Part shown: piece by piece, positions 1 through 64,000 of the stretch | How positions within the stretch are numbered: the first letter of the stretch is position 1 | Layout of the letters: the number at the start of each line of letters is the position of its first letter | Assembly: GCA_963771075.1 (NCBI GenBank) | Contig: CAVYSE010000018.1 | Location: forward strand, 108,551-172,550 | Direction: 5' to 3' | DNA length: 64,000 nt | Origin: a candidate division FCPU426 bacterium | GTDB lineage: Bacteria > Oederibacteriota > Muellerivitia > Muellerivitales > Muellerivitaceae | The notes under the pieces: model-generated | Seen by the model: the letters and a program-made list of their open reading frames with translations, nothing else | The model's database searches: none | Told to the model about the DNA's origin: nothing | Program-made: the position numbers and the translations under genes

Positions 1-1
1 C

Positions 2-3000
2 CCGGGAGGCGTCTTCAGCGACGGGGCCACCTTGTTCGTCGCGGATACCGGTTACAACCGGATCCTGGTCTACAGCCCGATCCCCTCGAACTCCACCGTC
101 GCGCCGAATTTTATCATCGGCCAACCCGATTATTTCACCGGGACCGCCAACACGGGGGGCGCCTCGTCCCAATCCCTCAGCACGCCCTACCATGTCTTTG
201 AGGCGGGGGGGAAACTTTTTGTGGCGGATTCGGGCAACAACCGGGTTCTGATTTACAACAGCCTGCCGTCGGGTTTTGGCGCTTCCGCGGACGTGGAAAT
301 CGGCCAGCCCAACATGACCACCGTCACGGCCAATACGGGAGGGCTGAGCGCCCAATCCCTGTCCCTTCCCGCGAATGTTTTCTCGGACGGGACCCGGTTG
401 TTCGTCGCCGACGTCGGCAATAACCGGGTATTGATCTTTAACAGCATTCCCGTGACCCAAAACGCGGCGGCCGATGTCGTGATCGGCCAACCCAATATGA
501 CCACCGCCACCGCCAGCGCGCCGGCATCCTTCAGCCTGAGTTCACCCGCAGGGGTATGGGGGGACGGGACCCGCCTCTTCGTTTCCGATTACGGCAACAA
601 CCGGGTTTTGGTCTATAACTCCATCCCGGTTACGAACAATACCCCCGCCGACCAGGTGCTGGGCCAGGCCGATTTCGTGAGCGGCGGAGCCAACCGGGGA
701 AGCTGTATCGGGCCCAACACCCTCTATCATCCCTGGGCGGTCGCCCAGGCGGGAACCCAATTCCTGGTGTCCGATAATACCAATCACCGGGTTTTGATTT
801 TTCAGGATACCCCGATGCCGACCGCCACTCCCACCAACACTTTCGTGTTGTCGCCGACCCCTTCCTCCACCGGTACCCCGACTTCCACCCCGACATCCAC
901 CTTCACTTCCGCGATGACCTCCCTTCCTACCTCCACCCCGGGGCCTGGAAGCGTGCTTGGAAATTTAGGCGCCGACCAGTTCGTCAGCGCGGTCGCGGTA
1001 TCGGGCAACACGGTCTATATAGGAGGCGCTTTCCAGAAAATCGGAATCAAGGTGGGGCAGGGGGCGGCGCTCGACCCGACGAACGGAACACCCCTCCCCA
1101 ATTCCGCGCCGGTTTCCGGCACCCGGATCAACGCGGTCATAAGCGACGGATCGGGCGGCTGGTATATCGGGGGGGATTTCACCTGCGTGCAGGGGATGCC
1201 GATCTCCTACCTCGCCCATATCCTCCCCGGCGGGAACCTGGATACGAACTTTAATCCCCCGGCGCTTTCTTACCCGCTCTATGCCCTCGCCCTTTCGGGA
1301 AACACCCTTTATTTTGGAGGGCAATTTTTCTACGTCGGGGCTTCGAGCCGAAACAACGTGGCCGCGGTCAATGCCACGACGGGAGCCCTCCTCCCCTGGA
1401 ACCCGGGAACGAACGGGACGGTCAACGCCCTGGCGGTTTCGGGCAGTACGGTTTACATCGGGGGAAGCTTCACCCAGGTGGCGTCGACCACCCGTAATTA
1501 CGGCGGCGCGGTGGACGCTTCCTCGGGCGCCCTTCTTTCATGGAACCCCAACCTCAATTCCTACATCGCCGCCATCGCGGTGGGGGCGGGTTCCGTCTAT
1601 ATCGGGGGAAGTTTCACGACGATCAACGGGGGAACCGCCCAAAATTACATCGCGGCCGTGGACCCGGCCACGGGCGCGCCGCAGGCCTTTAACCCGAACC
1701 CCAATGGGACGGTGTACGGCCTTTTGATCTCAGGCACGACCCTCTACGCGGGCGGCAGTTTTAACCTGGTCGGGGCTACGAACCGGAATTACCTTGCCTC
1801 CTGGGACACGGGAACGGGAACCCTTCAGGCCTGGAACCCCAATTGCAATGGGCAGGTCCAATCCCTGGATGTTTCCGGGTCGTCGATCTATGTGGCGGGA
1901 GGGTTCGCGACGATCGGGGGCGCGGCCCGCGCGAACCTGGCGGCGGTCGACGCGACCAGCGGAGCGGTTTTGGCCTGGAATCCCAACTCGAATTCAACGG
2001 CCTACGCGGTGGCGGTTTCAGGCGGGAACGTCTATGTGGGCGGGGGATTCACCCTCATGGGGGCGGTGACCCGAAACCACGTGGCGGCCATCGATATCCC
2101 CTCGGGAACGCTTTTGAGCTGGAACCCCGACGCGGATGAGCAGGTTACCGCCCTGGCCGTTTCCGGCAGCACGGTTTATATCGGCGGTTTTTTCATCCAT
2201 ATCAATGGCACGGTCGCCCGCAATTATTTGGCCTCGGTCGATACCCTTTCCGGTTCCGCCCGGCCCTTTAATCCCAACCTCAATTACAATCCTTACTCGC
2301 TGATCGTTTCGGGGACGACCCTCTATGTCGCGGGTAATTTTTCCCTTTGCGGGTCCACCACCCGCAACAACCTGGCCGCGGTGGACTCCACGTCGGGTTC
2401 CCTTCTCTCGTGGAACCCCAACGCGAACAATATCGTTTACGGTCTCGCCCAGTCGGGCTCGACGATCTACGCCGGGGGCAATTTTACGGCGATGAACGGG
2501 GGTACGACCCGCAATTACCTCGCGGCAGTGGACGGCACCACCGGCAACTTACTGCCTTGGAACCCGAACCCCAATTCTTACGTGAACGTTTTGACCGCTT
2601 CCGGGAACCGGGTCTACGCGGGCGGATGGTTCACCACGATGAATGGAGGCACCCCCCAAAGTTACCTCGCGGCCTTGGACGGGACGACGGGGACGGACCT
2701 GGCCTGGAATCCCAACCCCAACAACGCGGTGGATGCCCTGGCCCTTTCCGGCGGGGTCCTGTACACGGGCGGTGTTTTTACAGCGATCGGGGGCGCATCC
2801 AGGAGCATGATGGCCGCCTTGGACGCGGCCTCTGGAACAGCGCTTTCATGGACCGCGAACACGAACATTCAGGTATCCTCGATTGCCCTTTCGCCGGGAA
2901 ATGTATTCATGGGCGGGGATTTCACGGCTTTTGGATGTTTGCCCGCCTATTATTACGGCCAGATCGGGGCCGCTCCCACGGCCACCATAACTTCCACCGT

Positions 3001-5659
3001 TACCTCAACGTCCACGCCCACCGCCACTTCCACCTCCACGCCCACACCTAGCCCGACTTACTCACCTACCCAAACACCGACTATTACATCCACTTGGACA
3101 CCCACGACGACTGCCACGATCACCCCCGACCCTTCCGATACGGTCTCCTCCACCTCCACTATCACCTTAACACCCACGGTTACCGATACTTACACCAACA
3201 CCATTACCAATAGCCCGACCATTACGGAAACCCCGACCGTCACCTTAACACCCACTTCCACGGATACTTACACGAGCACGATTACCCTGTCCCCGACTGG
3301 AACCGTAACACCTACGATTTCCGATACACCCACTAACACCAACACCATTACGAATAGCCCGACAATCACGGATACCCCGACCGGTACGAACACGGTCACC
3401 ACCAGCCCGACCTATACGAATACGGTTACGAACAGCTCGACTATTACCGACACTCCAACCAACACCAATACGATCACTTTGACACCCACGATTTCCGATA
3501 CACCCACGCAAACAAACACTATTACGAATAGCCCAACGATCACGGATACGCCGACTGGCACGAATACGATCACCAGCAGCCCGACCTATACAGATACGGT
3601 GACCAATACCCCGACCATTACCGACACTCCAACCAACACCAATACGATCACTTTGACACCCACGATTTCCGATACGCTAACCCAAACCAACACGATTACG
3701 AATAGCCCGACGATCACGGATACCCCGACCAACACGAACACGATCACCAGCAGCCCGACCTATACAGATACGGTGACCAATACCCCGACCATTACCGACA
3801 GTCCTACCAACACCAATACGATCACATTGACACCCACGATTTCCGATACGCCAACCCAAACCAACACGATTACGAATAGCCCGACGATCACGGATACACC
3901 GACCGGTACGAACACGGTCACCACCAGCCCGACCTATACGAATACGGTCACGAACAGCCCGACCATCACCGACACTCCAACCAACACCAATACGATCACC
4001 CTGTCCCCGACTGGGACCTTGACACCCACTATTTCTAATACACCTACCCAAACCAACACGATTACGAATAGCCCGACGATCACGGATACCCCGACCAATA
4101 CGAATACGATCACCAGCACCCCGACCTATACCGATACAGTCACGAACAGCCCGACCATTACCGACACTCCCACCAGCACCAATACGATCACCCTGTCCCC
4201 GACTGGGACCTTGACACCCACTATTTCTGATACACCTACCCAAACCAACACGATTACGAATAGCCCAACGATCACGGATACCCCGACCAACACGAACACG
4301 ATCACCAGCACCCCGACCTATACCGATACAGTCACGAACAGCCCGACCAATACCGACACTCCAACCAACACCAATACGATCACCCTGTCCCCGACTGGGA
4401 CCTTGACACCCACTATTTCTGATACACCAACTACCACCAACACCATTACGAATAGCCCAACGATCACGGATACCCCGACCAATACGAATACGATCACCAG
4501 CACCCCGACCTATACGGACACGGTGACTAATACTCCGACCATTACCGACAGCCCCACAAGCACCAATACGATCACCCTGTCCCCGACTGGGACCTTGACA
4601 CCCACTATTTCTGATACACCAACTACCACCAACACCATTACGAATAGCCCAACGATCACGGATACCCCGACCAATACGAATACGATCACCAGCACCCCGA
4701 CCTATACGGACACGGTGACTAATACTCCGACCATTACCGACAGCCCCACAAGCACCAATACGATCACCCTGTCCCCGACTGGGACCCTGACACCCACGAT
4801 TTCCGATACGCCTACCCAAACCAACACCATTACCAATAGCCCGATAATCACGGATACACCGACCCCTTCCTTCTCCCCGACCGGTACTTCCTCGCAAACG
4901 CCGGTTTTCACGGACACGATTACCCTGACCCCGAGCTATACCTGGACTAATACCCCCATCAATACCGTTACCTATACCGTTACGGCAACGGAAACCCCCA
5001 CTTCCAGCCTAACCACCACACCTTCCAGTACCGAAACCCCAACGCCTAGCCTCACCAGCACGCCTACCCCCACTCCCCCCAACACCCCCACAGATAGCCT
5101 CACCCCCACGATGACATTCACCGGGACATTCACGCCCACAAGCACCCCGACGGCCTCTTTGACCTCCACTGCCACGCCATCCGAAACCGGAACCCTCACC
5201 TTGTCTCCCACCGAGACTTGGACCCCTTCGGATACCCTCACGCCAACCGAATCGCCCACGGTCACTATCACCGCAACCTTTACCCCCTCCCCCACATTGA
5301 CCCTCACCCCCACGATCACCCAATCTCCCACCGTGACCCTTTCCCCCACCCCGACGCCGACCTTGGGCACCGGTTCCTACCTTTATTTGAGCGCGAACCG
5401 TTTCAATGTGTTATCCGACCCGCCCCTGCGCGTGGATTGCGGGACCTTGAACGGCGGCGACCTCCAATTGCGGGTTTACAACGCGGTCGGAGCCACCATC
5501 CGGCATCTTTATTCGGGAAACCAGCCATCCGGGGGCTTCAGCCTTTATTGGGACGGCCTGGACGATAACGGGCAGGCGGCCTCGACCGGTTTGTACCTCG
5601 TCGCCCTGATCGAAACCTCGCAGACTCAGATCAAAAAAGTCGTGGTGGTGAAACAGTGA
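2..5659 (+). CDS. Giant secreted surface protein, 5'-truncated by the window edge. Contains NHL-type repeats, about 13 beta-propeller-type 48-aa repeats, a Thr/Pro-rich tandem-repeat stalk and a FlgD-Ig/T9SS-like C-terminal domain.
   Basis: The ORF is open to nt 2: PGGVFSDGATLFVADTGYNRILVY precedes the first listed start, so the gene begins upstream. GNNRVLIYN/GNNRVLIFN/GNNRVLVYN motifs recur every ~47 aa. WNPNxNGxVxALAVSGxTVYxGGxF units recur every ~48 aa (nt ~1000-2940). TPT-rich low complexity spans nt ~2990-5340. The C-terminus reads LRVYNAVGATIRHL..LYWDGLDDNGQAASTGLYLVALIE..KKVVVVKQ. Confidence 0.85.
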   Translation, partial: PGGVFSDGATLFVADTGYNRILVYSPIPSNSTVAPNFIIGQPDYFTGTANTGGASSQSLSTPYHVFEAGGKLFVADSGNNRVLIYNSLPSGFGASADVEIGQPNMTTVTANTGGLSAQSLSLPANVFSDGTRLFVADVGNNRVLIFNSIPVTQNAAADVVIGQPNMTTATASAPASFSLSSPAGVWGDGTRLFVSDYGNNRVLVYNSIPVTNNTPADQVLGQADFVSGGANRGSCIGPNTLYHPWAVAQAGTQFLVSDNTNHRVLIFQDTPMPTATPTNTFVLSPTPSSTGTPTSTPTSTFTSAMTSLPTSTPGPGSVLGNLGADQFVSAVAVSGNTVYIGGAFQKIGIKVGQGAALDPTNGTPLPNSAPVSGTRINAVISDGSGGWYIGGDFTCVQGMPISYLAHILPGGNLDTNFNPPALSYPLYALALSGNTLYFGGQFFYVGASSRNNVAAVNATTGALLPWNPGTNGTVNALAVSGSTVYIGGSFTQVASTTRNYGGAVDASSGALLSWNPNLNSYIAAIAVGAGSVYIGGSFTTINGGTAQNYIAAVDPATGAPQAFNPNPNGTVYGLLISGTTLYAGGSFNLVGATNRNYLASWDTGTGTLQAWNPNCNGQVQSLDVSGSSIYVAGGFATIGGAARANLAAVDATSGAVLAWNPNSNSTAYAVAVSGGNVYVGGGFTLMGAVTRNHVAAIDIPSGTLLSWNPDADEQVTALAVSGSTVYIGGFFIHINGTVARNYLASVDTLSGSARPFNPNLNYNPYSLIVSGTTLYVAGNFSLCGSTTRNNLAAVDSTSGSLLSWNPNANNIVYGLAQSGSTIYAGGNFTAMNGGTTRNYLAAVDGTTGNLLPWNPNPNSYVNVLTASGNRVYAGGWFTTMNGGTPQSYLAALDGTTGTDLAWNPNPNNAVDALALSGGVLYTGGVFTAIGGASRSMMAALDAASGTALSWTANTNIQVSSIALSPGNVFMGGDFTAFGCLPAYYYGQIGAAPTATITSTVTSTSTPTATSTSTPTPSPTYSPTQTPTITSTWTPTTTATITPDPSDTVSSTSTITLTPTVTDTYTNTITNSPTITETPTVTLTPTSTDTYTSTITLSPTGTVTPTISDTPTNTNTITNSPTITDTPTGTNTVTTSPTYTNTVTNSSTITDTPTNTNTITLTPTISDTPTQTNTITNSPTITDTPTGTNTITSSPTYTDTVTNTPTITDTPTNTNTITLTPTISDTLTQTNTITNSPTITDTPTNTNTITSSPTYTDTVTNTPTITDSPTNTNTITLTPTISDTPTQTNTITNSPTITDTPTGTNTVTTSPTYTNTVTNSPTITDTPTNTNTITLSPTGTLTPTISNTPTQTNTITNSPTITDTPTNTNTITSTPTYTDTVTNSPTITDTPTSTNTITLSPTGTLTPTISDTPTQTNTITNSPTITDTPTNTNTITSTPTYTDTVTNSPTNTDTPTNTNTITLSPTGTLTPTISDTPTTTNTITNSPTITDTPTNTNTITSTPTYTDTVTNTPTITDSPTSTNTITLSPTGTLTPTISDTPTTTNTITNSPTITDTPTNTNTITSTPTYTDTVTNTPTITDSPTSTNTITLSPTGTLTPTISDTPTQTNTITNSPIITDTPTPSFSPTGTSSQTPVFTDTITLTPSYTWTNTPINTVTYTVTATETPTSSLTTTPSSTETPTPSLTSTPTPTPPNTPTDSLTPTMTFTGTFTPTSTPTASLTSTATPSETGTLTLSPTETWTPSDTLTPTESPTVTITATFTPSPTLTLTPTITQSPTVTLSPTPTPTLGTGSYLYLSANRFNVLSDPPLRVDCGTLNGGDLQLRVYNAVGATIRHLYSGNQPSGGFSLYWDGLDDNGQAASTGLYLVALIETSQTQIKKVVVVKQ
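3300..4860. repeat. In-frame tandem repeat array inside the giant ORF: about 4 units of 174 bp followed by about 5 units of 192 bp (Thr/Pro-rich stalk).
   Basis: The marker string cacccac(g/t)atttc(c/t)(g/a)atac recurs at ~3309, 3483, 3657 and 3831 (174-bp spacing), then at 4023, 4215, 4407, 4599 and 4791 (192-bp spacing). The 18-bp difference is an extra SPTGTL module. Antisense ORFs with 192-bp periodicity (3934, 4126, 4318, 4510, 4702) reflect the same array. Confidence 0.9.
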
Positions 5660-7545
5660 GGAAACGAACCCTCCTCGCGCTTTTCCTTCTCTTTCTCATC
5701 CCCTGGAAGGGAACCCGGGCGGCGAATTCGCTCACGAGCGGGGCCGATTTCCTGTTGATGACCACCGGCGCCCGTCCGGACGGCATGGGACAGGCCTTCA
5801 GCGCCGTGGCGGACGATATCAACACCCTTACGTTCAACCCCGCGGGCCTGGGAAATATCAGGCTTCCCGAGGTCGGCTACGGCCACGAAAGTTTTTTCTC
5901 GGACATTAGTTATGATTTTTTGGGCGCGGCGGTACCGGCCGGCGAGCTGGGTGTTTTGGGTTTGGGCTACCTGGGCATGGGAACCCCGCCTTTCAACAGC
6001 ACCGCCGACCCCGCCGCCGCAACCTCCTCCGTGATGGACCAGGCCTTTATCGGGGCGTGGGGCAAGTCCTTTTACGACTTCCATGTGGGCGCGGCCCTTA
6101 AATACATCCAGGAAAAGGTGGACACGATCCAGGGAACGGGTTTCGCGGTGGACCTGGGCGCGCGTTTCCGGATCCTGCCCCAATTGACCCTGGCGGGCGC
6201 GGTTTTGAACCTCGGGTCGGGTATCCAATTTTCCTCGCTGGAACCCCTTCCGCTGGTGGCGAACACCGGGGTGGCTTGGAACGCCTATGAAGACCCGAAC
6301 CACAGCCTGACCTTGGCGGGGGACGGTTCCTTTGAGGTGAACTCCAACCTCCAGCATTACAGCGTGGGCGCGGAGTATTGGTTCAAGGACATGGTGGCGT
6401 TGAGGGCCGGATACCTGGCGAATTCCCAGGATGAGGGATTTTCAGTCGGCGCGGGATTTAAGTACCAGTTTTTCCAGTTGGATTACGCCTTCGAGCCCTA
6501 CAACCAACTCGGATCGGTCCACCGCTTTTCGGGTTTGTTGCGCTGGGACGGGCCTTGGGTCGCGGGCGGGGAACCCAACGCCCCGAAATATGTAACCGCC
6601 CGCCCGGGTCCGAGGGGGCTTGAAATCCGGTGGGATAAAGCGTTTGGCCCGGTCCATGCCTATGAGGTCCATATCCAGCCCTTGGATGGAAGGGAGGAGA
6701 TGGTCAGCCCGGCGGTGATCAACCCGGTTTTCCTGTTCAAGGATTGGGACCCCAAAACCCTTTATAAGATCACGGTTCGTTCCGTCGGGGAGGGGGGAGC
6801 CCACAGTTATCCCTCCAAGGAAACCTATTTCCTCTCCAAGGAAAGCGCAAACCCCAGTCCCGCCGAGGCGGTTGAAAGCGATCGGCGGGGGAACCAGGTT
6901 TCCGTCGCCATCGGGTTGCAGGGCCAAGTGGACGGTATCGGATTACGCTTAACTTGGAATGCCCTGAATGGAAGCGATATGACCGGCTATTCCCTCTACC
7001 GCCAGTCTCCCTCGGGACAGGTGGAGAAGGTCAGCCAGGCGCTGAAAAAAAGGACCACCCTCTGGGTGATGGATGCCTCGGGTCTTTACGGCTGGACCTG
7101 GCTCGTGACAGGTGTTTACCGGGACGGACGGGAAAGGGTTTTGGGCGCCTACCTCTGGTACCCTTCCGAGGAGGAATCGGACCGTTTGGCGGGTAAAAAC
7201 CAATTACGGCTTTACGCCAGCCCCCAGCCCCATCGAAGGGTCTACCTGGATTGGGACAAGGACCCGGAGGCCGCGGGTTATTCCCTATTGGTCAGCCGGG
7301 CCGGTGACGGCGTTTATGAGCTGTATCAAGAACTGGGCCGCGCCCATGCCAGCGGGTTGTTCACCGTGGGAGGGAAGCAGAACCCCTATTATTTCGTGGT
7401 GGGGTCCAAAAAGGGGGAGGGACAGTGGGCGAATCATACCAATGAAGCCAAGGCGGAGTTGTTCAACGAAATGCCCGAGATCAATCGAAATTCCTCCCCG
7501 GACCTGTTCGGGGGCCGGGAAGCTACGCCACTGGATGATTATTAA
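5656..7545 (+). CDS. PorV/PorQ/UPF0164-like outer-membrane beta-barrel fused to three C-terminal FN3-like modules.
   Basis: The GTG start overlaps the upstream stop (GTGA at 5656-5659). It has a signal peptide (LLALFLLFLIPWKGTRA). The N-terminal motif GADFLLMTTGARPDGMGQAFSAVADDINTLTFNPAGLG and the barrel end LDYAFEPYNQLGSVHRFSGLLRW resemble PorV-family proteins. The region from nt ~6568 on has repeated 'LEIRWDKA..YEVHIQP', 'LRLTWNAL..GYSLYRQ' and 'VYLDWDKD..GYSLLVSR' FN3-like patterns. Confidence 0.7.
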   Translation: MRKRTLLALFLLFLIPWKGTRAANSLTSGADFLLMTTGARPDGMGQAFSAVADDINTLTFNPAGLGNIRLPEVGYGHESFFSDISYDFLGAAVPAGELGVLGLGYLGMGTPPFNSTADPAAATSSVMDQAFIGAWGKSFYDFHVGAALKYIQEKVDTIQGTGFAVDLGARFRILPQLTLAGAVLNLGSGIQFSSLEPLPLVANTGVAWNAYEDPNHSLTLAGDGSFEVNSNLQHYSVGAEYWFKDMVALRAGYLANSQDEGFSVGAGFKYQFFQLDYAFEPYNQLGSVHRFSGLLRWDGPWVAGGEPNAPKYVTARPGPRGLEIRWDKAFGPVHAYEVHIQPLDGREEMVSPAVINPVFLFKDWDPKTLYKITVRSVGEGGAHSYPSKETYFLSKESANPSPAEAVESDRRGNQVSVAIGLQGQVDGIGLRLTWNALNGSDMTGYSLYRQSPSGQVEKVSQALKKRTTLWVMDASGLYGWTWLVTGVYRDGRERVLGAYLWYPSEEESDRLAGKNQLRLYASPQPHRRVYLDWDKDPEAAGYSLLVSRAGDGVYELYQELGRAHASGLFTVGGKQNPYYFVVGSKKGEGQWANHTNEAKAELFNEMPEINRNSSPDLFGGREATPLDDY

Positions 7546-7576
7546 AAGCAAATCCCACAAACCCATCCCCTGAAAA

Positions 7577-8506
7577 ATGCGCCGATGGCGAAGAACCCTT
7601 TCTGTGGTTAAAATGTGGCGCTTCCTTAATGAGCCGCCCTCGAACCGAGCCGGCAAAGTGAAAACTCTTCAAAGGGTTCCATTGAAAAACACGCCCCGAA
7701 ATTTCGAAGCCCGGGTCCTGGTCAACGAGCCGGCCGGGAACTATTTCCGAATGATCTTCCAGGACCAGGGGGTCCTCCGGAAGGCCCTTCCAGGCCAATT
7801 CATCAATGTCCGCGTCTCGAAGGGACTGAACCCCCTTCTTCGCCGGCCCTTTTCCATCGCCCGGGTCCTGCCCGCTCCCAAAGGAAAGACCCGCGTCGAG
7901 ATCCTTTACGCCCGCATGAGGGAAGGCACCCGGTTGTTGTCCCTCAAGAAACCCGGAGAGACCATCGATGTGCTGGGCCCCCTGGGAAAGCCCTTCCCCT
8001 TTTTGGACCGGAAACACCCCGTTTTGATCGTGAGCGGGGGCATCGGGGTGGCGCCCCTGGTTTTCCTGGCCGAAGTCCTGAAACAAAAGAAAGTTCCCAT
8101 GACCGTCTTTTTGGGGGCCCGGTCCGCGGGCGACTTGATTGACCTGGATGTATTCAAAAAGCTCAAGGTCCCTCTTTATATATCCACCGATGACGGATCC
8201 AAGGGCCAAAAGGGTTTCGTGACCCAATTGCTGGACGACTACCTGGACAAGGGCGAGATCCCCAAGGGCACCGTGATCTACGCCTGCGGGCCCCGGCCCA
8301 TGTTCAAGGCGGTATCCATGGTGGGGGCGAAATTCGAGGTGCCGACCTATCTATCCTGGGAAGAACACATGGGATGCGGCTTAGGGATCTGCCTGACCTG
8401 CGTCTGCCCGGTCAAGCGGGAGGATGGGACCATTCAAATGGTGCGGAGCTGTTACGAGGGCCCGGTTTTTGACGCGACGAAAGTGGAATGGGGGAAGCTG
8501 GGATGA
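7577..8506 (+). CDS. pyrK: Dihydroorotate dehydrogenase (class 1B) electron-transfer subunit.
   Basis: FAD/NAD-binding pattern (RRPFSIA, GGIGVAPLVFL) and a C-terminal 2Fe-2S cysteine cluster (MGCGLGICLTCVCPVK). It lies upstream of pyrD. The true start may be one of the internal Met codons (for example ~7613). Confidence 0.85.
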   Translation: MRRWRRTLSVVKMWRFLNEPPSNRAGKVKTLQRVPLKNTPRNFEARVLVNEPAGNYFRMIFQDQGVLRKALPGQFINVRVSKGLNPLLRRPFSIARVLPAPKGKTRVEILYARMREGTRLLSLKKPGETIDVLGPLGKPFPFLDRKHPVLIVSGGIGVAPLVFLAEVLKQKKVPMTVFLGARSAGDLIDLDVFKKLKVPLYISTDDGSKGQKGFVTQLLDDYLDKGEIPKGTVIYACGPRPMFKAVSMVGAKFEVPTYLSWEEHMGCGLGICLTCVCPVKREDGTIQMVRSCYEGPVFDATKVEWGKLG

Positions 8507-8542
8507 AAAACAATATATCCGGGGAATAGAAGGGAGCGGGTC

Positions 8543-8893
8543 ATGAAAACTCAACACCGTCGCGCGCCTTCCTCGGAAGGGTTCTCCGACTACGAGGAAC
8601 GCATCAAGGAACTAAAGAGGAAAAAGCCGGAGATATATAAGGCCCTCAAGAGCCCCGATCCGCTCGCCTGTTTGGCGTGGAACGTCATCGAACTTCGGGG
8701 CGATAAGGGATGGAGCCAGCAGGAATTGTCCCATCGGGCCGGGGTGGCCAAAAGGGTGATTGCTTATATTGAAGCCTACGAATCCTTCACGGAAAGCTAC
8801 AATGCCTCCGTGAAACTCTTGATCAAAATCAGCCGGGCCCTGGGGGTTTCCTTTTCCAGGCTTTTCCAAGAAGTGGACTTGACGAAGGTATAA
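8543..8893 (+). CDS. XRE-family helix-turn-helix transcriptional regulator.
   Basis: Core HTH_3-like segment: IELRGDKGWSQQELSHRAGVAKRVIAYIE...LIKISRALGVSFSRLF. It is inserted between pyrK and pyrD. Confidence 0.7.
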   Translation: MKTQHRRAPSSEGFSDYEERIKELKRKKPEIYKALKSPDPLACLAWNVIELRGDKGWSQQELSHRAGVAKRVIAYIEAYESFTESYNASVKLLIKISRALGVSFSRLFQEVDLTKV

Positions 8894-8926
8894 GCGCCAA
8901 CTCGGAAAGAAACGATCGAATCAATC

Positions 8927-9883
8927 ATGAAAAAGAAAAAACCTGCAAAACTCAAGCCGACGGCTAAGGCTCCCGACATGGGCGTCACCATCGGCAAGCT
9001 CAAGATGGTCAATCCCGTCATGGTGGCTTCGGGTTGTTTCGGCTATGGCGAGGAAATTTCCAAGTTCTATCCCTTGAAGCGATTGGGCGCCATTATGGTG
9101 AAGGGAACGACCCTGGAACCCCGGCAGGGCAACCTGTTGCCCCGCATGGCGGAAACCCCCTCGGGCATGTTGAATTCCATCGGATTGCAAAACGTCGGGG
9201 TGGAAGCCTTCCTGAAAGAAAAGATGCCCTTTTTGCGGAAGGCCGGCGTACCGGTGGTGGTGAATATCAACGGCCGGACCATCGAGGAATACGCCGAACT
9301 GGCGGCCCGGTTGGACGGGCAACCCGGCATCGGCGCACTGGAAGTGAATATCTCCTGTCCCAATGTGAAGGAGGGAGGGATCGAGTTCGGTTCCAACCCC
9401 GAAATGGCCGCGCGGGTAGTCACGGCGGTGCGAAAAGCCACCACCCACACCCTGATCACCAAGCTTTCCCCCAACGTTACCAGCGTGAAGGTGATCGCCC
9501 GAGCCTGCGTGGAGGCCGGTTCGGACGCCCTCTCGGCCATCAATACGCTGGTGGGCATGGCCATCGACGCCAAGACTCGCAAGCCCCTGCTCCGTCAAGT
9601 GACCGGCGGCCTGTCCGGACCGGCCGTCAAGCCCATTGGCCTCCGGGTGGTTTACCAGATCCGGCAGGAAGTGAAAGTTCCTATCGTGGGCATGGGGGGC
9701 ATCGTGACGGGAGAGGACGCGGCGGAATATATGCTGGCCGGCGCCTCGGCGGTGGCGGTGGGGACCGCCAATTATTTGGAGCCGAGGGCGGCGTTGAACG
9801 TGGTGGAGGGCCTGGAAAAATACATGGTGGAACAAAAAATCCGGAATGTTTCCTCTTTGGTCGGAGGGCTGATTGTTCCTTAA
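8927..9883 (+). CDS. pyrD: Dihydroorotate dehydrogenase B, catalytic subunit.
   Basis: NPVMVASGCFGYGEE, MVKGTTLEPRQGN, PSGMLNSIGLQNVG, NISCPNVKEGG and GGLSGPAVKPIGLR are typical of class 1B PyrD. An alternative start is at 8978 (MGVTIGKLKMVNPV). Confidence 0.9.
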   Translation: MKKKKPAKLKPTAKAPDMGVTIGKLKMVNPVMVASGCFGYGEEISKFYPLKRLGAIMVKGTTLEPRQGNLLPRMAETPSGMLNSIGLQNVGVEAFLKEKMPFLRKAGVPVVVNINGRTIEEYAELAARLDGQPGIGALEVNISCPNVKEGGIEFGSNPEMAARVVTAVRKATTHTLITKLSPNVTSVKVIARACVEAGSDALSAINTLVGMAIDAKTRKPLLRQVTGGLSGPAVKPIGLRVVYQIRQEVKVPIVGMGGIVTGEDAAEYMLAGASAVAVGTANYLEPRAALNVVEGLEKYMVEQKIRNVSSLVGGLIVP

Positions 9884-10355
9884 ACCATTACTCCCGGCTC
9901 TCATTCTCTTTTCGTCTTTTTTGTTTGTGGGGTGTGTGCCCATCCGGCAATTGGTGGAGCGCGGGAACCACGAGGCGTCTTCCTCCCATGCGGCGACCCT
10001 TGAATTGGATCGGGTCGAAAAACCCATCGGGAAAGACGATTGGAAAAACGAGATGGAAGGAATCGCTTCCTGGTACGGGGAGGATTTCAACGGCCACCTG
10101 ACCGCCAACGGCGAGGTCTACGACATGTACGCCTTCACGGCCGCGCACAAAACCCTTCCCTTGGGAACGGTGGTCAAGGTCACCGACGAGGAAAACGGGA
10201 TGACCACCCAGGTGCGGATCAATGACCGCGGGCCTTACGTGACCGGCCGGATCATCGACCTATCCCGCACCGCCGCGCGGGCGCTGGGAATGCGCGGGGA
10301 GGGAACCGCCCGGGTAAAATTGGAAATCGTGAGCTGGCCGAAGAATCAGGACTAA
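9873..10355 (+). CDS. rlpA: RlpA-like (septal ring lytic transglycosylase / rare lipoprotein A) DPBB-domain lipoprotein.
   Basis: TTG start with GGAGGG 4-5 nt upstream. Lipobox LFVGC. DPBB core: ASWYGEDFNGHLTANGEVYDMYAFTAAHKTLPLGTVVKVTDEENGMTTQVRINDRGPYVTGRIIDLSRTAARALG. Confidence 0.8.
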   Translation: MFLKPLLPALILFSSFLFVGCVPIRQLVERGNHEASSSHAATLELDRVEKPIGKDDWKNEMEGIASWYGEDFNGHLTANGEVYDMYAFTAAHKTLPLGTVVKVTDEENGMTTQVRINDRGPYVTGRIIDLSRTAARALGMRGEGTARVKLEIVSWPKNQD

Positions 10356-10522
10356 GTCAGCGCAAGGTTTTCCTTGCGTTTCTTGATTTCCCTTTCGATT
10401 TCCAGCAGGCAACTCACGCAAAAATACCACCCGTCCTTATTCACCAGATTTTTTCCCACGGTCCCCTTTTTTTTACAAAAATCGCATTCTTGAAAAAGAC
10501 TTTCCTGGGTTTGGGTCGGCAT
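10352..10522 (-). CDS. Small (56 aa) zinc-ribbon-like protein, not in the supplied ORF track.
   Basis: Manual translation: MPTQTQESLFQECDFCKKKGTVGKNLVNKDGWYFCVSCLLEIEREIKKRKENLALT. It has two CxxC pairs. GGAGG lies about 6 nt upstream of the ATG (ggaggtgttttATG). Its stop overlaps the rlpA stop region convergently. Confidence 0.45.
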   Translation of the reverse strand: MPTQTQESLFQECDFCKKKGTVGKNLVNKDGWYFCVSCLLEIEREIKKRKENLALT

Positions 10523-10656
10523 AAAACACCTCCTGCGCTTGATACGAATAGGTTAGGGAAGGAGGATTAAATAACTGTAACGAATCCCAAAATGATTAGT
10601 TACAATGGCGTCGGTTCGGGAAAAATCGCCCACTTTTTTGCGTCCACAGGCTGAAA

Positions 10657-11484
10657 GTGATGACTATGACAACCTTCTCGGAAAAATTGAAAGCCGCGAC
10701 CCAGCGCACGAAAGCCTGCCTTTGCGTGGGGCTGGACGTGGACCTGGCCAAGATGCCCAAGGGCCTTTCCCGCGACTCCGAGGGGATCCTGCGATTCTGC
10801 CGATCCATCGTGGAGGCCACCCGCGACCTGGCGGTGGCCTATAAACCCAACCTGGCTTTTTTTGAGTCCCTGGGGCCGCGGGGTTTCGAGATCCTCGAAC
10901 TCATCCGCCAGTCCGTCCCTTACGACTGCCTGTTCGTCGCCGACGCCAAGCGGGGAGATATCGGTAACACCTCCCAGGCCTATGCCCGGGCTTTTTACGG
11001 GCTTTTGAAATCCGACGCGGTGACCCTTTCCCCCTATATGGGGAAGGATTCCATCGATCCCTTCCTCGAATATCCCGGCACCTGTTCCTTTGTCCTTTGC
11101 CTGACTTCCAATCCCTCCGCGGCGGATTTCCAGCTGCAAACCTTGCAAGGCGGGGAGAAGCTTTATGAGAGGGTGGCCAAGACCGCCGTGGGCTGGGGAA
11201 AGGATAAAAAAGGCGAGATCGGCCTGGTCGTGGGCGCCACCCAGGCCCAATACGTCAAGGAACTGAGGGCGATCGCCCCCGATACCGTTTTTCTGGTTCC
11301 GGGGGTGGGAACCCAGGGCGGGGACCTGCAGTCGGTATTGAAAGAAGGACGATCCAAGGATGGATACGGGGTCCTGATCAACGTTTCCCGGCAGATGCTT
11401 TACGCCTCCGCCGAGAATGATTACGCCGACGCGGCCCGGGAACAGGCGCAAAAGCTGGTGAACGAGATGAAGGCGTACTTCTAG
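10657..11484 (+). CDS. pyrF: Orotidine 5'-phosphate decarboxylase (type 2).
   Basis: CLCVGLDVDL, VAYKPNLAFFE, FVADAKRGDIGNTS and VPGVGTQGG motifs. Alternative starts are at 10660 and 10666. Confidence 0.9.
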   Translation: MMTMTTFSEKLKAATQRTKACLCVGLDVDLAKMPKGLSRDSEGILRFCRSIVEATRDLAVAYKPNLAFFESLGPRGFEILELIRQSVPYDCLFVADAKRGDIGNTSQAYARAFYGLLKSDAVTLSPYMGKDSIDPFLEYPGTCSFVLCLTSNPSAADFQLQTLQGGEKLYERVAKTAVGWGKDKKGEIGLVVGATQAQYVKELRAIAPDTVFLVPGVGTQGGDLQSVLKEGRSKDGYGVLINVSRQMLYASAENDYADAAREQAQKLVNEMKAYF

Positions 11485-11488
11485 GATT

Positions 11489-11968
11489 ATCGCCAAGACA
11501 CGAAGACACGAAGGAAATCCAAATGGATTTTGTTCAAACGGACAAAGCCATGATGAAAATAGACGATGATACGGAAAGAATCGCCAAGGAAATTGTCGAT
11601 TCGGCTTATCAAGTCCACAATCTTTTAGGCCCTGGCCTCTTAGAGAGTGCTTACGAAGTATGTCTGGCTCACGAATTAGAACTTAGGGGCTTAAAAATTG
11701 AACGCCAGGTGGAAGTGCCTTTTGAGTATAAAGGAATTCGTATAGACGCAGGATTTGTTGGTGGAAAAGCGAGTTATCGTGGAAGTTAAGGCGATGGAGG
11801 GTTTGCTTCCCGTTCACCGATATCAGTTGATCACTTATTTAAAGCTTTCAAAACACAATCTGGGTTTTCTTGTAAACTTTAATGAATCTGTCATCAAGAA
11901 TGGACTAAAACGAATTATTCTTTCAAAGTAATGATTCATCGTTTTTCGCGTCTTGGCGTCTTCGCGAT
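11489..11968. mobile_element. Inverted-repeat cassette copy a (cargo: frameshifted GxxExxY gene), inserted between pyrF and pyrE.
   Basis: Left end: atcgccaagacacgaagacacgaagg (11489-11514). Right end: ttcgcgtcttggcgtcttcgcgat (11945-11968). The two are imperfect reverse complements. Each terminus is 2-3 tandem CNCNAAGA octamers. The outer flanks (acttctaggatt / aaactttgaagt) extend the dyad. Confidence 0.7.
11523..11931 (+). pseudogene. GxxExxY family (PD-(D/E)XK-like, PDDEXK_3) protein with an apparent frameshift.
   Basis: Frame 1: [55 protein letters not shown], then a stop at 11789. The conserved C-terminal half, [57 protein letters not shown], continues in another frame to 11931. The shift is at ~11750-11765 (a T/G run). 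A full-length paralog is at 33007-33450. Confidence 0.75.
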
Positions 11969-11974
11969 TAAACT

Positions 11975-12574
11975 TTGAAGTTCGGGGGGAAAATGACGAA
12001 CGACGAAGTCCTGAAAATATTCGAGGAAACACACGCCCTCTTGAAGGGGCATTTCCGCCTTTCCTCGGGCCGCCACAGCGACCGGTATTTACAATGCGCC
12101 CTGGTGTTGCAATATCCCTGGCAGGCGGAGAAGCTAGGGCAAGCCCTCGCGGAAAAAGTCAAGGAATTGAAGCCCCAGGCGGTTCTTTCGCCCGCCATGG
12201 GCGGGCTTTTCGTGGGGCATGAACTGGCCCGCGCGCTCAAGGTCCGGTCGATCTTCACCGAACGCAACAAGGAAACCGACGCCATGGAACTCAAAAGGGG
12301 TTTTACCGTGGAAAAGGGCGAGAGGATCTTCACCGTCGAGGATATATTCACGACCGGGAAATCCGTCAAGGAATCCTACCAGGTGGTCCGCAATATGGGC
12401 GCCGAGGTGGTAGGCGTGGGATGCCTGATCGACCGCAGCGGCGGCGAAATTGCCTTTGACGTGCCGGTCCGTTCGCTGGCGTCCTTGAAGGTGGAAAGCT
12501 GGGAAGAGAAGGATTGCGCCCTTTGCAAACAGGGGATGCCGGTGGTGAAACCCGGTTCCCGGTCCAAATTCTAA
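11975..12574 (+). CDS. pyrE: Orotate phosphoribosyltransferase.
   Basis: LLKGHFRLSSGRHSDRYLQCALVLQYP plus the PRPP-binding loop IFTVEDIFTTGKSV. Confidence 0.88.
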   Translation: MKFGGKMTNDEVLKIFEETHALLKGHFRLSSGRHSDRYLQCALVLQYPWQAEKLGQALAEKVKELKPQAVLSPAMGGLFVGHELARALKVRSIFTERNKETDAMELKRGFTVEKGERIFTVEDIFTTGKSVKESYQVVRNMGAEVVGVGCLIDRSGGEIAFDVPVRSLASLKVESWEEKDCALCKQGMPVVKPGSRSKF

Positions 12575-12595
12575 GGAAAACGTCAACTTCAAGGA

Positions 12596-12730
12596 TTAGC
12601 GCCAAGACACGAAGAAGAGTAGGCATAAAATGAACGGGGTTAACCAATTAGGAGTGTAAAAGGAATAAGTCTTTGACTTTAGTGTTCGCACGAAGAACTT
12701 GTTTTCTTGGGGCCTTCGTGTCTTGGCGAT
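12596..12730. repeat. Cargo-less (MITE-like) copy b of the inverted-repeat cassette.
   Basis: Left end: ttagcgccaagacacgaagaag. Right end: cttggggccttcgtgtcttggcgat. The flanking aacttcaaggatt / ggatttgaagtt extend the inverted repeat. About 90 bp lie between the ends with no ORF. It starts ~20 nt after the pyrE stop. Confidence 0.65.
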
Positions 12731-12761
12731 GGATTTGAAGTTAATCGATAATGAGGTTTGA

Positions 12762-13046
12762 ATGCCCGAAAAGAAACCCCAACCTAAGACCGATTCCTCT
12801 CCCGCCGACCGAAACACGGTCCGGGAATATATCCAGGCGAACCTGCTGGTATGGGGTTTCCTGGTATTGCTGGGAATCATCGCCTTCTTCTTCGTGTGCG
12901 GGGGAGTTTGGGATGACGTGTCCGAGGGGACCCTGGAATTCCTTTTCGTGATCATGGGCGGCGGCTTTACCCTGGTATCCGCCTTGGACTATCTTTACGA
13001 CCGGAATTTCCGCGCCCAAGCCGCCAACGAGGAGGAACATTCTTGA
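12762..13046 (+). CDS. Small membrane protein (two predicted TM helices), function unknown.
   Basis: Hydrophobic stretches LLVWGFLVLLGIIAFFFVCGGV and LEFLFVIMGGGFTLVSAL. Its stop overlaps the next start (TTGA). Confidence 0.5.
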   Translation: MPEKKPQPKTDSSPADRNTVREYIQANLLVWGFLVLLGIIAFFFVCGGVWDDVSEGTLEFLFVIMGGGFTLVSALDYLYDRNFRAQAANEEEHS

Positions 13047-14104
13047 ACTCTTTCTTGAATAAAAGGATTGCGCTGTTTCTGGCCTGGACCCTCCTGTTTT
13101 CCCCCGGGATGACCGCCCTTTCCTTCGCCCAGGCGGCGAATGCCACGGGGGCGAATGCCATGGCGGCGAACACACCTTTGGCATCGTCGGCCAACGCGGC
13201 CGCGACCCCTTCGCCGGCCGACCCCGACGAGCTTTCCACGATCCAGCACCTGGCCCAAGCCGGTTATTTAGGCGATCAAAAGGCCAAATACCTTTCTGAA
13301 AACTTGACCGAGGACCAGATTACGGACGCGTTATTGGCCATTTATGAACAGCTTTCCGCCGTGGATTCCAAGACCCTATCCCCTGGAAACAAACAATATA
13401 CGCTGGATGATTTGCAGGCCCTCCAGGCGCTGGTCAAGGATAAGGCGGAGGATATCCGTGCCCGGAAGGTTTCCTCCTGGCGTTTTGATAACAAGATCCA
13501 GAAGATGATCGCGGCCCTCGGCGGAACCGCCCCTGCCCCGGCCAGTACGGCCGCGCCCCCGCCCACCGCGACTGTCCTTCCCGCAGCGCCCACCGCGACC
13601 CCTACCCCGGTCGTCACGCCCGGCCCTTCACGGCAGGAGTTCGAAAGTTTGAAATCCAACCTCCAGGATTTGGACCGGAAAACCCTGGACATCCAAAAGA
13701 GCTATGACCTGAAAGCCGATGAAATCGCCAAAAGCAACGATGAAATGAAGAAATCCAACGCGGAGGTCCGGGAACAGCTGGACCTGGTGAAAAACCTCAT
13801 CGACCGGGTCCAGGAAGACCTTCAAAAGACGGAAAACCGCCTGGAGCAGGTGAGCCAAAAGGCGGAGGAAAAGAACATCACGGACACGGAGCTGGAGCAG
13901 GAATTAACGGTCATGCACAAGGATATGAGGGATAATGTGCAGGATGTGAGCGTACTCAAGCAGGAAGTGGCGAAGTTGGATAAGAGCGGCGAGGTCAAGA
14001 GCGAGAACGTGCTGGACCAGGTCCTTGACTCGAAATGGCTCGCGGGCGGGGCCCTGGTGGTCGGGTTGGCCGCCTTGGTGGTGGGTTTAAGCAACCATAA
14101 GTAA
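13043..14104 (+). CDS. Secreted coiled-coil protein with a C-terminal membrane anchor, function unknown.
   Basis: Signal peptide (ALFLAWTLLFSPGMTALSFAQA), an Ala/Pro/Thr-rich linker, a long heptad-like charged region (QEFESLKSNLQDLDRKTLDIQKSYDLKADEIAKSNDEMKKSNAEVREQLDLVKNLIDRVQEDLQKTENRLEQVSQKAEEK) and a terminal TM (WLAGGALVVGLAALVVGL). Confidence 0.55.
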   Translation: MNSFLNKRIALFLAWTLLFSPGMTALSFAQAANATGANAMAANTPLASSANAAATPSPADPDELSTIQHLAQAGYLGDQKAKYLSENLTEDQITDALLAIYEQLSAVDSKTLSPGNKQYTLDDLQALQALVKDKAEDIRARKVSSWRFDNKIQKMIAALGGTAPAPASTAAPPPTATVLPAAPTATPTPVVTPGPSRQEFESLKSNLQDLDRKTLDIQKSYDLKADEIAKSNDEMKKSNAEVREQLDLVKNLIDRVQEDLQKTENRLEQVSQKAEEKNITDTELEQELTVMHKDMRDNVQDVSVLKQEVAKLDKSGEVKSENVLDQVLDSKWLAGGALVVGLAALVVGLSNHK

Positions 14105-14179
14105 ACCGGGGGTTGTTCTGGAACCGCCGGTAAGGTGGGGCGGGTAAATTTAAAAGAGTTTTGAATAAAGGAGCGGACC

Positions 14180-14830
14180 ATGTTCTTAGGACATTATGGG
14201 GTCGGGATGGCGGCGAAAAAGATCGCCCCAAAAACTTCCCTGGGCATTCTCCTGGCGGCGGCCCAGTGGCTGGACATTCTCTGGCCGCTTTTCCTGATCC
14301 TGGGCATCGAGCATGTACGCATCACGCCTAATTGGACCAAGCTCAGCCCGTTGGAGTTTTACGACTTTCCCATGTCCCACAGCCTCCTGATGGTCGGCTT
14401 TTGGGCCTTGCTATGGTGGCTGGTTTCCACGGCCCTTAAGATGAACTGGAAAGTCTCGCTGATCCTTCCGGGCCTGGTCGTGAGCCATTGGGTCTTGGAC
14501 CTGCTGGTCCACCGCCCGGACCTTCCGCTGACGCCGCGAAGCAGCACGGTGATGGGATTGGGATTGTGGAACTATCCCATCTGGACCATCAACCTCGAGT
14601 TCATCCTATTGATCGTCGGATTCGCCCTCTATATCGGCTGCACGGAGGCAAAAGATAGGATCGGTTCCATCGGTCCTTGGGTCTTGACCGGCTTTCTCGT
14701 GGCCGTCTATGTGGCCAGCCTGGTGTCCCCGCCGCCGCCCTCATCGGATTTCGTCGCCTGGATGGCCCTTTCCCTATGGGCGCTTTACCCCATCGCCCAT
14801 TGGATCGACCGGCACCGTAAGCCTGCCTGA
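14180..14830 (+). CDS. Polytopic membrane protein. It may be a YdjM/DUF457-like membrane hydrolase, but that assignment is not secure.
   Basis: Six or more hydrophobic segments, an N-terminal MFLGHYGVG and several conserved-looking His residues (EHV, MSHS, SHWVLDLLVHRPD). Confidence 0.45.
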   Translation: MFLGHYGVGMAAKKIAPKTSLGILLAAAQWLDILWPLFLILGIEHVRITPNWTKLSPLEFYDFPMSHSLLMVGFWALLWWLVSTALKMNWKVSLILPGLVVSHWVLDLLVHRPDLPLTPRSSTVMGLGLWNYPIWTINLEFILLIVGFALYIGCTEAKDRIGSIGPWVLTGFLVAVYVASLVSPPPPSSDFVAWMALSLWALYPIAHWIDRHRKPA

Positions 14831-14832
14831 AC

Positions 14833-15273
14833 ATGAAGCCCATTACGGTCCGGAAGGCCAACGATTCGGACGAAAGCGCCCTGGCGCTGGTATACCGGGC
14901 CGTCTTTTCCTCCCCCCCCTACCAGGAACCCTGGACCGACCACGCGGCACGGTTACGGGTGCGCCAGCTTCTCCAGGCCATCGACGGCATGGGTTGGGTC
15001 GTGACCCTTTACGGCCAGCCTGTAGGTTTTGCCTTCATTCAAATGAAAGAGGGATACAACGGCAGCTACGTGGAACTTTTAGAAACCGCGGTGCACCCCT
15101 ATCTTCAGGGCCAAGGAATGGGGAGCCTCCTGATGGGGGAAGTCCTGAAGTTCAAAAGGTCCAAGAAATTGAAAACCCTCTATGGGGTTTGTTTGAATCC
15201 AAAACTCGGAACCTTTTTCAAGAAATGCGGGTTTAAACTTTCAAAACGGGCAAGACTTTGGTCCAAACTTTGA
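14833..15273 (+). CDS. GNAT-family N-acetyltransferase.
   Basis: Acetyl-CoA-binding motif A-like LQGQGMGSLLMGEVL, the typical length (146 aa) and the terminal FFKKCGFK. Confidence 0.75.
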   Translation: MKPITVRKANDSDESALALVYRAVFSSPPYQEPWTDHAARLRVRQLLQAIDGMGWVVTLYGQPVGFAFIQMKEGYNGSYVELLETAVHPYLQGQGMGSLLMGEVLKFKRSKKLKTLYGVCLNPKLGTFFKKCGFKLSKRARLWSKL

Positions 15274-15435
15274 TGTTCGATGTGAAAATTGACACTTTTG
15301 AATTAAATCGATAGAAATTTAACGTTTAAACCCTTTTAAATAGCTAAAAACGTATCAAGACCCCCCGAAAACTTAGTTTTTGATGGTATGGAAAATGCTT
15401 TTCCTAAATGAAACGATTCTTTTCAAGGGGATAGC

Positions 15436-15579
15436 ATGGCTCGGGTTTGGATCCTACTTATGGGTTTGGTCTTAATGACTTTGGCTTTTGCTTGCGCTTC
15501 GCGAAGCCTGCAATCGCCGGTGAATCCCGAACAGGGCCTCACCCTCGTTCCCACCGCGACCTTGACGCCGACACAATAA
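15436..15579 (+). CDS. Small (47 aa) putative lipoprotein, not in the supplied ORF track.
   Basis: MARVWILLMGLVLMTLAFACASRSLQSPVNPEQGLTLVPTATLTPTQ. It has a signal peptide with lipobox LAFAC. It sits in an AT-rich intergenic region with a TTGACA-N17-TAGAAA promoter-like sequence at 15289-15317. Confidence 0.35.
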   Translation: MARVWILLMGLVLMTLAFACASRSLQSPVNPEQGLTLVPTATLTPTQ

Positions 15580-15600
15580 GACACTGATTCAAGCTGGCCT

Positions 15601-17337
15601 TCATTCAATCCTCAAACCTGCCGCTTTAACCTCCAACGTCAAACTTCTTTCTTTCGTGAGCGTCACCATTCCCATGGGTGCCCCGGGGATGCGCCTCACA
15701 TTTTTCTTTTCGGTGTAACTCACGGTCACCTTTTCCCCGGCCTTGGCCTTGCTGCGCGTGGCCGCGGCCTGGGCCGCCATATGGATGAGTTCAAGGGTGG
15801 GTACGGCCCCGCGCTGGAGGCGGCGGAGCAAAACATGGGAACCGGGCAAATCCCGCACATGGAACCAGAGGTCCTCCGGCTGGGCCAGTTGGAAGGTAAC
15901 GTAATCATTGGCGGCGGCGGAAGTGCCCGCGCAAAGCTCGAATTCCTTTCCGATTTTTTCCCGGAAAATATTGGGGGTCGGCACCTTTTCAATCCTGGGC
16001 TTGGCGGTTTTGAGCCTGACGGCCTTCTCGACCGGGAAGAGTTCCTGGTGGGCCTTCTTAATCTCCCGGGGGTCTTTGAGGGCGGGCAGGCTCCGCTGGG
16101 CCGATTTCAACTGCTCGATCCGGGTCTTGACCTCGTTTTCCCTTTTTTCAACCTGGGCCAGTCCCCTCGATCCCTTTTGGGCCTTCTTGAAATAACGCTG
16201 GGCGTTCAGGAGGGGAGTGGCTTCCGGGTCGAGGGGAACGCGTTGAAGCTCGGGGTTTCCCCGGATCACGTCCTCCAAGACCGTCTCGGACTGGTGGATC
16301 TTGATCTTGTGAAGCTGGGCCATGATCAGTCTCGCCCCACCATTGGTATTGGTCGGACCGTTCGGCTTCGGCCGGTCTTTCTTCAGCTTTTCCATGATCC
16401 GTTTCTCATGCTTGAGCGCCTTGGCGATCTCGCTTTCCAAGGTGGTTTTTTGGGAAAGCCAATGGCGGTGCTGGTTGTCCAATTGGAACAACCGGGAGAG
16501 GGCCTGATAGGCGGTGGGGAAGGTTTCCCTTTCCTTGGCCGTGGGAATGGACTCGTGGAAGAGGCGCAGGACCGGGGGCGGGCCCAGGAACAGGATGAAA
16601 TCATGCCAAGGGCCCCTCCAGCGCAAGCTTTTTCACCCGGTCCCATTCGGTAAAGGCGCCGTCGCTAAAGCTTTCCAGGTAGACCGGAAAGCTCAGGGTC
16701 GGTGCCCCGCAAATCGGTTTTCAGCCAAGGTCCGAGGGGCGGACGGCCCGCCATGGGCCCAGAGAGCTTGGAGGGACGATGGGTCCAAATCCCAAAGGTT
16801 GGGCTTGTCCCCGGGCTGGGGGGCGGGGGAATAGGGGACCTGGGGAAGCACCGGCCTTTCCGAGTCGTTGCGGTAACGCAGGGCGCTGATGATCCCGCCG
16901 TCGCCGCCGATCAGGATCAAATTCGGATACTTGGGGAGCCCCTCGAAGATCAGCTTGAACGGACCGTCGTGGGTCTTCAAAAGAATCTGGATCACCCTTT
17001 GGCCGGGTTCCTGGACCACGTCCAGGACCTGGGCGTAATCCAGGTTCTTGCGCAGGGACCTGCAAAAATTGGGAGGCTTGTCCAGGGCGGGAGGTTTTTG
17101 ATCGGTCAGGAAGAGGATCGGCTTCAGGGCCATCAGGGCCGTGACCAGGTAATAGGTTCTGCCGGTCGGGGTGGTAAAGGGACAACTCCACATGGTCGGG
17201 GGAGGACTGGGAGACGTGGGAGACCCTTGAACCGGGTAATAGGGATTTCAGTTCCCGGGCCAGCAGGGTGGCGAGTAGGGGTGTCAGGTTTGGGTCCTCA
17301 AGGTTGGCATTGGGTTGAATTTTACCATTTTGTTTGA
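15601..17337 (-). pseudogene. rqcH: RqcH/FbpA (NFACT-family, ribosome quality control) homolog broken by at least three frameshifts.
   Basis: C-terminal piece (15601-16626) has the NFACT-R/DUF814 hallmark EDLWFHVRDLPGSHVLLR. A middle piece (16693-17193) has NFACT-N-like TGRTYYLVTALMALKPILFLTD...KLIFEGLPKYPNLILI. The N-terminal LTPLLATLLARELKSLLPGSRVSHVSQSSPDHVELSLY lies in a third frame (17150-17310). A further segment, LSFPVYLESFSDGAFTEWDRVKKLALEG, is in yet another frame at ~16620-16700. Confidence 0.75.
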
Positions 17338-17419
17338 AGGGTAGGGCCCTTGTTTGGGGGGGCCGGGGGGAATAAACTGAGGAAGATACAGGGTGATCGC
17401 AAGGCTCAAGGGGACGCGG

Positions 17420-19100
17420 ATGGATCAGCCATGGCTATCTTCTTATGACCGGGGAGTGCCAAAAACCCTTGAATACCCGGAATGCACCCTTCCGGACCTG
17501 CTCCAACAAACCGCCGAAAAGTACCCCCGCCATTCCGCGATCCATTATTTCGGTTCGACCCTCACCTACCGGGAACTCAACCAAAAAGTCGACCAATTCG
17601 CCAATCTTTTGATCCGGGAGGGCGTCCAACCCGGCGACCGGGTGGCCCTTTACCTGCCCAACTGCCCGCCTTGTGTCATCGCCTTTTTCGGGGCCATGCG
17701 GGCCGGGGCGGTGGTGACGCAATTGAACCCCCTCTACTCCAAAACCGAGACCGTCCACCAGCTGAAAGATTCGGGGGCGAGGGTGGTGGTGTCGCTGGAC
17801 CGGTTCGTGCCCATCCTCGATTCGATCATTGAGGAATGCGGCCTTCGAAAAATTTGGCTGACCCGCATCAACGATTATTTCGCCAAACCCCTGAAGTGGT
17901 TTTATCCCCTGCGCGCGATGGCGCAAAAGTCCTGGGTGCGTTGGCCGGATAAGGCCATTTACCGAAGTTTCGTGAAGGACCTGGATTCGGCTCTCGGCGC
18001 CAGTCCATGCCCTGTCCCTGGCGAAGATGGACGACACGGCCATCCTGCAATATACCGGCGGAACCACCGGGGTTTCCAAGGGCGTGATCCTGACCCAGCG
18101 GAACCTGGTGGCCAACGCTTACCAGTGCAAGTTGTGGTTCCCGGGCATTCCCGACGGGAGCGCGGTCTTTTTGATCGCGGTGCCGATTTTCCATTGCTAC
18201 GGCTTGACCGCGGGCATGAACTTCGCGCTTTTCAAAGCCTCGCCCATGGTGCTCCTGCCCAAGTTCGACGTAACGCAGGTGCTGGAGGCCATCCAAAAAT
18301 ACAAGGTGGCGGTTTTCCCGGGTGTGCAGGCCATGTACAACGCCATCAACCAGCATCCCCGGACCTCCCATTACGACCTTCGAAGCATCGTGGCCTGCCT
18401 TTCCGGCGCCGGGCCCCTGCACCTGGAGGTCCAGAAGAAATTCGAGGAGCTGACGGGCGGGCGTGTCTCGGAAGGCTACGGGCTGACCGAGGCATCCCCC
18501 GTCACGCATTGCAACCCCATTTTTGGAAAACGCAAGATCGGGTGCATCGGCGTGCCCTTTCCGGGTACGGATTGCAAGATCGTGGACTTGGAGACGGGCA
18601 AGAAGACCCTGGGCGCGGGGGAGGTCGGCGAGATTATCGTCAAAGGCCCGCAGGTCATGCAGGGCTACTGGAACCACCCGGAAGAAACCGCCAAGGTATT
18701 GAAGGACGGATGGCTTTATACGGGGGACATCGGGACCATGGACGCCGACGGGTTCTTTTCCGTCGTGGACCGCAAGAAGGATATGGTCAAGGTCGGGGGT
18801 GAAAGTGTATTCCCGCGCGAGGTGGAGGAAGTTTTATTCCAGCACCCCAAAGTCCTGGATTGCGTGGTGGCGGGCGTGCCGGACGCGGCCATGGTGCACA
18901 AGGTGAAGGCCTACATCGTTTTGAAACCGGGCCAATCGGCCGATCCCCAGGACATCATCGATTTTTGCAAGGGGCAAATGGCGAAATACAAGGTCCCCAA
19001 GGACGTGGAGTTCAGGGAGTCTTTGCCCAAGAACATGATCGGGAAGATGCTGAGGCGGTTGCTGGTGGAAGAAGAAAAGGAAAAACTAAAGAAGATTTAA
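17420..19100 (+). pseudogene. fadD: Long-chain fatty acid--CoA ligase (AMP-binding, FadD-like) with one apparent frameshift.
   Basis: N-terminal frame: MDQPWLSSYDRGVPKTLEYPE...YRELNQKVDQFANLLIREGVQPGDRVALYLPNCP. The AMP-binding motif ILQYTGGTTGVSKGVILTQRNL and the rest (to KMLRRLL) are in the frame of ORF 18027-19100. That second frame is open from 17976, so the shift lies at ~17976-18005. Confidence 0.8.
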
Positions 19101-19572
19101 CCGCCAAGACGCAAAGACGCCAAGGGAACCTTTGGAGGATTTATGGTAGAGAATTTTCCATATTGTTTATCGGGGGTTGATGATTCGTTATTTGAAGGAA
19201 AGATTAAGAATTTTGCCTCGGGTGATAGGTTGCGCTTCAAAAGTATTGTTATTTATCGAGATAAGAATTGTATTTATGTGACTACCGAGGGAAATACGAC
19301 TCCTGAGAATGCAATCGACGAAACGAAAGCAATTTTTGATGTTGCTCAAAAACAATTGGAAGAAATAACAAATCGGAGCTTTGACTTCAAAAAGTTGATA
19401 GATGGTGTTTCAGTTGAGTTTTTACTGTTTGGCCCAATAGGTAATTTTCTTGCCATTATGAAAGACGGTGAGATGGATTTTGATATAGGCCGATATTTGC
19501 AAATGGCGAACCGGGAAAGTTTCGGGAGATGAAATAATTTAGTAGTTCTTGGCGGCTTGGCGGTGAAAAAAG
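19098..19572. mobile_element. Inverted-repeat cassette copy c (cargo: AT-rich 129-aa orphan ORF).
   Basis: Left end: aaccgccaagacgcaaagacgccaagg (19098-19124), which begins within the fadD stop codon. Right end: ttcttggcggcttggcggtgaaaaaag (19547-19572). Confidence 0.7.
19143..19532 (+). CDS. Hypothetical protein (cassette cargo), no recognisable family.
   Basis: GGAGG lies 5-6 nt upstream of the ATG. By eye the ORF is markedly more AT-rich than its neighbours. Confidence 0.55.
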   Translation: MVENFPYCLSGVDDSLFEGKIKNFASGDRLRFKSIVIYRDKNCIYVTTEGNTTPENAIDETKAIFDVAQKQLEEITNRSFDFKKLIDGVSVEFLLFGPIGNFLAIMKDGEMDFDIGRYLQMANRESFGR

Positions 19573-19834
19573 ATTTAGGGGGCTAATATCAAATTCGCCA
19601 TTTTTTCCCTGACCTCGATGTGGGAGAGGGTTTGGCGGGTATCGGCCTGTTGAAGACCCTTTTCGATTTTCGCCAGGAACAACAATCGCTCCATGGCGTC
19701 TTCAATGGAAGCGTTTTTCGGAAGGGCTTGAACAGCTTTGAGTGTTTTTTGTTTCGCGGTCATAAAAGAAGAATAACAGCATTGATGGGCTGGTTCAATA
19801 TTTCGGTTTTCTTCGCGTCTTCGCGGTAAAAAAG
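19573..19834. mobile_element. Second cassette unit d, abutting copy c. It ends with another right-type terminus.
   Basis: Right end: ttcttcgcgtcttcgcggtaaaaaag (19809-19834). The sequence following both right ends is duplicated (aaaaaagatttaggggg vs aaaaaagcctttaggggg). No separate left end is visible between c and d. Confidence 0.55.
19575..19763 (-). CDS. Small (62 aa) antitoxin-like protein (cassette cargo).
   Basis: MTAKQKTLKAVQALPKNASIEDAMERLLFLAKIEKGLQQADTRQTLSHIEVREKMANLILAP. The LPxxxSxED...L....KI..G.......SHxEV pattern resembles small addiction-module-component proteins. The longer listed ORF (to 20024) would overlap the thiolase start, so the internal Met was chosen. No toxin partner is adjacent. 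Confidence 0.4.
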   Translation of the reverse strand: MTAKQKTLKAVQALPKNASIEDAMERLLFLAKIEKGLQQADTRQTLSHIEVREKMANLILAP

Positions 19835-19850
19835 CCTTTAGGGGGCGAAC

Positions 19851-21041
19851 ATGAAAGAAGTGGTCATCGTGGACGGGGTCCGGACGCCCATGGGCGTTTT
19901 GGGCGGGGCCTTGAAAGACGTTCCGGCGCAGGACCTGGCCGTCGCGGTCATCAGGGAGATCGTGAAGCGTAACAACCTGAAAGGCAGCGAGGTCGAGGAA
20001 GTGATCCTGGGCTGCGTGGGGCACTCCTCGGACGCCTTAAACGTGGCCCGGGTCTCGGCGTTGATAGCGGGACTTCCCAAAGAGACGACCGGTTATACGG
20101 TCCAGCGCAACTGCTCCTCAGGGATGCAGGCGGTCGTTAACGCCTTCCAGAATATCCAATGCGGGGACGCGGATGTGCATATCGCGGGCGGGACCGAGTC
20201 CATGAGCCGGGCGCCCTACCTCAACCGGGATATGCGCTTTGGCAAGCGGATGCGGGATTCCATCATGGTGGACAGCCTGACGGAAGGCCTGACCGACGCG
20301 GTATGCCACCTCATCATGGGCCAGACGGCAGAGGTTTTGGCCGAGGAATTCCAGATTTCACGTAAGGAACAGGACGAATACGCCGTCCAAAGCCATAAAA
20401 AGGCTTTCCGGGCCCAGCGGGAAAACAAGTTCAAGGAAGAGATCGTGCCGGTCATGGTGCCGAAAAAGGTGCTGGGAAAGCCCGTGACCCCCGAGCCGGT
20501 CAACCAGGATGAAGGCATCAACGCCGCGCTGAATGAGCAAAGCCTGGCCACCTACCCCACTATCTTCAAGGAGAACGGAACCGTGACCCCCGGCAATTCC
20601 TGCGGTATCAACGACGGAGCCTGCGCCTTGCTGGTGATGAGCAGGGAAAAGGCCGACGCCTTGGGTTATCAACCCCTGGGTTATATCCGTTCTTACGCCT
20701 TCGCGGGGGTTGAGCCGGAGAGGATGGGCATCGGGCCGGCTCTTGCTATCCCCAAGGCCTTGAAAAAAGGCGGGTTGGAAATGAAGGACATGGGTTTGAT
20801 CGAGATCAATGAGGCTTTCTCGGCCCAGATCCTGGCGGTGGACCGGATGCTCAAAATGAACCGGGAAATCTTGAACGTGAACGGCGGTGCCATCGCCATC
20901 GGGCATCCGGTAGGAATGACCGGCGCCCGGTTGATCTTGACGGCATTAAGGGAAATGGCCCGCCGTAACGTTAACTTATCCGTTATTTCCATGTGCGTGG
21001 GCGGAGGCATTGGAGGAGCGATGGTGTTTGAAAGGAAATAA
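19851..21041 (+). CDS. fadA: Acetyl-CoA C-acyltransferase (thiolase).
   Basis: VIVDGVRTPMG, the active-site region VQRNCSSGMQAV, and the C-terminal NVNGGAIAIGHPVGMTGARL and MCVGGGIGGAMVFE. Confidence 0.9.
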   Translation: MKEVVIVDGVRTPMGVLGGALKDVPAQDLAVAVIREIVKRNNLKGSEVEEVILGCVGHSSDALNVARVSALIAGLPKETTGYTVQRNCSSGMQAVVNAFQNIQCGDADVHIAGGTESMSRAPYLNRDMRFGKRMRDSIMVDSLTEGLTDAVCHLIMGQTAEVLAEEFQISRKEQDEYAVQSHKKAFRAQRENKFKEEIVPVMVPKKVLGKPVTPEPVNQDEGINAALNEQSLATYPTIFKENGTVTPGNSCGINDGACALLVMSREKADALGYQPLGYIRSYAFAGVEPERMGIGPALAIPKALKKGGLEMKDMGLIEINEAFSAQILAVDRMLKMNREILNVNGGAIAIGHPVGMTGARLILTALREMARRNVNLSVISMCVGGGIGGAMVFERK

Positions 21042-21043
21042 TC

Positions 21044-21107
21044 TAGTCGACCGTTCGCAGTCGGCAGTCGACGGTTTAACTGTGAGCTGTCGATGGTCGA
21101 CCGTGGA
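21044..21107. repeat. Post-stop-codon short repeat, family 2 (GTCGAC/GCTAAC-motif type), copy 1.
   Basis: tagtcgaccgttcgcagtcggcagtcgacggtttaactgtgagctgtcgatggtcgaccgtgg. It shares cgcagtcgRcag and gtcgacgg with the copy after groEL. The palindromic GTCGAC cores allow hairpins. Confidence 0.35.
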
Positions 21108-21144
21108 CTAATAACCTGTTAATCGTGTGATGGGGGAGGAAGAA

Positions 21145-22356
21145 ATGTTTATCTACAAGGCGGGAGTTGTCGGTGCGGGCGCCATGGGGGCGGGGATCGC
21201 CCAGGTTATATCCTTCTCTGGACTTCCGGTTGTTTTGAAAGACACGGACGAAGCTCGTGTGAAAAAGGGGCTCGATACCGTCCGCAAGATCTACCAGGGC
21301 CGGGTGGATAAGGGCAAGATGGCCCCCTCGGAGATGGAACAAAAGGTGCCGCTGGTTCAGGGAACCACTTCCTGGGACGATTTCAAGGATTGCGACATCG
21401 TCATTGAGGCGGTATTCGAGAACATGCAGGCCAAGCAGGATGTTTTCCGGGAAATGGAAAAGGCCCTGCCCGAAACCGCCATTATGGCCACCAACACCTC
21501 CGCCCTTTCCATCACCCAGATCGCTTCGTCCGTGAAAAGGTCCGAAAAGGTCATCGGCCTTCACTTCTTCAACCCGGCCGGGGCCATGAAACTGGTGGAG
21601 GTGATTCCGGGCCTGCAAACATCCCACGACACGGTGGATGACACGGTGGCCTTTTCCGAATCGCTCCGTAAGTTTCCCGTCAGGGTCAAGGAATGCGCGG
21701 GGTTTCTCGTGAACCGGCTCTTACTGCCTTTCCTCAACGAATCCGCCTTTGCCCTGCAGGAAGGCTCCGCTAGCGCGGAAGATATCGACGCGGCCCTCCT
21801 GGCCTTCGGCATGCCCATGGGCCCCATCGCCTTGATGGACCTGTTGGGGTTGGAGGTTTGCGCGGATGTGGCGACGATCCTCTATGATTCCTTCGGCCCC
21901 CGCATGAAGGTGGCGGAAATCCTCTATGAAATGAAAAAGGCGGGCCGGTTCGGGGTTAAAAACGGGATGGGCTTTTATTCTTACGACGAGGCCAAAAAGG
22001 CCGATTTGAAATCCCTTGTGGAGGCGATCCAGCAAAAAACAGGGATCCAGGGAACACCCTTCAGCCTGGAAAGGCTCTTGTTCCAAATGATCAACGAGGC
22101 CGCCTACTGCCTGGAAGAAAACGTGGCCTCCCCCGGGGATATCGACCTGGCTATGATGGCTGGCACGGGATTTCCGCAGGACAAGGGCGGGCCTTTGCAC
22201 CTGGCGGACGCGCTGGGCGTGGACGTAGTATTGGCTAAGCTGAACGATTTCTCAAAGCAACTGGGCCCCCGGTTTTGGCCCGCCCCCATCTTGAAACGAA
22301 TGGTTTCTGCGAATTACTTGGGACAAAAGGCGAAAAAAGGATTTTTCAACTACTAA
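21145..22356 (+). CDS. 3-hydroxyacyl-CoA dehydrogenase (NAD-binding plus C-terminal domains).
   Basis: Rossmann motif GVVGAGAMGAGIAQV, HFFNPAGAMKLVEVI and GFLVNRLL. GGAGG lies 5 nt upstream of the ATG at 21145. Confidence 0.88.
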   Translation: MFIYKAGVVGAGAMGAGIAQVISFSGLPVVLKDTDEARVKKGLDTVRKIYQGRVDKGKMAPSEMEQKVPLVQGTTSWDDFKDCDIVIEAVFENMQAKQDVFREMEKALPETAIMATNTSALSITQIASSVKRSEKVIGLHFFNPAGAMKLVEVIPGLQTSHDTVDDTVAFSESLRKFPVRVKECAGFLVNRLLLPFLNESAFALQEGSASAEDIDAALLAFGMPMGPIALMDLLGLEVCADVATILYDSFGPRMKVAEILYEMKKAGRFGVKNGMGFYSYDEAKKADLKSLVEAIQQKTGIQGTPFSLERLLFQMINEAAYCLEENVASPGDIDLAMMAGTGFPQDKGGPLHLADALGVDVVLAKLNDFSKQLGPRFWPAPILKRMVSANYLGQKAKKGFFNY

Positions 22357-22365
22357 CCAAACAAC

Positions 22366-22436
22366 AGCCATTAGCTCTTGGACATTAGCTTTTAGCTAAC
22401 GGCCAACCGCTGAGGGCTAACAGCTGAGGCCGGCGA
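22366..22436. repeat. Post-stop-codon short repeat, family 2, copy 2.
   Basis: gccattagctcttggacattagcttttagctaacggccaaccgctgagggctaacagctgaggccgg. Internal direct repeats are present (cattagct x2, gctaac x2, gctgagg x2). It shares agctaacgg with copy 3. Confidence 0.35.
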
Positions 22437-22449
22437 CCAAGGAGGAGAA

Positions 22450-23229
22450 ATGGGACAGTTCGTAAACACTTCTATTGAGGCAAAAGTAGCGACGGTGAGG
22501 ATCAACAATCCGCCCGTGAACGTGCTTACTCAGGCGGTCATGAAAGAACTGGAAGGCGTCTTCGATGAGCTGGCTGGGAACAAAGAGGTGAAATGCATCG
22601 TCTTAACTGGCACGGGCCAAACCTTCATCGCCGGGGCTGACATCAAGCACATGGCCACGATCCGTACCCCCGAGGACGGCAAGAAAGCGGCCGGTGAGGG
22701 CCAGCGGCTATTCATGAAAATCGAGCGCATGGAAAAGCCGGTCATCGCGGCCATCAATGGGGTCTGTTTGGGAGGAGGAACCGAACTGGCCCTGGCCTGC
22801 CATATCCGATTCTGTTCCGACCGCGCCCGTTTGGGACAACCCGAGACTAAGCTGGGTATTATCCCCGGTTTCGGTGGAACCCAAAGGCTAACCCGTTTGG
22901 TGGGACGGGCCAAGGCGTTAGAATGGATCTTGACCGGGGATAATATCGCCCCAAAGGACGCCGAAGACGCGGGGTTGGTCAATCACGTGATTCCCGACGC
23001 CGAGTTGCTCCGCCAGGTCCAGGGTTTCGCGAAGAAGGTGGCCATGCAGCCCATGAGCGCCCTGAAACAGGTTTTAATCGCGGTGCGGGACGGGTTGCAG
23101 GAGCCCAACCTGGATCAGGCGATGAAAATAGAATTGGAATCCTTCGGAAAGTGCTGTGAATCCCCTGACATGGGGGAGGGTATTGCTTCCTTCATCGAGA
23201 AACGCCAACCAAAGTTCACGGATCAATGA
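22450..23229 (+). CDS. Enoyl-CoA hydratase/isomerase (crotonase family).
   Basis: VLTGTGQTFIAGADI, AAINGVCLGGGTELALACHIR, GQPETKLGIIPGFGGTQRL and FIEKRQPKF. Confidence 0.9.
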   Translation: MGQFVNTSIEAKVATVRINNPPVNVLTQAVMKELEGVFDELAGNKEVKCIVLTGTGQTFIAGADIKHMATIRTPEDGKKAAGEGQRLFMKIERMEKPVIAAINGVCLGGGTELALACHIRFCSDRARLGQPETKLGIIPGFGGTQRLTRLVGRAKALEWILTGDNIAPKDAEDAGLVNHVIPDAELLRQVQGFAKKVAMQPMSALKQVLIAVRDGLQEPNLDQAMKIELESFGKCCESPDMGEGIASFIEKRQPKFTDQ

Positions 23230-23240
23230 CAAAAATTTTT

Positions 23241-23346
23241 TTACCGCGAAGTCGCGAAGAAAAGCTAAACACCCAGATTGGAACCCCAAGATGAATTTGA
23301 TAAGTATTGAACGACATTTTGAGGTATTTTTCGCGTCTTCGCGATG
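23241..23346. repeat. Cargo-less (MITE-like) copy e of the inverted-repeat cassette.
   Basis: Left end: ttaccgcgaagtcgcgaagaaaag. Right end: tttttcgcgtcttcgcgatgg. About 60 bp lie between them with no ORF. It begins ~12 nt after the hydratase stop. Confidence 0.6.
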
Positions 23347-23400
23347 GGATAGGTTTTTGTTAGACCTTTTTAAGATGGGGAGAGAAAACGAAGGGAACCC

Positions 23401-24270
23401 TTGAAGAAGAAAATAAAAAAACACAACAAGCCCTTTCACACGCTGGAGCAACTTCGGGAAGCCCGGCAAGAAAACCAGTTTAAGGTCGGTGTCGCCCTTT
23501 GCGGCGGGGTGGCTTACGGGATCATGCAGATCGGCATCTTGAAAGCCCTGGAGGAAGCGGGCATCCCGGTGGATTGCCTGGCAGGCACCAGCGCGGGGTC
23601 CATCATCGCGGCGGGTTACGCCTCGGGGCTACCTATCCAGCATATTGAGGAGATCGGCATCCACACCCATTGGGGCGAGTTGTTTTCCCTGAAAATGTCC
23701 CGCATGGGACTGGTTTCCTCCGGACCCATCGAGGATTACATCCGCAAGTACTTCAAGGTCGCGACTTTCGAGGAGCTCAAGAAACCCCTGGCGGTGGTGG
23801 CCACCGATATCTGTTCCGGCGAGGAAGTGGTGTTCACCCATGGGCCCCTGGACAAGGCGGTGCGGGCTTCCTGCTCGATTCCCGGAATTTACACCCCGGT
23901 GGAAATGGCGGGACGGCAGTTGGTGGACGGCGGGATGGCGGAAAATGTTCCGGTCCTGGCCCTGAAAAGCCTGGGAGCGGATATCGTGATCGCCTGCAAT
24001 GTCTTCGGCCACCCCCAGGTTTTCCCCAAGGCGACCAACGTTTTCCAGATCCTCATGCGGGTCTGGTATTTCTTCGTGTCGGAGGAAGTCTCCTGGCGGG
24101 AATCGGCCGATATTATCATTGAGCCCGACCTGCGAAAATTCGATTTGTTCAGCTTTGATAAGGGGAAGACCCTGATCGAAAAGGGCCGTCAAGAAGCCAA
24201 AAAGCATATTCCCAAACTGCAACAAACCATGCAGCGCCGTTTTTTCCTGAGGCCTGAAATCTACCGATAG
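23401..24270 (+). CDS. Patatin-like phospholipase.
   Basis: Oxyanion GGGVAYG, nucleophile elbow GTSAG and catalytic Asp motif LVDGGMAENVP. TTG start. Confidence 0.85.
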   Translation: MKKKIKKHNKPFHTLEQLREARQENQFKVGVALCGGVAYGIMQIGILKALEEAGIPVDCLAGTSAGSIIAAGYASGLPIQHIEEIGIHTHWGELFSLKMSRMGLVSSGPIEDYIRKYFKVATFEELKKPLAVVATDICSGEEVVFTHGPLDKAVRASCSIPGIYTPVEMAGRQLVDGGMAENVPVLALKSLGADIVIACNVFGHPQVFPKATNVFQILMRVWYFFVSEEVSWRESADIIIEPDLRKFDLFSFDKGKTLIEKGRQEAKKHIPKLQQTMQRRFFLRPEIYR

Positions 24271-24286
24271 ACAAACTCCATCAAAA

Positions 24287-24423
24287 TTTTCCACCCCGAA
24301 GGGCCGAAGTTAAATCAATGTTAAGCCCGATTTAAGGTATTTCTTCCCGTGGTTGCCCCAAAGGGTGAGTTTTTTCAATTTGTTATGACCCTTAATGCCA
24401 TCCTCGTGTCTTCGCGGTGGAAA
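24287..24423. repeat. Degenerate cargo-less copy f of the inverted-repeat cassette.
   Basis: Left end: ttttccaccccgaagggccgaag. Right end: cctcgtgtcttcgcggtggaaa. It begins ~17 nt after the patatin stop. Confidence 0.5.
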
Positions 24424-24459
24424 TCCTTGTTTTTCCTTATCCTTTGACGGTTCGCTCCC

Positions 24460-24488
24460 TTGACTCCCTTGGGGCCCGTGCTTATATT
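24460..24488 (+). promoter_or_regulatory. Sigma70-type promoter of groESL.
   Basis: TTGACT (24460-24465), a 17-nt spacer and TATATT (24483-24488), placed directly upstream of the CIRCE element. Confidence 0.7.
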
Positions 24489-24497
24489 AACGCCCTC

Positions 24498-24524
24498 TTA
24501 GCACTCGTTCTAATTGAGTGCTAA
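24498..24524 (+). promoter_or_regulatory. CIRCE operator (HrcA-binding inverted repeat).
   Basis: A perfect TTAGCACTC-N9-GAGTGCTAA lies ~90 nt upstream of groES. Confidence 0.92.
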
Positions 24525-24613
24525 ATCGACTCATTCGGTTTTTAACAACAAGTTTCATGTCCCGCGGGCCCCGTTCTAAAGGGCCCGGGATTCAAATCAC
24601 AGGAGGTTGGTTG

Positions 24614-24904
24614 ATGAAATTCCGTCCTTTGTATGACCGCATCATGGTGGAACGCGTGGAAGAGGAAGAAAAGACCAAAACCGGGATCATCATTCCCGAC
24701 GCGGCTCGTGAGAAGCAGCAGCGCGGAAAGGTGATTTCCGTGGGTAAGGGCCGAGTCACTGAGAAGGGTGAAATTATTCCCCTGATCGTGAAAGAGGGGG
24801 ACGTGGTCCTCTTCGAGAAATACGGCGGCGAGGACCTCAAGATCGACGGCAAAGAATACGTCGTATTGAAGGAAGAGGGTGTCATCGGGATCGTGGAAGG
24901 CTGA
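24614..24904 (+). CDS. groES: Co-chaperonin GroES.
   Basis: MKFRPLYDRIMVERVEEEEKTKTGIIIPDAAREK..GKVISVGKG. AGGAGG lies 7 nt upstream of the ATG at 24614. The listed ORF start at 24518 is an N-terminal over-extension through the CIRCE region. Confidence 0.93.
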   Translation: MKFRPLYDRIMVERVEEEEKTKTGIIIPDAAREKQQRGKVISVGKGRVTEKGEIIPLIVKEGDVVLFEKYGGEDLKIDGKEYVVLKEEGVIGIVEG

Positions 24905-24944
24905 TTTTTAGCAGGTTCAACATTCACTTTTTAACATTCGATAA

Positions 24945-26603
<1,659 letters not shown>

Positions 26604-26605
26604 AA

Positions 26606-26645
26606 GCAGTCCGCAGTCGACAGCTAACGGTCGACGGCTAGAAGC
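26606..26645. repeat. Post-stop-codon short repeat, family 2, copy 3.
   Basis: cagtccgcagtcgacagctaacggtcgacggctagaag, starting 3 nt after the groEL stop. Confidence 0.35.
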
Positions 26646-26660
26646 AAAGGCTAAATCAAA

Positions 26661-26695
26661 AGCCCTCGGCGAAGACGCCGGGGGCTTTTTGCTTT
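26661..26695 (+). terminator. Rho-independent terminator after groEL.
   Basis: Stem agccc(t)cggcg / cgccggggct with an aaga loop, followed by tttttgcttt. Confidence 0.7.
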
Positions 26696-26714
26696 ATGGA
26701 GCCCAGAGGTGGCG

Positions 26715-26743
26715 TTGACACTACCCGGTTCCATCCCTATTAT
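26715..26743 (+). promoter_or_regulatory. Sigma70-type promoter upstream of the zinc-ribbon gene.
   Basis: TTGACA (26715-26720), a 17-nt spacer and TATTAT (26738-26743), ~34 nt upstream of the ATG at 26777. Confidence 0.6.
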
Positions 26744-26776
26744 TAAGTTCACTTAGAGAGAAAAAGGGGAAAAACA

Positions 26777-27082
26777 ATGCCGAATTACGACTATGCCTGC
26801 GATAAATGCGGGAAATTTGAGGTTTGGCAATCCATAAAGGATAATGCCCTAACCGCCTGCCCGACCTGCGGGTCCAAGGTGGAAAGGCTGATCTCGGCCA
26901 ATGTGGGTTTTATCCTGAAGGGATCAGGGTTCTACCAGAATGAATACAAGAATAAACCGGCGGCACCGGTGATGGATAAGAAACAACCCGCTCCGGCTGT
27001 TGAAACCACCCCCCCGGCTTCTTGCGCGGCGGGAGATGCCTGTTGCGGCGGGGTTTGCAGCACGGCTTCATCGGATAATTGA
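26777..27082 (+). CDS. FmdB-family zinc-ribbon protein (CxxC_CxxC_SSSS type).
   Basis: MPNYDYACDKCGKFEVWQSIKDNALTACPTCGSKVERLIS. Confidence 0.8.
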   Translation: MPNYDYACDKCGKFEVWQSIKDNALTACPTCGSKVERLISANVGFILKGSGFYQNEYKNKPAAPVMDKKQPAPAVETTPPASCAAGDACCGGVCSTASSDN

Positions 27083-27111
27083 TTATTTAATATAACTTCG
27101 GGAGTCTAAGC

Positions 27112-27297
27112 ATGGCACCAGGATGGATCATCGGGATCGTAGTGGGTTACGTTTTTTTCAACCTGGGATTATGGAAGTCCGATTCCACACCCAAACCCCA
27201 GGACACCCTTTGGGCCATGGCCATGCTGGGGGGAACCCTGCTGATGTTCGTTTCCGTGCTGTTGTGGGCCGTTCCCAATTTCTTTACCGCTCCCTGA
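27112..27297 (+). CDS. Small membrane protein (2 TM), function unknown.
   Basis: Hydrophobic segments WIIGIVVGYVFFNLGLW and AMAMLGGTLLMFVSVLLWAV. Confidence 0.45.
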   Translation: MAPGWIIGIVVGYVFFNLGLWKSDSTPKPQDTLWAMAMLGGTLLMFVSVLLWAVPNFFTAP

Positions 27298-27313
27298 ACC
27301 CTCGAGGAAACCC

Positions 27314-27643
27314 TTGAAAGAACTCATCAGCGAACAACAGGCCGACTGGATCATCCTGGGTTTATCGGTCGCCATCGCGCTGGGTGGTTTGGTGTTCGGC
27401 TTCCTCTTCTCCAAAACCAAAAAGGGCGCTGAAAAAAAGGCCCATTGGGCCCAGGCCTTGCTGGTGACCCTCATCGGGTTGACCGTCTGGGGCTTTTGGA
27501 ACCTTTACAATTCCATCGAGAATTACTACGGCCTGGATTCCCTGAAGGCCTTGGGCATCAATTTTTGTATCGCGGTCGGTTTGGGCCTTTTGTTTTTAGC
27601 CCTATTCTGGTTTGTCCCTTCCTGGGCCTCGAAATCCAAGTAG
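27314..27643 (+). CDS. Membrane protein (3 TM), function unknown.
   Basis: TTG start and three hydrophobic helices (WIILGLSVAIALGGLVFGFLF, ALLVTLIGLTVWGFW, FCIAVGLGLLFLALFWFV). Confidence 0.45.
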   Translation: MKELISEQQADWIILGLSVAIALGGLVFGFLFSKTKKGAEKKAHWAQALLVTLIGLTVWGFWNLYNSIENYYGLDSLKALGINFCIAVGLGLLFLALFWFVPSWASKSK

Positions 27644-27644
27644 T

Positions 27645-27787
27645 TTTCACCGCGAAGAAAGACTTAAACCATCTATGTTTCAACACCAAGACACCCGGCC
27701 TTTTGAAACACAATCATTGGGTAATGGCCCGGAAACCAAACCATTAACCCGGCTATTCCCGATGCCCTCGCGCTTTCACGGTGAAAA
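27645..27787. repeat. Degenerate cargo-less copy g of the inverted-repeat cassette.
   Basis: Left end: ttttcaccgcgaagaaagac (starts 2 nt after the stop at 27643). Right end: ctcgcgctttcacggtgaaaa. Confidence 0.45.
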
Positions 27788-27848
27788 ATGCGTCTTGTTT
27801 GGGACTTTTCACCAAAACTGCCACCGGGCAGAGTGCGTCTAAACGATC

Positions 27849-28739
27849 ATGAAATCCCCAAGTTCTTCCGATCCCCTTTCCGTATTAAGAGAAGTTAAAA
27901 GGCTCGAACTCGTCACCCGCGGGGCGGTGGACACCCTCTTGAAAGGTTCTTACAAGAGCACCTTCCGGGGCCAGGGTCTTGAATTCCACCAGGTGCGGGA
28001 ATACGACCCCCAGGACGATTACCGTTCCATCGATTGGAACGTGACCGCCCGGCTGAACGCCCCCTACGTCAAGACCTTCATTGAGGAAAGGGAACTGCAG
28101 GTCATACTGGCGGTGGACCTTTCCGCGTCCCTCTGGTACGGCACAGGGCCTTCCAGCAAACGCGAGACCGCCCTGCGGCTTTGCGCCCTTTTGGCTTTTG
28201 CCGCCGTCCAGCACCAGGACCGGGTCGGGCTTCTCGTCTTCACGGACCGAGTTGAGTATTACGTGCCTCCCAAAAGGGGCAAGGCCGCTACCTTAGGCCT
28301 GCTGCGGACCCTCATTACCTTCAAGCCGAAGGGGAAAAAAACCCTCTTTCGTCCAGCCCTTCAAATGCTCACCAAAGTCCTGCGCCGCCGTAGCGTTCTT
28401 TTTTGGATCTCCGACTTTACCGAACCCATTCCCATGGAGGAGGCCAGCTTCCTCGCCAAGAGGCACGACATGGTCGCCGCGGTTTTGAAAGACCCCGTCG
28501 AAGCGGGTTTCAAGCTGCCCGCGAGGGTGGCGGTGCGGGATCCCGAGACCGGCAAGGTGGGTTTTCTATCGCCCGGGTCCATGAAGGCCTACCAAATGGC
28601 CGATGAGTTCCGGGAAAAACAGCTGAGGGCCTTGACCGCCAAGGGGGTGGACCGGCTTAACCTGACCGCCGGGGCCGGGGTCGTGACCGCCTTGAAGGGT
28701 TTCTTCAAGACCCGCATGGAACGCATGGGCAGGCGCTGA
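27849..28739 (+). CDS. DUF58-domain protein (MoxR-associated, vWA-like).
   Basis: FHQVREYDPQDDYRSIDWNVTARLNAPYVKTFIEERELQVILAVDLSASL. Confidence 0.85.
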   Translation: MKSPSSSDPLSVLREVKRLELVTRGAVDTLLKGSYKSTFRGQGLEFHQVREYDPQDDYRSIDWNVTARLNAPYVKTFIEERELQVILAVDLSASLWYGTGPSSKRETALRLCALLAFAAVQHQDRVGLLVFTDRVEYYVPPKRGKAATLGLLRTLITFKPKGKKTLFRPALQMLTKVLRRRSVLFWISDFTEPIPMEEASFLAKRHDMVAAVLKDPVEAGFKLPARVAVRDPETGKVGFLSPGSMKAYQMADEFREKQLRALTAKGVDRLNLTAGAGVVTALKGFFKTRMERMGRR

Positions 28740-29836
28740 TGATCCCCGGGAACTTCCATTTCGCCGACCCCCAATGGCTATACCTGGCCTTCGCGCTTCC
28801 CCTGGTGCCCCTGGCTTTTTACCTTTCCGCCCGGCTTAAGCCTTCCACCCTTTACCTTGGAAACCCCCGGCTCGTCGCGGCCGCGCCCAGCTTCTGGTCC
28901 GGGGTTTGGTTTCCCTGGCTCCTGCGGCTGTTGGTTCTTCTGCTTTGCATCGTGGCCGCCGCCAAGCCCCAGGCCGGCCAAAAAAAAGTGGAGCAGAAAA
29001 AACAAGTGACCGACCTTTTCGTGGCCTTCGACGTTTCCGGCTCCATGCTCACGGCCGATCTGAAACCCAACCGGGTTACCGCCGCCAAGAAGCTTCTTTC
29101 GGAGTTCCTGGACAAGGTTCAGGATGTGCGGGTGGGACTGACCGTTTTCGCCAGCATCAGTTTTACCCAGTGCCCCCTGACCACCGACATGGCCATCGTT
29201 AAAAAACTACTGGCCAACGTGGATGTCTATTCGGTCAAGCTGGATGGGACCGCCATCGGGGACGCGCTCGTCTCAAGCTTGAATCGGATGCAACAAGGCA
29301 TTGGAAAGATAGGCGGCGACGAAGAAACCAAACCCACACTGATTGGAAAATTACTGGCCGAACCCACTCCAAGCGGCGAAGCCGCGCCCAAGGACACCCA
29401 GGCGATCCTTCTTCTCACGGACGGGGGCAACAACGCCGGGATCGTGGACCCCCTTCAAGCGGCCCGGATCCTAGCCTCCAAGGGCGTGAAGGTTTACGCC
29501 ATCGGGGTGGGTGGAAATGGTTCAGCCAACCTGTTTTACCAGGGACGGACTTACGCCCAAACCGATCAATATGGAAACCCGCTTCACGACGAAGGGGTGG
29601 ACAAGGTGCTTTTAGGTGAAATCGCACGCATTACGGGGGGAAGGGTTTATTTTGCCCAGAACAACCAAGCCCTCGAGAGCGTCTTAAAAGACATAGCCCA
29701 GCTTCAAAAAAGAGAGGTTTCCACCGTAACCAGCTGGCAATACGAGGAACTGGGTTTTTGGTTCCTATTGGCCGCTTTTGCCCTATTGCTCCTGGACTTG
29801 GTTTTGGAAACCACCCTATTGAGGACCTTGCCATGA
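28739..29836 (+). CDS. batA: VWA-domain membrane protein, BatA-like.
   Basis: N-terminal TM helices, then the VWA MIDAS motif VAFDVSGSM, TAIGDAL and LLLTDGGNN, and a C-terminal TM. Confidence 0.8.
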   Translation: MIPGNFHFADPQWLYLAFALPLVPLAFYLSARLKPSTLYLGNPRLVAAAPSFWSGVWFPWLLRLLVLLLCIVAAAKPQAGQKKVEQKKQVTDLFVAFDVSGSMLTADLKPNRVTAAKKLLSEFLDKVQDVRVGLTVFASISFTQCPLTTDMAIVKKLLANVDVYSVKLDGTAIGDALVSSLNRMQQGIGKIGGDEETKPTLIGKLLAEPTPSGEAAPKDTQAILLLTDGGNNAGIVDPLQAARILASKGVKVYAIGVGGNGSANLFYQGRTYAQTDQYGNPLHDEGVDKVLLGEIARITGGRVYFAQNNQALESVLKDIAQLQKREVSTVTSWQYEELGFWFLLAAFALLLLDLVLETTLLRTLP

Positions 29837-30837
29837 CAGGATTGAATATCGATTTTGGCAACCCCAACGCTTTGTTTCCGCTCTTAACAGTCCTTCTTTT
29901 GATGCTGGCTTGGGGAGCCTGGACCCTTTGGAAGGATCGCCGGGACCTGGATTATTTGGGTGAGCAAAACCTGGTCTGGTCCCCGCTGAGGGTTTGGGCC
30001 CGCCGGGCCGTGAAGGGAACCTTGGCCTTGGTCGCGCTTGTCTTTTTGTTTTTGGGAGCCGCCCAGCTTCAGGGCAAACCGGTTCCCGAAGAACTGAATA
30101 TGAGCGGTGTGGACGTCATGATCGTACTGGATGTCTCGAAAAGCATGTTGTCCCAAGACATCCTTCCGAACCGGCTCACGGCCGCCAAGCGGGCACTTTT
30201 CAATTGGATTTCCAACCGGCAGGGGGACCGGGTAGGCCTAGTCATCTTCGCCGGGGAATCCCTGGTTCAAGTGCCGCTGACCATGGATTTAAACGCCGTC
30301 CAGTTGGTCTTGGTCAAGGCGGATCCGGACGAGGTGGACAGGGGAGGAACGGATATTGGCGAGGGAATCCAGACCGCCCTGGATTCACTGGATAAAGAGG
30401 AAGATAAAAAAAGAGGGAAGGCCATTCTGCTGATGACCGACGGGGAGATAACGGAGGGTTCTGCCATCCTACCGAAGGTTCTTGAGCGGGCTGCGCAAAT
30501 GAAGGTTCCAATCGTAACGGTAGGCATGGGCACCCCCCAGGGAAGGCCGATCCCGGACGGAACGGCCTTTTGGGGCGAGATGACTTATAAGAGAGACGCT
30601 GGAGGGTCGGTTCACATCAGTCGGCTGGATGAGACGACGCTTCGCCATATTGCCGACTCGACCTGGGGTGAATATATCCCGGGCGATACCGAACAGAACC
30701 TCAAGTCGATCAATTCGACGCTGGATAAGCTTCAAAAAACACTGATGAAGGGCGAGGGCGGCATGAAGAGGGAAGAACTTTCCCCCCGGATGGCCCTGGG
30801 GGCCGCCTTTTCGCTTTTCCTGGCTTCGGTGTTATGA
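29833..30837 (+). CDS. batB: VWA-domain membrane protein, BatB-like.
   Basis: The ATG at 29833 overlaps the batA stop (ATGA). MIDAS VLDVSKSM, GTDIGEGI and ILLMTDGE. C-terminal TM. Confidence 0.8.
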   Translation: MTGLNIDFGNPNALFPLLTVLLLMLAWGAWTLWKDRRDLDYLGEQNLVWSPLRVWARRAVKGTLALVALVFLFLGAAQLQGKPVPEELNMSGVDVMIVLDVSKSMLSQDILPNRLTAAKRALFNWISNRQGDRVGLVIFAGESLVQVPLTMDLNAVQLVLVKADPDEVDRGGTDIGEGIQTALDSLDKEEDKKRGKAILLMTDGEITEGSAILPKVLERAAQMKVPIVTVGMGTPQGRPIPDGTAFWGEMTYKRDAGGSVHISRLDETTLRHIADSTWGEYIPGDTEQNLKSINSTLDKLQKTLMKGEGGMKREELSPRMALGAAFSLFLASVL

Positions 30838-31913
30838 AGATGGGCATGGAACCTATGGAAACAAATCAAAATCCAACGCAAAACCACAAAGAGCCAACGA
30901 AAGGCGTAATCTTTTTGGGGAAACCAAACACGAATAAAACCCGATTGCTATGCCCGGAAAAATCACTATTTTCCCAGTGGCTTGCAGTTTTATTGCTGGC
31001 GATTTTGCCGGGGATGAGCCATGCCTTCAGCCTATCGCCGGGCCGGGACGCCTATGAGGGCAAGGACTACCTGCAGGCCGAAAAGATTTTCGGGGAAGAG
31101 GCCCAGAAGAATAAAAATGATTGGGCCGCCGCCTATGGATGGGGAAACGCCTTGTACCAGGAAGGGAAATATTCAGAGGCCCAAAAGGCATATGAACAGT
31201 CCTTGGAGCATAAACCTGACATGGAATCGGGCTGGTACAACCTGGGCAACAGCTATTTTCAGCAACAAAGGTATAAAGACGCCATTGAGGCATACAAAAA
31301 GACTCTTCAGCTGGACCCTAAAGACAGCGACGCAAAACATAACCTGGAATTGGCGGAAAAACTGATGAAGGAGAGTCCCAAATCGGACAAGAGCGACGAA
31401 AAACGCAAGGAAGAACAACAAACTCCCAGCCCGACCCCCACCCAACCTCCAGGCCAACAAAACAACCAGCAGGGCGGGAAGTCCGATCAACAGCAAAACG
31501 ACTCAAACTCAAAGAATCCAAACAATTCCCAAAACCCTTCAAATCAAAAGAACCAAAATCAAAATCAGGGGCAACAGCAAAAGCCGGCCGCTTCCAAACA
31601 ACAACAAAACCAACAGCAGGCCGAACAACAACGCCAGCAGCAGGCTGCCCAACAACGCCAGGCGGACCAGCAAAGGGCCGAGGAGGCGAAGAAACAGATG
31701 GGCATGTCTGATGAGCAGGTGAAGCAGTTGATGTCCCAGCTTCAAAATCGGGAAGCCCAGGCCCAGCGTTTTTATTCGCCCCATCCGGACCGGGACAGCA
31801 AAAAAGCGCAGGATAACTTCTGGAATTTTCTTCCCAGGGAAAATAGCGAGTTCATGAAGCGTTTTTTTGGACAGCCATCCAACGATAAAAACCAGCCTGC
31901 GGAGGATTGGTGA
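30834..31913 (+). CDS. TPR-repeat protein, BatC-like, with a long Gln/Asn-rich low-complexity region.
   Basis: ATGA overlap with batB. TPR units: YLQAEKIFGEEAQ, AAYGWGNALYQEGKYSEAQKAYEQSL, GWYNLGNSYFQQQRYKDAIEAYKKTLQLDP. A Q/N tract spans ~31410-31700. Confidence 0.7.
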   Translation: MKMGMEPMETNQNPTQNHKEPTKGVIFLGKPNTNKTRLLCPEKSLFSQWLAVLLLAILPGMSHAFSLSPGRDAYEGKDYLQAEKIFGEEAQKNKNDWAAAYGWGNALYQEGKYSEAQKAYEQSLEHKPDMESGWYNLGNSYFQQQRYKDAIEAYKKTLQLDPKDSDAKHNLELAEKLMKESPKSDKSDEKRKEEQQTPSPTPTQPPGQQNNQQGGKSDQQQNDSNSKNPNNSQNPSNQKNQNQNQGQQQKPAASKQQQNQQQAEQQRQQQAAQQRQADQQRAEEAKKQMGMSDEQVKQLMSQLQNREAQAQRFYSPHPDRDSKKAQDNFWNFLPRENSEFMKRFFGQPSNDKNQPAEDW

Positions 31914-32014
31914 GCCGGTGGCCATTTTGCCTGCCGTTCGGGTTAGAATACGCGGGCTCGAGGGGCTGGCGGCATTGACGAAAGCGGAAGTCAAGAACAT
32001 AAGGAAGGGAAAGC

Positions 32015-33010
32015 ATGAAACCGATTGAAACGAGAAAAAACAGGCCTTGGACCCTCTGGGTCCTGGCCTTTCTACTGGCCGCTCCCCTGGCATCCCAAAC
32101 GAATAACAGCGGGGAAGAAGTGGGCCTGCGAATGGACGTGGATAAAAGGCAGGTGGAGGTGGGCGATACACTTTCCCTCACGATCGAATTCAAGCAATTG
32201 ATGGTGGGAGGAAGCAATGTATCCGCCCAGCCTAATTTCCCGACCCCGGAGCTTTTTCAGGAAGGCAGTAGCTTTAATTCCACGCAAGTCACCATCGTGA
32301 ACCAAAAGACGGCCCAGACGACCACGACCCACATGAACCTGGTGGCGGTTAAACCCGGAAGCGAAACCTTGGGGCCCGCCAGCGTCATTTTTCAGGACCC
32401 TTCCGGGAAAAGGCAGGAGATCCGATCCAATGTGATCAACGTGACGGTCACCGAAAAAAAGCCGTTTTCCCTTTTTGGAGGGTCCAAACCGACTTCCCTG
32501 CCGGCGGTGAACCCGGCTCCGGCCCAGGCTCCCGCGGATGAGGGCTTAAGGGACCTGAAACCATTGTTGCCGGATCCCATCCTCTTCTTGTTGAAGCTGT
32601 TAATTTGGATCGCCATTCTCGTCTTAGTTGGAGTCTTGGTTTGGAGGATCACGAAACCCAAAAAATCCGCCGTTAAAGGTCCCCCCCCCATCGGGGAGGA
32701 AAAGCGCTTGAGGGATATCTGGAAAAAACTTTCCGACGAGGACCTTTCCGCGGAGATTTTCTGCCGGTCCCTGTCTTCCCTGGTCCGCGAGTGCCTCCAA
32801 TACCATTTTGAGTTCGACGCGGTGGATCTTACGACAGAGGAAATATTCCGGGAATTGAAGAAACATGAATTAACCTCCAAGGAGATGGAGGCCGTTGAAA
32901 AGTGCCTGAAGGCCTGCGACCGGGTGCTTTACGCCGATGGGAACCTGACGGGAAGGGACGCCCTGCGTGCCCTTGCCTCGAACCTGCTGCCGAAGGTGTC
33001 AAACAATTGA
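32015..33010 (+). CDS. BatD-like (oxygen-tolerance family) membrane-anchored protein.
   Basis: Signal peptide, a beta-rich ectodomain (DKRQVEVGDTLSLTIEF...VAVKPGSETLGPASVIFQDPSGKRQEIRSNVINVTV), a single TM (LLIWIAILVLVGVLVW) and a cytoplasmic tail. Its position after batC is as in Bat operons. Confidence 0.55.
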   Translation: MKPIETRKNRPWTLWVLAFLLAAPLASQTNNSGEEVGLRMDVDKRQVEVGDTLSLTIEFKQLMVGGSNVSAQPNFPTPELFQEGSSFNSTQVTIVNQKTAQTTTTHMNLVAVKPGSETLGPASVIFQDPSGKRQEIRSNVINVTVTEKKPFSLFGGSKPTSLPAVNPAPAQAPADEGLRDLKPLLPDPILFLLKLLIWIAILVLVGVLVWRITKPKKSAVKGPPPIGEEKRLRDIWKKLSDEDLSAEIFCRSLSSLVRECLQYHFEFDAVDLTTEEIFRELKKHELTSKEMEAVEKCLKACDRVLYADGNLTGRDALRALASNLLPKVSNN

Positions 33011-33450
33011 ACCGCGAAGACGCGAAGGTAAACCCGGTAAAGAAATTCGGGAAAGATGATATATCGATCGAGAAGAATGATATCGCCAGAACGGTTGTTG
33101 ACGCAGCTTTCGCGGTGCATCGGGAAATGGGCCCCGGATTGTTGGAAAGTATTTACGAGTCATGCTTGGTTAAAGAGCTGCAAAAACGGAATGTTGGATT
33201 CGAACGGCAAAAATGTATTCCAATTCACTATGCCGGTGAATTATTAGATGAAAAGTTTCGATTGGATTTGTTGGTTGAAGAAAAAATAATTGTTGAAATA
33301 AAAGCTGTAGAAGAACTATTGCCTATTCATGAGGCGCAGGTTTTGACTTATCTCAAACTTATAGGGTGCGAGATTGGTTTTTTAATCAATTTTAACGTCC
33401 GTTTCATCAAGGATGGCATCCGGCGGATTGTTTTGTCAAAAAAACACTAA
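33007..33450 (+). CDS. GxxExxY family (PD-(D/E)XK-like, PDDEXK_3) protein.
   Basis: VVDAAFAVHREMGPGLLESIYESCLVKELQKRNVGFERQKCIPIHYAGELLDEKFRLDLLVEEKIIVEIKAVEELLPIHEAQVLTYLKLIGCEIGFLINFN. The only in-frame canonical start upstream of the conserved core is the TTG at 33007, inside the left repeat. The start is therefore uncertain, and a 5' frameshift is an alternative. Confidence 0.75.
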   Translation: MNREDAKVNPVKKFGKDDISIEKNDIARTVVDAAFAVHREMGPGLLESIYESCLVKELQKRNVGFERQKCIPIHYAGELLDEKFRLDLLVEEKIIVEIKAVEELLPIHEAQVLTYLKLIGCEIGFLINFNVRFIKDGIRRIVLSKKH

Positions 33451-33480
33451 AAGACGTTCTTCGCGTCTTCGCGGTGAAAA
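33009..33480. mobile_element. Inverted-repeat cassette copy h (cargo: full-length GxxExxY gene), inserted between batD and moxR.
   Basis: Left end: gaaccgcgaagacgcgaagg (33009-33028), overlapping the batD stop. Right end: gttcttcgcgtcttcgcggtgaaaa (33456-33480). The core is a perfect 16-nt reverse complement. Confidence 0.75.
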
Positions 33481-33502
33481 TCTCGACTTAAGGGAGCAAG
33501 AA

Positions 33503-34492
33503 ATGCCTACGCAAAATGAAGAATTAACTCAAGAAGGCCAGCGCCTCAGCGAACAGTTTCTGAAAGCGAAGGATGAGGTGCAAAAGGTTATTGTGGGCCA
33601 GGGCGATTTGATCGATCGTCTCCTTTTGGGACTGCTGACCCGCGGGCACCTGCTCTTGGAGGGCTTGCCGGGACTGGCGAAGACCCTTGCGGTAAAGACG
33701 CTTGCGGAGGCATTGGGCGTCAGTTTCAGCCGAATCCAGTTTACCCCCGACCTTTTGCCCGCCGACCTGCTGGGAACCAGGATATATAACCCTGGCAAGG
33801 GTGACTTCAAAACCCAGAAGGGCCCCGTTTTTGCCAACCTGGTGTTGGCCGATGAGATCAACCGGGCCCCCGCGAAGGTGCAGTCCGCCCTACTGGAAGC
33901 CATGCAGGAACACCAGGTCACCATTGGGCCCGATACATTCAAGTTGGAGGAGCCCTTTTTTGTCATGGCGACCCAGAACCCGATCGAACATGAGGGCACC
34001 TACCCCCTTCCGGAGGCCCAGGTGGACCGCTTTTTGATGAAGATTTTCGTGGGGTATCCCAGCTTCGAGGAGGAAAAGCAAATTATCGATCGGATGACCC
34101 AGGGACAAAGTATAAAGACCTCAGAGATACTTTCCGCCCAGGCCATTCTCAAGGCCCAGCGCCAGGTAGACGGCATCTACGTGGGGGAAGCCTTGAAGGA
34201 TTACATCGTTCACCTGGTGTCAGCCACCCGGCGGCCGAAAGATTACCAATTGGCTTCCCTCCAACCCCTTATCGAGTACGGGGCCAGCCCCCGCGCCTCG
34301 ATGGGCTTGACGGTCGCGGCGAAAGCCAGGGCCTTTTTGAACGGCCGGGGCTATGCCACGCCCGATGACGTGAAGGCACTGGCGGGTAACGTTATCCGCC
34401 ACCGCTTGATCCTTACCTATGAGGCTGAAGCGCAAAACTTGACCACCGACCAGGTCATCTCGCAAATCCTCGCCAAAGTACCTGTGCCGTGA
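33503..34492 (+). CDS. moxR: MoxR-family AAA+ ATPase.
   Basis: Walker A LLEGLPGLAKT, Walker B LVLADEINRA, ATQNPIEHEGTYPLPEAQVDRF and GASPRA. The ATG at 33503 was chosen. The listed start at 33413 reads through the cassette's right repeat. Confidence 0.9.
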   Translation: MPTQNEELTQEGQRLSEQFLKAKDEVQKVIVGQGDLIDRLLLGLLTRGHLLLEGLPGLAKTLAVKTLAEALGVSFSRIQFTPDLLPADLLGTRIYNPGKGDFKTQKGPVFANLVLADEINRAPAKVQSALLEAMQEHQVTIGPDTFKLEEPFFVMATQNPIEHEGTYPLPEAQVDRFLMKIFVGYPSFEEEKQIIDRMTQGQSIKTSEILSAQAILKAQRQVDGIYVGEALKDYIVHLVSATRRPKDYQLASLQPLIEYGASPRASMGLTVAAKARAFLNGRGYATPDDVKALAGNVIRHRLILTYEAEAQNLTTDQVISQILAKVPVP

Positions 34493-35493
34493 GCTTCCAG
34501 GCCCGAAACTCCAAAAGCGGTCTCTCGGGGAGAGGAGGTTATGGGGCCATTGTTTTAATCCTATTGGGGTTAGGGTTCGGGGCGGGATGCGGTCAAAAAC
34601 CACATTACACCGCGCTCTCCCTTCCACTGCCTCCTACCGAAGATTCGGGGGTGCAAAACGGGGAATATATTCAAACCCAATACGGTTTCGCTTTCCCGGT
34701 CCCCCCCAAATGGATGTCCCTGGGCCTTTCGGAGGAACAGGAAATGGATGTAGTCGCCTGTTTTGCCGATCCTACCAAAACACTCGTGACCCGGTTTTCG
34801 GTCCAACTCGTTCCTTCGGACCAGACTTTTTCCCCCAAGGACTGGTCCGCCTCGGTCGAGAAAGATCTAAAGGCGAAACAATTCCAAATCGAGACGAAAG
34901 ACTCCCGGGAGGAATGGAAAACGGCGGGCAGTGAAAGGTGGATCTCCCAGGCCTTTCATGTATTGGACGTGAGGCAAAAAGAATGGTTGGATAACGAATG
35001 GGTACTCAATCGGGGCGACCTGCTTTTGCAGGTACATGCCACCCTGCCCGAAGAGAAGGCCTCGGCGGATGAGGGAAAAAAATTATTGAAGGCCCTGGAA
35101 GGGGCGCTTACCCGTATCCATTGGTACATGCCCATCGGACCCAGGGGAATATCACCCGAACGGTACGAGTTGCAGGCCTTTACGGAAGGTTTTCAACTGG
35201 CATTGGAATCGGGCTCCCTGCCAAAGACCTATCTCTTTTTTGACGACCTTTACCCGGGCCGGGCCGAATGGGCATCCTGGTACCAGCAAGCCTTGGGAGG
35301 CAAGGATCCGAAGTCCCTGAACTTGAAGGCGGCTTTGGAGGGACTTGTGATCAACGGGGAAAACGCAACCGCTTCTTTTTCACTATCCATGAACAATCCC
35401 GCGGCGGGAAAACCGGTAAAGTTGGAGAGAAGTTTCAAGCTTTCGAAGAAGGAACGAAGCTGGAAGATCACGGAACCGGTGGGGAAAAAATAA
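34489..35493 (+). CDS. Hypothetical lipoprotein.
   Basis: The GTG start overlaps the moxR stop (GTGA). Lipobox-like LGLGFGAGCG. No recognisable domain. Confidence 0.5.
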   Translation: MSFQARNSKSGLSGRGGYGAIVLILLGLGFGAGCGQKPHYTALSLPLPPTEDSGVQNGEYIQTQYGFAFPVPPKWMSLGLSEEQEMDVVACFADPTKTLVTRFSVQLVPSDQTFSPKDWSASVEKDLKAKQFQIETKDSREEWKTAGSERWISQAFHVLDVRQKEWLDNEWVLNRGDLLLQVHATLPEEKASADEGKKLLKALEGALTRIHWYMPIGPRGISPERYELQAFTEGFQLALESGSLPKTYLFFDDLYPGRAEWASWYQQALGGKDPKSLNLKAALEGLVINGENATASFSLSMNNPAAGKPVKLERSFKLSKKERSWKITEPVGKK

Positions 35494-35748
35494 GGGGACA
35501 TCTAAAAATTCACACGGAGAAACACGGGCATTTCAATTAACCTTATAGTGAATGAAGCATGGTTCTGTTTTCTTTGGTCCTTTGGGAGGAAGAACCTGAG
35601 ACAGGATTTTTAGTTGATTTTGACAACCTCAAAGGCAATTATTCGGGATGCCCTTAAATAACCCTTGTTATAGGCCTCTAATTCGATTTGAAGGTTAAAC
35701 CACCCAGCGTTAAACTTTCTTTAAAATGTTCCAATTGAGGAGAGTTTT

Positions 35749-38700
35749 TTGGGCCATCAATTTTTATCGAATCGGATGGGCAAAAAAAACTATTCCTTAT
35801 TTATTTCCGCCCTGTTGGCGATACCCCTCTCTTTTTTTCCAAGCGACCTTCATTCCCAAACCTATATCGGTAACCAGAGCGTCGTGGACAGCACTTATTT
35901 TAATGGTGTTCAATCCTCCCTGTTGCCAGCGATTTCCTACCGCTTTACGATTCCCGGAACCAACACGCTTCCGGTGACCGCGATCTATTTGAACGCGGCT
36001 TCCAACTATACAAGTGCTTCTTCCTCGGGTAATTATGTCATCAGCGTACAAAACGATTCCTCCGGGTTTCCCGGAGCGACCACGATCGTGGGTCCGGTGA
36101 CGGTCACTTTTCCGCCGAGCGGTGGTCCCGTTTCATTTGATTGGTATGAAATAGATGTTCCTCAAGCATCCGTCTCCGGCGGAACGGTTTACCAATTGGT
36201 GGTTGACGGGTCGGGCATTACAACGAATAAATTCATGGATTTCACATCGGGTTCGCTTCCGGACCTTAAGATCATACCCTTGAATCAGGTCCCGGACCCC
36301 AATTGCGACTCCGTGACATTCAGCGGAAGTGTTTGGAATTCCCAAGCGGAAATGCCTGTTTTTGTTCTCCAATTTAACAGTAACGCCACCCCCGATTTTG
36401 GAAACCCCTATGACAATTACGATCCCGCGAATTACGCGGATGCTACCGACTCGACGGGTCAAGTTTTTAATACGGGAGGCTCGAATTTATTTGTGGACCG
36501 GTTAGGGGTATATGCCAATCGCTTGACGAACCCGGCGGATAATCTTTATGGTTCCGTTTACGACCTCACAGCCCATGTGACGGTGGGAGCCGTCACGATA
36601 TTGGAGTCAAACGTGAATACCTTCAACGCGTGGGCGGAGGCAAATTTCAGCCCCCCCCTTTCCCTCAATGGCGCACACAATTACGAGGTGTTGCTTACGT
36701 CTCCCGGGTCCGCCTCCGCCACCGATTTTTATTATTTCCCGGCGCCTTTTCACGGAGGTACTTTTGACGACCTGACCTATGGAAGCACCCAGTCTTATGC
36801 CGAGTACAACTCTAACTATCCGACTCCTATCATGACCCCTGAGCCCTTCGAGGACCTGGGGTTCAGGTTCAGAGTGTTTATGACATTGACTCCCTCGGTT
36901 ACTCCAACGCTAACCCCAACCCCGACTTTAACATCAACTTCGACTCCTACAACCACGCCTACCGTAACGGCAACCCCCACCGTGACTTACGCCCCCTTTA
37001 ACGGTTCCATCTTCTATTTCACGAATGGTGATTCCACCAACCCGGGGCCTCCGGTCCAGGTCTTCAGCAATTCGGCCCCGGCTTCCCTCGTGACCGTTAA
37101 TATTTCCTCGGCGGGCAACAGTACCGCCTCCCCGTTGGGCGCTTGGGTCTCGGAGCCGCTTAATGGGCCGACCATCCCCGCCGGAAATTGGGATTTCGCC
37201 TTATATGGGTACGCGGATACCGCCGGTGCTAACGTTTATTACGACGTGAAAGTTTATGATTATTCTCTTTCCGGGCCCACCACCACCCTTTTATTTGAAA
37301 GTGTATCCCCCATCCAAATTTCCACTTCTCCCAACACTTTGGTGGAATGGTTTGCCAGCCAACCAAGCTATACCTTGGGCGTGCGGGACAAGATCTTTGT
37401 GCAGGTTTCGGTCAATAATACCTCCGCCACCACCTCGAACGCTTTTTTCCAATATGGGGGTAACCCCGATTATTCGCGTATCACGGCACCGGGGTATGGC
37501 ACGGGCGCCGCGGACAAGTTTGGAAATCGGTCGATCATCGGGGGACCTGTAACCTTCGGGCTGGATGCGAACGCTAAACGGGTCGGGATGCGGTTCACGG
37601 CGAATACCACCGGCTCCATTTCGGCGGTTCAGGTCTATATGTACAGTTTGTTGGGAGTTCCGGGTTATAAGGTCTCCCTCCAGGGGGACTCCGCTGGCAT
37701 TCCCGACGGATACCTGACATCCCCCACCAGTTTCACCCCGATTTCGGGATGGAACAATATCAGCCTTTCTACCTCCGTCCCCGTCACGGCGGGGGGAACT
37801 TATAACCTGGTAGTGGAATGGGATGGCCTATCCGTTCTTTCCTCGAACAACGCGATCCTTTTGAGCGGAACCTCCCCGGATCATGGATATATCCCCGTAA
37901 GCCAAACCTTTAGCGGGGTTTTGGGAACCGTGCAGGACATGGGCTTGGGCGGGGGGTGGAGTCCCTTGAGCGTCATGCCGGTTTTCCTGGTTGATTTAAA
38001 CGGCGCATGGTTTGGGAACCCCTTGGTAAACTCGGGCGGCAGTAGCATCGTGGGGACCAATTACCTAGCCCAACGGTTCAGGGTATTAAGTACGCCCCTG
38101 ACCATCGCCTCGGTGGCGGCTTTTGTCCAAGAAGTAGGGGGCACCCCGCCATTGGACAGTTTGTACTGGGAAATACGGGACACTACCACCAATACCGTTC
38201 AACCCGGCGGATCCGGAACCTTGGCGACCAATAACCAAGTCACCACGACAGCCAATTGGATCGGCGGGGCGATACCCACCCTGATCCTCGCGCCCGGAAC
38301 CTATCGGTTAGTTCTCAAGAGCCCCCAGTCCTCAGGCGGGAACTATTATTTTTGGCCGGCCCAGGGCCCTATGTCGACTGTCTCTCCTTATACCGATACA
38401 ACCTATGATGGGGTCAATTCCTACTCTGAAATTTCCAGCGATGGAGGAAACACCTTCGGCACTATCTCGCCTTCGCTCAATTACGATTTCGGTTTTGATT
38501 TCGTTCCCGGAACCAGCACCCTGGCTACTTACACTCCGAGCGTGACTCCCACAAGCACCGCCACCCAAACGCCCTCGATTACCAGCACCCCGACGCCGAC
38601 CCTCACCAATACCATTACGCTCAGCCCCACCATTACGAATACCTTCACGATCACTCCGACCCTGTCCAATACGACCACGCTCACGCCGACCATTACCCTT

Positions 38701-39579
38701 TCTCCCACCATCACCCTGTCGCCGACTGTTACTTTGACACCGACAATAACGCTGACTCGGACGATTACGAATACTTACACCAATACCATCACTCTCACAC
38801 CCACGATTACGCTCACTCGGACGATAACAAATACCTATACCCCCACCCCTACCCTGACCCCGACCATTACGAGCACCCTTTCACTCACGCCGACGATTAC
38901 CACCACTTTTACGCTCACCCCGACGGTCACGAATACATTCACCCACACTCCATCGCTTACGCCAACCGTAACAAATACCGAAACTTACACGATAACGCTT
39001 ACCCCAACCGTCACAACCACCTTTACGAGTACCATCACACTTACTCCCACCGTGACGAATACCATTACCAGTACCATCACTCCTACTCCAACCAATACCA
39101 GCTCAATGACCATTACCCCCACCCTTACGAATACCCCGACTGAATCCTTCACCCCAACCTTGACGAGTACCTCCACCCAAACAGCCACCCTTACCTTTAG
39201 CCCCACCGTCACCCACTCCCCGACCATCACGAACACGCCGACCCTAACGCTTTCTCCGACCCCAACAGGAAGTCCCACCAATACACCAACTCCGAATATG
39301 GCGATGTACCTGTCGGATAATTATTTCAACCCGGCGGCGGGCGCAACCCTGGGGATCGACGTTCTCATTACGCAAAGCGGGGAAGTGAAGATCATGGTTT
39401 ATAACCTGTTGGGAGAAGAGGTGGTCAAGCTGGTAGACCAGAATCTCAATGTAGGAAGTTACCATTTCACCTGGGACGGGCGTAATCGTTCGCAAGATCT
39501 GGTTGGGAATGGTGTTTATTTGGTGCTAATAGAACAGGCTTCCGGGAATTTCATCCGAAAAGTCATCGTCTTGAAATAA
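35749..39579 (+). CDS. Large secreted protein with four related beta-sandwich-like modules (DUF4082-like pattern), two Thr/Pro-rich linkers and a FlgD-Ig/T9SS-like C-terminal domain.
   Basis: TTG start with GAGGAGAG 4 nt upstream, and a signal peptide (LFISALLAIPLSFF). Modules are marked by YRFTIPG..VTAIYLN..GGTVYQLVVDG, GQVFNTG..VDRLGVYAN..HNYEVLLTS, GMRFTAN..ISAVQVYMY..GGTYNLVVEWDG and AQRFRVL..IASVAAFVQ..PGTYRLVLKS. The C-terminal domain reads KIMVYNLLGEEVVKLVDQ..YHFTWDGRNRSQDLVGNGVYLVLIE..IRKVIVLK. Confidence 0.8.
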   Translation: MGHQFLSNRMGKKNYSLFISALLAIPLSFFPSDLHSQTYIGNQSVVDSTYFNGVQSSLLPAISYRFTIPGTNTLPVTAIYLNAASNYTSASSSGNYVISVQNDSSGFPGATTIVGPVTVTFPPSGGPVSFDWYEIDVPQASVSGGTVYQLVVDGSGITTNKFMDFTSGSLPDLKIIPLNQVPDPNCDSVTFSGSVWNSQAEMPVFVLQFNSNATPDFGNPYDNYDPANYADATDSTGQVFNTGGSNLFVDRLGVYANRLTNPADNLYGSVYDLTAHVTVGAVTILESNVNTFNAWAEANFSPPLSLNGAHNYEVLLTSPGSASATDFYYFPAPFHGGTFDDLTYGSTQSYAEYNSNYPTPIMTPEPFEDLGFRFRVFMTLTPSVTPTLTPTPTLTSTSTPTTTPTVTATPTVTYAPFNGSIFYFTNGDSTNPGPPVQVFSNSAPASLVTVNISSAGNSTASPLGAWVSEPLNGPTIPAGNWDFALYGYADTAGANVYYDVKVYDYSLSGPTTTLLFESVSPIQISTSPNTLVEWFASQPSYTLGVRDKIFVQVSVNNTSATTSNAFFQYGGNPDYSRITAPGYGTGAADKFGNRSIIGGPVTFGLDANAKRVGMRFTANTTGSISAVQVYMYSLLGVPGYKVSLQGDSAGIPDGYLTSPTSFTPISGWNNISLSTSVPVTAGGTYNLVVEWDGLSVLSSNNAILLSGTSPDHGYIPVSQTFSGVLGTVQDMGLGGGWSPLSVMPVFLVDLNGAWFGNPLVNSGGSSIVGTNYLAQRFRVLSTPLTIASVAAFVQEVGGTPPLDSLYWEIRDTTTNTVQPGGSGTLATNNQVTTTANWIGGAIPTLILAPGTYRLVLKSPQSSGGNYYFWPAQGPMSTVSPYTDTTYDGVNSYSEISSDGGNTFGTISPSLNYDFGFDFVPGTSTLATYTPSVTPTSTATQTPSITSTPTPTLTNTITLSPTITNTFTITPTLSNTTTLTPTITLSPTITLSPTVTLTPTITLTRTITNTYTNTITLTPTITLTRTITNTYTPTPTLTPTITSTLSLTPTITTTFTLTPTVTNTFTHTPSLTPTVTNTETYTITLTPTVTTTFTSTITLTPTVTNTITSTITPTPTNTSSMTITPTLTNTPTESFTPTLTSTSTQTATLTFSPTVTHSPTITNTPTLTLSPTPTGSPTNTPTPNMAMYLSDNYFNPAAGATLGIDVLITQSGEVKIMVYNLLGEEVVKLVDQNLNVGSYHFTWDGRNRSQDLVGNGVYLVLIEQASGNFIRKVIVLK

Positions 39580-39679
39580 TGCCGGGTTTGAAGACCCATT
39601 TCAGGGTTTTTCTTTTTCAGGGTTCCATCCTGCTCCAATGGCTATAATCCTTTTAATTTCCATCGTGTCAGGGGGTTTT

Positions 39680-40552
39680 ATGCGCAGTATGACGGGTTTT
39701 GGCCGGGGTACAGGGCAGGGCAAGACGGTACAGGTAGTGGCAGAGATCAAGACCGTAAATCACAAATACCATGACCTTTCCTTGAAGGTGCCCCTCTCCT
39801 ATCAATTTCTCGAACCCGAAATGAGGGAACTTATCCTTGCCTCCGTGACCCGCGGTAAGGTTGATTTTTTCCTGAAAGACTTGTCTCCCAACCGTTCCCG
39901 AACGGTTGAGGTCAATGAACCCCTTTTAACCCAATATCTTCAGGCGGCCCAGAAGGCGGCCAAAAAACATAAATTGAAGGGGGACCTTTCCGTGGAAGCC
40001 TTGCTGAGGCTGCCGGATGTCTTGAGCGTCACAGAATCAGACCGGCAGGAAGCCGACCAGAAGAAAGCGGCGTTGGAATCGGTCGGGGAAGCGCTGAAAG
40101 CTTTGGAAAAAATGAGACTCGCTGAAGGATCTAGACTGTCCAAGGATATTCTGGAAAGGGCCAAGGATATCTCCGCGACCATCCAATTGCTGCGGGCCCG
40201 GCATAAGATCCTTGTCGCGGATAAAATCAAGCTTTTCAAGGAAAAGATCGCTGAATTCCTTCCCGAACCCCTCGTGGATCAGACCCGGGTTGCAACCGAG
40301 GAAGCGGTTCTGCTTCAACGCTTTGACATCTCAGAGGAAATGACCCGTTTGGAAAGCCACTTGACCGCCCTGCAGGAAACGCTGAAGGAAAAAGGGAGTG
40401 TGGGGCGCAAATTGGATTTTCTAATCCAGGAAATGAACCGGGAAACTAACACCATCGGCTCCAAATCCGCCGACGCCAAAATGGCCCAGGGGGTCGTGCG
40501 GTTGAAGGAATTGTTGGAACAGATCCGGGAACAGATCCAAAACATCGAGTAG
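39680..40552 (+). CDS. yicC: YicC/YloC-family protein.
   Basis: MRSMTGFGRG start, DISEEMTRLESHL and GRKLDFLIQEMNRETNTIGSKS. It is followed by gmk and rpoZ, as is common. Confidence 0.88.
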   Translation: MRSMTGFGRGTGQGKTVQVVAEIKTVNHKYHDLSLKVPLSYQFLEPEMRELILASVTRGKVDFFLKDLSPNRSRTVEVNEPLLTQYLQAAQKAAKKHKLKGDLSVEALLRLPDVLSVTESDRQEADQKKAALESVGEALKALEKMRLAEGSRLSKDILERAKDISATIQLLRARHKILVADKIKLFKEKIAEFLPEPLVDQTRVATEEAVLLQRFDISEEMTRLESHLTALQETLKEKGSVGRKLDFLIQEMNRETNTIGSKSADAKMAQGVVRLKELLEQIREQIQNIE

Positions 40553-40700
40553 AAGCTGCTTGCGCAGTTCATGAAAAATTGGGCCCAACAAACTTTTGGA
40601 AATGCGTTTGGGCTTTTTATCAAACTTTAATAAGGTCTTGTAATAATACGGAATAGAAAGTTTGGCTTTGTGAAATTTGTGTTCTTTGGGGTGAAGGTTC

Positions 40701-41297
40701 ATGGTTAAAAAAGGACTCGTGATTGTTCTTTCCGCGCCCTCGGGTGGCGGGAAGACCACCCTGGCGGAGCGTCTTCTCAAACAGGAAAAAAATCTCATCC
40801 GTTCGATTTCGTGCACCACCCGAAAACCCAGGCCAGGCGAGAAAAGCGGAAAAGCCTATTTTTTTGTATCCGAAAAGAGGTTCCGGTCCGAGATGAAAAA
40901 AAACGGATTCCTGGAATGGGCGAAGGTCCACGGCCACTATTACGGAACTCCCAAACGATGGGTCGGCCAACAACTCCGAAGAGGCAAGGATGTCCTATTC
41001 GTCATTGATGTCCAGGGAGGGGCTGCGCTTAAACGCCAGGATGCGGGGGCTCTGTTGATCTTTGTGAATCCTCCCACCTTGAGGGCTCTACGGGACCGGT
41101 TGCTCAAACGCGGCGACAACAGCCCCCGAGACCTGGCCCTTCGGTTGAAAAACGCCAAAAGTGAAATAAAACAAGGCCGCCAATATGATTACCGGGTTGT
41201 GAATGACCAAATTCCACGAGCCGTAAGGGAAATCAGGGGTATTTTGCGGCTTGTTCGACAGGCGAGGGCCAGAGTTTGGACGCTAGGGGCTGATTGA
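40701..41297 (+). CDS. gmk: Guanylate kinase.
   Basis: P-loop SAPSGGGKTTL, TTRKPRPGEKSGKAYFFV and YYGT. Confidence 0.92.
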   Translation: MVKKGLVIVLSAPSGGGKTTLAERLLKQEKNLIRSISCTTRKPRPGEKSGKAYFFVSEKRFRSEMKKNGFLEWAKVHGHYYGTPKRWVGQQLRRGKDVLFVIDVQGGAALKRQDAGALLIFVNPPTLRALRDRLLKRGDNSPRDLALRLKNAKSEIKQGRQYDYRVVNDQIPRAVREIRGILRLVRQARARVWTLGAD

Positions 41298-41398
41298 TTA
41301 CCTGGAAAGACGGGCCCTTTTTATACATTTTTCGCCCTTTTTCAGTATAATTCCATCCCTTGGCGGCAATGGAGCCGCCTTAAAACGCTGGAGGTCGC

Positions 41399-41641
41399 AT
41401 GGCAATCACGACGGATGACAAGCTTAATTCGACTTTTGTGAATCCCGAAAACAAGTACCTTTCGGTTTTGGCCGCCTCGAAAAGAGCCCGCCAATTGCTG
41501 GACAAGGCCGAGAAGCACAACCTGACCGTGGACACGGAAAAAGTCATTTTGCAGGCCTTAATGGAGTTCCGCGAGGGAAAGGTGCAATTCACCTTCTCCG
41601 ACGCGCCCGTTAAAAAGAAGAAAGATAAAGAAAAGGATTAA
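41399..41641 (+). CDS. rpoZ: DNA-directed RNA polymerase subunit omega.
   Basis: NKYLSVLAASKRARQL core, small size, and a position between gmk and coaBC. Confidence 0.8.
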   Translation: MAITTDDKLNSTFVNPENKYLSVLAASKRARQLLDKAEKHNLTVDTEKVILQALMEFREGKVQFTFSDAPVKKKKDKEKD

Positions 41642-41650
41642 AAGCGGCTT

Positions 41651-41686
41651 CCCCGGCCAGTGGTTGGCTAGCGGTTGCCGGCTGAA
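41651..41686. repeat. Post-stop-codon short repeat, family 2, copy 4 (most divergent).
   Basis: ccccggccagtggttggctagcggttgccggctgaa resembles tagctaacggccaaccgctgagg of copy 2. Confidence 0.25.
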
Positions 41687-41692
41687 ACGAGG

Positions 41693-42949
41693 ATGACCCA
41701 AGCCATCCGAAAACCCAGGGTACTCCTTGGCGTCACAGGTAGTGTGGCCGCCTACAAGGCCGTGGAACTCATCCAAGCCTTAAAAGTATTCGCGGAAGTC
41801 CGAGTGGTAGCCACCGAAGCGGGAGGGAAGCTGGTGCCCCTCTCAGCCTTAAAAAAAGCGTCCGGTTTCCCGGTTTGGAAAAGTTTGTTCGCCGGCTCAA
41901 CGCCCATTCCTCCCGGCACCCCCAGCGGATCCCATCCCCGCGCCACGGTTCCCCACATTGAATACGCCAAACAGGCGGATTTGATCCTCATTGCCCCCGC
42001 CACGGCCAATTGCATGGCGAAGCTTTCGTTGGGAATAGCGGATGACCTTCTCACTTCGTTGTGCCTATACGCGGAATGCCCCCTTTGGCTCGCGCCAGCC
42101 ATGAACGTCAATATGTGGAACCATCCCGCCACGAGGAAAAATCACCATATCCTTTTGGGAAGAGGCGTTCGATTCCTTGGACCGGATAGGGGTTTCCTGG
42201 CTTGCGGCGACGTGGGGGAAGGGCGGTTCGCGGAACCCCTTGAAATCGCGTCACAGGTGGAAAGTTATTTCAAAAAAAACAAAACCTGGAGGGGTTTAAG
42301 GGTGGTGGTGACCGCCGGGCCCACCCAGGAAGCCCTTGATCCGGTGAGGGTTTTGACGAATCATTCCAGCGGGAAGATGGGGTACGCCCTGGCCCAGGCC
42401 GCCCTGAACCGGGGAGCGGAAGTGACCCTGCTGCATGGTCCGGTCTCCCTGGCCCCCCTGACAAGGGCGAAGATGGTCCCGGTGACCACCGCCCTGGAAT
42501 TGCGTGCCGAGGTTTTAAAAGCCTTGCCGCACACAGACCTTCTCATTATGGCGGCGGCCGTAGCGGATTACCGTCCGGCCCAACCATCCCGGAACAAGAT
42601 TAAAAAATCAAAATCCAGGTTGAGTCTCCGTTTGGTAAAAAATCCGGATATCTTGGGGGAGGTATTAAAGCGCCGGGGTCCACGACAGGTGATCGTGGGG
42701 TTCGCCGCCGAAACCGACCATTTGCGCTCGAAAGCCGAAAAAAAGTGGAATCATAAGCCCTGTGATATCCTGGCGGCCAACCGTGTGGGCAAGGGTCGCG
42801 TTTTCGGGACCGATCAAAATGAGTTGTTGGTTTTTTCAAGATTGTCCTCCAAGCCCACTCCGATAGGGCCCGCTACCAAAGCCACCATCGCCGAGAAGTT
42901 GTTGGAATTAACCGAGCCGTTATTAAAATCTGTTCATTTAAAAGGCTGA
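41693..42949 (+). CDS. coaBC: Bifunctional phosphopantothenoylcysteine decarboxylase / phosphopantothenate--cysteine ligase.
   Basis: VLLGVTGSVAAYKA, IAPATANCMAKLSLGIADDLL, VTAGPTQEALDPVRVLTNHSSGKMG and AAAVADYRP. An alternative TTG start is at 41675. Confidence 0.9.
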   Translation: MTQAIRKPRVLLGVTGSVAAYKAVELIQALKVFAEVRVVATEAGGKLVPLSALKKASGFPVWKSLFAGSTPIPPGTPSGSHPRATVPHIEYAKQADLILIAPATANCMAKLSLGIADDLLTSLCLYAECPLWLAPAMNVNMWNHPATRKNHHILLGRGVRFLGPDRGFLACGDVGEGRFAEPLEIASQVESYFKKNKTWRGLRVVVTAGPTQEALDPVRVLTNHSSGKMGYALAQAALNRGAEVTLLHGPVSLAPLTRAKMVPVTTALELRAEVLKALPHTDLLIMAAAVADYRPAQPSRNKIKKSKSRLSLRLVKNPDILGEVLKRRGPRQVIVGFAAETDHLRSKAEKKWNHKPCDILAANRVGKGRVFGTDQNELLVFSRLSSKPTPIGPATKATIAEKLLELTEPLLKSVHLKG

Positions 42950-42951
42950 AT

Positions 42952-44625
42952 ATGAAAATTTGGATTTATCTCATCGCGTTCCTTTTGACGAGTTTGACCT
43001 ACGGACAAAATGGACAAGTTCCAACCACCCAGGGAAAACCGCTTTTCGTACCCGGCGAAGTCCTGGTCCGTCTCAAGGAGAATACGGCAGGTGCGGATAA
43101 AGCCCGCCTATTGGGGGCAAAAGCCCATGCCGCCCCATCGGAACTCAAGGGGGTCTACCGTCTTGAATTGGAGGCGGGGGAAGATGTCCAAGCCCGCGTG
43201 GAAGAATTAAAAAAAGATCCGGCGGTGGACCTGGTCCAACCCAATTATTGCTATTACGCCTCATCCGCTCCCGCCTCCTGCAGCCCGAACGTCCTTAATT
43301 TCGCTACGCCAGAATATTGGCCCTTGACGATCATTCAAGCTCCCCAAGCATGGGCGACGATCAACGGAAGCTGCTCGCCCCTTTTACTAGGCGCCGGTGT
43401 GACCGTGGCGGTGTTGGATACGGGAGTTTCGGTGACCCATCCAGGTTTGACGGGAGTCAGCGTTTCAGGGTCAGTGACGAACAGTGTTTCCGGGGGTATC
43501 AATACCGCCGATGATTACGGCCATGGAACCTACGTCGCGGGTATCCTGGCCGGTCAATGGAACGCCAATGGGATGGCGGGATTGGCTCCCGGCATTACCC
43601 TCATGCCGATCAAGGTATTGGACCATTGCGGTAAGGGTAATTCGGACGAGATCGCCGCGGGAACAATCTTTGCGGTGAACCATGGGGCTCGAGTCCTTAA
43701 TTTTTCACTCGGCGGTCCGGGTCAAGACGACCTGGAACAGGAAGCCATTGACCAGGCCCTTTCCGCCGGTTGCGTGGTGGTGGCGGCGTCGGGAAACGAA
43801 TCAAACCTGCCGGGTACCCTTGCCCCACTGAATTACCCGGCGGCCTATCCCGGTGTGCTTTCCGTGGGAGCCAGTGACGAAAACGACCATGTGGCACCCT
43901 ATTCGAACGGCGGCACTGGGTTAGAAATGGTGGCCCCCGGTGGAACCTATTCGGGATTACCTGCACCTAGCCCGAGTAATTTTTCCTTATTCGCATCCCA
44001 GTTGATTTTCAGCACGATTCTTGACCCGAGCGCTCCTCTCTGCGCGCCCGTGACCCAATCCGATTTTATACTAGACCCGGCAAATCCCTTGTATGGCGTA
44101 GCGGCCGGCACCTCCGCCGCCACTCCTTTTGTTTCCGCTACCGCAGCTTTGTTGTTTTCGGTTCATCCCGACATGACGAATAACCAGGTAGTCAATGCCA
44201 TCGTCAATAACACTGAAAGTCTCAATGGGAATACCGGATGGGACGCTGAAACCGGCTATGGCCGCTTGAATGTCTACCAAGCCCTTCTCAACGCCCAAAA
44301 CTCAACTGGGAAAATCACGCCTTTTCTCAAAACCTTCAACTATCCCAACCCCTTTTATCCTGACATGACGCCCTCCATCACCATCACGGTGCCCCTGGCT
44401 TCGTCCCAGATGGTTGAATTGACCATCAGGGATTCGGGTGGAAAATTGGTTTTTCACGAAATCACCCCGGCCCTTCCGCAATTTAAATCCTTCGGTATCA
44501 CTTGGGACGGGCGGAACTCCACGGGCCAATTGGTCACGACTGGAATATATTTTTATACCGTGACTGCGGGCGGGGTGACGGGCCACAATAAGATCGTCGT
44601 GGTACGCGGAAGCACGAGCCCATGA
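42952..44625 (+). CDS. Secreted S8 (subtilisin-family) serine protease with a FlgD-Ig/T9SS-like C-terminal domain.
   Basis: Signal peptide, an inhibitor-I9-like propeptide (VPGEVLVRLKE...VEELKKDPAVDLVQPN) and the catalytic triad contexts VAVLDTGV, HGTYVAGI and GTSAATPFVSATAALL. The C-terminal domain reads NYPNPFYPD..VELTIRDSGGKLVF..ITWDGRNSTGQLVTTGIYFYTV..NKIVVVR. Confidence 0.88.
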   Translation: MKIWIYLIAFLLTSLTYGQNGQVPTTQGKPLFVPGEVLVRLKENTAGADKARLLGAKAHAAPSELKGVYRLELEAGEDVQARVEELKKDPAVDLVQPNYCYYASSAPASCSPNVLNFATPEYWPLTIIQAPQAWATINGSCSPLLLGAGVTVAVLDTGVSVTHPGLTGVSVSGSVTNSVSGGINTADDYGHGTYVAGILAGQWNANGMAGLAPGITLMPIKVLDHCGKGNSDEIAAGTIFAVNHGARVLNFSLGGPGQDDLEQEAIDQALSAGCVVVAASGNESNLPGTLAPLNYPAAYPGVLSVGASDENDHVAPYSNGGTGLEMVAPGGTYSGLPAPSPSNFSLFASQLIFSTILDPSAPLCAPVTQSDFILDPANPLYGVAAGTSAATPFVSATAALLFSVHPDMTNNQVVNAIVNNTESLNGNTGWDAETGYGRLNVYQALLNAQNSTGKITPFLKTFNYPNPFYPDMTPSITITVPLASSQMVELTIRDSGGKLVFHEITPALPQFKSFGITWDGRNSTGQLVTTGIYFYTVTAGGVTGHNKIVVVRGSTSP

Positions 44626-45617
44626 AAAAGCTTCTTCCGGGTTGGTTTCTAATGTTTTTATTTGCATTTAGGTGTTTTTTACCCTCCGGTGCCTTTGCCT
44701 CGGGGGGCCAACGCCCAAATGCCTATACCGAATATGGCGTAGGGGGGGCGCCGGAAGCCATGGCCGGGGCCGCGGTCGGGTTAAGGAACGATCCGTCTTG
44801 CGGTTTTTGGAACCCGGCGGGTTTAACCGCCGTCAAGAATATTCAAATCGAGGCGCAGAACAGCTTCCTATCCCTCAATCAATCCCTTGATTACTACTCT
44901 TTCAGCGCAAACCTCCAAGACTCGGTCTATTGCGGGTTGTCCCTATTGGCCTATAGCGCCGGAAATGACTTGGAGGTCCGAAATGGAAATTCCATGAACC
45001 CAGACAGCATCCTGAGCGACGCGGAATACACCGGTCTCCTATCAGGCGCATTCCGTTTGAGCCCCCATTGGGCGGGGGGCTTCAATTTGAAACTTCTCCT
45101 GAATAATCTGGGAAACGTTCAAAGTGCGAATGGAACTGGTTTTGGCTTTGACACGGGGCTTCAGTACCGGGTCGATAACGACACGACCATTGGGCTGGTG
45201 GTCCAGGATCCCTATACGGTTTTCACCTATCAAGATTCTTTCTCGACCGTGATTCCCACAACATTCCGGTGGGGGATGAACCGGCGGGAAGAGTCTTTGC
45301 GGGGAAACTGGGCCTTTGACCTGGAATGGAGCCAAGACCTGGGTTTCCAACCGCGCCTTGGGGCCGAATGGTTTCCCTTTGAGGTGCTCGCCTTGCGGGC
45401 TGGAGTTTGGGCGGGAGGCTTGAATTCAGGTGATAACGGAGTCGGCCCGACCCTCAATTTGACTTGCGGTCTCGGGATTTTAATACCGCTTCGAAAATCT
45501 TTTGTCCCTCGGCAATCTGGCGTGGATCAAATTATCATCGATTATTCATTGATTCCCGATCCCCAACAGCCGGGAGCGGTCTTGAATCAAATCGCGGCAT
45601 CGGGCAAATTTATGTAA
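44622..45617 (+). CDS. PorV/PorQ/UPF0164-like outer-membrane beta-barrel (barrel only).
   Basis: The ATG overlaps the protease stop (ATGA). Signal peptide, GGAPEAMAGAAVGLRNDPSCGFWNPAGL and alternating beta-strand patterns. The late LALRAGVW and IIIDYSL segments resemble the corresponding parts of the other two barrels. Confidence 0.65.
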   Translation: MKKLLPGWFLMFLFAFRCFLPSGAFASGGQRPNAYTEYGVGGAPEAMAGAAVGLRNDPSCGFWNPAGLTAVKNIQIEAQNSFLSLNQSLDYYSFSANLQDSVYCGLSLLAYSAGNDLEVRNGNSMNPDSILSDAEYTGLLSGAFRLSPHWAGGFNLKLLLNNLGNVQSANGTGFGFDTGLQYRVDNDTTIGLVVQDPYTVFTYQDSFSTVIPTTFRWGMNRREESLRGNWAFDLEWSQDLGFQPRLGAEWFPFEVLALRAGVWAGGLNSGDNGVGPTLNLTCGLGILIPLRKSFVPRQSGVDQIIIDYSLIPDPQQPGAVLNQIAASGKFM

Positions 45618-45621
45618 TCCG

Positions 45622-46491
45622 ATGGTTCTCGGCCGGACATTTTTAATAATGAATTGGAAAAAAGTCATGTCTCAACCAAATTCGTTAAAACAACAATTGG
45701 AAACCTGCCGGAGACTAGGCATCCGGTATTTGTCCATGCCCAAAGAGAACCCTTCCTCCGGAGGCGTCGGGCAATCAGACCGGACGCCCCTGGATCAAGA
45801 AGGCCTCAAAAACCACCCAGCGGTAAAGGCTATCCCGAAACCTGAATTAAATGCCCCCTCTTCCCCGACAAGGCGTTCTTTGAAAATGCTTTCCCGGGAT
45901 TCATGGATGACCCTGAACCAGGACAGCGTGGAGGGGATGGAACTAACCGCGTACGAAGCGGATATCCACGATTGTCAAAACTGCGCCCTTGGTGCGACCC
46001 GAACCCGGTTCGTTTTCGGGAGCGGCAACCCAAAAGCGGAGGTGATGTTTGTGGGGGAGGCTCCAGGGGCGGATGAGGATGCCCAGGGTTTACCCTTTGT
46101 CGGACGAGCTGGACAACTTTTGACCAAGATTATCGAGTCCACTAAAACCTGGAAAAGGGAGGAGGTATTCATTTGCAATGTGTTGAAATGCCGGCCTCCG
46201 GGAAACCGCACTCCCTTGCCGGAGGAAGTCGAGCACTGCAGGCCTTACCTTGAGGAACAGGTCCGCATCATCAAGCCCAAACTGATTATGGCGCTGGGGG
46301 CCAGCGCCGCCCAGGCGCTTTTGTCCACCAAAGAGCCGGTTGGAAAACTTCGTAACCGATGGCATGATTATTCGGGTATTCCACTCAGGGTCACTTACCA
46401 TCCTGCTGCTTTATTAAGGTTTGAGGGATATAAGAAGGATGTTTGGGCTGATATGAAGGAATTTTCAACGAAATACGGGTTAATTAAATGA
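45622..46491 (+). CDS. Uracil-DNA glycosylase, family 4, with an N-terminal extension of about 100 aa.
   Basis: [62 protein letters not shown] and TYHPAALLR. Confidence 0.88.
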
Positions 46492-46586
46492 AAATAAGAG
46501 CTTCAAGGGGAATTATTGTTTGCCGTTAAACCTGTATAATCCGGTGAAAATAAATTCCCCATTCTTCTAATGAACGGTAAGTCTCA

Positions 46587-49500
46587 ATGATGTGCAATAA
46601 ATGGAAATTTAAATCTGCTTTGGCATTAATATTCGTGTTCATTGTCACGCCCTCTGTTTTCGCGGATTGCCTTGTTTCGGATCAATTTAACAATGAAATC
46701 CTTCCGGCTTGGACAGCGCTCGATATTGGTACCGCCTCACTTGGTGTTACCTCTGTCGGTTCAGTCCTAACCATGACCAGCAATGACCCCGGTATGCCCG
46801 GCGGCGGGGGAACCACTTCGGATTCATTTTATTATCTTTATCAATCTTCCACTGGTGATCCGGAGGTTACACTCCAAATCGATTCGATGCCGGCCGCCAC
46901 CGGGGGCCGATTGGGGATCATGTTCCGAAATGGTATCCCGCCCGGGGATGTTTTCGCCTATGTTTTTGCCGCGACGACCGGGGCGGGCACGGGAAGTTTT
47001 AATACCATGTATAGGAATCCCGCGAATACCGGCAACCAAACATTAGGTACAGCGGCTGGGAATTGGACAACCGCGACTCTTCCGGTTTATGTACGGATGT
47101 CGAAGGCGGGCACGAATTTTGACGCTTATTTCTCGAACGACGGGAATACCTGGACGAGGTTTGCCAACATTGGCGTTGCAGGATTTACCGCATCTCCCTA
47201 TTTGGTGGGCATAGCCCTGGCTTCAGCGAATAATGTAGCGCCGGGCGACACAGGTTCGGTCGAAGATTTTAGCGTCATATCGGGTTACTGTACCCAAACC
47301 AACACACCGACTTTTTCCAGTACGACTACCCCGACCCAGACCCCCACACTCACGCCGACGATCACGAATACCGTGACCCTGACTCCGACGGTGACCTTGA
47401 CACCGACTGAGAGCTACACGATCACGCTTACGCCGACGATCACCGATACCGTGACCTTGACGCCAACGATCACGAATACGGAAACCCTGACTCCGACCAT
47501 CACGCCGACCTTCACGGCTACACCCACGGTAACGATGACCTATACGGTGACCCAGACGCCGCCGGTACTCAATATAGTTCGTGTGACGCCACCCGTGGAT
47601 GCGACGGTGATACCGGGAAGCCAGGGAGTGTCGGTGGTTCAAGTGAAAGTCAGCAACAACGATGGGGAGGGAGTGAACCTCAATTACGTGGTATTGCAGG
47701 CGACAGGGACGGGGGATTCGTTGCCGGTTAACGTCACGGCGGTGAATTTGTACAAGGGCTCAACCTTGTTGGCAAGTTCGACCTATTCGGGGACGTCGCC
47801 GAACGAATATGTCACCCTGGGAGGATTCCCGTTGGATGGGATAGGGGCGGGGTTATCGCAGAATTACATGATTACGTATGATTTCGCGGGTGGAGCGGGG
47901 TTGGGGACCTATGGGATGAACGTGGTTGGAGCGGGGGGGGTGGGACAAAGTACGGGACAACTGGTCCAGTTAACGGGGGTGCCGTTTGCGGGGGCAACGA
48001 TCATGGTGGCGGCGGCGACTCCCACACCAACCTTTACGGCGACGAGCAGTTTCACCTCTACATCGACCTGGACGGGTACCTCGACGCCGACGATCACCCT
48101 GACTCCGACGGTGACCCTGACGCCGACCCCGAGCTACACGATCACGCTTACCCCAACGATCACGAACACGGTGACCCTAACTCCGACGGTGACCTTGACG
48201 CCGACTGAGAGCTACACGATCACACTCACGCCGACGATCACGAATACCGTGACCCTGACCCCGACGGTGACTTTGACACCGACTGAGAGCTACACGATCA
48301 CGCTTACGCCGACGATCACCGATACCGTGACCTTGACGCCAACGATCACGAATACGGAAACCCTGACTCCGACCATCACGCCAACCTTCACGGCTACACC
48401 CACGGTAACGATGACCTATACGGTGACCCAGACGCCGCCGGTACTCAATATAGTTCGTGTGACGCCACCCGTGGATGCGACGGTGATACCGGGAAGCCAG
48501 GGAGTGTCGGTGGTTCAAGTGAAAGTCAGCAACAACGATGGGGAGGGAGTGAACCTCAATTACGTGGTATTGCAGGCGACAGGGACGGGGGAATCGTTGC
48601 CGGTTAACGTCACGGCGGTGAATTTGTACAAGGGCTCAACCTTGTTGGCAAGTTCGACCTATTCGGGGACGTCGCCGAACGAATATGTCACCCTGGGAGG
48701 ATTCCCGTTGGATGGGATAGGGGCGGGGTTATCGCAGAATTACATGATTACGTATGATTTCGCGGGTGGAGCGGGGTTGGGGACCTATGGGATGAACGTG
48801 GTTGGAGCGGGGGGGGTGGGACAAAGTACGGGACAACTGGTCCAGTTAACGGGGGTGCCGTTTGCGGGGGCAACGATCATGGTGGCGGCGGCGACTCCCA
48901 CACCAACCTTTACGGCGACGAGCAGTTTCACCTCTACATCGACCTGGACGGGTACCTCGACGCCGACGATCACCCTGACTCCGACGGTGACCCTGACGCC
49001 GACCCCGAGCTACACGATCACGCTTACCCCAACGATCACGAACACGGTGACCCTAACTCCGACGGTGACCTTGACGCCGACTGAGAGCTACACGATCACA
49101 CTCACGCCGACGATCACGAATACCGTGACCCTGACCCCGACGGTGACCTTGACACCGACTGAGAGCTACACGATCACACTTACGCCGACGATCACCGATA
49201 CCGTGACCTTGACGCCAACGATCACGAATACGGAAACCCTGACTCCGACCATCACGCCAACCTTCACGGCTACACCCACGGTAACGATGACCTATACGGT
49301 GACCCAGACGCCGCCGGTACTCAATATAGTTCGTGTGACGCCACCCGTGGATACGACGGTGATACCGGGAAGCCAGGGAGTGTCGGTGGTTCAAGTGAAA
49401 GTCAGCAACAACGATGGGGAGGGAGTGAACCTCAGTTACGTGATATTGCAGGCGACAGGGACGGGGGAATCGTTGCCGGTTAACGTCACGGCGGTGAATT

Positions 49501-52500
49501 TGTACAAGGGCTCAACCTTGTTGGCAAGTTCGACCTATTCGGGGACGTCGCCGAACGAATATGTCACCCTGGGAGGATTCCCGTTGGATGGGATAGGGGC
49601 GGGGTTATCGCAGAATTACATGATTACGTATGATTTCGCGGGTGGAGCGGGGTTGGGGACCTATGGGATGAACGTGGTTGGAGCGGGGGGGGTGGGACAA
49701 AGTACGGGACAACTGGTCCAGTTAACGGGGGTGCCGTTTGCGGGGGCAACGATCATGGTGGCGGCGGCGACTCCCACACCAACCTTTACGGCGACGAGCA
49801 GTTTCACCTCTACATCGACCTGGACGGGTACCTCGACGCCGACGATCACCCTGACTCCGACGGTGACCCTGACGCCGACCCCGAGCTACACGATCACGCT
49901 TACCCCAACGATCACGAACACGGTGACCCTAACTCCGACGGTGACCTTGACGCCGACTGAGAGCTACACGATCACACTCACGCCGACGATCACGAATACC
50001 GTGACCCTGACTCCAACAGTGACCTTGACGCCGACTGAGAGCTACACGATCACACTTACGCCGACGATCACCGATACCGTGACCTTGACGCCAACGATCA
50101 CGAATACGGAAACCCTGACTCCGACCATCACGCCAACCTTCACGGCTACACCCACGGTAACGATGACCTATACGGTGACCCAGACGCCGCCGGTACTCAA
50201 TATAGTTCGTGTGACGCCACCCGTGGATACGACGGTGATACCGGGAAGCCAGGGAGTGTCGGTGGTTCAAGTGAAAGTCAGCAACAACGATGGGGAGGGA
50301 GTAAACCTCAGTTACGTGATATTGCAGGCGACAGGGACGGGGGAATCGTTGCCGGTTAACGTCACGGCGGTGAATTTGTACAAGGGATCAACCTTGTTGG
50401 CAAGTTCGACCTATTCGGGGACGTCGCCGAACGAATATGTCACCCTGGGAGGATTCCCGTTGGATGGGATAGGGGCGGGGTTATCGCAGAATTACATGAT
50501 TACGTATGATTTCGCGGGTGGAGCGGGGTTGGGGACCTATGGGATGAACGTGGTTGGAGCGGGGGGGGTGGGACAAAGTACGGGACAACTGGTCCAGTTA
50601 ACGGGGGTGCCGTTTGCGGGGGCAACGATCATGGTGGCGGCGGCGACTCCCACACCAACCTTTACGGCGACGAGCAGTTTCACCTCTACATCGACCTGGA
50701 CGGGAACACCGACACCGACCATCACCCTGACACCGACGATCACCAATACCGTGACCTTAACCCCAACGATCACGAATACGGTGACCCTGACTCCGACAAT
50801 CACGAACACGGTGACCCTGACTCCAACAGTGACCCTGACACCGACGATCACCAATACCGTGACCTTAACCCCGACAATCACCAACACGGTGACCTTGACG
50901 CCGACAATCACGAATACAGTGACGAATACGCCGACCTTTACGCCGACCGTGACAAGCACTTGGACCTCGACCACGACTCCGACGGTGACTCCGACGGTGG
51001 GGCTGGCCTTGTCGTGGAACAATCTGCCCTCGCCGCAGAACTATTTGTTTAACCAGATAAACGTATCGAGTCTGCAGTTCGTATTGACGTCGACGGCGCA
51101 GGAGAATGTGCTGGTGAAACAGCTGGTGTTCACGGGCGGCGGGAGCGTGGGCTGGACCGGGGATGTGGTGGCGGGGAGCGTGAGGTTGTACCAGGACAAT
51201 TCACCGGGTTCCAATGGGTTGTATAACGCCGCCGATACGCTGTTGCTGGGAAGCCAAACCTTTGACTCAACGGGAGCGGTGACATTCACGAGCCTGTCGG
51301 GATTGACAAGCCTGGCGTCGGGAGCGCCGCAAACCTTCCTGCTGGTGTTTGACCTGAACATGGGGGGATTGGCGAGCAAGACTTTTGACAACGGGCTGGC
51401 CTTGGGAGGGATCACGGCGAACGGCCAGACGACGGGGCAGGGGGCGATCCTGACAGGTGCGAACATCACGGGGAAAACGCATACGATTTCACCGGTAACA
51501 GCCACGCCGACTTCCACGAATACGGTTACGCTCACGCCGACGACCACCAATACCGTAACCTTGACCCCGACGATCACGAACACAGTAACCCTGACTCCGA
51601 CGGTGACCTTGACGCCGACGATCACCAATACCGTGACCTTGACCCCGACGATCACGAACACGGTGACCCTGACACCGACGATCACCAATACCGTGACCTT
51701 AACCCCGACAATCACCAACACGGTGACCTTGACGCCGACAATCACGAACACGGTGACGAATACGCCGACCTTTACGCCGACCGTGACAAGCACTTGGACC
51801 TCGACCACGACTCCGACGGTGACTCCGACGGTGGGGCTGGCCTTGTCGTGGAACAACCTGCCCTCGCCGCAGAACTATTTGTATGACCAGGTTAACGTAT
51901 CGAGTCTGCAGTTCGTATTGACGTCGACGGCGCAGGAGAATGTGCTGGTGAAACAGCTGGTGTTCACGGGCGGTGGGAGCGTGGGCTGGACCGGGGATGT
52001 GGTGGCGGGGAGCGTGAGGTTGTACCAGGACTCGTCCTTGAACGGCTTGTATTCGGTTGGGGCCGATACCCTTTTGTTGGGAGGACAAAGCTTCAATGGA
52101 TCAGGTTCCGTGACCTTTCAAAACCCGAACGGAGTTACGGCTCCGTTGGTGTCGGGCATGCCGCAAACCTTCCTGCTGGTGTTTGATCTGAACATGGGGG
52201 GATTGGCGAGCAAGACTTTTGACAACGGGCTGGCCTTGGGAGGGATCACGGCGAACGGCCAGACGACGGGGCAGGGGGCGATCCTGGCAGGTGCCGACAT
52301 CACGGGGAAAACGCATACGATTTCACCGGTAACAGCCACGCCGACAGCGACCACCACCTTTACAACCACAGCGACTTCGACCGATACCATCACACCCACG
52401 CCGTCGGTCACGCAAACTCACACATCCACATTTACCTTCACCGAGACCCCGACTCCGACCCTTACCTTGACCTTTACCTCGACCTTCACGCCAACCGAGA

Positions 52501-54110
52501 CGGCCACGGCAACCTTTACCCCAACGCCGACTAATACGTCCACCTATACCGCGACATCTACCGCTTCTTTTACGGCTACCTTCACGCCAACCTTCACCTT
52601 CACGGTCACTCCCACACCCACCTTTACCATTCAGCCGCCTTCTTCCATCGTCGTCCTGCCCCAAACCGCCCCCGTAACGGCAGGGGGATATGCCTCGGTG
52701 ACCTTGGAGGTGTTAAATGGAGCAGGACAACCGGCTACCCTTGAAACGGCGATGACATTGAGTCTGAATTCAAACTCGACCGGAGAAAATGCCATTTGGT
52801 TGTCTCCATCGTCGAGTGGCACGACAATCAACTCCGTTAATTTTACGTCTGGGAGCGTCGCTCAAACCTTGGTTTATTACAGGGATGATCTAGCCGGGAA
52901 TTGGACTCTCACCGCATCTTCCTTCAACCTTGCTTATGGGACCATTAATGTGATTCCGGGCGCATTTATGAGCTTGCAAGTATTGCTGCCGGGTCAAACC
53001 GCCGATCCTGGTCATCCAACCGCGGATCCAATTGGAATACTGGGTAATCCTTCATCCGCTGTCGCAGGTTCCCCGGTTCAAGTTACGCTGAACGCGGTGG
53101 ACGCCTATTTCAACCGGGTTTTATCTATTGACGATCCATTAACCTTGACCCTCACCGATCCCGCGGCCCCGGCTGGCGGGACCGTGAATCTTTCGGGTGG
53201 AACGGCAATAAAACCTGTAACTTTTTATTCCCCTGGCAACCAAGCTGTCACTGCCACGGATACGGTTACTGGCCCCAAGACGGGTTCCAGCGGTTTATTA
53301 ACGATCCTGGGGGGGACAGCCAGCACCCTATTGGACATCGTTCATAATTCGCCAATCCTTTCCGGCGAAGGGTTGGGTGCGGTGGGTGTGACTTTCATGA
53401 ATTTCAAATTATCCGTTCAAAGCGGACAAAACCCGATCCGATTGGATAGCCTCACCCTGCATGCCAGGGATTCCTACGGCAATGATGTGCCCTTAGACAC
53501 CGCCTTTCAAAACCTTAAACTTATTTCCGGCCCACAAATTTTCATTTTGCCTCTGTCCTCAGTCAATACCGGGATCGTGAGTCTCGCTCCTTTGTCCGCT
53601 GGCATTACTTTTGACGTGGCAGCCGCCTCTCCCATCACCTTGAACCTGACGGGGGATATATCCTCCACCGCGACCGCCAGAAACATATCCCTTTCGGTGG
53701 ATGCTTCCGCCTCAGTCGTGGCGCATGATCCCGTTTCAGCAGTTTCGGCGGCGGTTGTGGCGACGGGAGATCCCACTGGGTTCCCTATGGTCTCAGGCTT
53801 GCTTGTATTGGAGCCTTCGGATGTATCTAAAACTTATGGAAATTATCCTAATCCCTTCCGTCCGGGGATCGAAAACACGACTATTGAATTTTATTTACCC
53901 GCGCCCTCCTCCGTTTCGTTGATTTTGTACGATGTGTTAGGAAACAAGGTTTTAACCCTTTTGAAAGGCCAAAACCTACCTACGGGCCTACAGCGCTTAG
54001 TTTGGGACGGCCGTAACGGTTCAGGTGCCCCGGTGATTAGCGGTATTTATTACGCCCAACTTACGGTAAATGGGACAAGCTACCTAGTGAAAGTGGCGGT
54101 GGTCCGATGA
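46587..54110 (+). CDS. Giant (2507 aa) secreted adhesin-like protein. Contains an N-terminal lectin/LamG-like domain, 4 near-identical Ig-like modules, 2 modules of a second type, further Ig-like regions and a FlgD-Ig/T9SS-like C-terminal domain.
   Basis: Signal peptide (LALIFVFIVTPSVFA). The N-terminal domain carries YVRMSKAGTNFDAYFSNDGNTWTRF. Repeated modules PVLNIVRVTPPVD...GATIMVAAATPT are separated by TPT linkers. Two modules read VGLALSWNNLPSPQNYL...GKTHTISPVTATPT. The C-terminal domain reads NYPNPFRPG..VSLILYDVLGNKVLTLL..LVWDGRNGSGAPVISGIYYAQL..VKVAVVR. Confidence 0.9.
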   Translation: MMCNKWKFKSALALIFVFIVTPSVFADCLVSDQFNNEILPAWTALDIGTASLGVTSVGSVLTMTSNDPGMPGGGGTTSDSFYYLYQSSTGDPEVTLQIDSMPAATGGRLGIMFRNGIPPGDVFAYVFAATTGAGTGSFNTMYRNPANTGNQTLGTAAGNWTTATLPVYVRMSKAGTNFDAYFSNDGNTWTRFANIGVAGFTASPYLVGIALASANNVAPGDTGSVEDFSVISGYCTQTNTPTFSSTTTPTQTPTLTPTITNTVTLTPTVTLTPTESYTITLTPTITDTVTLTPTITNTETLTPTITPTFTATPTVTMTYTVTQTPPVLNIVRVTPPVDATVIPGSQGVSVVQVKVSNNDGEGVNLNYVVLQATGTGDSLPVNVTAVNLYKGSTLLASSTYSGTSPNEYVTLGGFPLDGIGAGLSQNYMITYDFAGGAGLGTYGMNVVGAGGVGQSTGQLVQLTGVPFAGATIMVAAATPTPTFTATSSFTSTSTWTGTSTPTITLTPTVTLTPTPSYTITLTPTITNTVTLTPTVTLTPTESYTITLTPTITNTVTLTPTVTLTPTESYTITLTPTITDTVTLTPTITNTETLTPTITPTFTATPTVTMTYTVTQTPPVLNIVRVTPPVDATVIPGSQGVSVVQVKVSNNDGEGVNLNYVVLQATGTGESLPVNVTAVNLYKGSTLLASSTYSGTSPNEYVTLGGFPLDGIGAGLSQNYMITYDFAGGAGLGTYGMNVVGAGGVGQSTGQLVQLTGVPFAGATIMVAAATPTPTFTATSSFTSTSTWTGTSTPTITLTPTVTLTPTPSYTITLTPTITNTVTLTPTVTLTPTESYTITLTPTITNTVTLTPTVTLTPTESYTITLTPTITDTVTLTPTITNTETLTPTITPTFTATPTVTMTYTVTQTPPVLNIVRVTPPVDTTVIPGSQGVSVVQVKVSNNDGEGVNLSYVILQATGTGESLPVNVTAVNLYKGSTLLASSTYSGTSPNEYVTLGGFPLDGIGAGLSQNYMITYDFAGGAGLGTYGMNVVGAGGVGQSTGQLVQLTGVPFAGATIMVAAATPTPTFTATSSFTSTSTWTGTSTPTITLTPTVTLTPTPSYTITLTPTITNTVTLTPTVTLTPTESYTITLTPTITNTVTLTPTVTLTPTESYTITLTPTITDTVTLTPTITNTETLTPTITPTFTATPTVTMTYTVTQTPPVLNIVRVTPPVDTTVIPGSQGVSVVQVKVSNNDGEGVNLSYVILQATGTGESLPVNVTAVNLYKGSTLLASSTYSGTSPNEYVTLGGFPLDGIGAGLSQNYMITYDFAGGAGLGTYGMNVVGAGGVGQSTGQLVQLTGVPFAGATIMVAAATPTPTFTATSSFTSTSTWTGTPTPTITLTPTITNTVTLTPTITNTVTLTPTITNTVTLTPTVTLTPTITNTVTLTPTITNTVTLTPTITNTVTNTPTFTPTVTSTWTSTTTPTVTPTVGLALSWNNLPSPQNYLFNQINVSSLQFVLTSTAQENVLVKQLVFTGGGSVGWTGDVVAGSVRLYQDNSPGSNGLYNAADTLLLGSQTFDSTGAVTFTSLSGLTSLASGAPQTFLLVFDLNMGGLASKTFDNGLALGGITANGQTTGQGAILTGANITGKTHTISPVTATPTSTNTVTLTPTTTNTVTLTPTITNTVTLTPTVTLTPTITNTVTLTPTITNTVTLTPTITNTVTLTPTITNTVTLTPTITNTVTNTPTFTPTVTSTWTSTTTPTVTPTVGLALSWNNLPSPQNYLYDQVNVSSLQFVLTSTAQENVLVKQLVFTGGGSVGWTGDVVAGSVRLYQDSSLNGLYSVGADTLLLGGQSFNGSGSVTFQNPNGVTAPLVSGMPQTFLLVFDLNMGGLASKTFDNGLALGGITANGQTTGQGAILAGADITGKTHTISPVTATPTATTTFTTTATSTDTITPTPSVTQTHTSTFTFTETPTPTLTLTFTSTFTPTETATATFTPTPTNTSTYTATSTASFTATFTPTFTFTVTPTPTFTIQPPSSIVVLPQTAPVTAGGYASVTLEVLNGAGQPATLETAMTLSLNSNSTGENAIWLSPSSSGTTINSVNFTSGSVAQTLVYYRDDLAGNWTLTASSFNLAYGTINVIPGAFMSLQVLLPGQTADPGHPTADPIGILGNPSSAVAGSPVQVTLNAVDAYFNRVLSIDDPLTLTLTDPAAPAGGTVNLSGGTAIKPVTFYSPGNQAVTATDTVTGPKTGSSGLLTILGGTASTLLDIVHNSPILSGEGLGAVGVTFMNFKLSVQSGQNPIRLDSLTLHARDSYGNDVPLDTAFQNLKLISGPQIFILPLSSVNTGIVSLAPLSAGITFDVAAASPITLNLTGDISSTATARNISLSVDASASVVAHDPVSAVSAAVVATGDPTGFPMVSGLLVLEPSDVSKTYGNYPNPFRPGIENTTIEFYLPAPSSVSLILYDVLGNKVLTLLKGQNLPTGLQRLVWDGRNGSGAPVISGIYYAQLTVNGTSYLVKVAVVR
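47345..50705. repeat. Near-identical 876-bp (292-aa) in-frame tandem repeat, about 3.8 copies.
   Basis: caccgactgagagctacacgatcacgcttacg occurs at 47401 and 48277 (offset 876). Antisense ORF sets at 47223/48177/49053/49929 and 47909/48785/49661/50537 repeat at 876 bp. Only a handful of substitutions between copies are visible (for example GDS vs GES, NLNYVV vs NLSYVI). Confidence 0.92.
50710..52345. repeat. 834-bp (278-aa) in-frame tandem repeat, 2 copies, more diverged than the 876-bp array.
   Basis: atcaccaataccgtgaccttaaccccgacaatcaccaacacgg occurs at ~50849 and ~51683, and cacggggaaaacgcatacgatttcaccggtaacagccacgccgac at 51467 and 52301 (offset 834 in both cases). Confidence 0.88.
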
Positions 54111-55759
54111 AGACACTGTTCCTTTACATTTTGACCGGCTTTTACACCCTATTCTTCCTAGGGACGGGGGTCCCCATGGTTTGGGGCCAAAGCGCCGAAA
54201 CCGGAGGAATGGTCGACCCGTTCGAATTGGGTGCGTCGGCCAGGGTCCTGGCCATGGGTGATGCTGGTGTGGCCTTGGCCGGGGATGGTGGAGCGGCCCT
54301 TCTCAACCCGGCATTGCTGGCGACCGTCAACCAGAATGATCTCCTGATGTTCCATGCGCCTCTTTTTATCGACACGCTTTATGACAGCGTCGGTTTTGTC
54401 CAACCTCTTACGGGATCCTCCGGCTTTGCCCTGAGTCTTTCGCGTTTGGGGATCGATAATATTTTGCAAACCCAAAACAATATCGTGGCGGTATCCACTT
54501 TCTCGACCCAAGAATGGGAGGCGACCCTAAGCCTGGGGGCGGAGGTTGTACCCGGCTTGGGTATGGGAATCCAGATGAAAGGAATTCAAGAGCAAATCTC
54601 CCTTTACCAAGGGGAGGGCGTAGGGATGGACGCCGGGTTGATTTATCGGTTCGCCCAATCCGAATCGGACTATTCCAAAATCGGACTTCCAAACCTCGTT
54701 CTCGGTATCGCGGCCGTGAATCTTATTTCCCCTCAAATCACCCTTTATCAGACCGGCAGCCAGCCCTCTGAAATCATCAAACCTTCGGTGGGTTTTCTCT
54801 ATGATATCTCCCCTCACGGCGACCGGTTATGGCTTGCGATGGAGGGAGAGATGACCCAGGGAGGAAGCAATCTTGTAAAGGCGGGGGCCGAGTATACTTT
54901 TCAGGGCAATTTTTCCCTCAGGGCTGGGTTTGACGGGGTGAGTCCCACGGCTGGAGGAGGCGTGAGCTTGTCGGGTTTTGAGCTGGATTATGCCTACAAC
55001 CAAAGGGACTTGGGAACCCTTAACCGGTTGTCCCTATCCTACCGCTTCGGGGAATATATCGATCCGGTACAAGCCCAAAAAAGGGAGATGTTAAACGAAA
55101 GGCTGAGCCTGCTTAAATGGGTTGCCCAAAGCTACGAAAAGGACGAGGATTACGACGCCGCGATCAAAGCCTGGAACAATGTTTTAAAAGAATACCCCGA
55201 CGACGCCGAATCGTCCAAGTCCATCCAAAGTTTGAAGGACCGCCGCCATCAACAGGTGGAAGCCCTTATGAAACAAGCCCGTCCCGCCATGCAAAAAGGT
55301 GATTATGTGAGAGGAATACCCATTTTAGGAAAGGTGCTGGCTTTGGAGCCTGGCAATACCGAAGCCCGCAACATGCTTAAACACGTCGACCAGGGAAGGC
55401 AGTTGGAAACCGCTTATTTGGCCGGGGTCGAGGCTTACCGCCACGAAAATTACCGGGAAGCCATGGATTACCTGGAGGGCATTTACGACACCAATCCGGA
55501 TTACCGGGACGTGGCATTGCTCTACCGTGACGTCCAAAGCCGTATTCAGCCCCTGGAATCCCTTCCCAAGGACCTTTCCGATCTCTATGCCAAGGGTGTG
55601 GACGCTTACATGAAGGGCCAATATTCCGGGGCCATTTCCCTATGGCAGCAGGTCCTGGCCAAAGATCCTCGAAACCGGCTAGTGGCCAGGAACTTAGAAG
55701 AAGCCCGGGGCCACTTGGCCGATCCCACCCCCACACCCCAAGTGAAGAGTGCCCCTTGA
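54107..55759 (+). CDS. PorV/PorQ/UPF0164-like outer-membrane beta-barrel fused to a C-terminal TPR domain.
   Basis: The ATG overlaps the giant gene's stop (ATGA). Signal peptide, DPFELGASARVLAMGDAGVALAGDGGAALLNPALLA and the barrel end FELDYAYNQRDLGTLNRLSLSYRF. TPR-like units follow (YEKDEDYDAAIKAWNNVLKEYPDD, GDYVRGIPILGKVLALEPGN, ENYREAMDYLEGIYDTNPDY, GQYSGAISLWQQVLAKDPRN). Confidence 0.7.
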   Translation: MKTLFLYILTGFYTLFFLGTGVPMVWGQSAETGGMVDPFELGASARVLAMGDAGVALAGDGGAALLNPALLATVNQNDLLMFHAPLFIDTLYDSVGFVQPLTGSSGFALSLSRLGIDNILQTQNNIVAVSTFSTQEWEATLSLGAEVVPGLGMGIQMKGIQEQISLYQGEGVGMDAGLIYRFAQSESDYSKIGLPNLVLGIAAVNLISPQITLYQTGSQPSEIIKPSVGFLYDISPHGDRLWLAMEGEMTQGGSNLVKAGAEYTFQGNFSLRAGFDGVSPTAGGGVSLSGFELDYAYNQRDLGTLNRLSLSYRFGEYIDPVQAQKREMLNERLSLLKWVAQSYEKDEDYDAAIKAWNNVLKEYPDDAESSKSIQSLKDRRHQQVEALMKQARPAMQKGDYVRGIPILGKVLALEPGNTEARNMLKHVDQGRQLETAYLAGVEAYRHENYREAMDYLEGIYDTNPDYRDVALLYRDVQSRIQPLESLPKDLSDLYAKGVDAYMKGQYSGAISLWQQVLAKDPRNRLVARNLEEARGHLADPTPTPQVKSAP

Positions 55760-58170
55760 ATTTAAAACAGATCTACCTACGCATTGCGGCTCGTATGACG
55801 CCGGATTCCAAAAGGCGGCATTTTAAATTGGAGGTCCCCGCACAGGAATTGGAACTCCTGACAATCAAAGATTTTGTACAGCGGGTTTGCGATTCCGCGG
55901 GATGCTCCCAAAAGGAAACCTCTGGATTTAAGCTGGCCATCGATGAGGCTTGTACCAATATCATCCGACATGCTTACCAGGGAAAAAGCGACGGGAAAAT
56001 CAAGGTGGAGATGGGTATCGGCCTGGCCGACCTGAAAACAACCATCACGGATTATGGCAAGCCCTTCGATTTTAATTCGGTCCAAGATCCCGACCTCAAC
56101 CATTACGTGGAGATTGGTAAAAAAGGGGGGCTGGGGATTTGGCTGATCCGCAAAGTTATGTCCCGGGTTTCCTATAAGGCTTATCCCGACCGCAATGAAT
56201 TGGTGATGTACCGGCGTTTATCCAACGCTCCGCCCCAACAGCTGGGATTGAAAAAGGGTGCGGTCTCGGTTTCAGTTAAGTTCACGATTGGGGCGGTGGC
56301 CTTAGTGGCGATTCTTTTCGTGACCTTTTATTTCTCCCTGAGTCACCGGCGGGAGGAGGAAGGCTTCCGGCACCAGAGGGAATACGTGAATTTGATCCTT
56401 GGGTCCTTGGCTTCCGAGTCCGGATCAGGGGTTTCCCGCAAGGACAACCTTGGGATGGAAAACCTCATACGCCAGGTGAAGGCCCAGGACGCGGGCAGGT
56501 CGCTTGATTACATCTTTATCGTCGGTTTGGACGGCGTTTTCCTGGCCCATACCGACCTTCGACAAATTCTCAGGCCCTATGCGCGTCCGCCTGGGGAAAA
56601 ATTCAATCCCAAGGGGGGGATCCAGGTCTTCCAACTTCAAACTACGGAAGGAAAAGTGAGTGATTCCATCGCACCCATTTATTACAAGGGACAGGTGGTG
56701 GGAGAGGTGCATGTGGGGGTGGAGGGAAAGACCATTCGAGAGGCCACCCGGCAGATCGAAAACGAATTGCGAAACCAGCTTTTAGCCGCTTCCTTGTTCA
56801 TGATGGTACTACTCTGGCTTCTGTCCCGAATTATCATCCAGCCTTTCCGGAAGATTTTGATGGGGGTCAACGCCGTTTCCTCTGGAAATCTGGACGCGAA
56901 AATTGAGATCGACACCCAGGATGAGTTTGGACAATTGGCGGGCATTTTCAATGAAATGACCAATAAGCTCCAGGAATCCCAAAAGGGGATGATGGAGCAA
57001 GAACGCATGCAAAAGGAAATGCAGGTCGCTCAGCAGATCCAACACACCCTTTTGCCGGCCGATTTCCCCCAGATTGAGGGGTATGAGATCGGCGCTACCT
57101 ACCGGTCCGCGAAGGAGGTGGGGGGGGATTACTACGATTTCTTCTGGGTGGACCCGACTACCCTGGGTATCGTAGTGGCCGACGTTTCGGGCAAAGGAGT
57201 GCCTGGTTCCATGGTGATGACCATGATCCGGACGGCTATGCGCCTGGAGGCCCGCGGCAACAAGAGCGCCTCGGACACCCTCTCCAAGGTCAACCGGCAT
57301 GTGACCTCGGATATGAAACGGGGGATGTTCGTCACAATGTTTTACATCATCCTGGATTCCCGGACGCGGGCGATCAATTTCGCCAGCGCGGGCCATAACC
57401 CCATGATTCTTTACCGGGGTAAAACCAAGGAAGTCTACTTTCTCAAACCGAAGGGATTCCCGGTGGGCATAGACCTTCCGGAGGAGGAGATGTTCACCCG
57501 CAACCTAGCCCTGCAGAAAATTCAACTGGAAAAAAACGATATGCTGGTCATCTATACGGACGGGATTACCGAGGCGATGAATCCTGAAAAAGCCCAATTC
57601 GGGGAAACCCGGTTGGTGCAAGTCATCAAGGAAAATTCCCACCTGACACCCCAGGAATTTGTGGAGCAGTTAAATTTGGCCATCGCCCAGTTCACCCGGG
57701 GGGCGGAACAAAACGATGACATCACGGTGGTGGCGATCAAGGAGAAAATGAAGGCCGAGTCGGTGGAGTTCAAGTTCAGAAAGAACCTTTTGGACCTCGT
57801 AGAGAAGAAGGGGCTGTCCGTGATCGAGGCATGCCGCCAAATGAACGTCTCGACCAAAGCGTATTATCGATTCAAAAAGATGGTGACGGACAAAGGCCGG
57901 GCCAGCTTGAAGCCCACCCGGTCCCAGCGTAACAGCGATATCCGCGAATTGACGATACCCCAAAAGGAAGCTTTGATGACCTTGTTGTGCAAGAACCCCG
58001 AATTCGGACCCCAAAGGCTCTCACAGGCTTTGAAGAAGCTGACCCCCCCTGTTCGAGTGGAGTCGAGTCTCATCTACGATCACTTGAAGCGGAAGAGTTT
58101 AAGTACGGTCAATCAAAGGAAAGCCTTCGCTGCCATCTCGGTTGACAGCGAGAAAGCCGGAAGCCCATAA
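55756..58170 (+). CDS. Multidomain signalling protein: RsbW/SpoIIAB-like HATPase kinase domain, TM, extracytoplasmic region, TM, HAMP, PP2C (SpoIIE/RsbU-type) phosphatase and a C-terminal transposase-type HTH region.
   Basis: The TTG at 55756 overlaps the upstream stop (TTGA). An alternative ATG is at 55795. Kinase domain: KLAIDEACTNIIRHAY...GKKGGLGIWLIRKVMSRV. HAMP: IIQPFRKILMGVNAVSSGNLDAKIEIDTQDEFGQLAGIFNEMTNKL (~56834-56980). PP2C: AQQIQHTLLP..GGDYYDF..VADVSGKGVPGSMVM..YTDGITEA..DDITVVAIK (~57022-57741). Tail: LSVIEACRQMNVSTKAYYRFKK..PTRSQRNS..IPQKEALMTLLCKNPEFGPQRLSQALKK..SSLIYDHLKRKSL (~57780-58170). Confidence 0.8.
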   Translation: MNLKQIYLRIAARMTPDSKRRHFKLEVPAQELELLTIKDFVQRVCDSAGCSQKETSGFKLAIDEACTNIIRHAYQGKSDGKIKVEMGIGLADLKTTITDYGKPFDFNSVQDPDLNHYVEIGKKGGLGIWLIRKVMSRVSYKAYPDRNELVMYRRLSNAPPQQLGLKKGAVSVSVKFTIGAVALVAILFVTFYFSLSHRREEEGFRHQREYVNLILGSLASESGSGVSRKDNLGMENLIRQVKAQDAGRSLDYIFIVGLDGVFLAHTDLRQILRPYARPPGEKFNPKGGIQVFQLQTTEGKVSDSIAPIYYKGQVVGEVHVGVEGKTIREATRQIENELRNQLLAASLFMMVLLWLLSRIIIQPFRKILMGVNAVSSGNLDAKIEIDTQDEFGQLAGIFNEMTNKLQESQKGMMEQERMQKEMQVAQQIQHTLLPADFPQIEGYEIGATYRSAKEVGGDYYDFFWVDPTTLGIVVADVSGKGVPGSMVMTMIRTAMRLEARGNKSASDTLSKVNRHVTSDMKRGMFVTMFYIILDSRTRAINFASAGHNPMILYRGKTKEVYFLKPKGFPVGIDLPEEEMFTRNLALQKIQLEKNDMLVIYTDGITEAMNPEKAQFGETRLVQVIKENSHLTPQEFVEQLNLAIAQFTRGAEQNDDITVVAIKEKMKAESVEFKFRKNLLDLVEKKGLSVIEACRQMNVSTKAYYRFKKMVTDKGRASLKPTRSQRNSDIRELTIPQKEALMTLLCKNPEFGPQRLSQALKKLTPPVRVESSLIYDHLKRKSLSTVNQRKAFAAISVDSEKAGSP

Positions 58171-58209
58171 TGACACATCTTTCGGCCCTTTTCCTTATTT
58201 GGAGGAACC

Positions 58210-58572
58210 ATGGATAACATCACGGTCAGCGTTGCCGACCATTCCAATCATAAAGATATTGTTGTTTTAACGGTCAAGGGTTTCATTGACACCACGACCG
58301 CACCGGAATTCGAGAAAAAGTTCCTGGGGGTATTGAGCGATAAGAAATATAAGTTGATTGTCGACTTGAAAGATGTCAATTACATCAGTTCCGCTGGGTG
58401 GGGAATCTTCATCAGCGAAATCAAGCGCATCCGGTCCCAAAAAGGGGACCTCATTTTGGTGGGAATGAACCCCGAAGTAAGCGAGGTTTTTGAGCTTTTG
58501 GAGTTCAATTCCATCCTGAAGTCCTTTCCCAGCGTGGATCTGGGGCTCAAAAAAGGCTTCGATAAAGCGTAA
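58210..58572 (+). CDS. STAS-domain anti-sigma-factor antagonist (RsbV/SpoIIAA-like).
   Basis: VVLTVKGFIDTTTAPEFEKKF...LIVDLKDVNYISSAGWGIFISEI...GDLILVGMNPEVSEVFELLEFNSIL. GGAGG lies upstream of the start. Confidence 0.82.
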   Translation: MDNITVSVADHSNHKDIVVLTVKGFIDTTTAPEFEKKFLGVLSDKKYKLIVDLKDVNYISSAGWGIFISEIKRIRSQKGDLILVGMNPEVSEVFELLEFNSILKSFPSVDLGLKKGFDKA

Positions 58573-58653
58573 AGGAGCGTTCGGATGGGACGCGCTCTCC
58601 TCAAACGGTGCGTGTCTTAATCTCAGGATTTGAAGATCCGAGAAACGGAAACT

Positions 58654-59385
58654 ATGGAAAGCAATACCCTCAACTCACTTCTTGATATCAATGGCAAACA
58701 TTTCACGGTTGAAACCAGCTTGGCCCAGGGCAAGAACCGGGTTCTTTCCGTGGCTCAATTAGATGGAAGAATTCTTTCCCAGCGTGAATTTGAGTTACCC
58801 GAGGGTCTGGATGAGGATGGCAAGAAGCGGTTCAACCAGGAAACCCATAAAAACCGGCTTGTAGAGTTGGAGTCCATTTTTCGACTGAACCGGAAGATCG
58901 ATGAAAAGCCGACGCCTGACGCCTGCTGGAAAATCGGCGTAATCCTGATGTCGAATGGCTTTTATGAGGATGCCCGCCAGCGTTTTTTGAAGGCCATGGA
59001 AATGGATCCCCAGCATCTGCAGGCCCTCAAATGTTACGGTATCAACCTGACCCTGCTGGATGATTACGAAGCCGCTTTGGCTATTCTGAACCATGCACGG
59101 GAATTGGGCCCCTCCTTTGCCGACATTTATTACCACCTGGGAAATGTTCATCTTTACCGAAGGGAACTGGACGAGGCTGTCCAATCCTATCTCCAAGCTC
59201 TCCAAATCAATCCCCGCTACGCGGATGCCAGGCTTCGTTTGGCCACCGCTTGCGTTGGCTATTTAACTATCGGCGATTTGAGTGTCAGTGACGGCGGCAA
59301 AACGGCCGAGTTGGCGGAAAGAGCCAAGGCGGAGGCCGAAACGGCGGCGACATTAAACCCTAAACTTCGGAACGGTCCTTCATGA
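58654..59385 (+). CDS. TPR-repeat protein.
   Basis: TPR units WKIGVILMSNGFYEDARQRFLKAMEMDPQH, YYHLGNVHLYRRELDEAVQSYLQALQINPRY. An alternative TTG start is at 58630. Confidence 0.65.
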   Translation: MESNTLNSLLDINGKHFTVETSLAQGKNRVLSVAQLDGRILSQREFELPEGLDEDGKKRFNQETHKNRLVELESIFRLNRKIDEKPTPDACWKIGVILMSNGFYEDARQRFLKAMEMDPQHLQALKCYGINLTLLDDYEAALAILNHARELGPSFADIYYHLGNVHLYRRELDEAVQSYLQALQINPRYADARLRLATACVGYLTIGDLSVSDGGKTAELAERAKAEAETAATLNPKLRNGPS

Positions 59386-59795
59386 TGGCGACCGACTATC
59401 TGAAGAGCCGCAGGTTCTCAAACGCCTTCCAGACCTTTTTGGAAGTGCGGCCGCGGTTCGTTCCCCGGATCGGGGATGAAATTATTTTTTTCTTCACCTT
59501 GACGCTTCTCTATGGCAGCGAGGGGATTGACCTGCAAATGACCGAGCAATACATCGAGAAGTTATCCAAAGTAATCGAGGAATATCCCCATTACGCGGAC
59601 CTGCACCACCATTTGGGCGTTGCCTACCTCATTAAGTGCCGTTTCGACGTCAGCCGATCGCTCAAGGAATTTAAAAAGGCCTTAACCATCAACCCGCAAT
59701 TCCAAAAAGCCCTGAACAACGCCGAGGATACTGAGGAATTGCATCGCCGGGTCTTGGTCTCGTTGAAAAAGGCCATTATTTCAAAAGGGAATTAA
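59382..59795 (+). CDS. Small TPR-like protein.
   Basis: ATGA overlap with the preceding gene. HHHLGVAYLIKCRFDVSRSLKEFKKALTINPQF. Confidence 0.55.
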   Translation: MMATDYLKSRRFSNAFQTFLEVRPRFVPRIGDEIIFFFTLTLLYGSEGIDLQMTEQYIEKLSKVIEEYPHYADLHHHLGVAYLIKCRFDVSRSLKEFKKALTINPQFQKALNNAEDTEELHRRVLVSLKKAIISKGN

Positions 59796-59839
59796 GGTTG
59801 TTGAATGGCGGAATCGGCGGGTTGCCTTAAACTGAACCC

Positions 59840-60223
59840 TTAAGCCTCAGGCACGGGCGTCAAAGAGTAGTTTTTCTCCAAAAACCCGACATGATCCGCC
59901 GAGGGGTTATCGAAATTGACACCGTAAGCGTACCGGCCCATGGTTTTCATGGGGTTTTTCCGGGCCCAAACGACTTTTCCCGGGAAGGTCATGGCGTGGC
60001 TTCCATCCAAGGAATCCAGTTCGAGACTCAGGTTCGTTTTCTCGACCATGGTCTTGTTGGAGTAGATTTGGGCTCCGGTCGAGCTGATGTTGACTAGGTG
60101 GGCCCGAAAGACATCGGTCTGGTTTGAGTTTAATAGACGGCCTTTGATGGATTTCACCATCACGACCCTATTGTTATTGGTCCGTTTGAACGTTTCGGGA
60201 TTAGGCCGGGGAATCTTTTTCAT
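59840..60223 (-). CDS. PilZ-like domain protein (putative c-di-GMP receptor).
   Basis: The internal ATG at 60223 has GGAG upstream. The N-x-S-x-x-G motif (VNISSTGAQI) is present and the beta-barrel-like remainder ends in YAYGVNF. The N-terminal arginine motif is RTNNNR (Rx4R rather than RxxxR). Confidence 0.55.
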   Translation of the reverse strand: MKKIPRPNPETFKRTNNNRVVMVKSIKGRLLNSNQTDVFRAHLVNISSTGAQIYSNKTMVEKTNLSLELDSLDGSHAMTFPGKVVWARKNPMKTMGRYAYGVNFDNPSADHVGFLEKNYSLTPVPEA

Positions 60224-60338
60224 GTGGGTTCTCCTGGTCAGTTTACCGTTATAGCATAACATCCCGTCCAGCCCCTTGGGCGATAAAAATCCCATAACAT
60301 GGGGTTTTGTTGAATTGAGGGAAGAAGAGGTTTTGGAT

Positions 60339-61643
60339 ATGCCTAACGTACGAGTTCGTTTTGCTCCCAGTCCCACCGGCTATCTCCATGTAGGCGGAGC
60401 CCGGACCGCGCTTTTTAACTGGCTCTATGCACGCCATTTGGGCGGGAAATTTATATTGCGAATTGAAGATACGGACCGGGAAAGGTCCAAGATCGAATAT
60501 GAGGAAGGCATCATCCGGGACCTGCAATGGCTGGGCCTGGATTGGGATGAGGGGCCAGGGTTGGGGGGGCCTCATGGGCCGTACCGCCAAACCGAAAGGG
60601 CCTCTTTTTACCGGGACCAGCTCAAAAAGCTCCTGAACGGGGGTTTTGCATATCCTTGCTTTTGCACCCATAAGGAACTGGAAGCCGAAAGGACGAAGGC
60701 CCAATCAGAGGGCGAGGGCTATCATTATTCCGGGAAATGCCGGGTTCTCTCCAAGGAACAGGCGGCGGCTCGACAAAAATCGGGGGAAGCCTTCTCGGTC
60801 AGGCTCCGGGTCCCGGAGGGGCGCACCCTCTTTCACGATCTCATCCGGGGCGAAGTGGCCGTGGAACACACCGAAGTGGATGATTTTATACTTGTTCGAA
60901 GCGGGGGAGAGCCTACCTATAACTTTGTGGTGACCGTTGACGACGCCCTGATGGAAATGACGCATGTGATCCGTGGTGAAGACCATATCTCCAATACGCC
61001 CAAGCAGATTTTAATTTATCAGGCATTGGGGTTGACCCCGCCCCAGTTCGCCCATATTCCCTTGATTTTGGGTCCGGACCGAACCCCGCTTTCCAAGCGG
61101 CACGGGGCCAACTCGGTAGGGGAATTCAAACGCCAGGGTTACCTGCCCGAGGCCATGCTCAACTATTTGGCCCTCCTGGGTTGGTCGCTTGACGGCAAGA
61201 GCGAAATGTTTTCAAAAAACGACTTGGTTCACAAATTCAGCCTAGACCGTGTTCAAAAGAGTCCTGCGGCTTTTGATTACGACAAGCTCCAGTGGATGAA
61301 CGGCCACTATATCCGGGAGGCGGACCCGGAAAGGGTTTACCAGTTGTGCCTAGAATATCTTTGGGACGCTGATGCCATCAACGAGGATTTCATGCGGCAT
61401 GGGGGGGAAGCCCTCAAACGCATGATCACATCGGTCAAGAGCGGGTTGAAAACAATCTCCGACGTGGGGGGGCAGATCACTTATTTCCTGGGAGAGGTGC
61501 ACACCTATGACCCCCAGGGCTTGGAAAAGTACATGACCCCTTCCGCAATTCCCGCCTTGGAAAAGTGCGCATTTATTTTGGAGGAAACCATGGATTTTAC
61601 CGCCATGACGTTGGAATCCAAAATGCGGGATAGGTGCATCTGA
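60339..61643 (+). CDS. gltX: Glutamate--tRNA ligase. The reading frame breaks near the 3' end, and the last ~65 aa continue in the +1 frame to 61842.
   Basis: VRVRFAPSPTGYLHVGGARTALFNWLYA (HIGH region), ILRIEDTD and PLSKRHG (KMSK-like). The C-terminal ELGIKFAEMVHPMRLAITGRTASPNIFELIEILGK lies in ORF 61645-61842. Confidence 0.9.
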   Translation: MPNVRVRFAPSPTGYLHVGGARTALFNWLYARHLGGKFILRIEDTDRERSKIEYEEGIIRDLQWLGLDWDEGPGLGGPHGPYRQTERASFYRDQLKKLLNGGFAYPCFCTHKELEAERTKAQSEGEGYHYSGKCRVLSKEQAAARQKSGEAFSVRLRVPEGRTLFHDLIRGEVAVEHTEVDDFILVRSGGEPTYNFVVTVDDALMEMTHVIRGEDHISNTPKQILIYQALGLTPPQFAHIPLILGPDRTPLSKRHGANSVGEFKRQGYLPEAMLNYLALLGWSLDGKSEMFSKNDLVHKFSLDRVQKSPAAFDYDKLQWMNGHYIREADPERVYQLCLEYLWDADAINEDFMRHGGEALKRMITSVKSGLKTISDVGGQITYFLGEVHTYDPQGLEKYMTPSAIPALEKCAFILEETMDFTAMTLESKMRDRCI

Positions 61644-62006
61644 ATTGGGGATCAAGTTCGCTGAAATGGTGCATCCCATGCGCTTGGCAATCACGGGGCG
61701 AACGGCCAGTCCTAATATTTTCGAATTGATTGAGATTTTGGGGAAGGGACGGTGTATTGTCAGGATCTTGCGGTTTATCCGCATGATCCGCAACTCCGCT
61801 CCGGCCGTTAACAAGGATGAAAAGCCCGAAAATCAAGGGTAAACCGGTGTTCAGGAAGGTTGCCATCCGGATGGCCTTGGGTTAGTTTAGGTTATTCCAT
61901 TAGTCATGAGGGGGAGACATGAGTGAAAGTATAGAATTCGTATTTCATCGCGGGCGAGAAAAAAGGACGATTAAGGCCGGTCAGCCGAAAGGATTGGGCC
62001 CAGATC

Positions 62007-62483
62007 GTGGGCTGGTGGAATGACCCGGAAGTCCGCCGTTTATTTGACGTCCACTTTGTGGACCAAACTTTTTCCGACGCTGAAAAGTGGTTCGCCCGAA
62101 CCAATTCCCCGGACGACGAGAAATTAGCCCGTTCCTTCGTGCTGGAAGTGGATCAGGACGGCAAATGGATTCCCGTGGGAACGGCGGAATTTTACAACGA
62201 ACGGCCTTCCCACAAATGCGCTGATTTTGGTTTTTTAATAGGCGACAAGCAATGGTGGGGCATGGGGATCGGCACCGAGGCCGCCAAGCGCATGGTCAAA
62301 TACGGCTTGGAGCAGTTGAACTATAAACGCATCGGGGCCGTTTCTGCGTCTTATAACGTGCGCTCCCTGAACGCGTTGCAAAAAGCGGGATTCCAGATTG
62401 AGGGAATCCGCAAGAGCTACGTGCTTCGCGACGGGGAATGGCATGACCAGACGATGATGTCGATCGTGAATCCCAAAATTTAA
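62007..62483 (+). CDS. GNAT-family (RimJ/RimL-like) N-acetyltransferase, with a probable frameshift at the 5' end.
   Basis: WWNDPEVRRLFD...WWGMGIGTEAAKRMVKYGLEQLNYKRIGAVSASYNVRSLNALQKAGFQIEG. The same frame is open from 61935 (KKGRLRPVSRKDWAQIVGWW) but has no start codon. The ATG at 61919 is in another frame and meets this one at the A-run 61959-61964. Confidence 0.75.
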   Translation: MGWWNDPEVRRLFDVHFVDQTFSDAEKWFARTNSPDDEKLARSFVLEVDQDGKWIPVGTAEFYNERPSHKCADFGFLIGDKQWWGMGIGTEAAKRMVKYGLEQLNYKRIGAVSASYNVRSLNALQKAGFQIEGIRKSYVLRDGEWHDQTMMSIVNPKI

Positions 62484-62617
62484 AACGCCTTTTACGCCGC
62501 ACATAGGCCTTCTCAGCGTGGAAAACCTCTTTGCGGCGTAATTATTTCTGTGTTTATTGGCCAATAAGCCTGTGCTAAAATTCCCGCCCTGTTGATCTGT
62601 TCTTTCAGGTCAATCGA

Positions 62618-62691
62618 TTGGGAGATCGTCTAACGGTAGGACAGCAGATTCTGGATCTGCTTATCTAGGTTCGAGTCCTAGTCTCCCAGCC
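62618..62691 (+). tRNA. tRNA-Gln (anticodon CUG), CCA encoded.
   Basis: The 74-nt cloverleaf folds by hand. Acceptor: tgggaga/tctccca. D arm: gtct-aacggta-ggac. Anticodon arm: gcaga-ttCTGga-tctgc. Variable loop: ttat. T arm: ctagg-ttcgagt-cctag. Discriminator g, then cca. The U1-A72 pair and overall similarity fit bacterial tRNA-Gln. Confidence 0.9.
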
Positions 62692-62714
62692 ATTTTTTAT
62701 CATTAACATTAATT

Positions 62715-62778
62715 GAAAAACCGGCTTGCCCTTCAATTCGAGAAATAAGTTCTAAATATGTATCTGTGAAGGGCAGCC
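62715..62778 (-). terminator. Possible terminator hairpin for the minus-strand glycosyltransferase-like genes.
   Basis: On the minus strand, ggctgcccttca ... tgaagggcaagcc is followed by ggtttttc. The loop is long (~29 nt), so confidence is limited. Confidence 0.35.
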
Positions 62779-62807
62779 CCATTTCAAATATAAAATTTAA
62801 ATAAAAC

Positions 62808-63533
62808 TTAAGCACTCCATTGAGTAGAAAAATCCCCTTGAACGGCGGTGGGGCCCGAGTGGATCAGGCGGCTTTTCATATCCGCCCAGATTTCCCCACC
62901 CACTGCCAGCCAACGCCTGCAAAAACTGTAATCCTCGCTTAAATACTCTCCCGTTTCAGGGGCGATCATGCAATTGAAAAGGGCGCCGGTTTCACCTTCT
63001 GATCCCTTATAAAGAAGCTCCGGGTATTTTTCGATCATGAGCGTTAGGGCTTCCCGTTTCAACATGAGAAAACCGGTGCCCGCATAGCGAACCCGGACGA
63101 AATCGTTTCGGGTTTCAACCATTCCGGGCTTTTCGGGGTCAAACACATAGCTCAGCGCCGCCTCGTCGGGACGGTTTTTTCCTTCTAGAACCAGGGCCTT
63201 CAGCTTTTGGGGGTCCAGCCACTTATGGGGATAAATGGCAGCGGTGGCCGGGGTATCGAAATCAAGCAAACGAAAGACCTGTTCAGGCTTGAACCCAATA
63301 TCCCCGTCGATGAAAAGCAGGTGGGTGGCGCCGGGCTTGGCCATGAACCGGGCCGCCAGGTCCTGCCGGGCCCGGGGAATCAAGGCGTCACCGGGATGGG
63401 CCCAGACCTCCAATGCCACGCTCTTTTTTCGGCAGGCGGGCTGGAGTTGGAGCATGGAATTGATGTAAAGGCTGGAAAGTTTCCCCTCCCAACAGGGGGT
63501 CGCCACCACCAGATGAATCTTAGGATCGCTCAT
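62808..63533 (-). CDS. Putative GT-A-like glycosyltransferase (DxD motif), paralog 1.
   Basis: The ATG at 63533 overlaps the upstream paralog's stop (ATGA). HLLFIDGDIGF (DxD), GTGFLMLKREAL and the conserved EDYSFCRRWLAVGGEIWAD. The listed longer ORF (to 63671) overlaps the paralog. Confidence 0.5.
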   Translation of the reverse strand: MSDPKIHLVVATPCWEGKLSSLYINSMLQLQPACRKKSVALEVWAHPGDALIPRARQDLAARFMAKPGATHLLFIDGDIGFKPEQVFRLLDFDTPATAAIYPHKWLDPQKLKALVLEGKNRPDEAALSYVFDPEKPGMVETRNDFVRVRYAGTGFLMLKREALTLMIEKYPELLYKGSEGETGALFNCMIAPETGEYLSEDYSFCRRWLAVGGEIWADMKSRLIHSGPTAVQGDFSTQWSA

Positions 63534-64000
63534 GCCTGGACCCCCTGGATTCCCAAGTGGACCAACCGGCTCTGGGTATCGGCCCAGATCTCTCCGCCCA
63601 TCTCCGTCCAAAGCCTGCAAAAGCTCTCGTCCTCGGGAAGGTACCGATGGTTGGGTCCGTCGATTTGGCAATTGAAGAATGAGTAAAGATAACTGCTGTT
63701 CTTAAGGGGATTCATGGGACTGGACCCGCCGGAATACTTCAACTGGGGGTATTTCTGCATCATCGCCAAAAGGGCTTGCCGCCGAATCATTAAAAAACCC
63801 GCCCTGGCGAAGGGAACTTTTACGAACTCTTCCTTTGAATCTGGAACCGTCTTGACTTCAGCTTGGGGGACTAGGGGCAAAGACCCGGGCTTGTTCGGAT
63901 AAGGAGCTGAAACGATATCCTTCCCGATATGTAAAAGCCTAAAGACCTGGCGGGGATCAAAACCGATGTCCGAATCGATAAATAGAAGATGGGTGGAGGT
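63530..64000 (-). CDS. Putative GT-A-like glycosyltransferase, paralog 2 (5' end beyond the window).
   Basis: The reading frame is open to nt 64000. THLLFIDSDIGFDPRQVFRLL, RAGFLMIRRQAL and EDESFCRLWTEMGGEIWAD parallel paralog 1. Confidence 0.5.
   Translation of the reverse strand, partial: TSTHLLFIDSDIGFDPRQVFRLLHIGKDIVSAPYPNKPGSLPLVPQAEVKTVPDSKEEFVKVPFARAGFLMIRRQALLAMMQKYPQLKYSGGSSPMNPLKNSSYLYSFFNCQIDGPNHRYLPEDESFCRLWTEMGGEIWADTQSRLVHLGIQGVQA

Follow-up and report, generated by a model that had tools for sequence, protein, structure and literature searches.

A fused membrane kinase/phosphatase with an IS481-type helix-turn-helix tail in a candidate division FCPU426 bacterium

Gene Neighborhood and Domain Architecture

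We analyzed a 64,000-nt stretch of contig CAVYSE010000018.1 (positions 108,551 to 172,550; hereafter, the window) from a candidate division FCPU426 bacterium. As originally predicted, it contains the gene for an 804-aa membrane protein, here called the switch protein (Table 1). The domains follow in the order RsbW-type kinase, transmembrane helix (TM) 1, periplasmic sCache, TM2, HAMP, PP2C phosphatase, and a 125-aa basic tail. The longest possible frame starts with an ATG at 55642. However, a TTG at 55756, which overlaps the stop of the preceding gene (TTGA), aligns with the GTG or ATG starts of four close homologs that have the same 4-nt overlap, and this shared start position supports the TTG.

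The switch gene sits in an adhesin/outer-membrane-barrel/TPR operon. The barrel-TPR gene is also found directly upstream in loci of Latescibacterota, Eisenbacteria, Calditrichota, KSB1, and Ignavibacteria, and in all related loci a STAS gene lies directly downstream or is fused to the switch gene. The STAS protein of the window aligns to the structures of SpoIIAA and RsbV, with ISSAG placed over their DSSG/DSTG phospho-serine motif, and is the probable substrate of the switch. Of the 18 sigma-70 family genes in the genome, none is located on this contig.

Table 1. Features of the switch gene and its neighbors (positions in the window; residues of the switch protein; helices in tail numbering)
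Feature	Position	Strand	Evidence or remark
Barrel-plus-TPR gene	54107..55759	+	Conserved upstream; stop overlaps switch-gene start
Switch gene, 804-aa membrane kinase/phosphatase with HTH tail	55756..58170	+	TTG start overlaps upstream stop
RsbW/SpoIIAB-type serine kinase, cytoplasmic (HATPase_c_2, residues 33-152)	55852..56211	+	Pfam 87 bits, E 1e-24
Transmembrane helix 1 (residues ~176-196)	56281..56343	+	Kyte-Doolittle scan, peak 2.26
Periplasmic single-Cache sensor (sCache_3_2, residues 212-334)	56389..56757	+	Pfam E 1.5e-11, 44.9 bits
Transmembrane helix 2 (residues ~341-361)	56776..56838	+	Kyte-Doolittle scan, peak 2.30
HAMP domain (residues 355-407)	56818..56976	+	Pfam E 5e-13
PP2C (SpoIIE-type) serine phosphatase (residues 467-662)	57154..57741	+	Pfam 166.8 bits, E 7e-49
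IS481-type bipartite HTH tail without DDE (residues 675-789)	57778..58122	+	NF033577, E 1e-13
First HTH lobe, three helices (residues ~667-713)	57754..57894	+	AF2 helices 4-20, 26-33, 37-50
Second HTH lobe (residues ~734-779) and C-terminal helix (to ~801)	57955..58158	+	AF2 helices 71-83, 89-97, 107-116, 122-138
Single-domain STAS protein, 120 aa, 39 nt downstream	58210..58572	+	Pfam STAS E 3e-21
TPR protein downstream, two overlapping ORFs here	58630..59795	+	Single ~380-aa gene in relatives

The domain inventory drawn up earlier proved right. HATPase_c_2, sCache_3_2, and SpoIIE/PP2C score above their Pfam cut-offs (27.4, 28.4, and 25 bits, respectively), and HAMP is matched at E 5e-13. The predicted pair of TM helices around a segment of ~150 aa was recovered as exactly two hydrophobic segments with ~145 aa between them. 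The kinase domain matches the RsbW structure 6m36_A (E 2e-14), and its N-box (E64, N68) and G-box (D99, G101, G124, G125, G127) residues are invariant in 22 homologs. In the phosphatase, the motifs GGDYYDF, ADVSGKG, YTDG, and NDD(I)T contain Asp 458, 461, 476, 602, 654, and 655, all of them invariant. Judged from the sequence, both the architecture and the catalytic motifs are intact. A conserved stretch after HAMP (residues ~409-434, with conserved Q409, Q415, E416, E421, A425, I428, and Q429) leads into the phosphatase and is probably helical; PP2C phosphatases are reportedly controlled by HAMP and other sensor domains via coiled-coil linkers (PMC12143880).

The Tail Resembles the Head of IS481 Transposases

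The suggestion that the tail corresponds to the N-terminal region of IS481-type transposases, with no DDE domain behind it, is borne out by profile and pairwise searches. The tail covers positions 2-114 of the 284 positions of the NCBIfam IS481 model NF033577 (E 1e-13), and an 86-aa BLASTP alignment at 35% identity (E 2e-11) links it to a bona fide IS481 transposase, a three-copy element whose genome belongs to the same GTDB family. The ORF ends at 58170 without a DDE domain, and the next gene is that of the STAS protein. The switch protein as a whole scores 51 bits with the IS481 model, against a cut-off of 224, and the Pfam models HTH_32, HTH_29, and HTH_Tnp_1 stay sub-threshold on the tail (E 1e-4 to 1e-3).

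The AlphaFold2 (AF2) model of the tail (pLDDT 87.7) consists of two three-helix lobes. Foldseek returned no significant structural match for it, the best being bipartite DNA-binding domains of transposases and Pax proteins (E >0.1), and the second lobe gave a weak profile match to the RED subdomain of Sleeping Beauty (5unk, E 0.011). The first lobe carries the recognition-helix motif ACRxMNVSxxxYYRxKK, in which A29, C30, S36, Y40, and Y41 (tail numbering) are invariant or nearly so. Its core, an S and YY followed by basic residues, is also present in the true IS481 transposase.

The tail has pN values of 0.13-0.33 versus pS values of 0.73-0.90; both lobes are under purifying selection, with synonymous sites saturated. 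The net charge of the tail is +17 in the window protein and is positive in all 117 family tails compared (median +12). By homology, we conclude that the tail is derived from the DNA-binding head of an IS481 transposase. Selection, charge, and the recognition-helix motif make DNA binding likely, although an operator-like repeat was sought near the operon and no conserved one was found there.

Integrity of the Fusion

A chimeric join would fall exactly at the boundary of phosphatase and tail, and the tail is below Pfam threshold. Both would fit an artefact, whether an assembly chimera, a stop codon lost in this genome only, or the remnant of a recent IS insertion. However, contigs from four independent metagenome runs (three studies) span the junction (57634-57936) with zero differences, which settles the doubt raised about a chimeric join at 57740-57800, and no stop or frameshift was found at the junction in these contigs. 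The frame of the switch gene is continuous and its composition does not shift. Searches of the same genome found neither a paralog of the tail nor an IS481 copy that reaches the family cut-off, and the architecture recurs in many assemblies. We give an artefact practically no credence.

Distribution, Origin, and Relatives of the Tail

The full architecture including the tail was found in 161 database proteins. Within the phylum, about 50 of 99 genomes contain a full-length match, and the architecture is also present in other phyla. This wide distribution, together with pN < pS, speaks for the tail as an old, selected acquisition, in line with the domesticated transposase fragment that had been postulated.

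Searches for homologs with and without the tail recovered, in addition to these 161, two tail-less forms in the same phylum. One is split, with a kinase gene followed by a Cache-HAMP-PP2C gene and a STAS gene (L087-L089), and coexists with a tail-bearing gene in three genomes; the other is a fused kinase-Cache-HAMP-PP2C protein of 683 aa (L086). Each of these modules stands after a barrel-TPR gene. The domain order of the switch protein mirrors the gene order of the split versions (kinase, sensor-phosphatase, STAS), and from this comparison we conclude that the protein arose from fusion of neighboring kinase and sensor-phosphatase genes. The IS481 HTH head was evidently gained later, by one subfamily that includes the window gene. 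Since tail-less modules exist, some beside a tail-bearing gene, the tail is accessory and dispensable for the core switch.

That these tail-less paralogous modules seem complete could also mean that the tail is a relic without function of its own, a basic and structured element that only caps the C terminus or serves as a spacer. This would agree with the state of the phylum's families f15-f23, in which the second lobe alone is still detectable, and with the sub-threshold Pfam scores of the tail studied here. We nevertheless consider a relic very improbable, given the purifying selection on both lobes, the confident predicted fold, and the polar recognition-helix residues, which are invariant across phyla despite 30-40% overall identity.

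The relatives of the tail would allow another role. Most of the closest ones from other families are not regulators but tandem HTH modules attached to GT2 glycosyltransferases, and only 1 of 48 carries a DDE domain, a pattern compatible with protein binding no less than with DNA binding. The core switch could accordingly work as we propose below with a tail that has lost DNA binding and is instead a docking or dimerization module, which could keep the STAS protein, the TPR protein, or another molecule of the enzyme near the catalytic domains. In Calditrichota, Eisenbacteria, and phylum families f7/f8, the STAS partner itself ends in a homolog of the second lobe, which suggests that enzyme and substrate recognize each other through their matching lobes. 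In all-in-one relatives, three STAS domains are fused beyond the tail, which is thereby placed between them and the phosphatase, and the lack of a significant Foldseek match to a DNA-binding domain points the same way. Against docking, the 120-aa STAS protein of the window and those of its family carry no HTH lobe or DNA-binding domain, so that lobe-to-lobe docking with STAS cannot apply here, and yet the tail is conserved in this family. It is moreover the first lobe that is the better conserved half there (88-90% identity to the closest relatives), and a positive charge in every family tail is what nucleic-acid binding would lead one to expect. We therefore regard a docking tail as unlikely.

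Comparison with Known Systems

The original prediction did not recognize the domain order, which turns out to have a precedent. SypE of Vibrio fischeri has an N-terminal serine kinase, a central sensor domain, and a C-terminal PP2C domain, and acts on a STAS protein (PMC3610818). Likened by domain order, both proteins join an RsbW-like kinase, a central signal-receiving domain, and PP2C in one chain. SypA, like the probable STAS substrate here, is small, consists of a single domain, is encoded in the vicinity, and is acted on in both directions (PMC3610818, PMC4517449, PMC10120452). No sigma factor takes part in the Syp system, nor probably here, and both loci concern a cell-surface product, polysaccharide in V. 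fischeri and adhesin plus barrel here. However, SypE has at its center a cytoplasmic receiver domain that takes its input from a phosphorelay, whereas the TM-sCache-TM-HAMP center of the switch protein suggests direct sensing. SypE also has no HTH tail, and its phylum and gene neighborhood differ.

Rv1364c of Mycobacterium tuberculosis, with the order PAS, PP2C, kinase, STAS (PMC12143880), likewise holds PP2C and an anti-sigma-type kinase in one chain, and STAS domains are likewise appended in the longest homologs of the switch protein. It is cytoplasmic and without HTH, in contrast to the order kinase, sensor, PP2C, HTH seen here. The Bacillus systems RsbU/RsbW/RsbV-sigmaB and SpoIIE/SpoIIAB/SpoIIAA-sigmaF draw on the same PP2C, HATPase_c_2, and STAS families, but use three separate proteins where kinase and phosphatase are fused here; their kinase doubles as anti-sigma factor and the sigma gene is in the operon, whereas none is linked here. 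Like IS481 transposases, the tail has both HTH lobes and the linker of NF033577; unlike them, it has no DDE (rve) core, is single copy, stands behind a phosphatase, and is conserved across the phylum.

An output on DNA has a precedent in CapK/CapS, where an anti-sigma-like kinase and a STAS-like substrate are described as controlling transcription directly on DNA and without a sigma factor (Chambers et al., EMBO J 2026, PMC13373217). According to its abstract, which mentions neither a phosphatase domain nor a membrane sensor, the DNA-binding repressor is the substrate CapS itself and not the enzyme, the system responds to single-stranded DNA, and it controls immune operons. The kinase-phosphatase fusion thus already has a precedent in SypE, and the transposase-derived tail is the part for which we found no publication describing it on such a switch protein.

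Proposed Mechanism

We propose, with a probability of roughly 0.55, that the switch protein is a SypE-like bifunctional inner-membrane regulator which controls how far the STAS protein is phosphorylated and has gained an HTH head that most likely binds DNA. The periplasmic Cache domain would respond to a signal from the envelope or the surface. The resulting shift of TM1 and TM2 would pass through HAMP and the conserved linker to the phosphatase, and TM1 would also relay it to the N-terminal kinase. The balance of both activities would fix the phosphorylation of the conserved serine in the downstream STAS protein, which, rather than a sigma factor, would carry the output to the adhesin/outer-membrane-barrel/TPR module. 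DNA binding has most likely been retained by the HTH head, which could thereby connect the membrane protein to a chromosomal site by a second and direct route, as in autoregulation of its own operon. Transposase N-terminal fragments can act as repressors.

Kinases of the RsbW/SpoIIAB type act as anti-sigma factors by holding on to sigma regions that contain an HTH, which suggests that the tail might instead replace the sigma factor in a self-contained partner switch. The RsbW-like domain would hold the tail of its own or a neighboring subunit inactive, until unphosphorylated STAS protein, made by the phosphatase, displaces the tail and frees it for DNA. The locus has no linked sigma factor gene, and CapK/CapS offers a model for a kinase/STAS pair acting on DNA. 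Among the best 80 loci from named genomes, moreover, an N-terminal kinase in a membrane protein is always accompanied by the tail, and the closest relatives without a tail lack the kinase as well. Nevertheless, the tail-less L086 indicates that kinase and tail are separable, and a sigma region-4 Pfam match was obtained in the tail of one homolog only (P0090), so that we consider sigma replacement distinctly improbable.

Like the STAS domains of the all-in-one relatives, TPR repeats follow the tail as a C-terminal fusion in two homologs (L008 and P0262). By their sequence, such fusions tie the neighboring genes to the switch protein.

Reading frame and domains of the switch protein

The longest open reading frame called for the switch gene encodes 842 aa and begins at an ATG (55642) inside the upstream gene, with an overlap of 118 nt (55642-55755 being the extra part). 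A TTG at 55756 overlaps the stop codon of the upstream gene as TTGA, and four close homologues have GTG or ATG starts at the equivalent aligned position with the same 4-nt overlap. As the homologue starts and the overlap agree, we accepted the start at 55756 and the 804-aa product. The gene coordinates of the original prediction (55756-58170) are thereby confirmed, and its residue numbers for the tail (715-842) follow the numbering of the 842-aa frame. No break in composition was observed across the 55756-58170 frame. The 842-aa form could come out of gene callers, TTG 55756 being the start favored by the homologues.

Features of the switch gene, its product and its neighborhood, with one tail match in a relative
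Feature	Position	Strand	Description	Source
Switch gene	55756-58170	+	open frame, 804-aa product
HATPase_c_2 (PF13581)	residues 33-152		87 bits (cut-off 27.4)	Pfam
sCache_3_2	residues 212-334		above threshold	Pfam
HAMP	residues 355-407		above threshold	Pfam
SpoIIE/PP2C (PF07228)	residues 467-662		166.8 bits (cut-off 25)	Pfam
STAS gene	58210-58572		120 aa, STAS-only	Pfam
TPR gene, two overlapping ORFs	58630-59385 and 59382-59795		251 and 137 aa, ATGA overlap
PilZ-domain gene	59840-60223	-	converges on operon end; same place in the four close relatives fetched
Extra second-lobe match at locus L098	contig C11, 48826-49053			32-tail profile search

Four Pfam domains scored above threshold in the switch protein, and a hydropathy scan revealed only two membrane segments (residues ~176-196 and ~341-361), which flank the Cache domain. 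Because the kinase, HAMP and PP2C domains require the cytoplasm, we infer a topology with both termini inside and the Cache domain outside. The kinase domain matched the RsbW structure 6m36_A (E 2e-14).

Residue conservation was judged on an alignment of 22 homologues (34-81% identity). The kinase N-box residues E64 and N68 (DEACTNIIRHAY), the G-box residues D99, G101, G124, G125 and G127, and the PP2C metal-binding aspartates D458, D461, D476, D602, D654 and D655 were invariant in all 22. The first enzyme thus belongs to the RsbW/SpoIIAB-type kinases by profile score and by its N-box, G1 and G2 motifs, the second to the PP2C/SpoIIE-type phosphatases by profile score and metal-binding aspartates. 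With the profile matches and the invariant motif residues taken together, both look catalytically competent.

Comparison with known partner-switching systems

Textbook partner switching comprises a phosphatase, a kinase that is also the anti-sigma factor, a STAS antagonist and a sigma factor. In the RsbU/V/W-sigmaB module the target sigma factor is encoded with the kinase and bound by it, whereas there is none on the window's contig (C18), where Sigma70_r2 found no match. The genome as a whole encodes 18 sigma-70 family genes, 14 STAS domains, two PP2C genes and two clear RsbW-type kinases, one being the switch protein and the other part of a split module on contig C3 (~157739-159523). It is of the classical split partner-switching type and combines a PP2C gene with a gene for an RsbW-like kinase of 141 aa and a 501-aa frame that encodes two STAS domains in tandem.

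SypE of Vibrio fischeri has a kinase at its N-terminus, a sensor in the center and a PP2C domain at its C-terminus, and acts on the STAS protein SypA (PMC3610818). The window protein likewise combines an N-terminal serine kinase, an intervening sensor module and a C-terminal PP2C domain in a single chain. It also has an adjacent single-domain STAS protein, whose conserved serine aligns with the phospho-serine of SpoIIAA and RsbV, and no linked sigma factor. The central parts differ, being a REC receiver in SypE and TM, sCache_3_2, TM and HAMP, with no REC match, in the window protein. By analogy, we predict that the window protein works like SypE. As a published general mechanism, HAMP and other sensor domains control PP2C phosphatase domains via coiled-coil linkers, and another multidomain fusion of partner-switching parts, Rv1364c, differs from the window protein in domain order (PMC12143880). 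Our literature searches found no published description of a kinase-sensor-PP2C-HTH architecture.

The tail derives from an IS481 transposase

Pfam matches of the tail to HTH_32, HTH_29 and HTH_Tnp_1 were all below threshold. However, positions 2-114 (of 284) of the NCBIfam IS481 model NF033577 align with residues 675-789 (E 1e-13), the models for IS630, IS3 and ISNCY scoring far below it. A profile built from 32 family tails and searched against the other genomes of the phylum matched ORFs of 340-376 aa that are present in multiple copies. The best transposase match to the tail is the N-terminus of a 351-aa ORF in a genome of the same GTDB family (locus L096, 614-1669, minus strand; genome G052), with 35% identity over 86 residues (BLASTP, E 2e-11). 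The alignment runs from the first HTH lobe through the linker into the beginning of the second lobe, and the motif ACRxxxxSxxxYYxxxK within it is common to both proteins. Because this ORF scores 248 bits on the IS481 model (cut-off 224) and has rve matches, it is a true IS481-family transposase. The element is live, and G052 carries it three times, twice at full length and once in a shorter frame.

The switch protein shares with IS481 transposases the N-terminal bipartite HTH region of the latter, but neither their DDE (rve) core nor their multiple copies per genome. A search of the protein for an rve/DDE core gave nothing, and the ORF stops 15 residues past the IS481 match with the STAS gene coming next, so no DDE domain follows. 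We conclude that the tail comes from an IS481 transposase, while the switch protein, which has no DDE core, scores below the cut-off as a whole (51 bits against 224) and is present in a single copy, is not itself a family member. A tail resembling the N-terminal region of IS481/IS3-type transposases and lacking the DDE domain had been part of the original prediction, and the profile and pairwise matches to IS481 (E 1e-13 and E 2e-11) bear out the IS481 resemblance.

AlphaFold2, run on the tail alignment, returned a model (pLDDT 87.7) of two three-helix lobes with a flexible linker between them and a C-terminal helix. Foldseek retrieved no PDB match to this model at E <= 0.001; the top matches (E 0.1-3) were bipartite DNA-binding domains from transposases or proteins derived from them (TnsB, Pax5/6, SETMAR and IstA), which is suggestive only. 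The flexible inter-lobe linker probably spoiled global superposition. Searched against PDB sequences, the tail profile gave weak matches only, among them the Sleeping Beauty RED subdomain (E 0.011) and an annexin (E 0.0018), the latter probably spurious.

The fusion is genuine and widespread

A fusion of this kind could be a chimeric assembly or the remnant of an insertion sequence. The stretch 57634-57936, which includes the PP2C/tail junction, is crossed, with the sequence unchanged, by contigs from four metagenome runs of three studies, all of soil or bog and assembled independently, which answers the check for a chimeric join that had been called for. Kinase, PP2C and tail occur in one chain in 161 of the database proteins collected. 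Within its own genome the tail has no second copy, and no IS481 element reaching the family cut-off was found there either. Together, the junction contigs, the 161 homologues and the single-copy tail rule out both explanations.

Additionally, near-full-length matches were found in about 50 of the 99 genomes of the window's GTDB phylum, never more than one per genome among the genomes listed, and named relatives belong to Latescibacterota, Eisenbacteria, Calditrichota, KSB1, Ignavibacteria, Krumholzibacteria and Firestonebacteria. Unlike a mobile element, the switch gene keeps the same neighborhood in relatives. In comparison with four relatives, synonymous sites of the tail are saturated (pS 0.73-0.90) at a pN of 0.13-0.33, and its first HTH lobe is 88-90% identical to the nearest relatives, which equals the conservation of the kinase domain.

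Operon context and the STAS partner

In the four close relatives fetched, the switch gene is preceded by a giant surface-protein gene and a barrel-plus-TPR gene and followed by the STAS gene, a TPR gene, a convergent PilZ gene and gltX. The upstream barrel-TPR gene is kept in 9 of 9 distant-phylum loci examined, and a downstream or fused STAS in 8 of these 9, the contig of the remaining one (L008) ending inside the gene. In the four close relatives, one TPR gene of 379-380 aa spans both halves seen in the window; the two-ORF state reflects a frameshift or assembly error, or else a genuine split.

The window's STAS protein aligns to the SpoIIAA and RsbV structures, with ISSAG over their DSSG/DSTG phospho-serine motif. 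It and its counterparts in the four close relatives have 119-120 aa and no HTH lobe. In the Eisenbacteria and Calditrichota loci, and in families f7 and f8 of the window's own phylum, the STAS partner is longer, at 230-290 aa, and the second lobe of the tail is matched by its C-terminal part.

Split, fused and tailed forms within one phylum

Three genomes of the phylum (G082, G085 and G094; loci L087-L089) encode the kinase (~160 aa) and the Cache-HAMP-PP2C protein (~496 aa) as separate adjacent genes, in the order barrel-TPR, kinase, Cache-HAMP-PP2C, STAS, and carry a fused tail-bearing gene besides this split paralogous module. A second small kinase gene lies after the STAS gene at L089. In another genome of the phylum (L086), a kinase-phosphatase fusion of 683 aa terminates at PP2C without a tail; the window protein is such a fusion with the tail added. 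Some relatives continue beyond the tail, with three STAS domains (L002 and L004, and the database homologues P0132 and P0151) or with C-terminal TPR repeats (L008 and P0262), and these fusions tie the downstream STAS and TPR genes to the switch protein.

The paralogous modules of the phylum display the steps of the fusion, and the assembly order can be read from living genomes because split, fused, tailed and all-in-one forms all survive. From L087-L089 it follows that the domain order of the fused protein is the gene order of the split operon. The observations of the original prediction stand, and its interpretation holds in part: the domain order it did not recognize has precedents in this operon and in SypE. 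The search it suggested for orthologs with and without the tail returned tailed forms as well as the tail-less L086 and L087-L089, and we conclude that the tail was added on in one subfamily, which it defines, and lies outside the core switch. Kinase and tail strictly went together in the 80 best loci from named genomes, a pattern broken by the fused but tail-less L086; we therefore did not weigh it as strong evidence.

Eukaryotes offer well-documented cases in which the DNA-binding head of a transposase was recruited and its cutting domain left behind, and the tail provides a clean example of such domestication. Further, the switch family lacks a linked sigma factor and combines a periplasmic sensor with both enzymes; its genes lie in surface-adhesin/outer-membrane-barrel operons of many uncultured phyla of the FCB group and its neighbors. 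The window adds a surviving split, fused and tailed series in one phylum, a direct pairwise link to a live IS481 element, and a clade that carries the HTH on the enzyme only and not on its STAS partner.

Possible roles of the tail

Among the roles considered, DNA binding seems the most likely for the tail, followed by docking and, third, by an output sequestered by the kinase. Descent from a DNA-binding head, polar recognition-helix residues shared with the live transposase, and a strongly basic charge (net +17 for the window's tail; +4 to +22 across all 117 family tails) argue for DNA binding. An output linked to DNA has a precedent in CapK/CapS, a kinase/STAS pair of this type which acts on DNA without a sigma factor; the STAS-like substrate itself is described there as the DNA-binding repressor, whereas the window's STAS protein is STAS-only with 120 aa (PMC13373217). 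In other clades of the switch family the STAS protein does carry an HTH lobe.

Against DNA binding, or neutral to it, are the operator search, the tail-less modules, and the tail's nearest relatives outside the family. We scanned three intergenic regions for inverted repeats and aligned the stretch upstream of the adhesin gene from three relatives; neither gave a convincing conserved palindrome, the sequences being too few for a conclusion. An extended -10 promoter-like sequence, TGTATAAT, is common to the window and its closest relative (L082). Among the 48 nearest non-family relatives (alignment A3), a tandem pair of the bipartite HTH module that forms the tail sits at the N-terminus, is fused to a GT2 glycosyltransferase in 18 (including P0165 and P0198), and is accompanied by an rve/DDE domain in one. 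We know of no description of this tandem-HTH/GT2 architecture. Docking of enzyme to substrate through two HTH lobes cannot apply to the window's clade, because its STAS protein has no lobe; the tail is conserved in this clade nevertheless.

If the tail binds DNA, the family would form a new class of one-component regulators that are tethered to the membrane and based on a phospho-switch; if not, the tail would exemplify an HTH turned into a protein-docking device. Either outcome would help to explain how giant surface proteins are controlled in poorly known bacteria. A specific scheme, which we regard as unlikely (probability roughly 0.15), is a sigma-factor-free switch with an exapted transposase DNA-binding head as its output: the RsbW-like domain of the protein would itself hold or release the membrane-tethered HTH tail according to STAS phosphorylation, and an envelope signal at the Cache domain would thereby be turned directly into binding at a chromosomal site that controls the adhesin/barrel operon.

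Variants of the tail region

In the orthologue from a genome of the same genus (L098; G047, contig C11, 46000-50500), the second-lobe match is repeated ~100 nt after the first tail without leaving the long open frame. Among database homologues, the closest two, P0003 and P0004, have a lysine-rich C-terminal extension of ~65 aa, which is absent from the window protein. One of the GT2-fused tandem-HTH proteins is annotated as Candidatus Aminicenantes.
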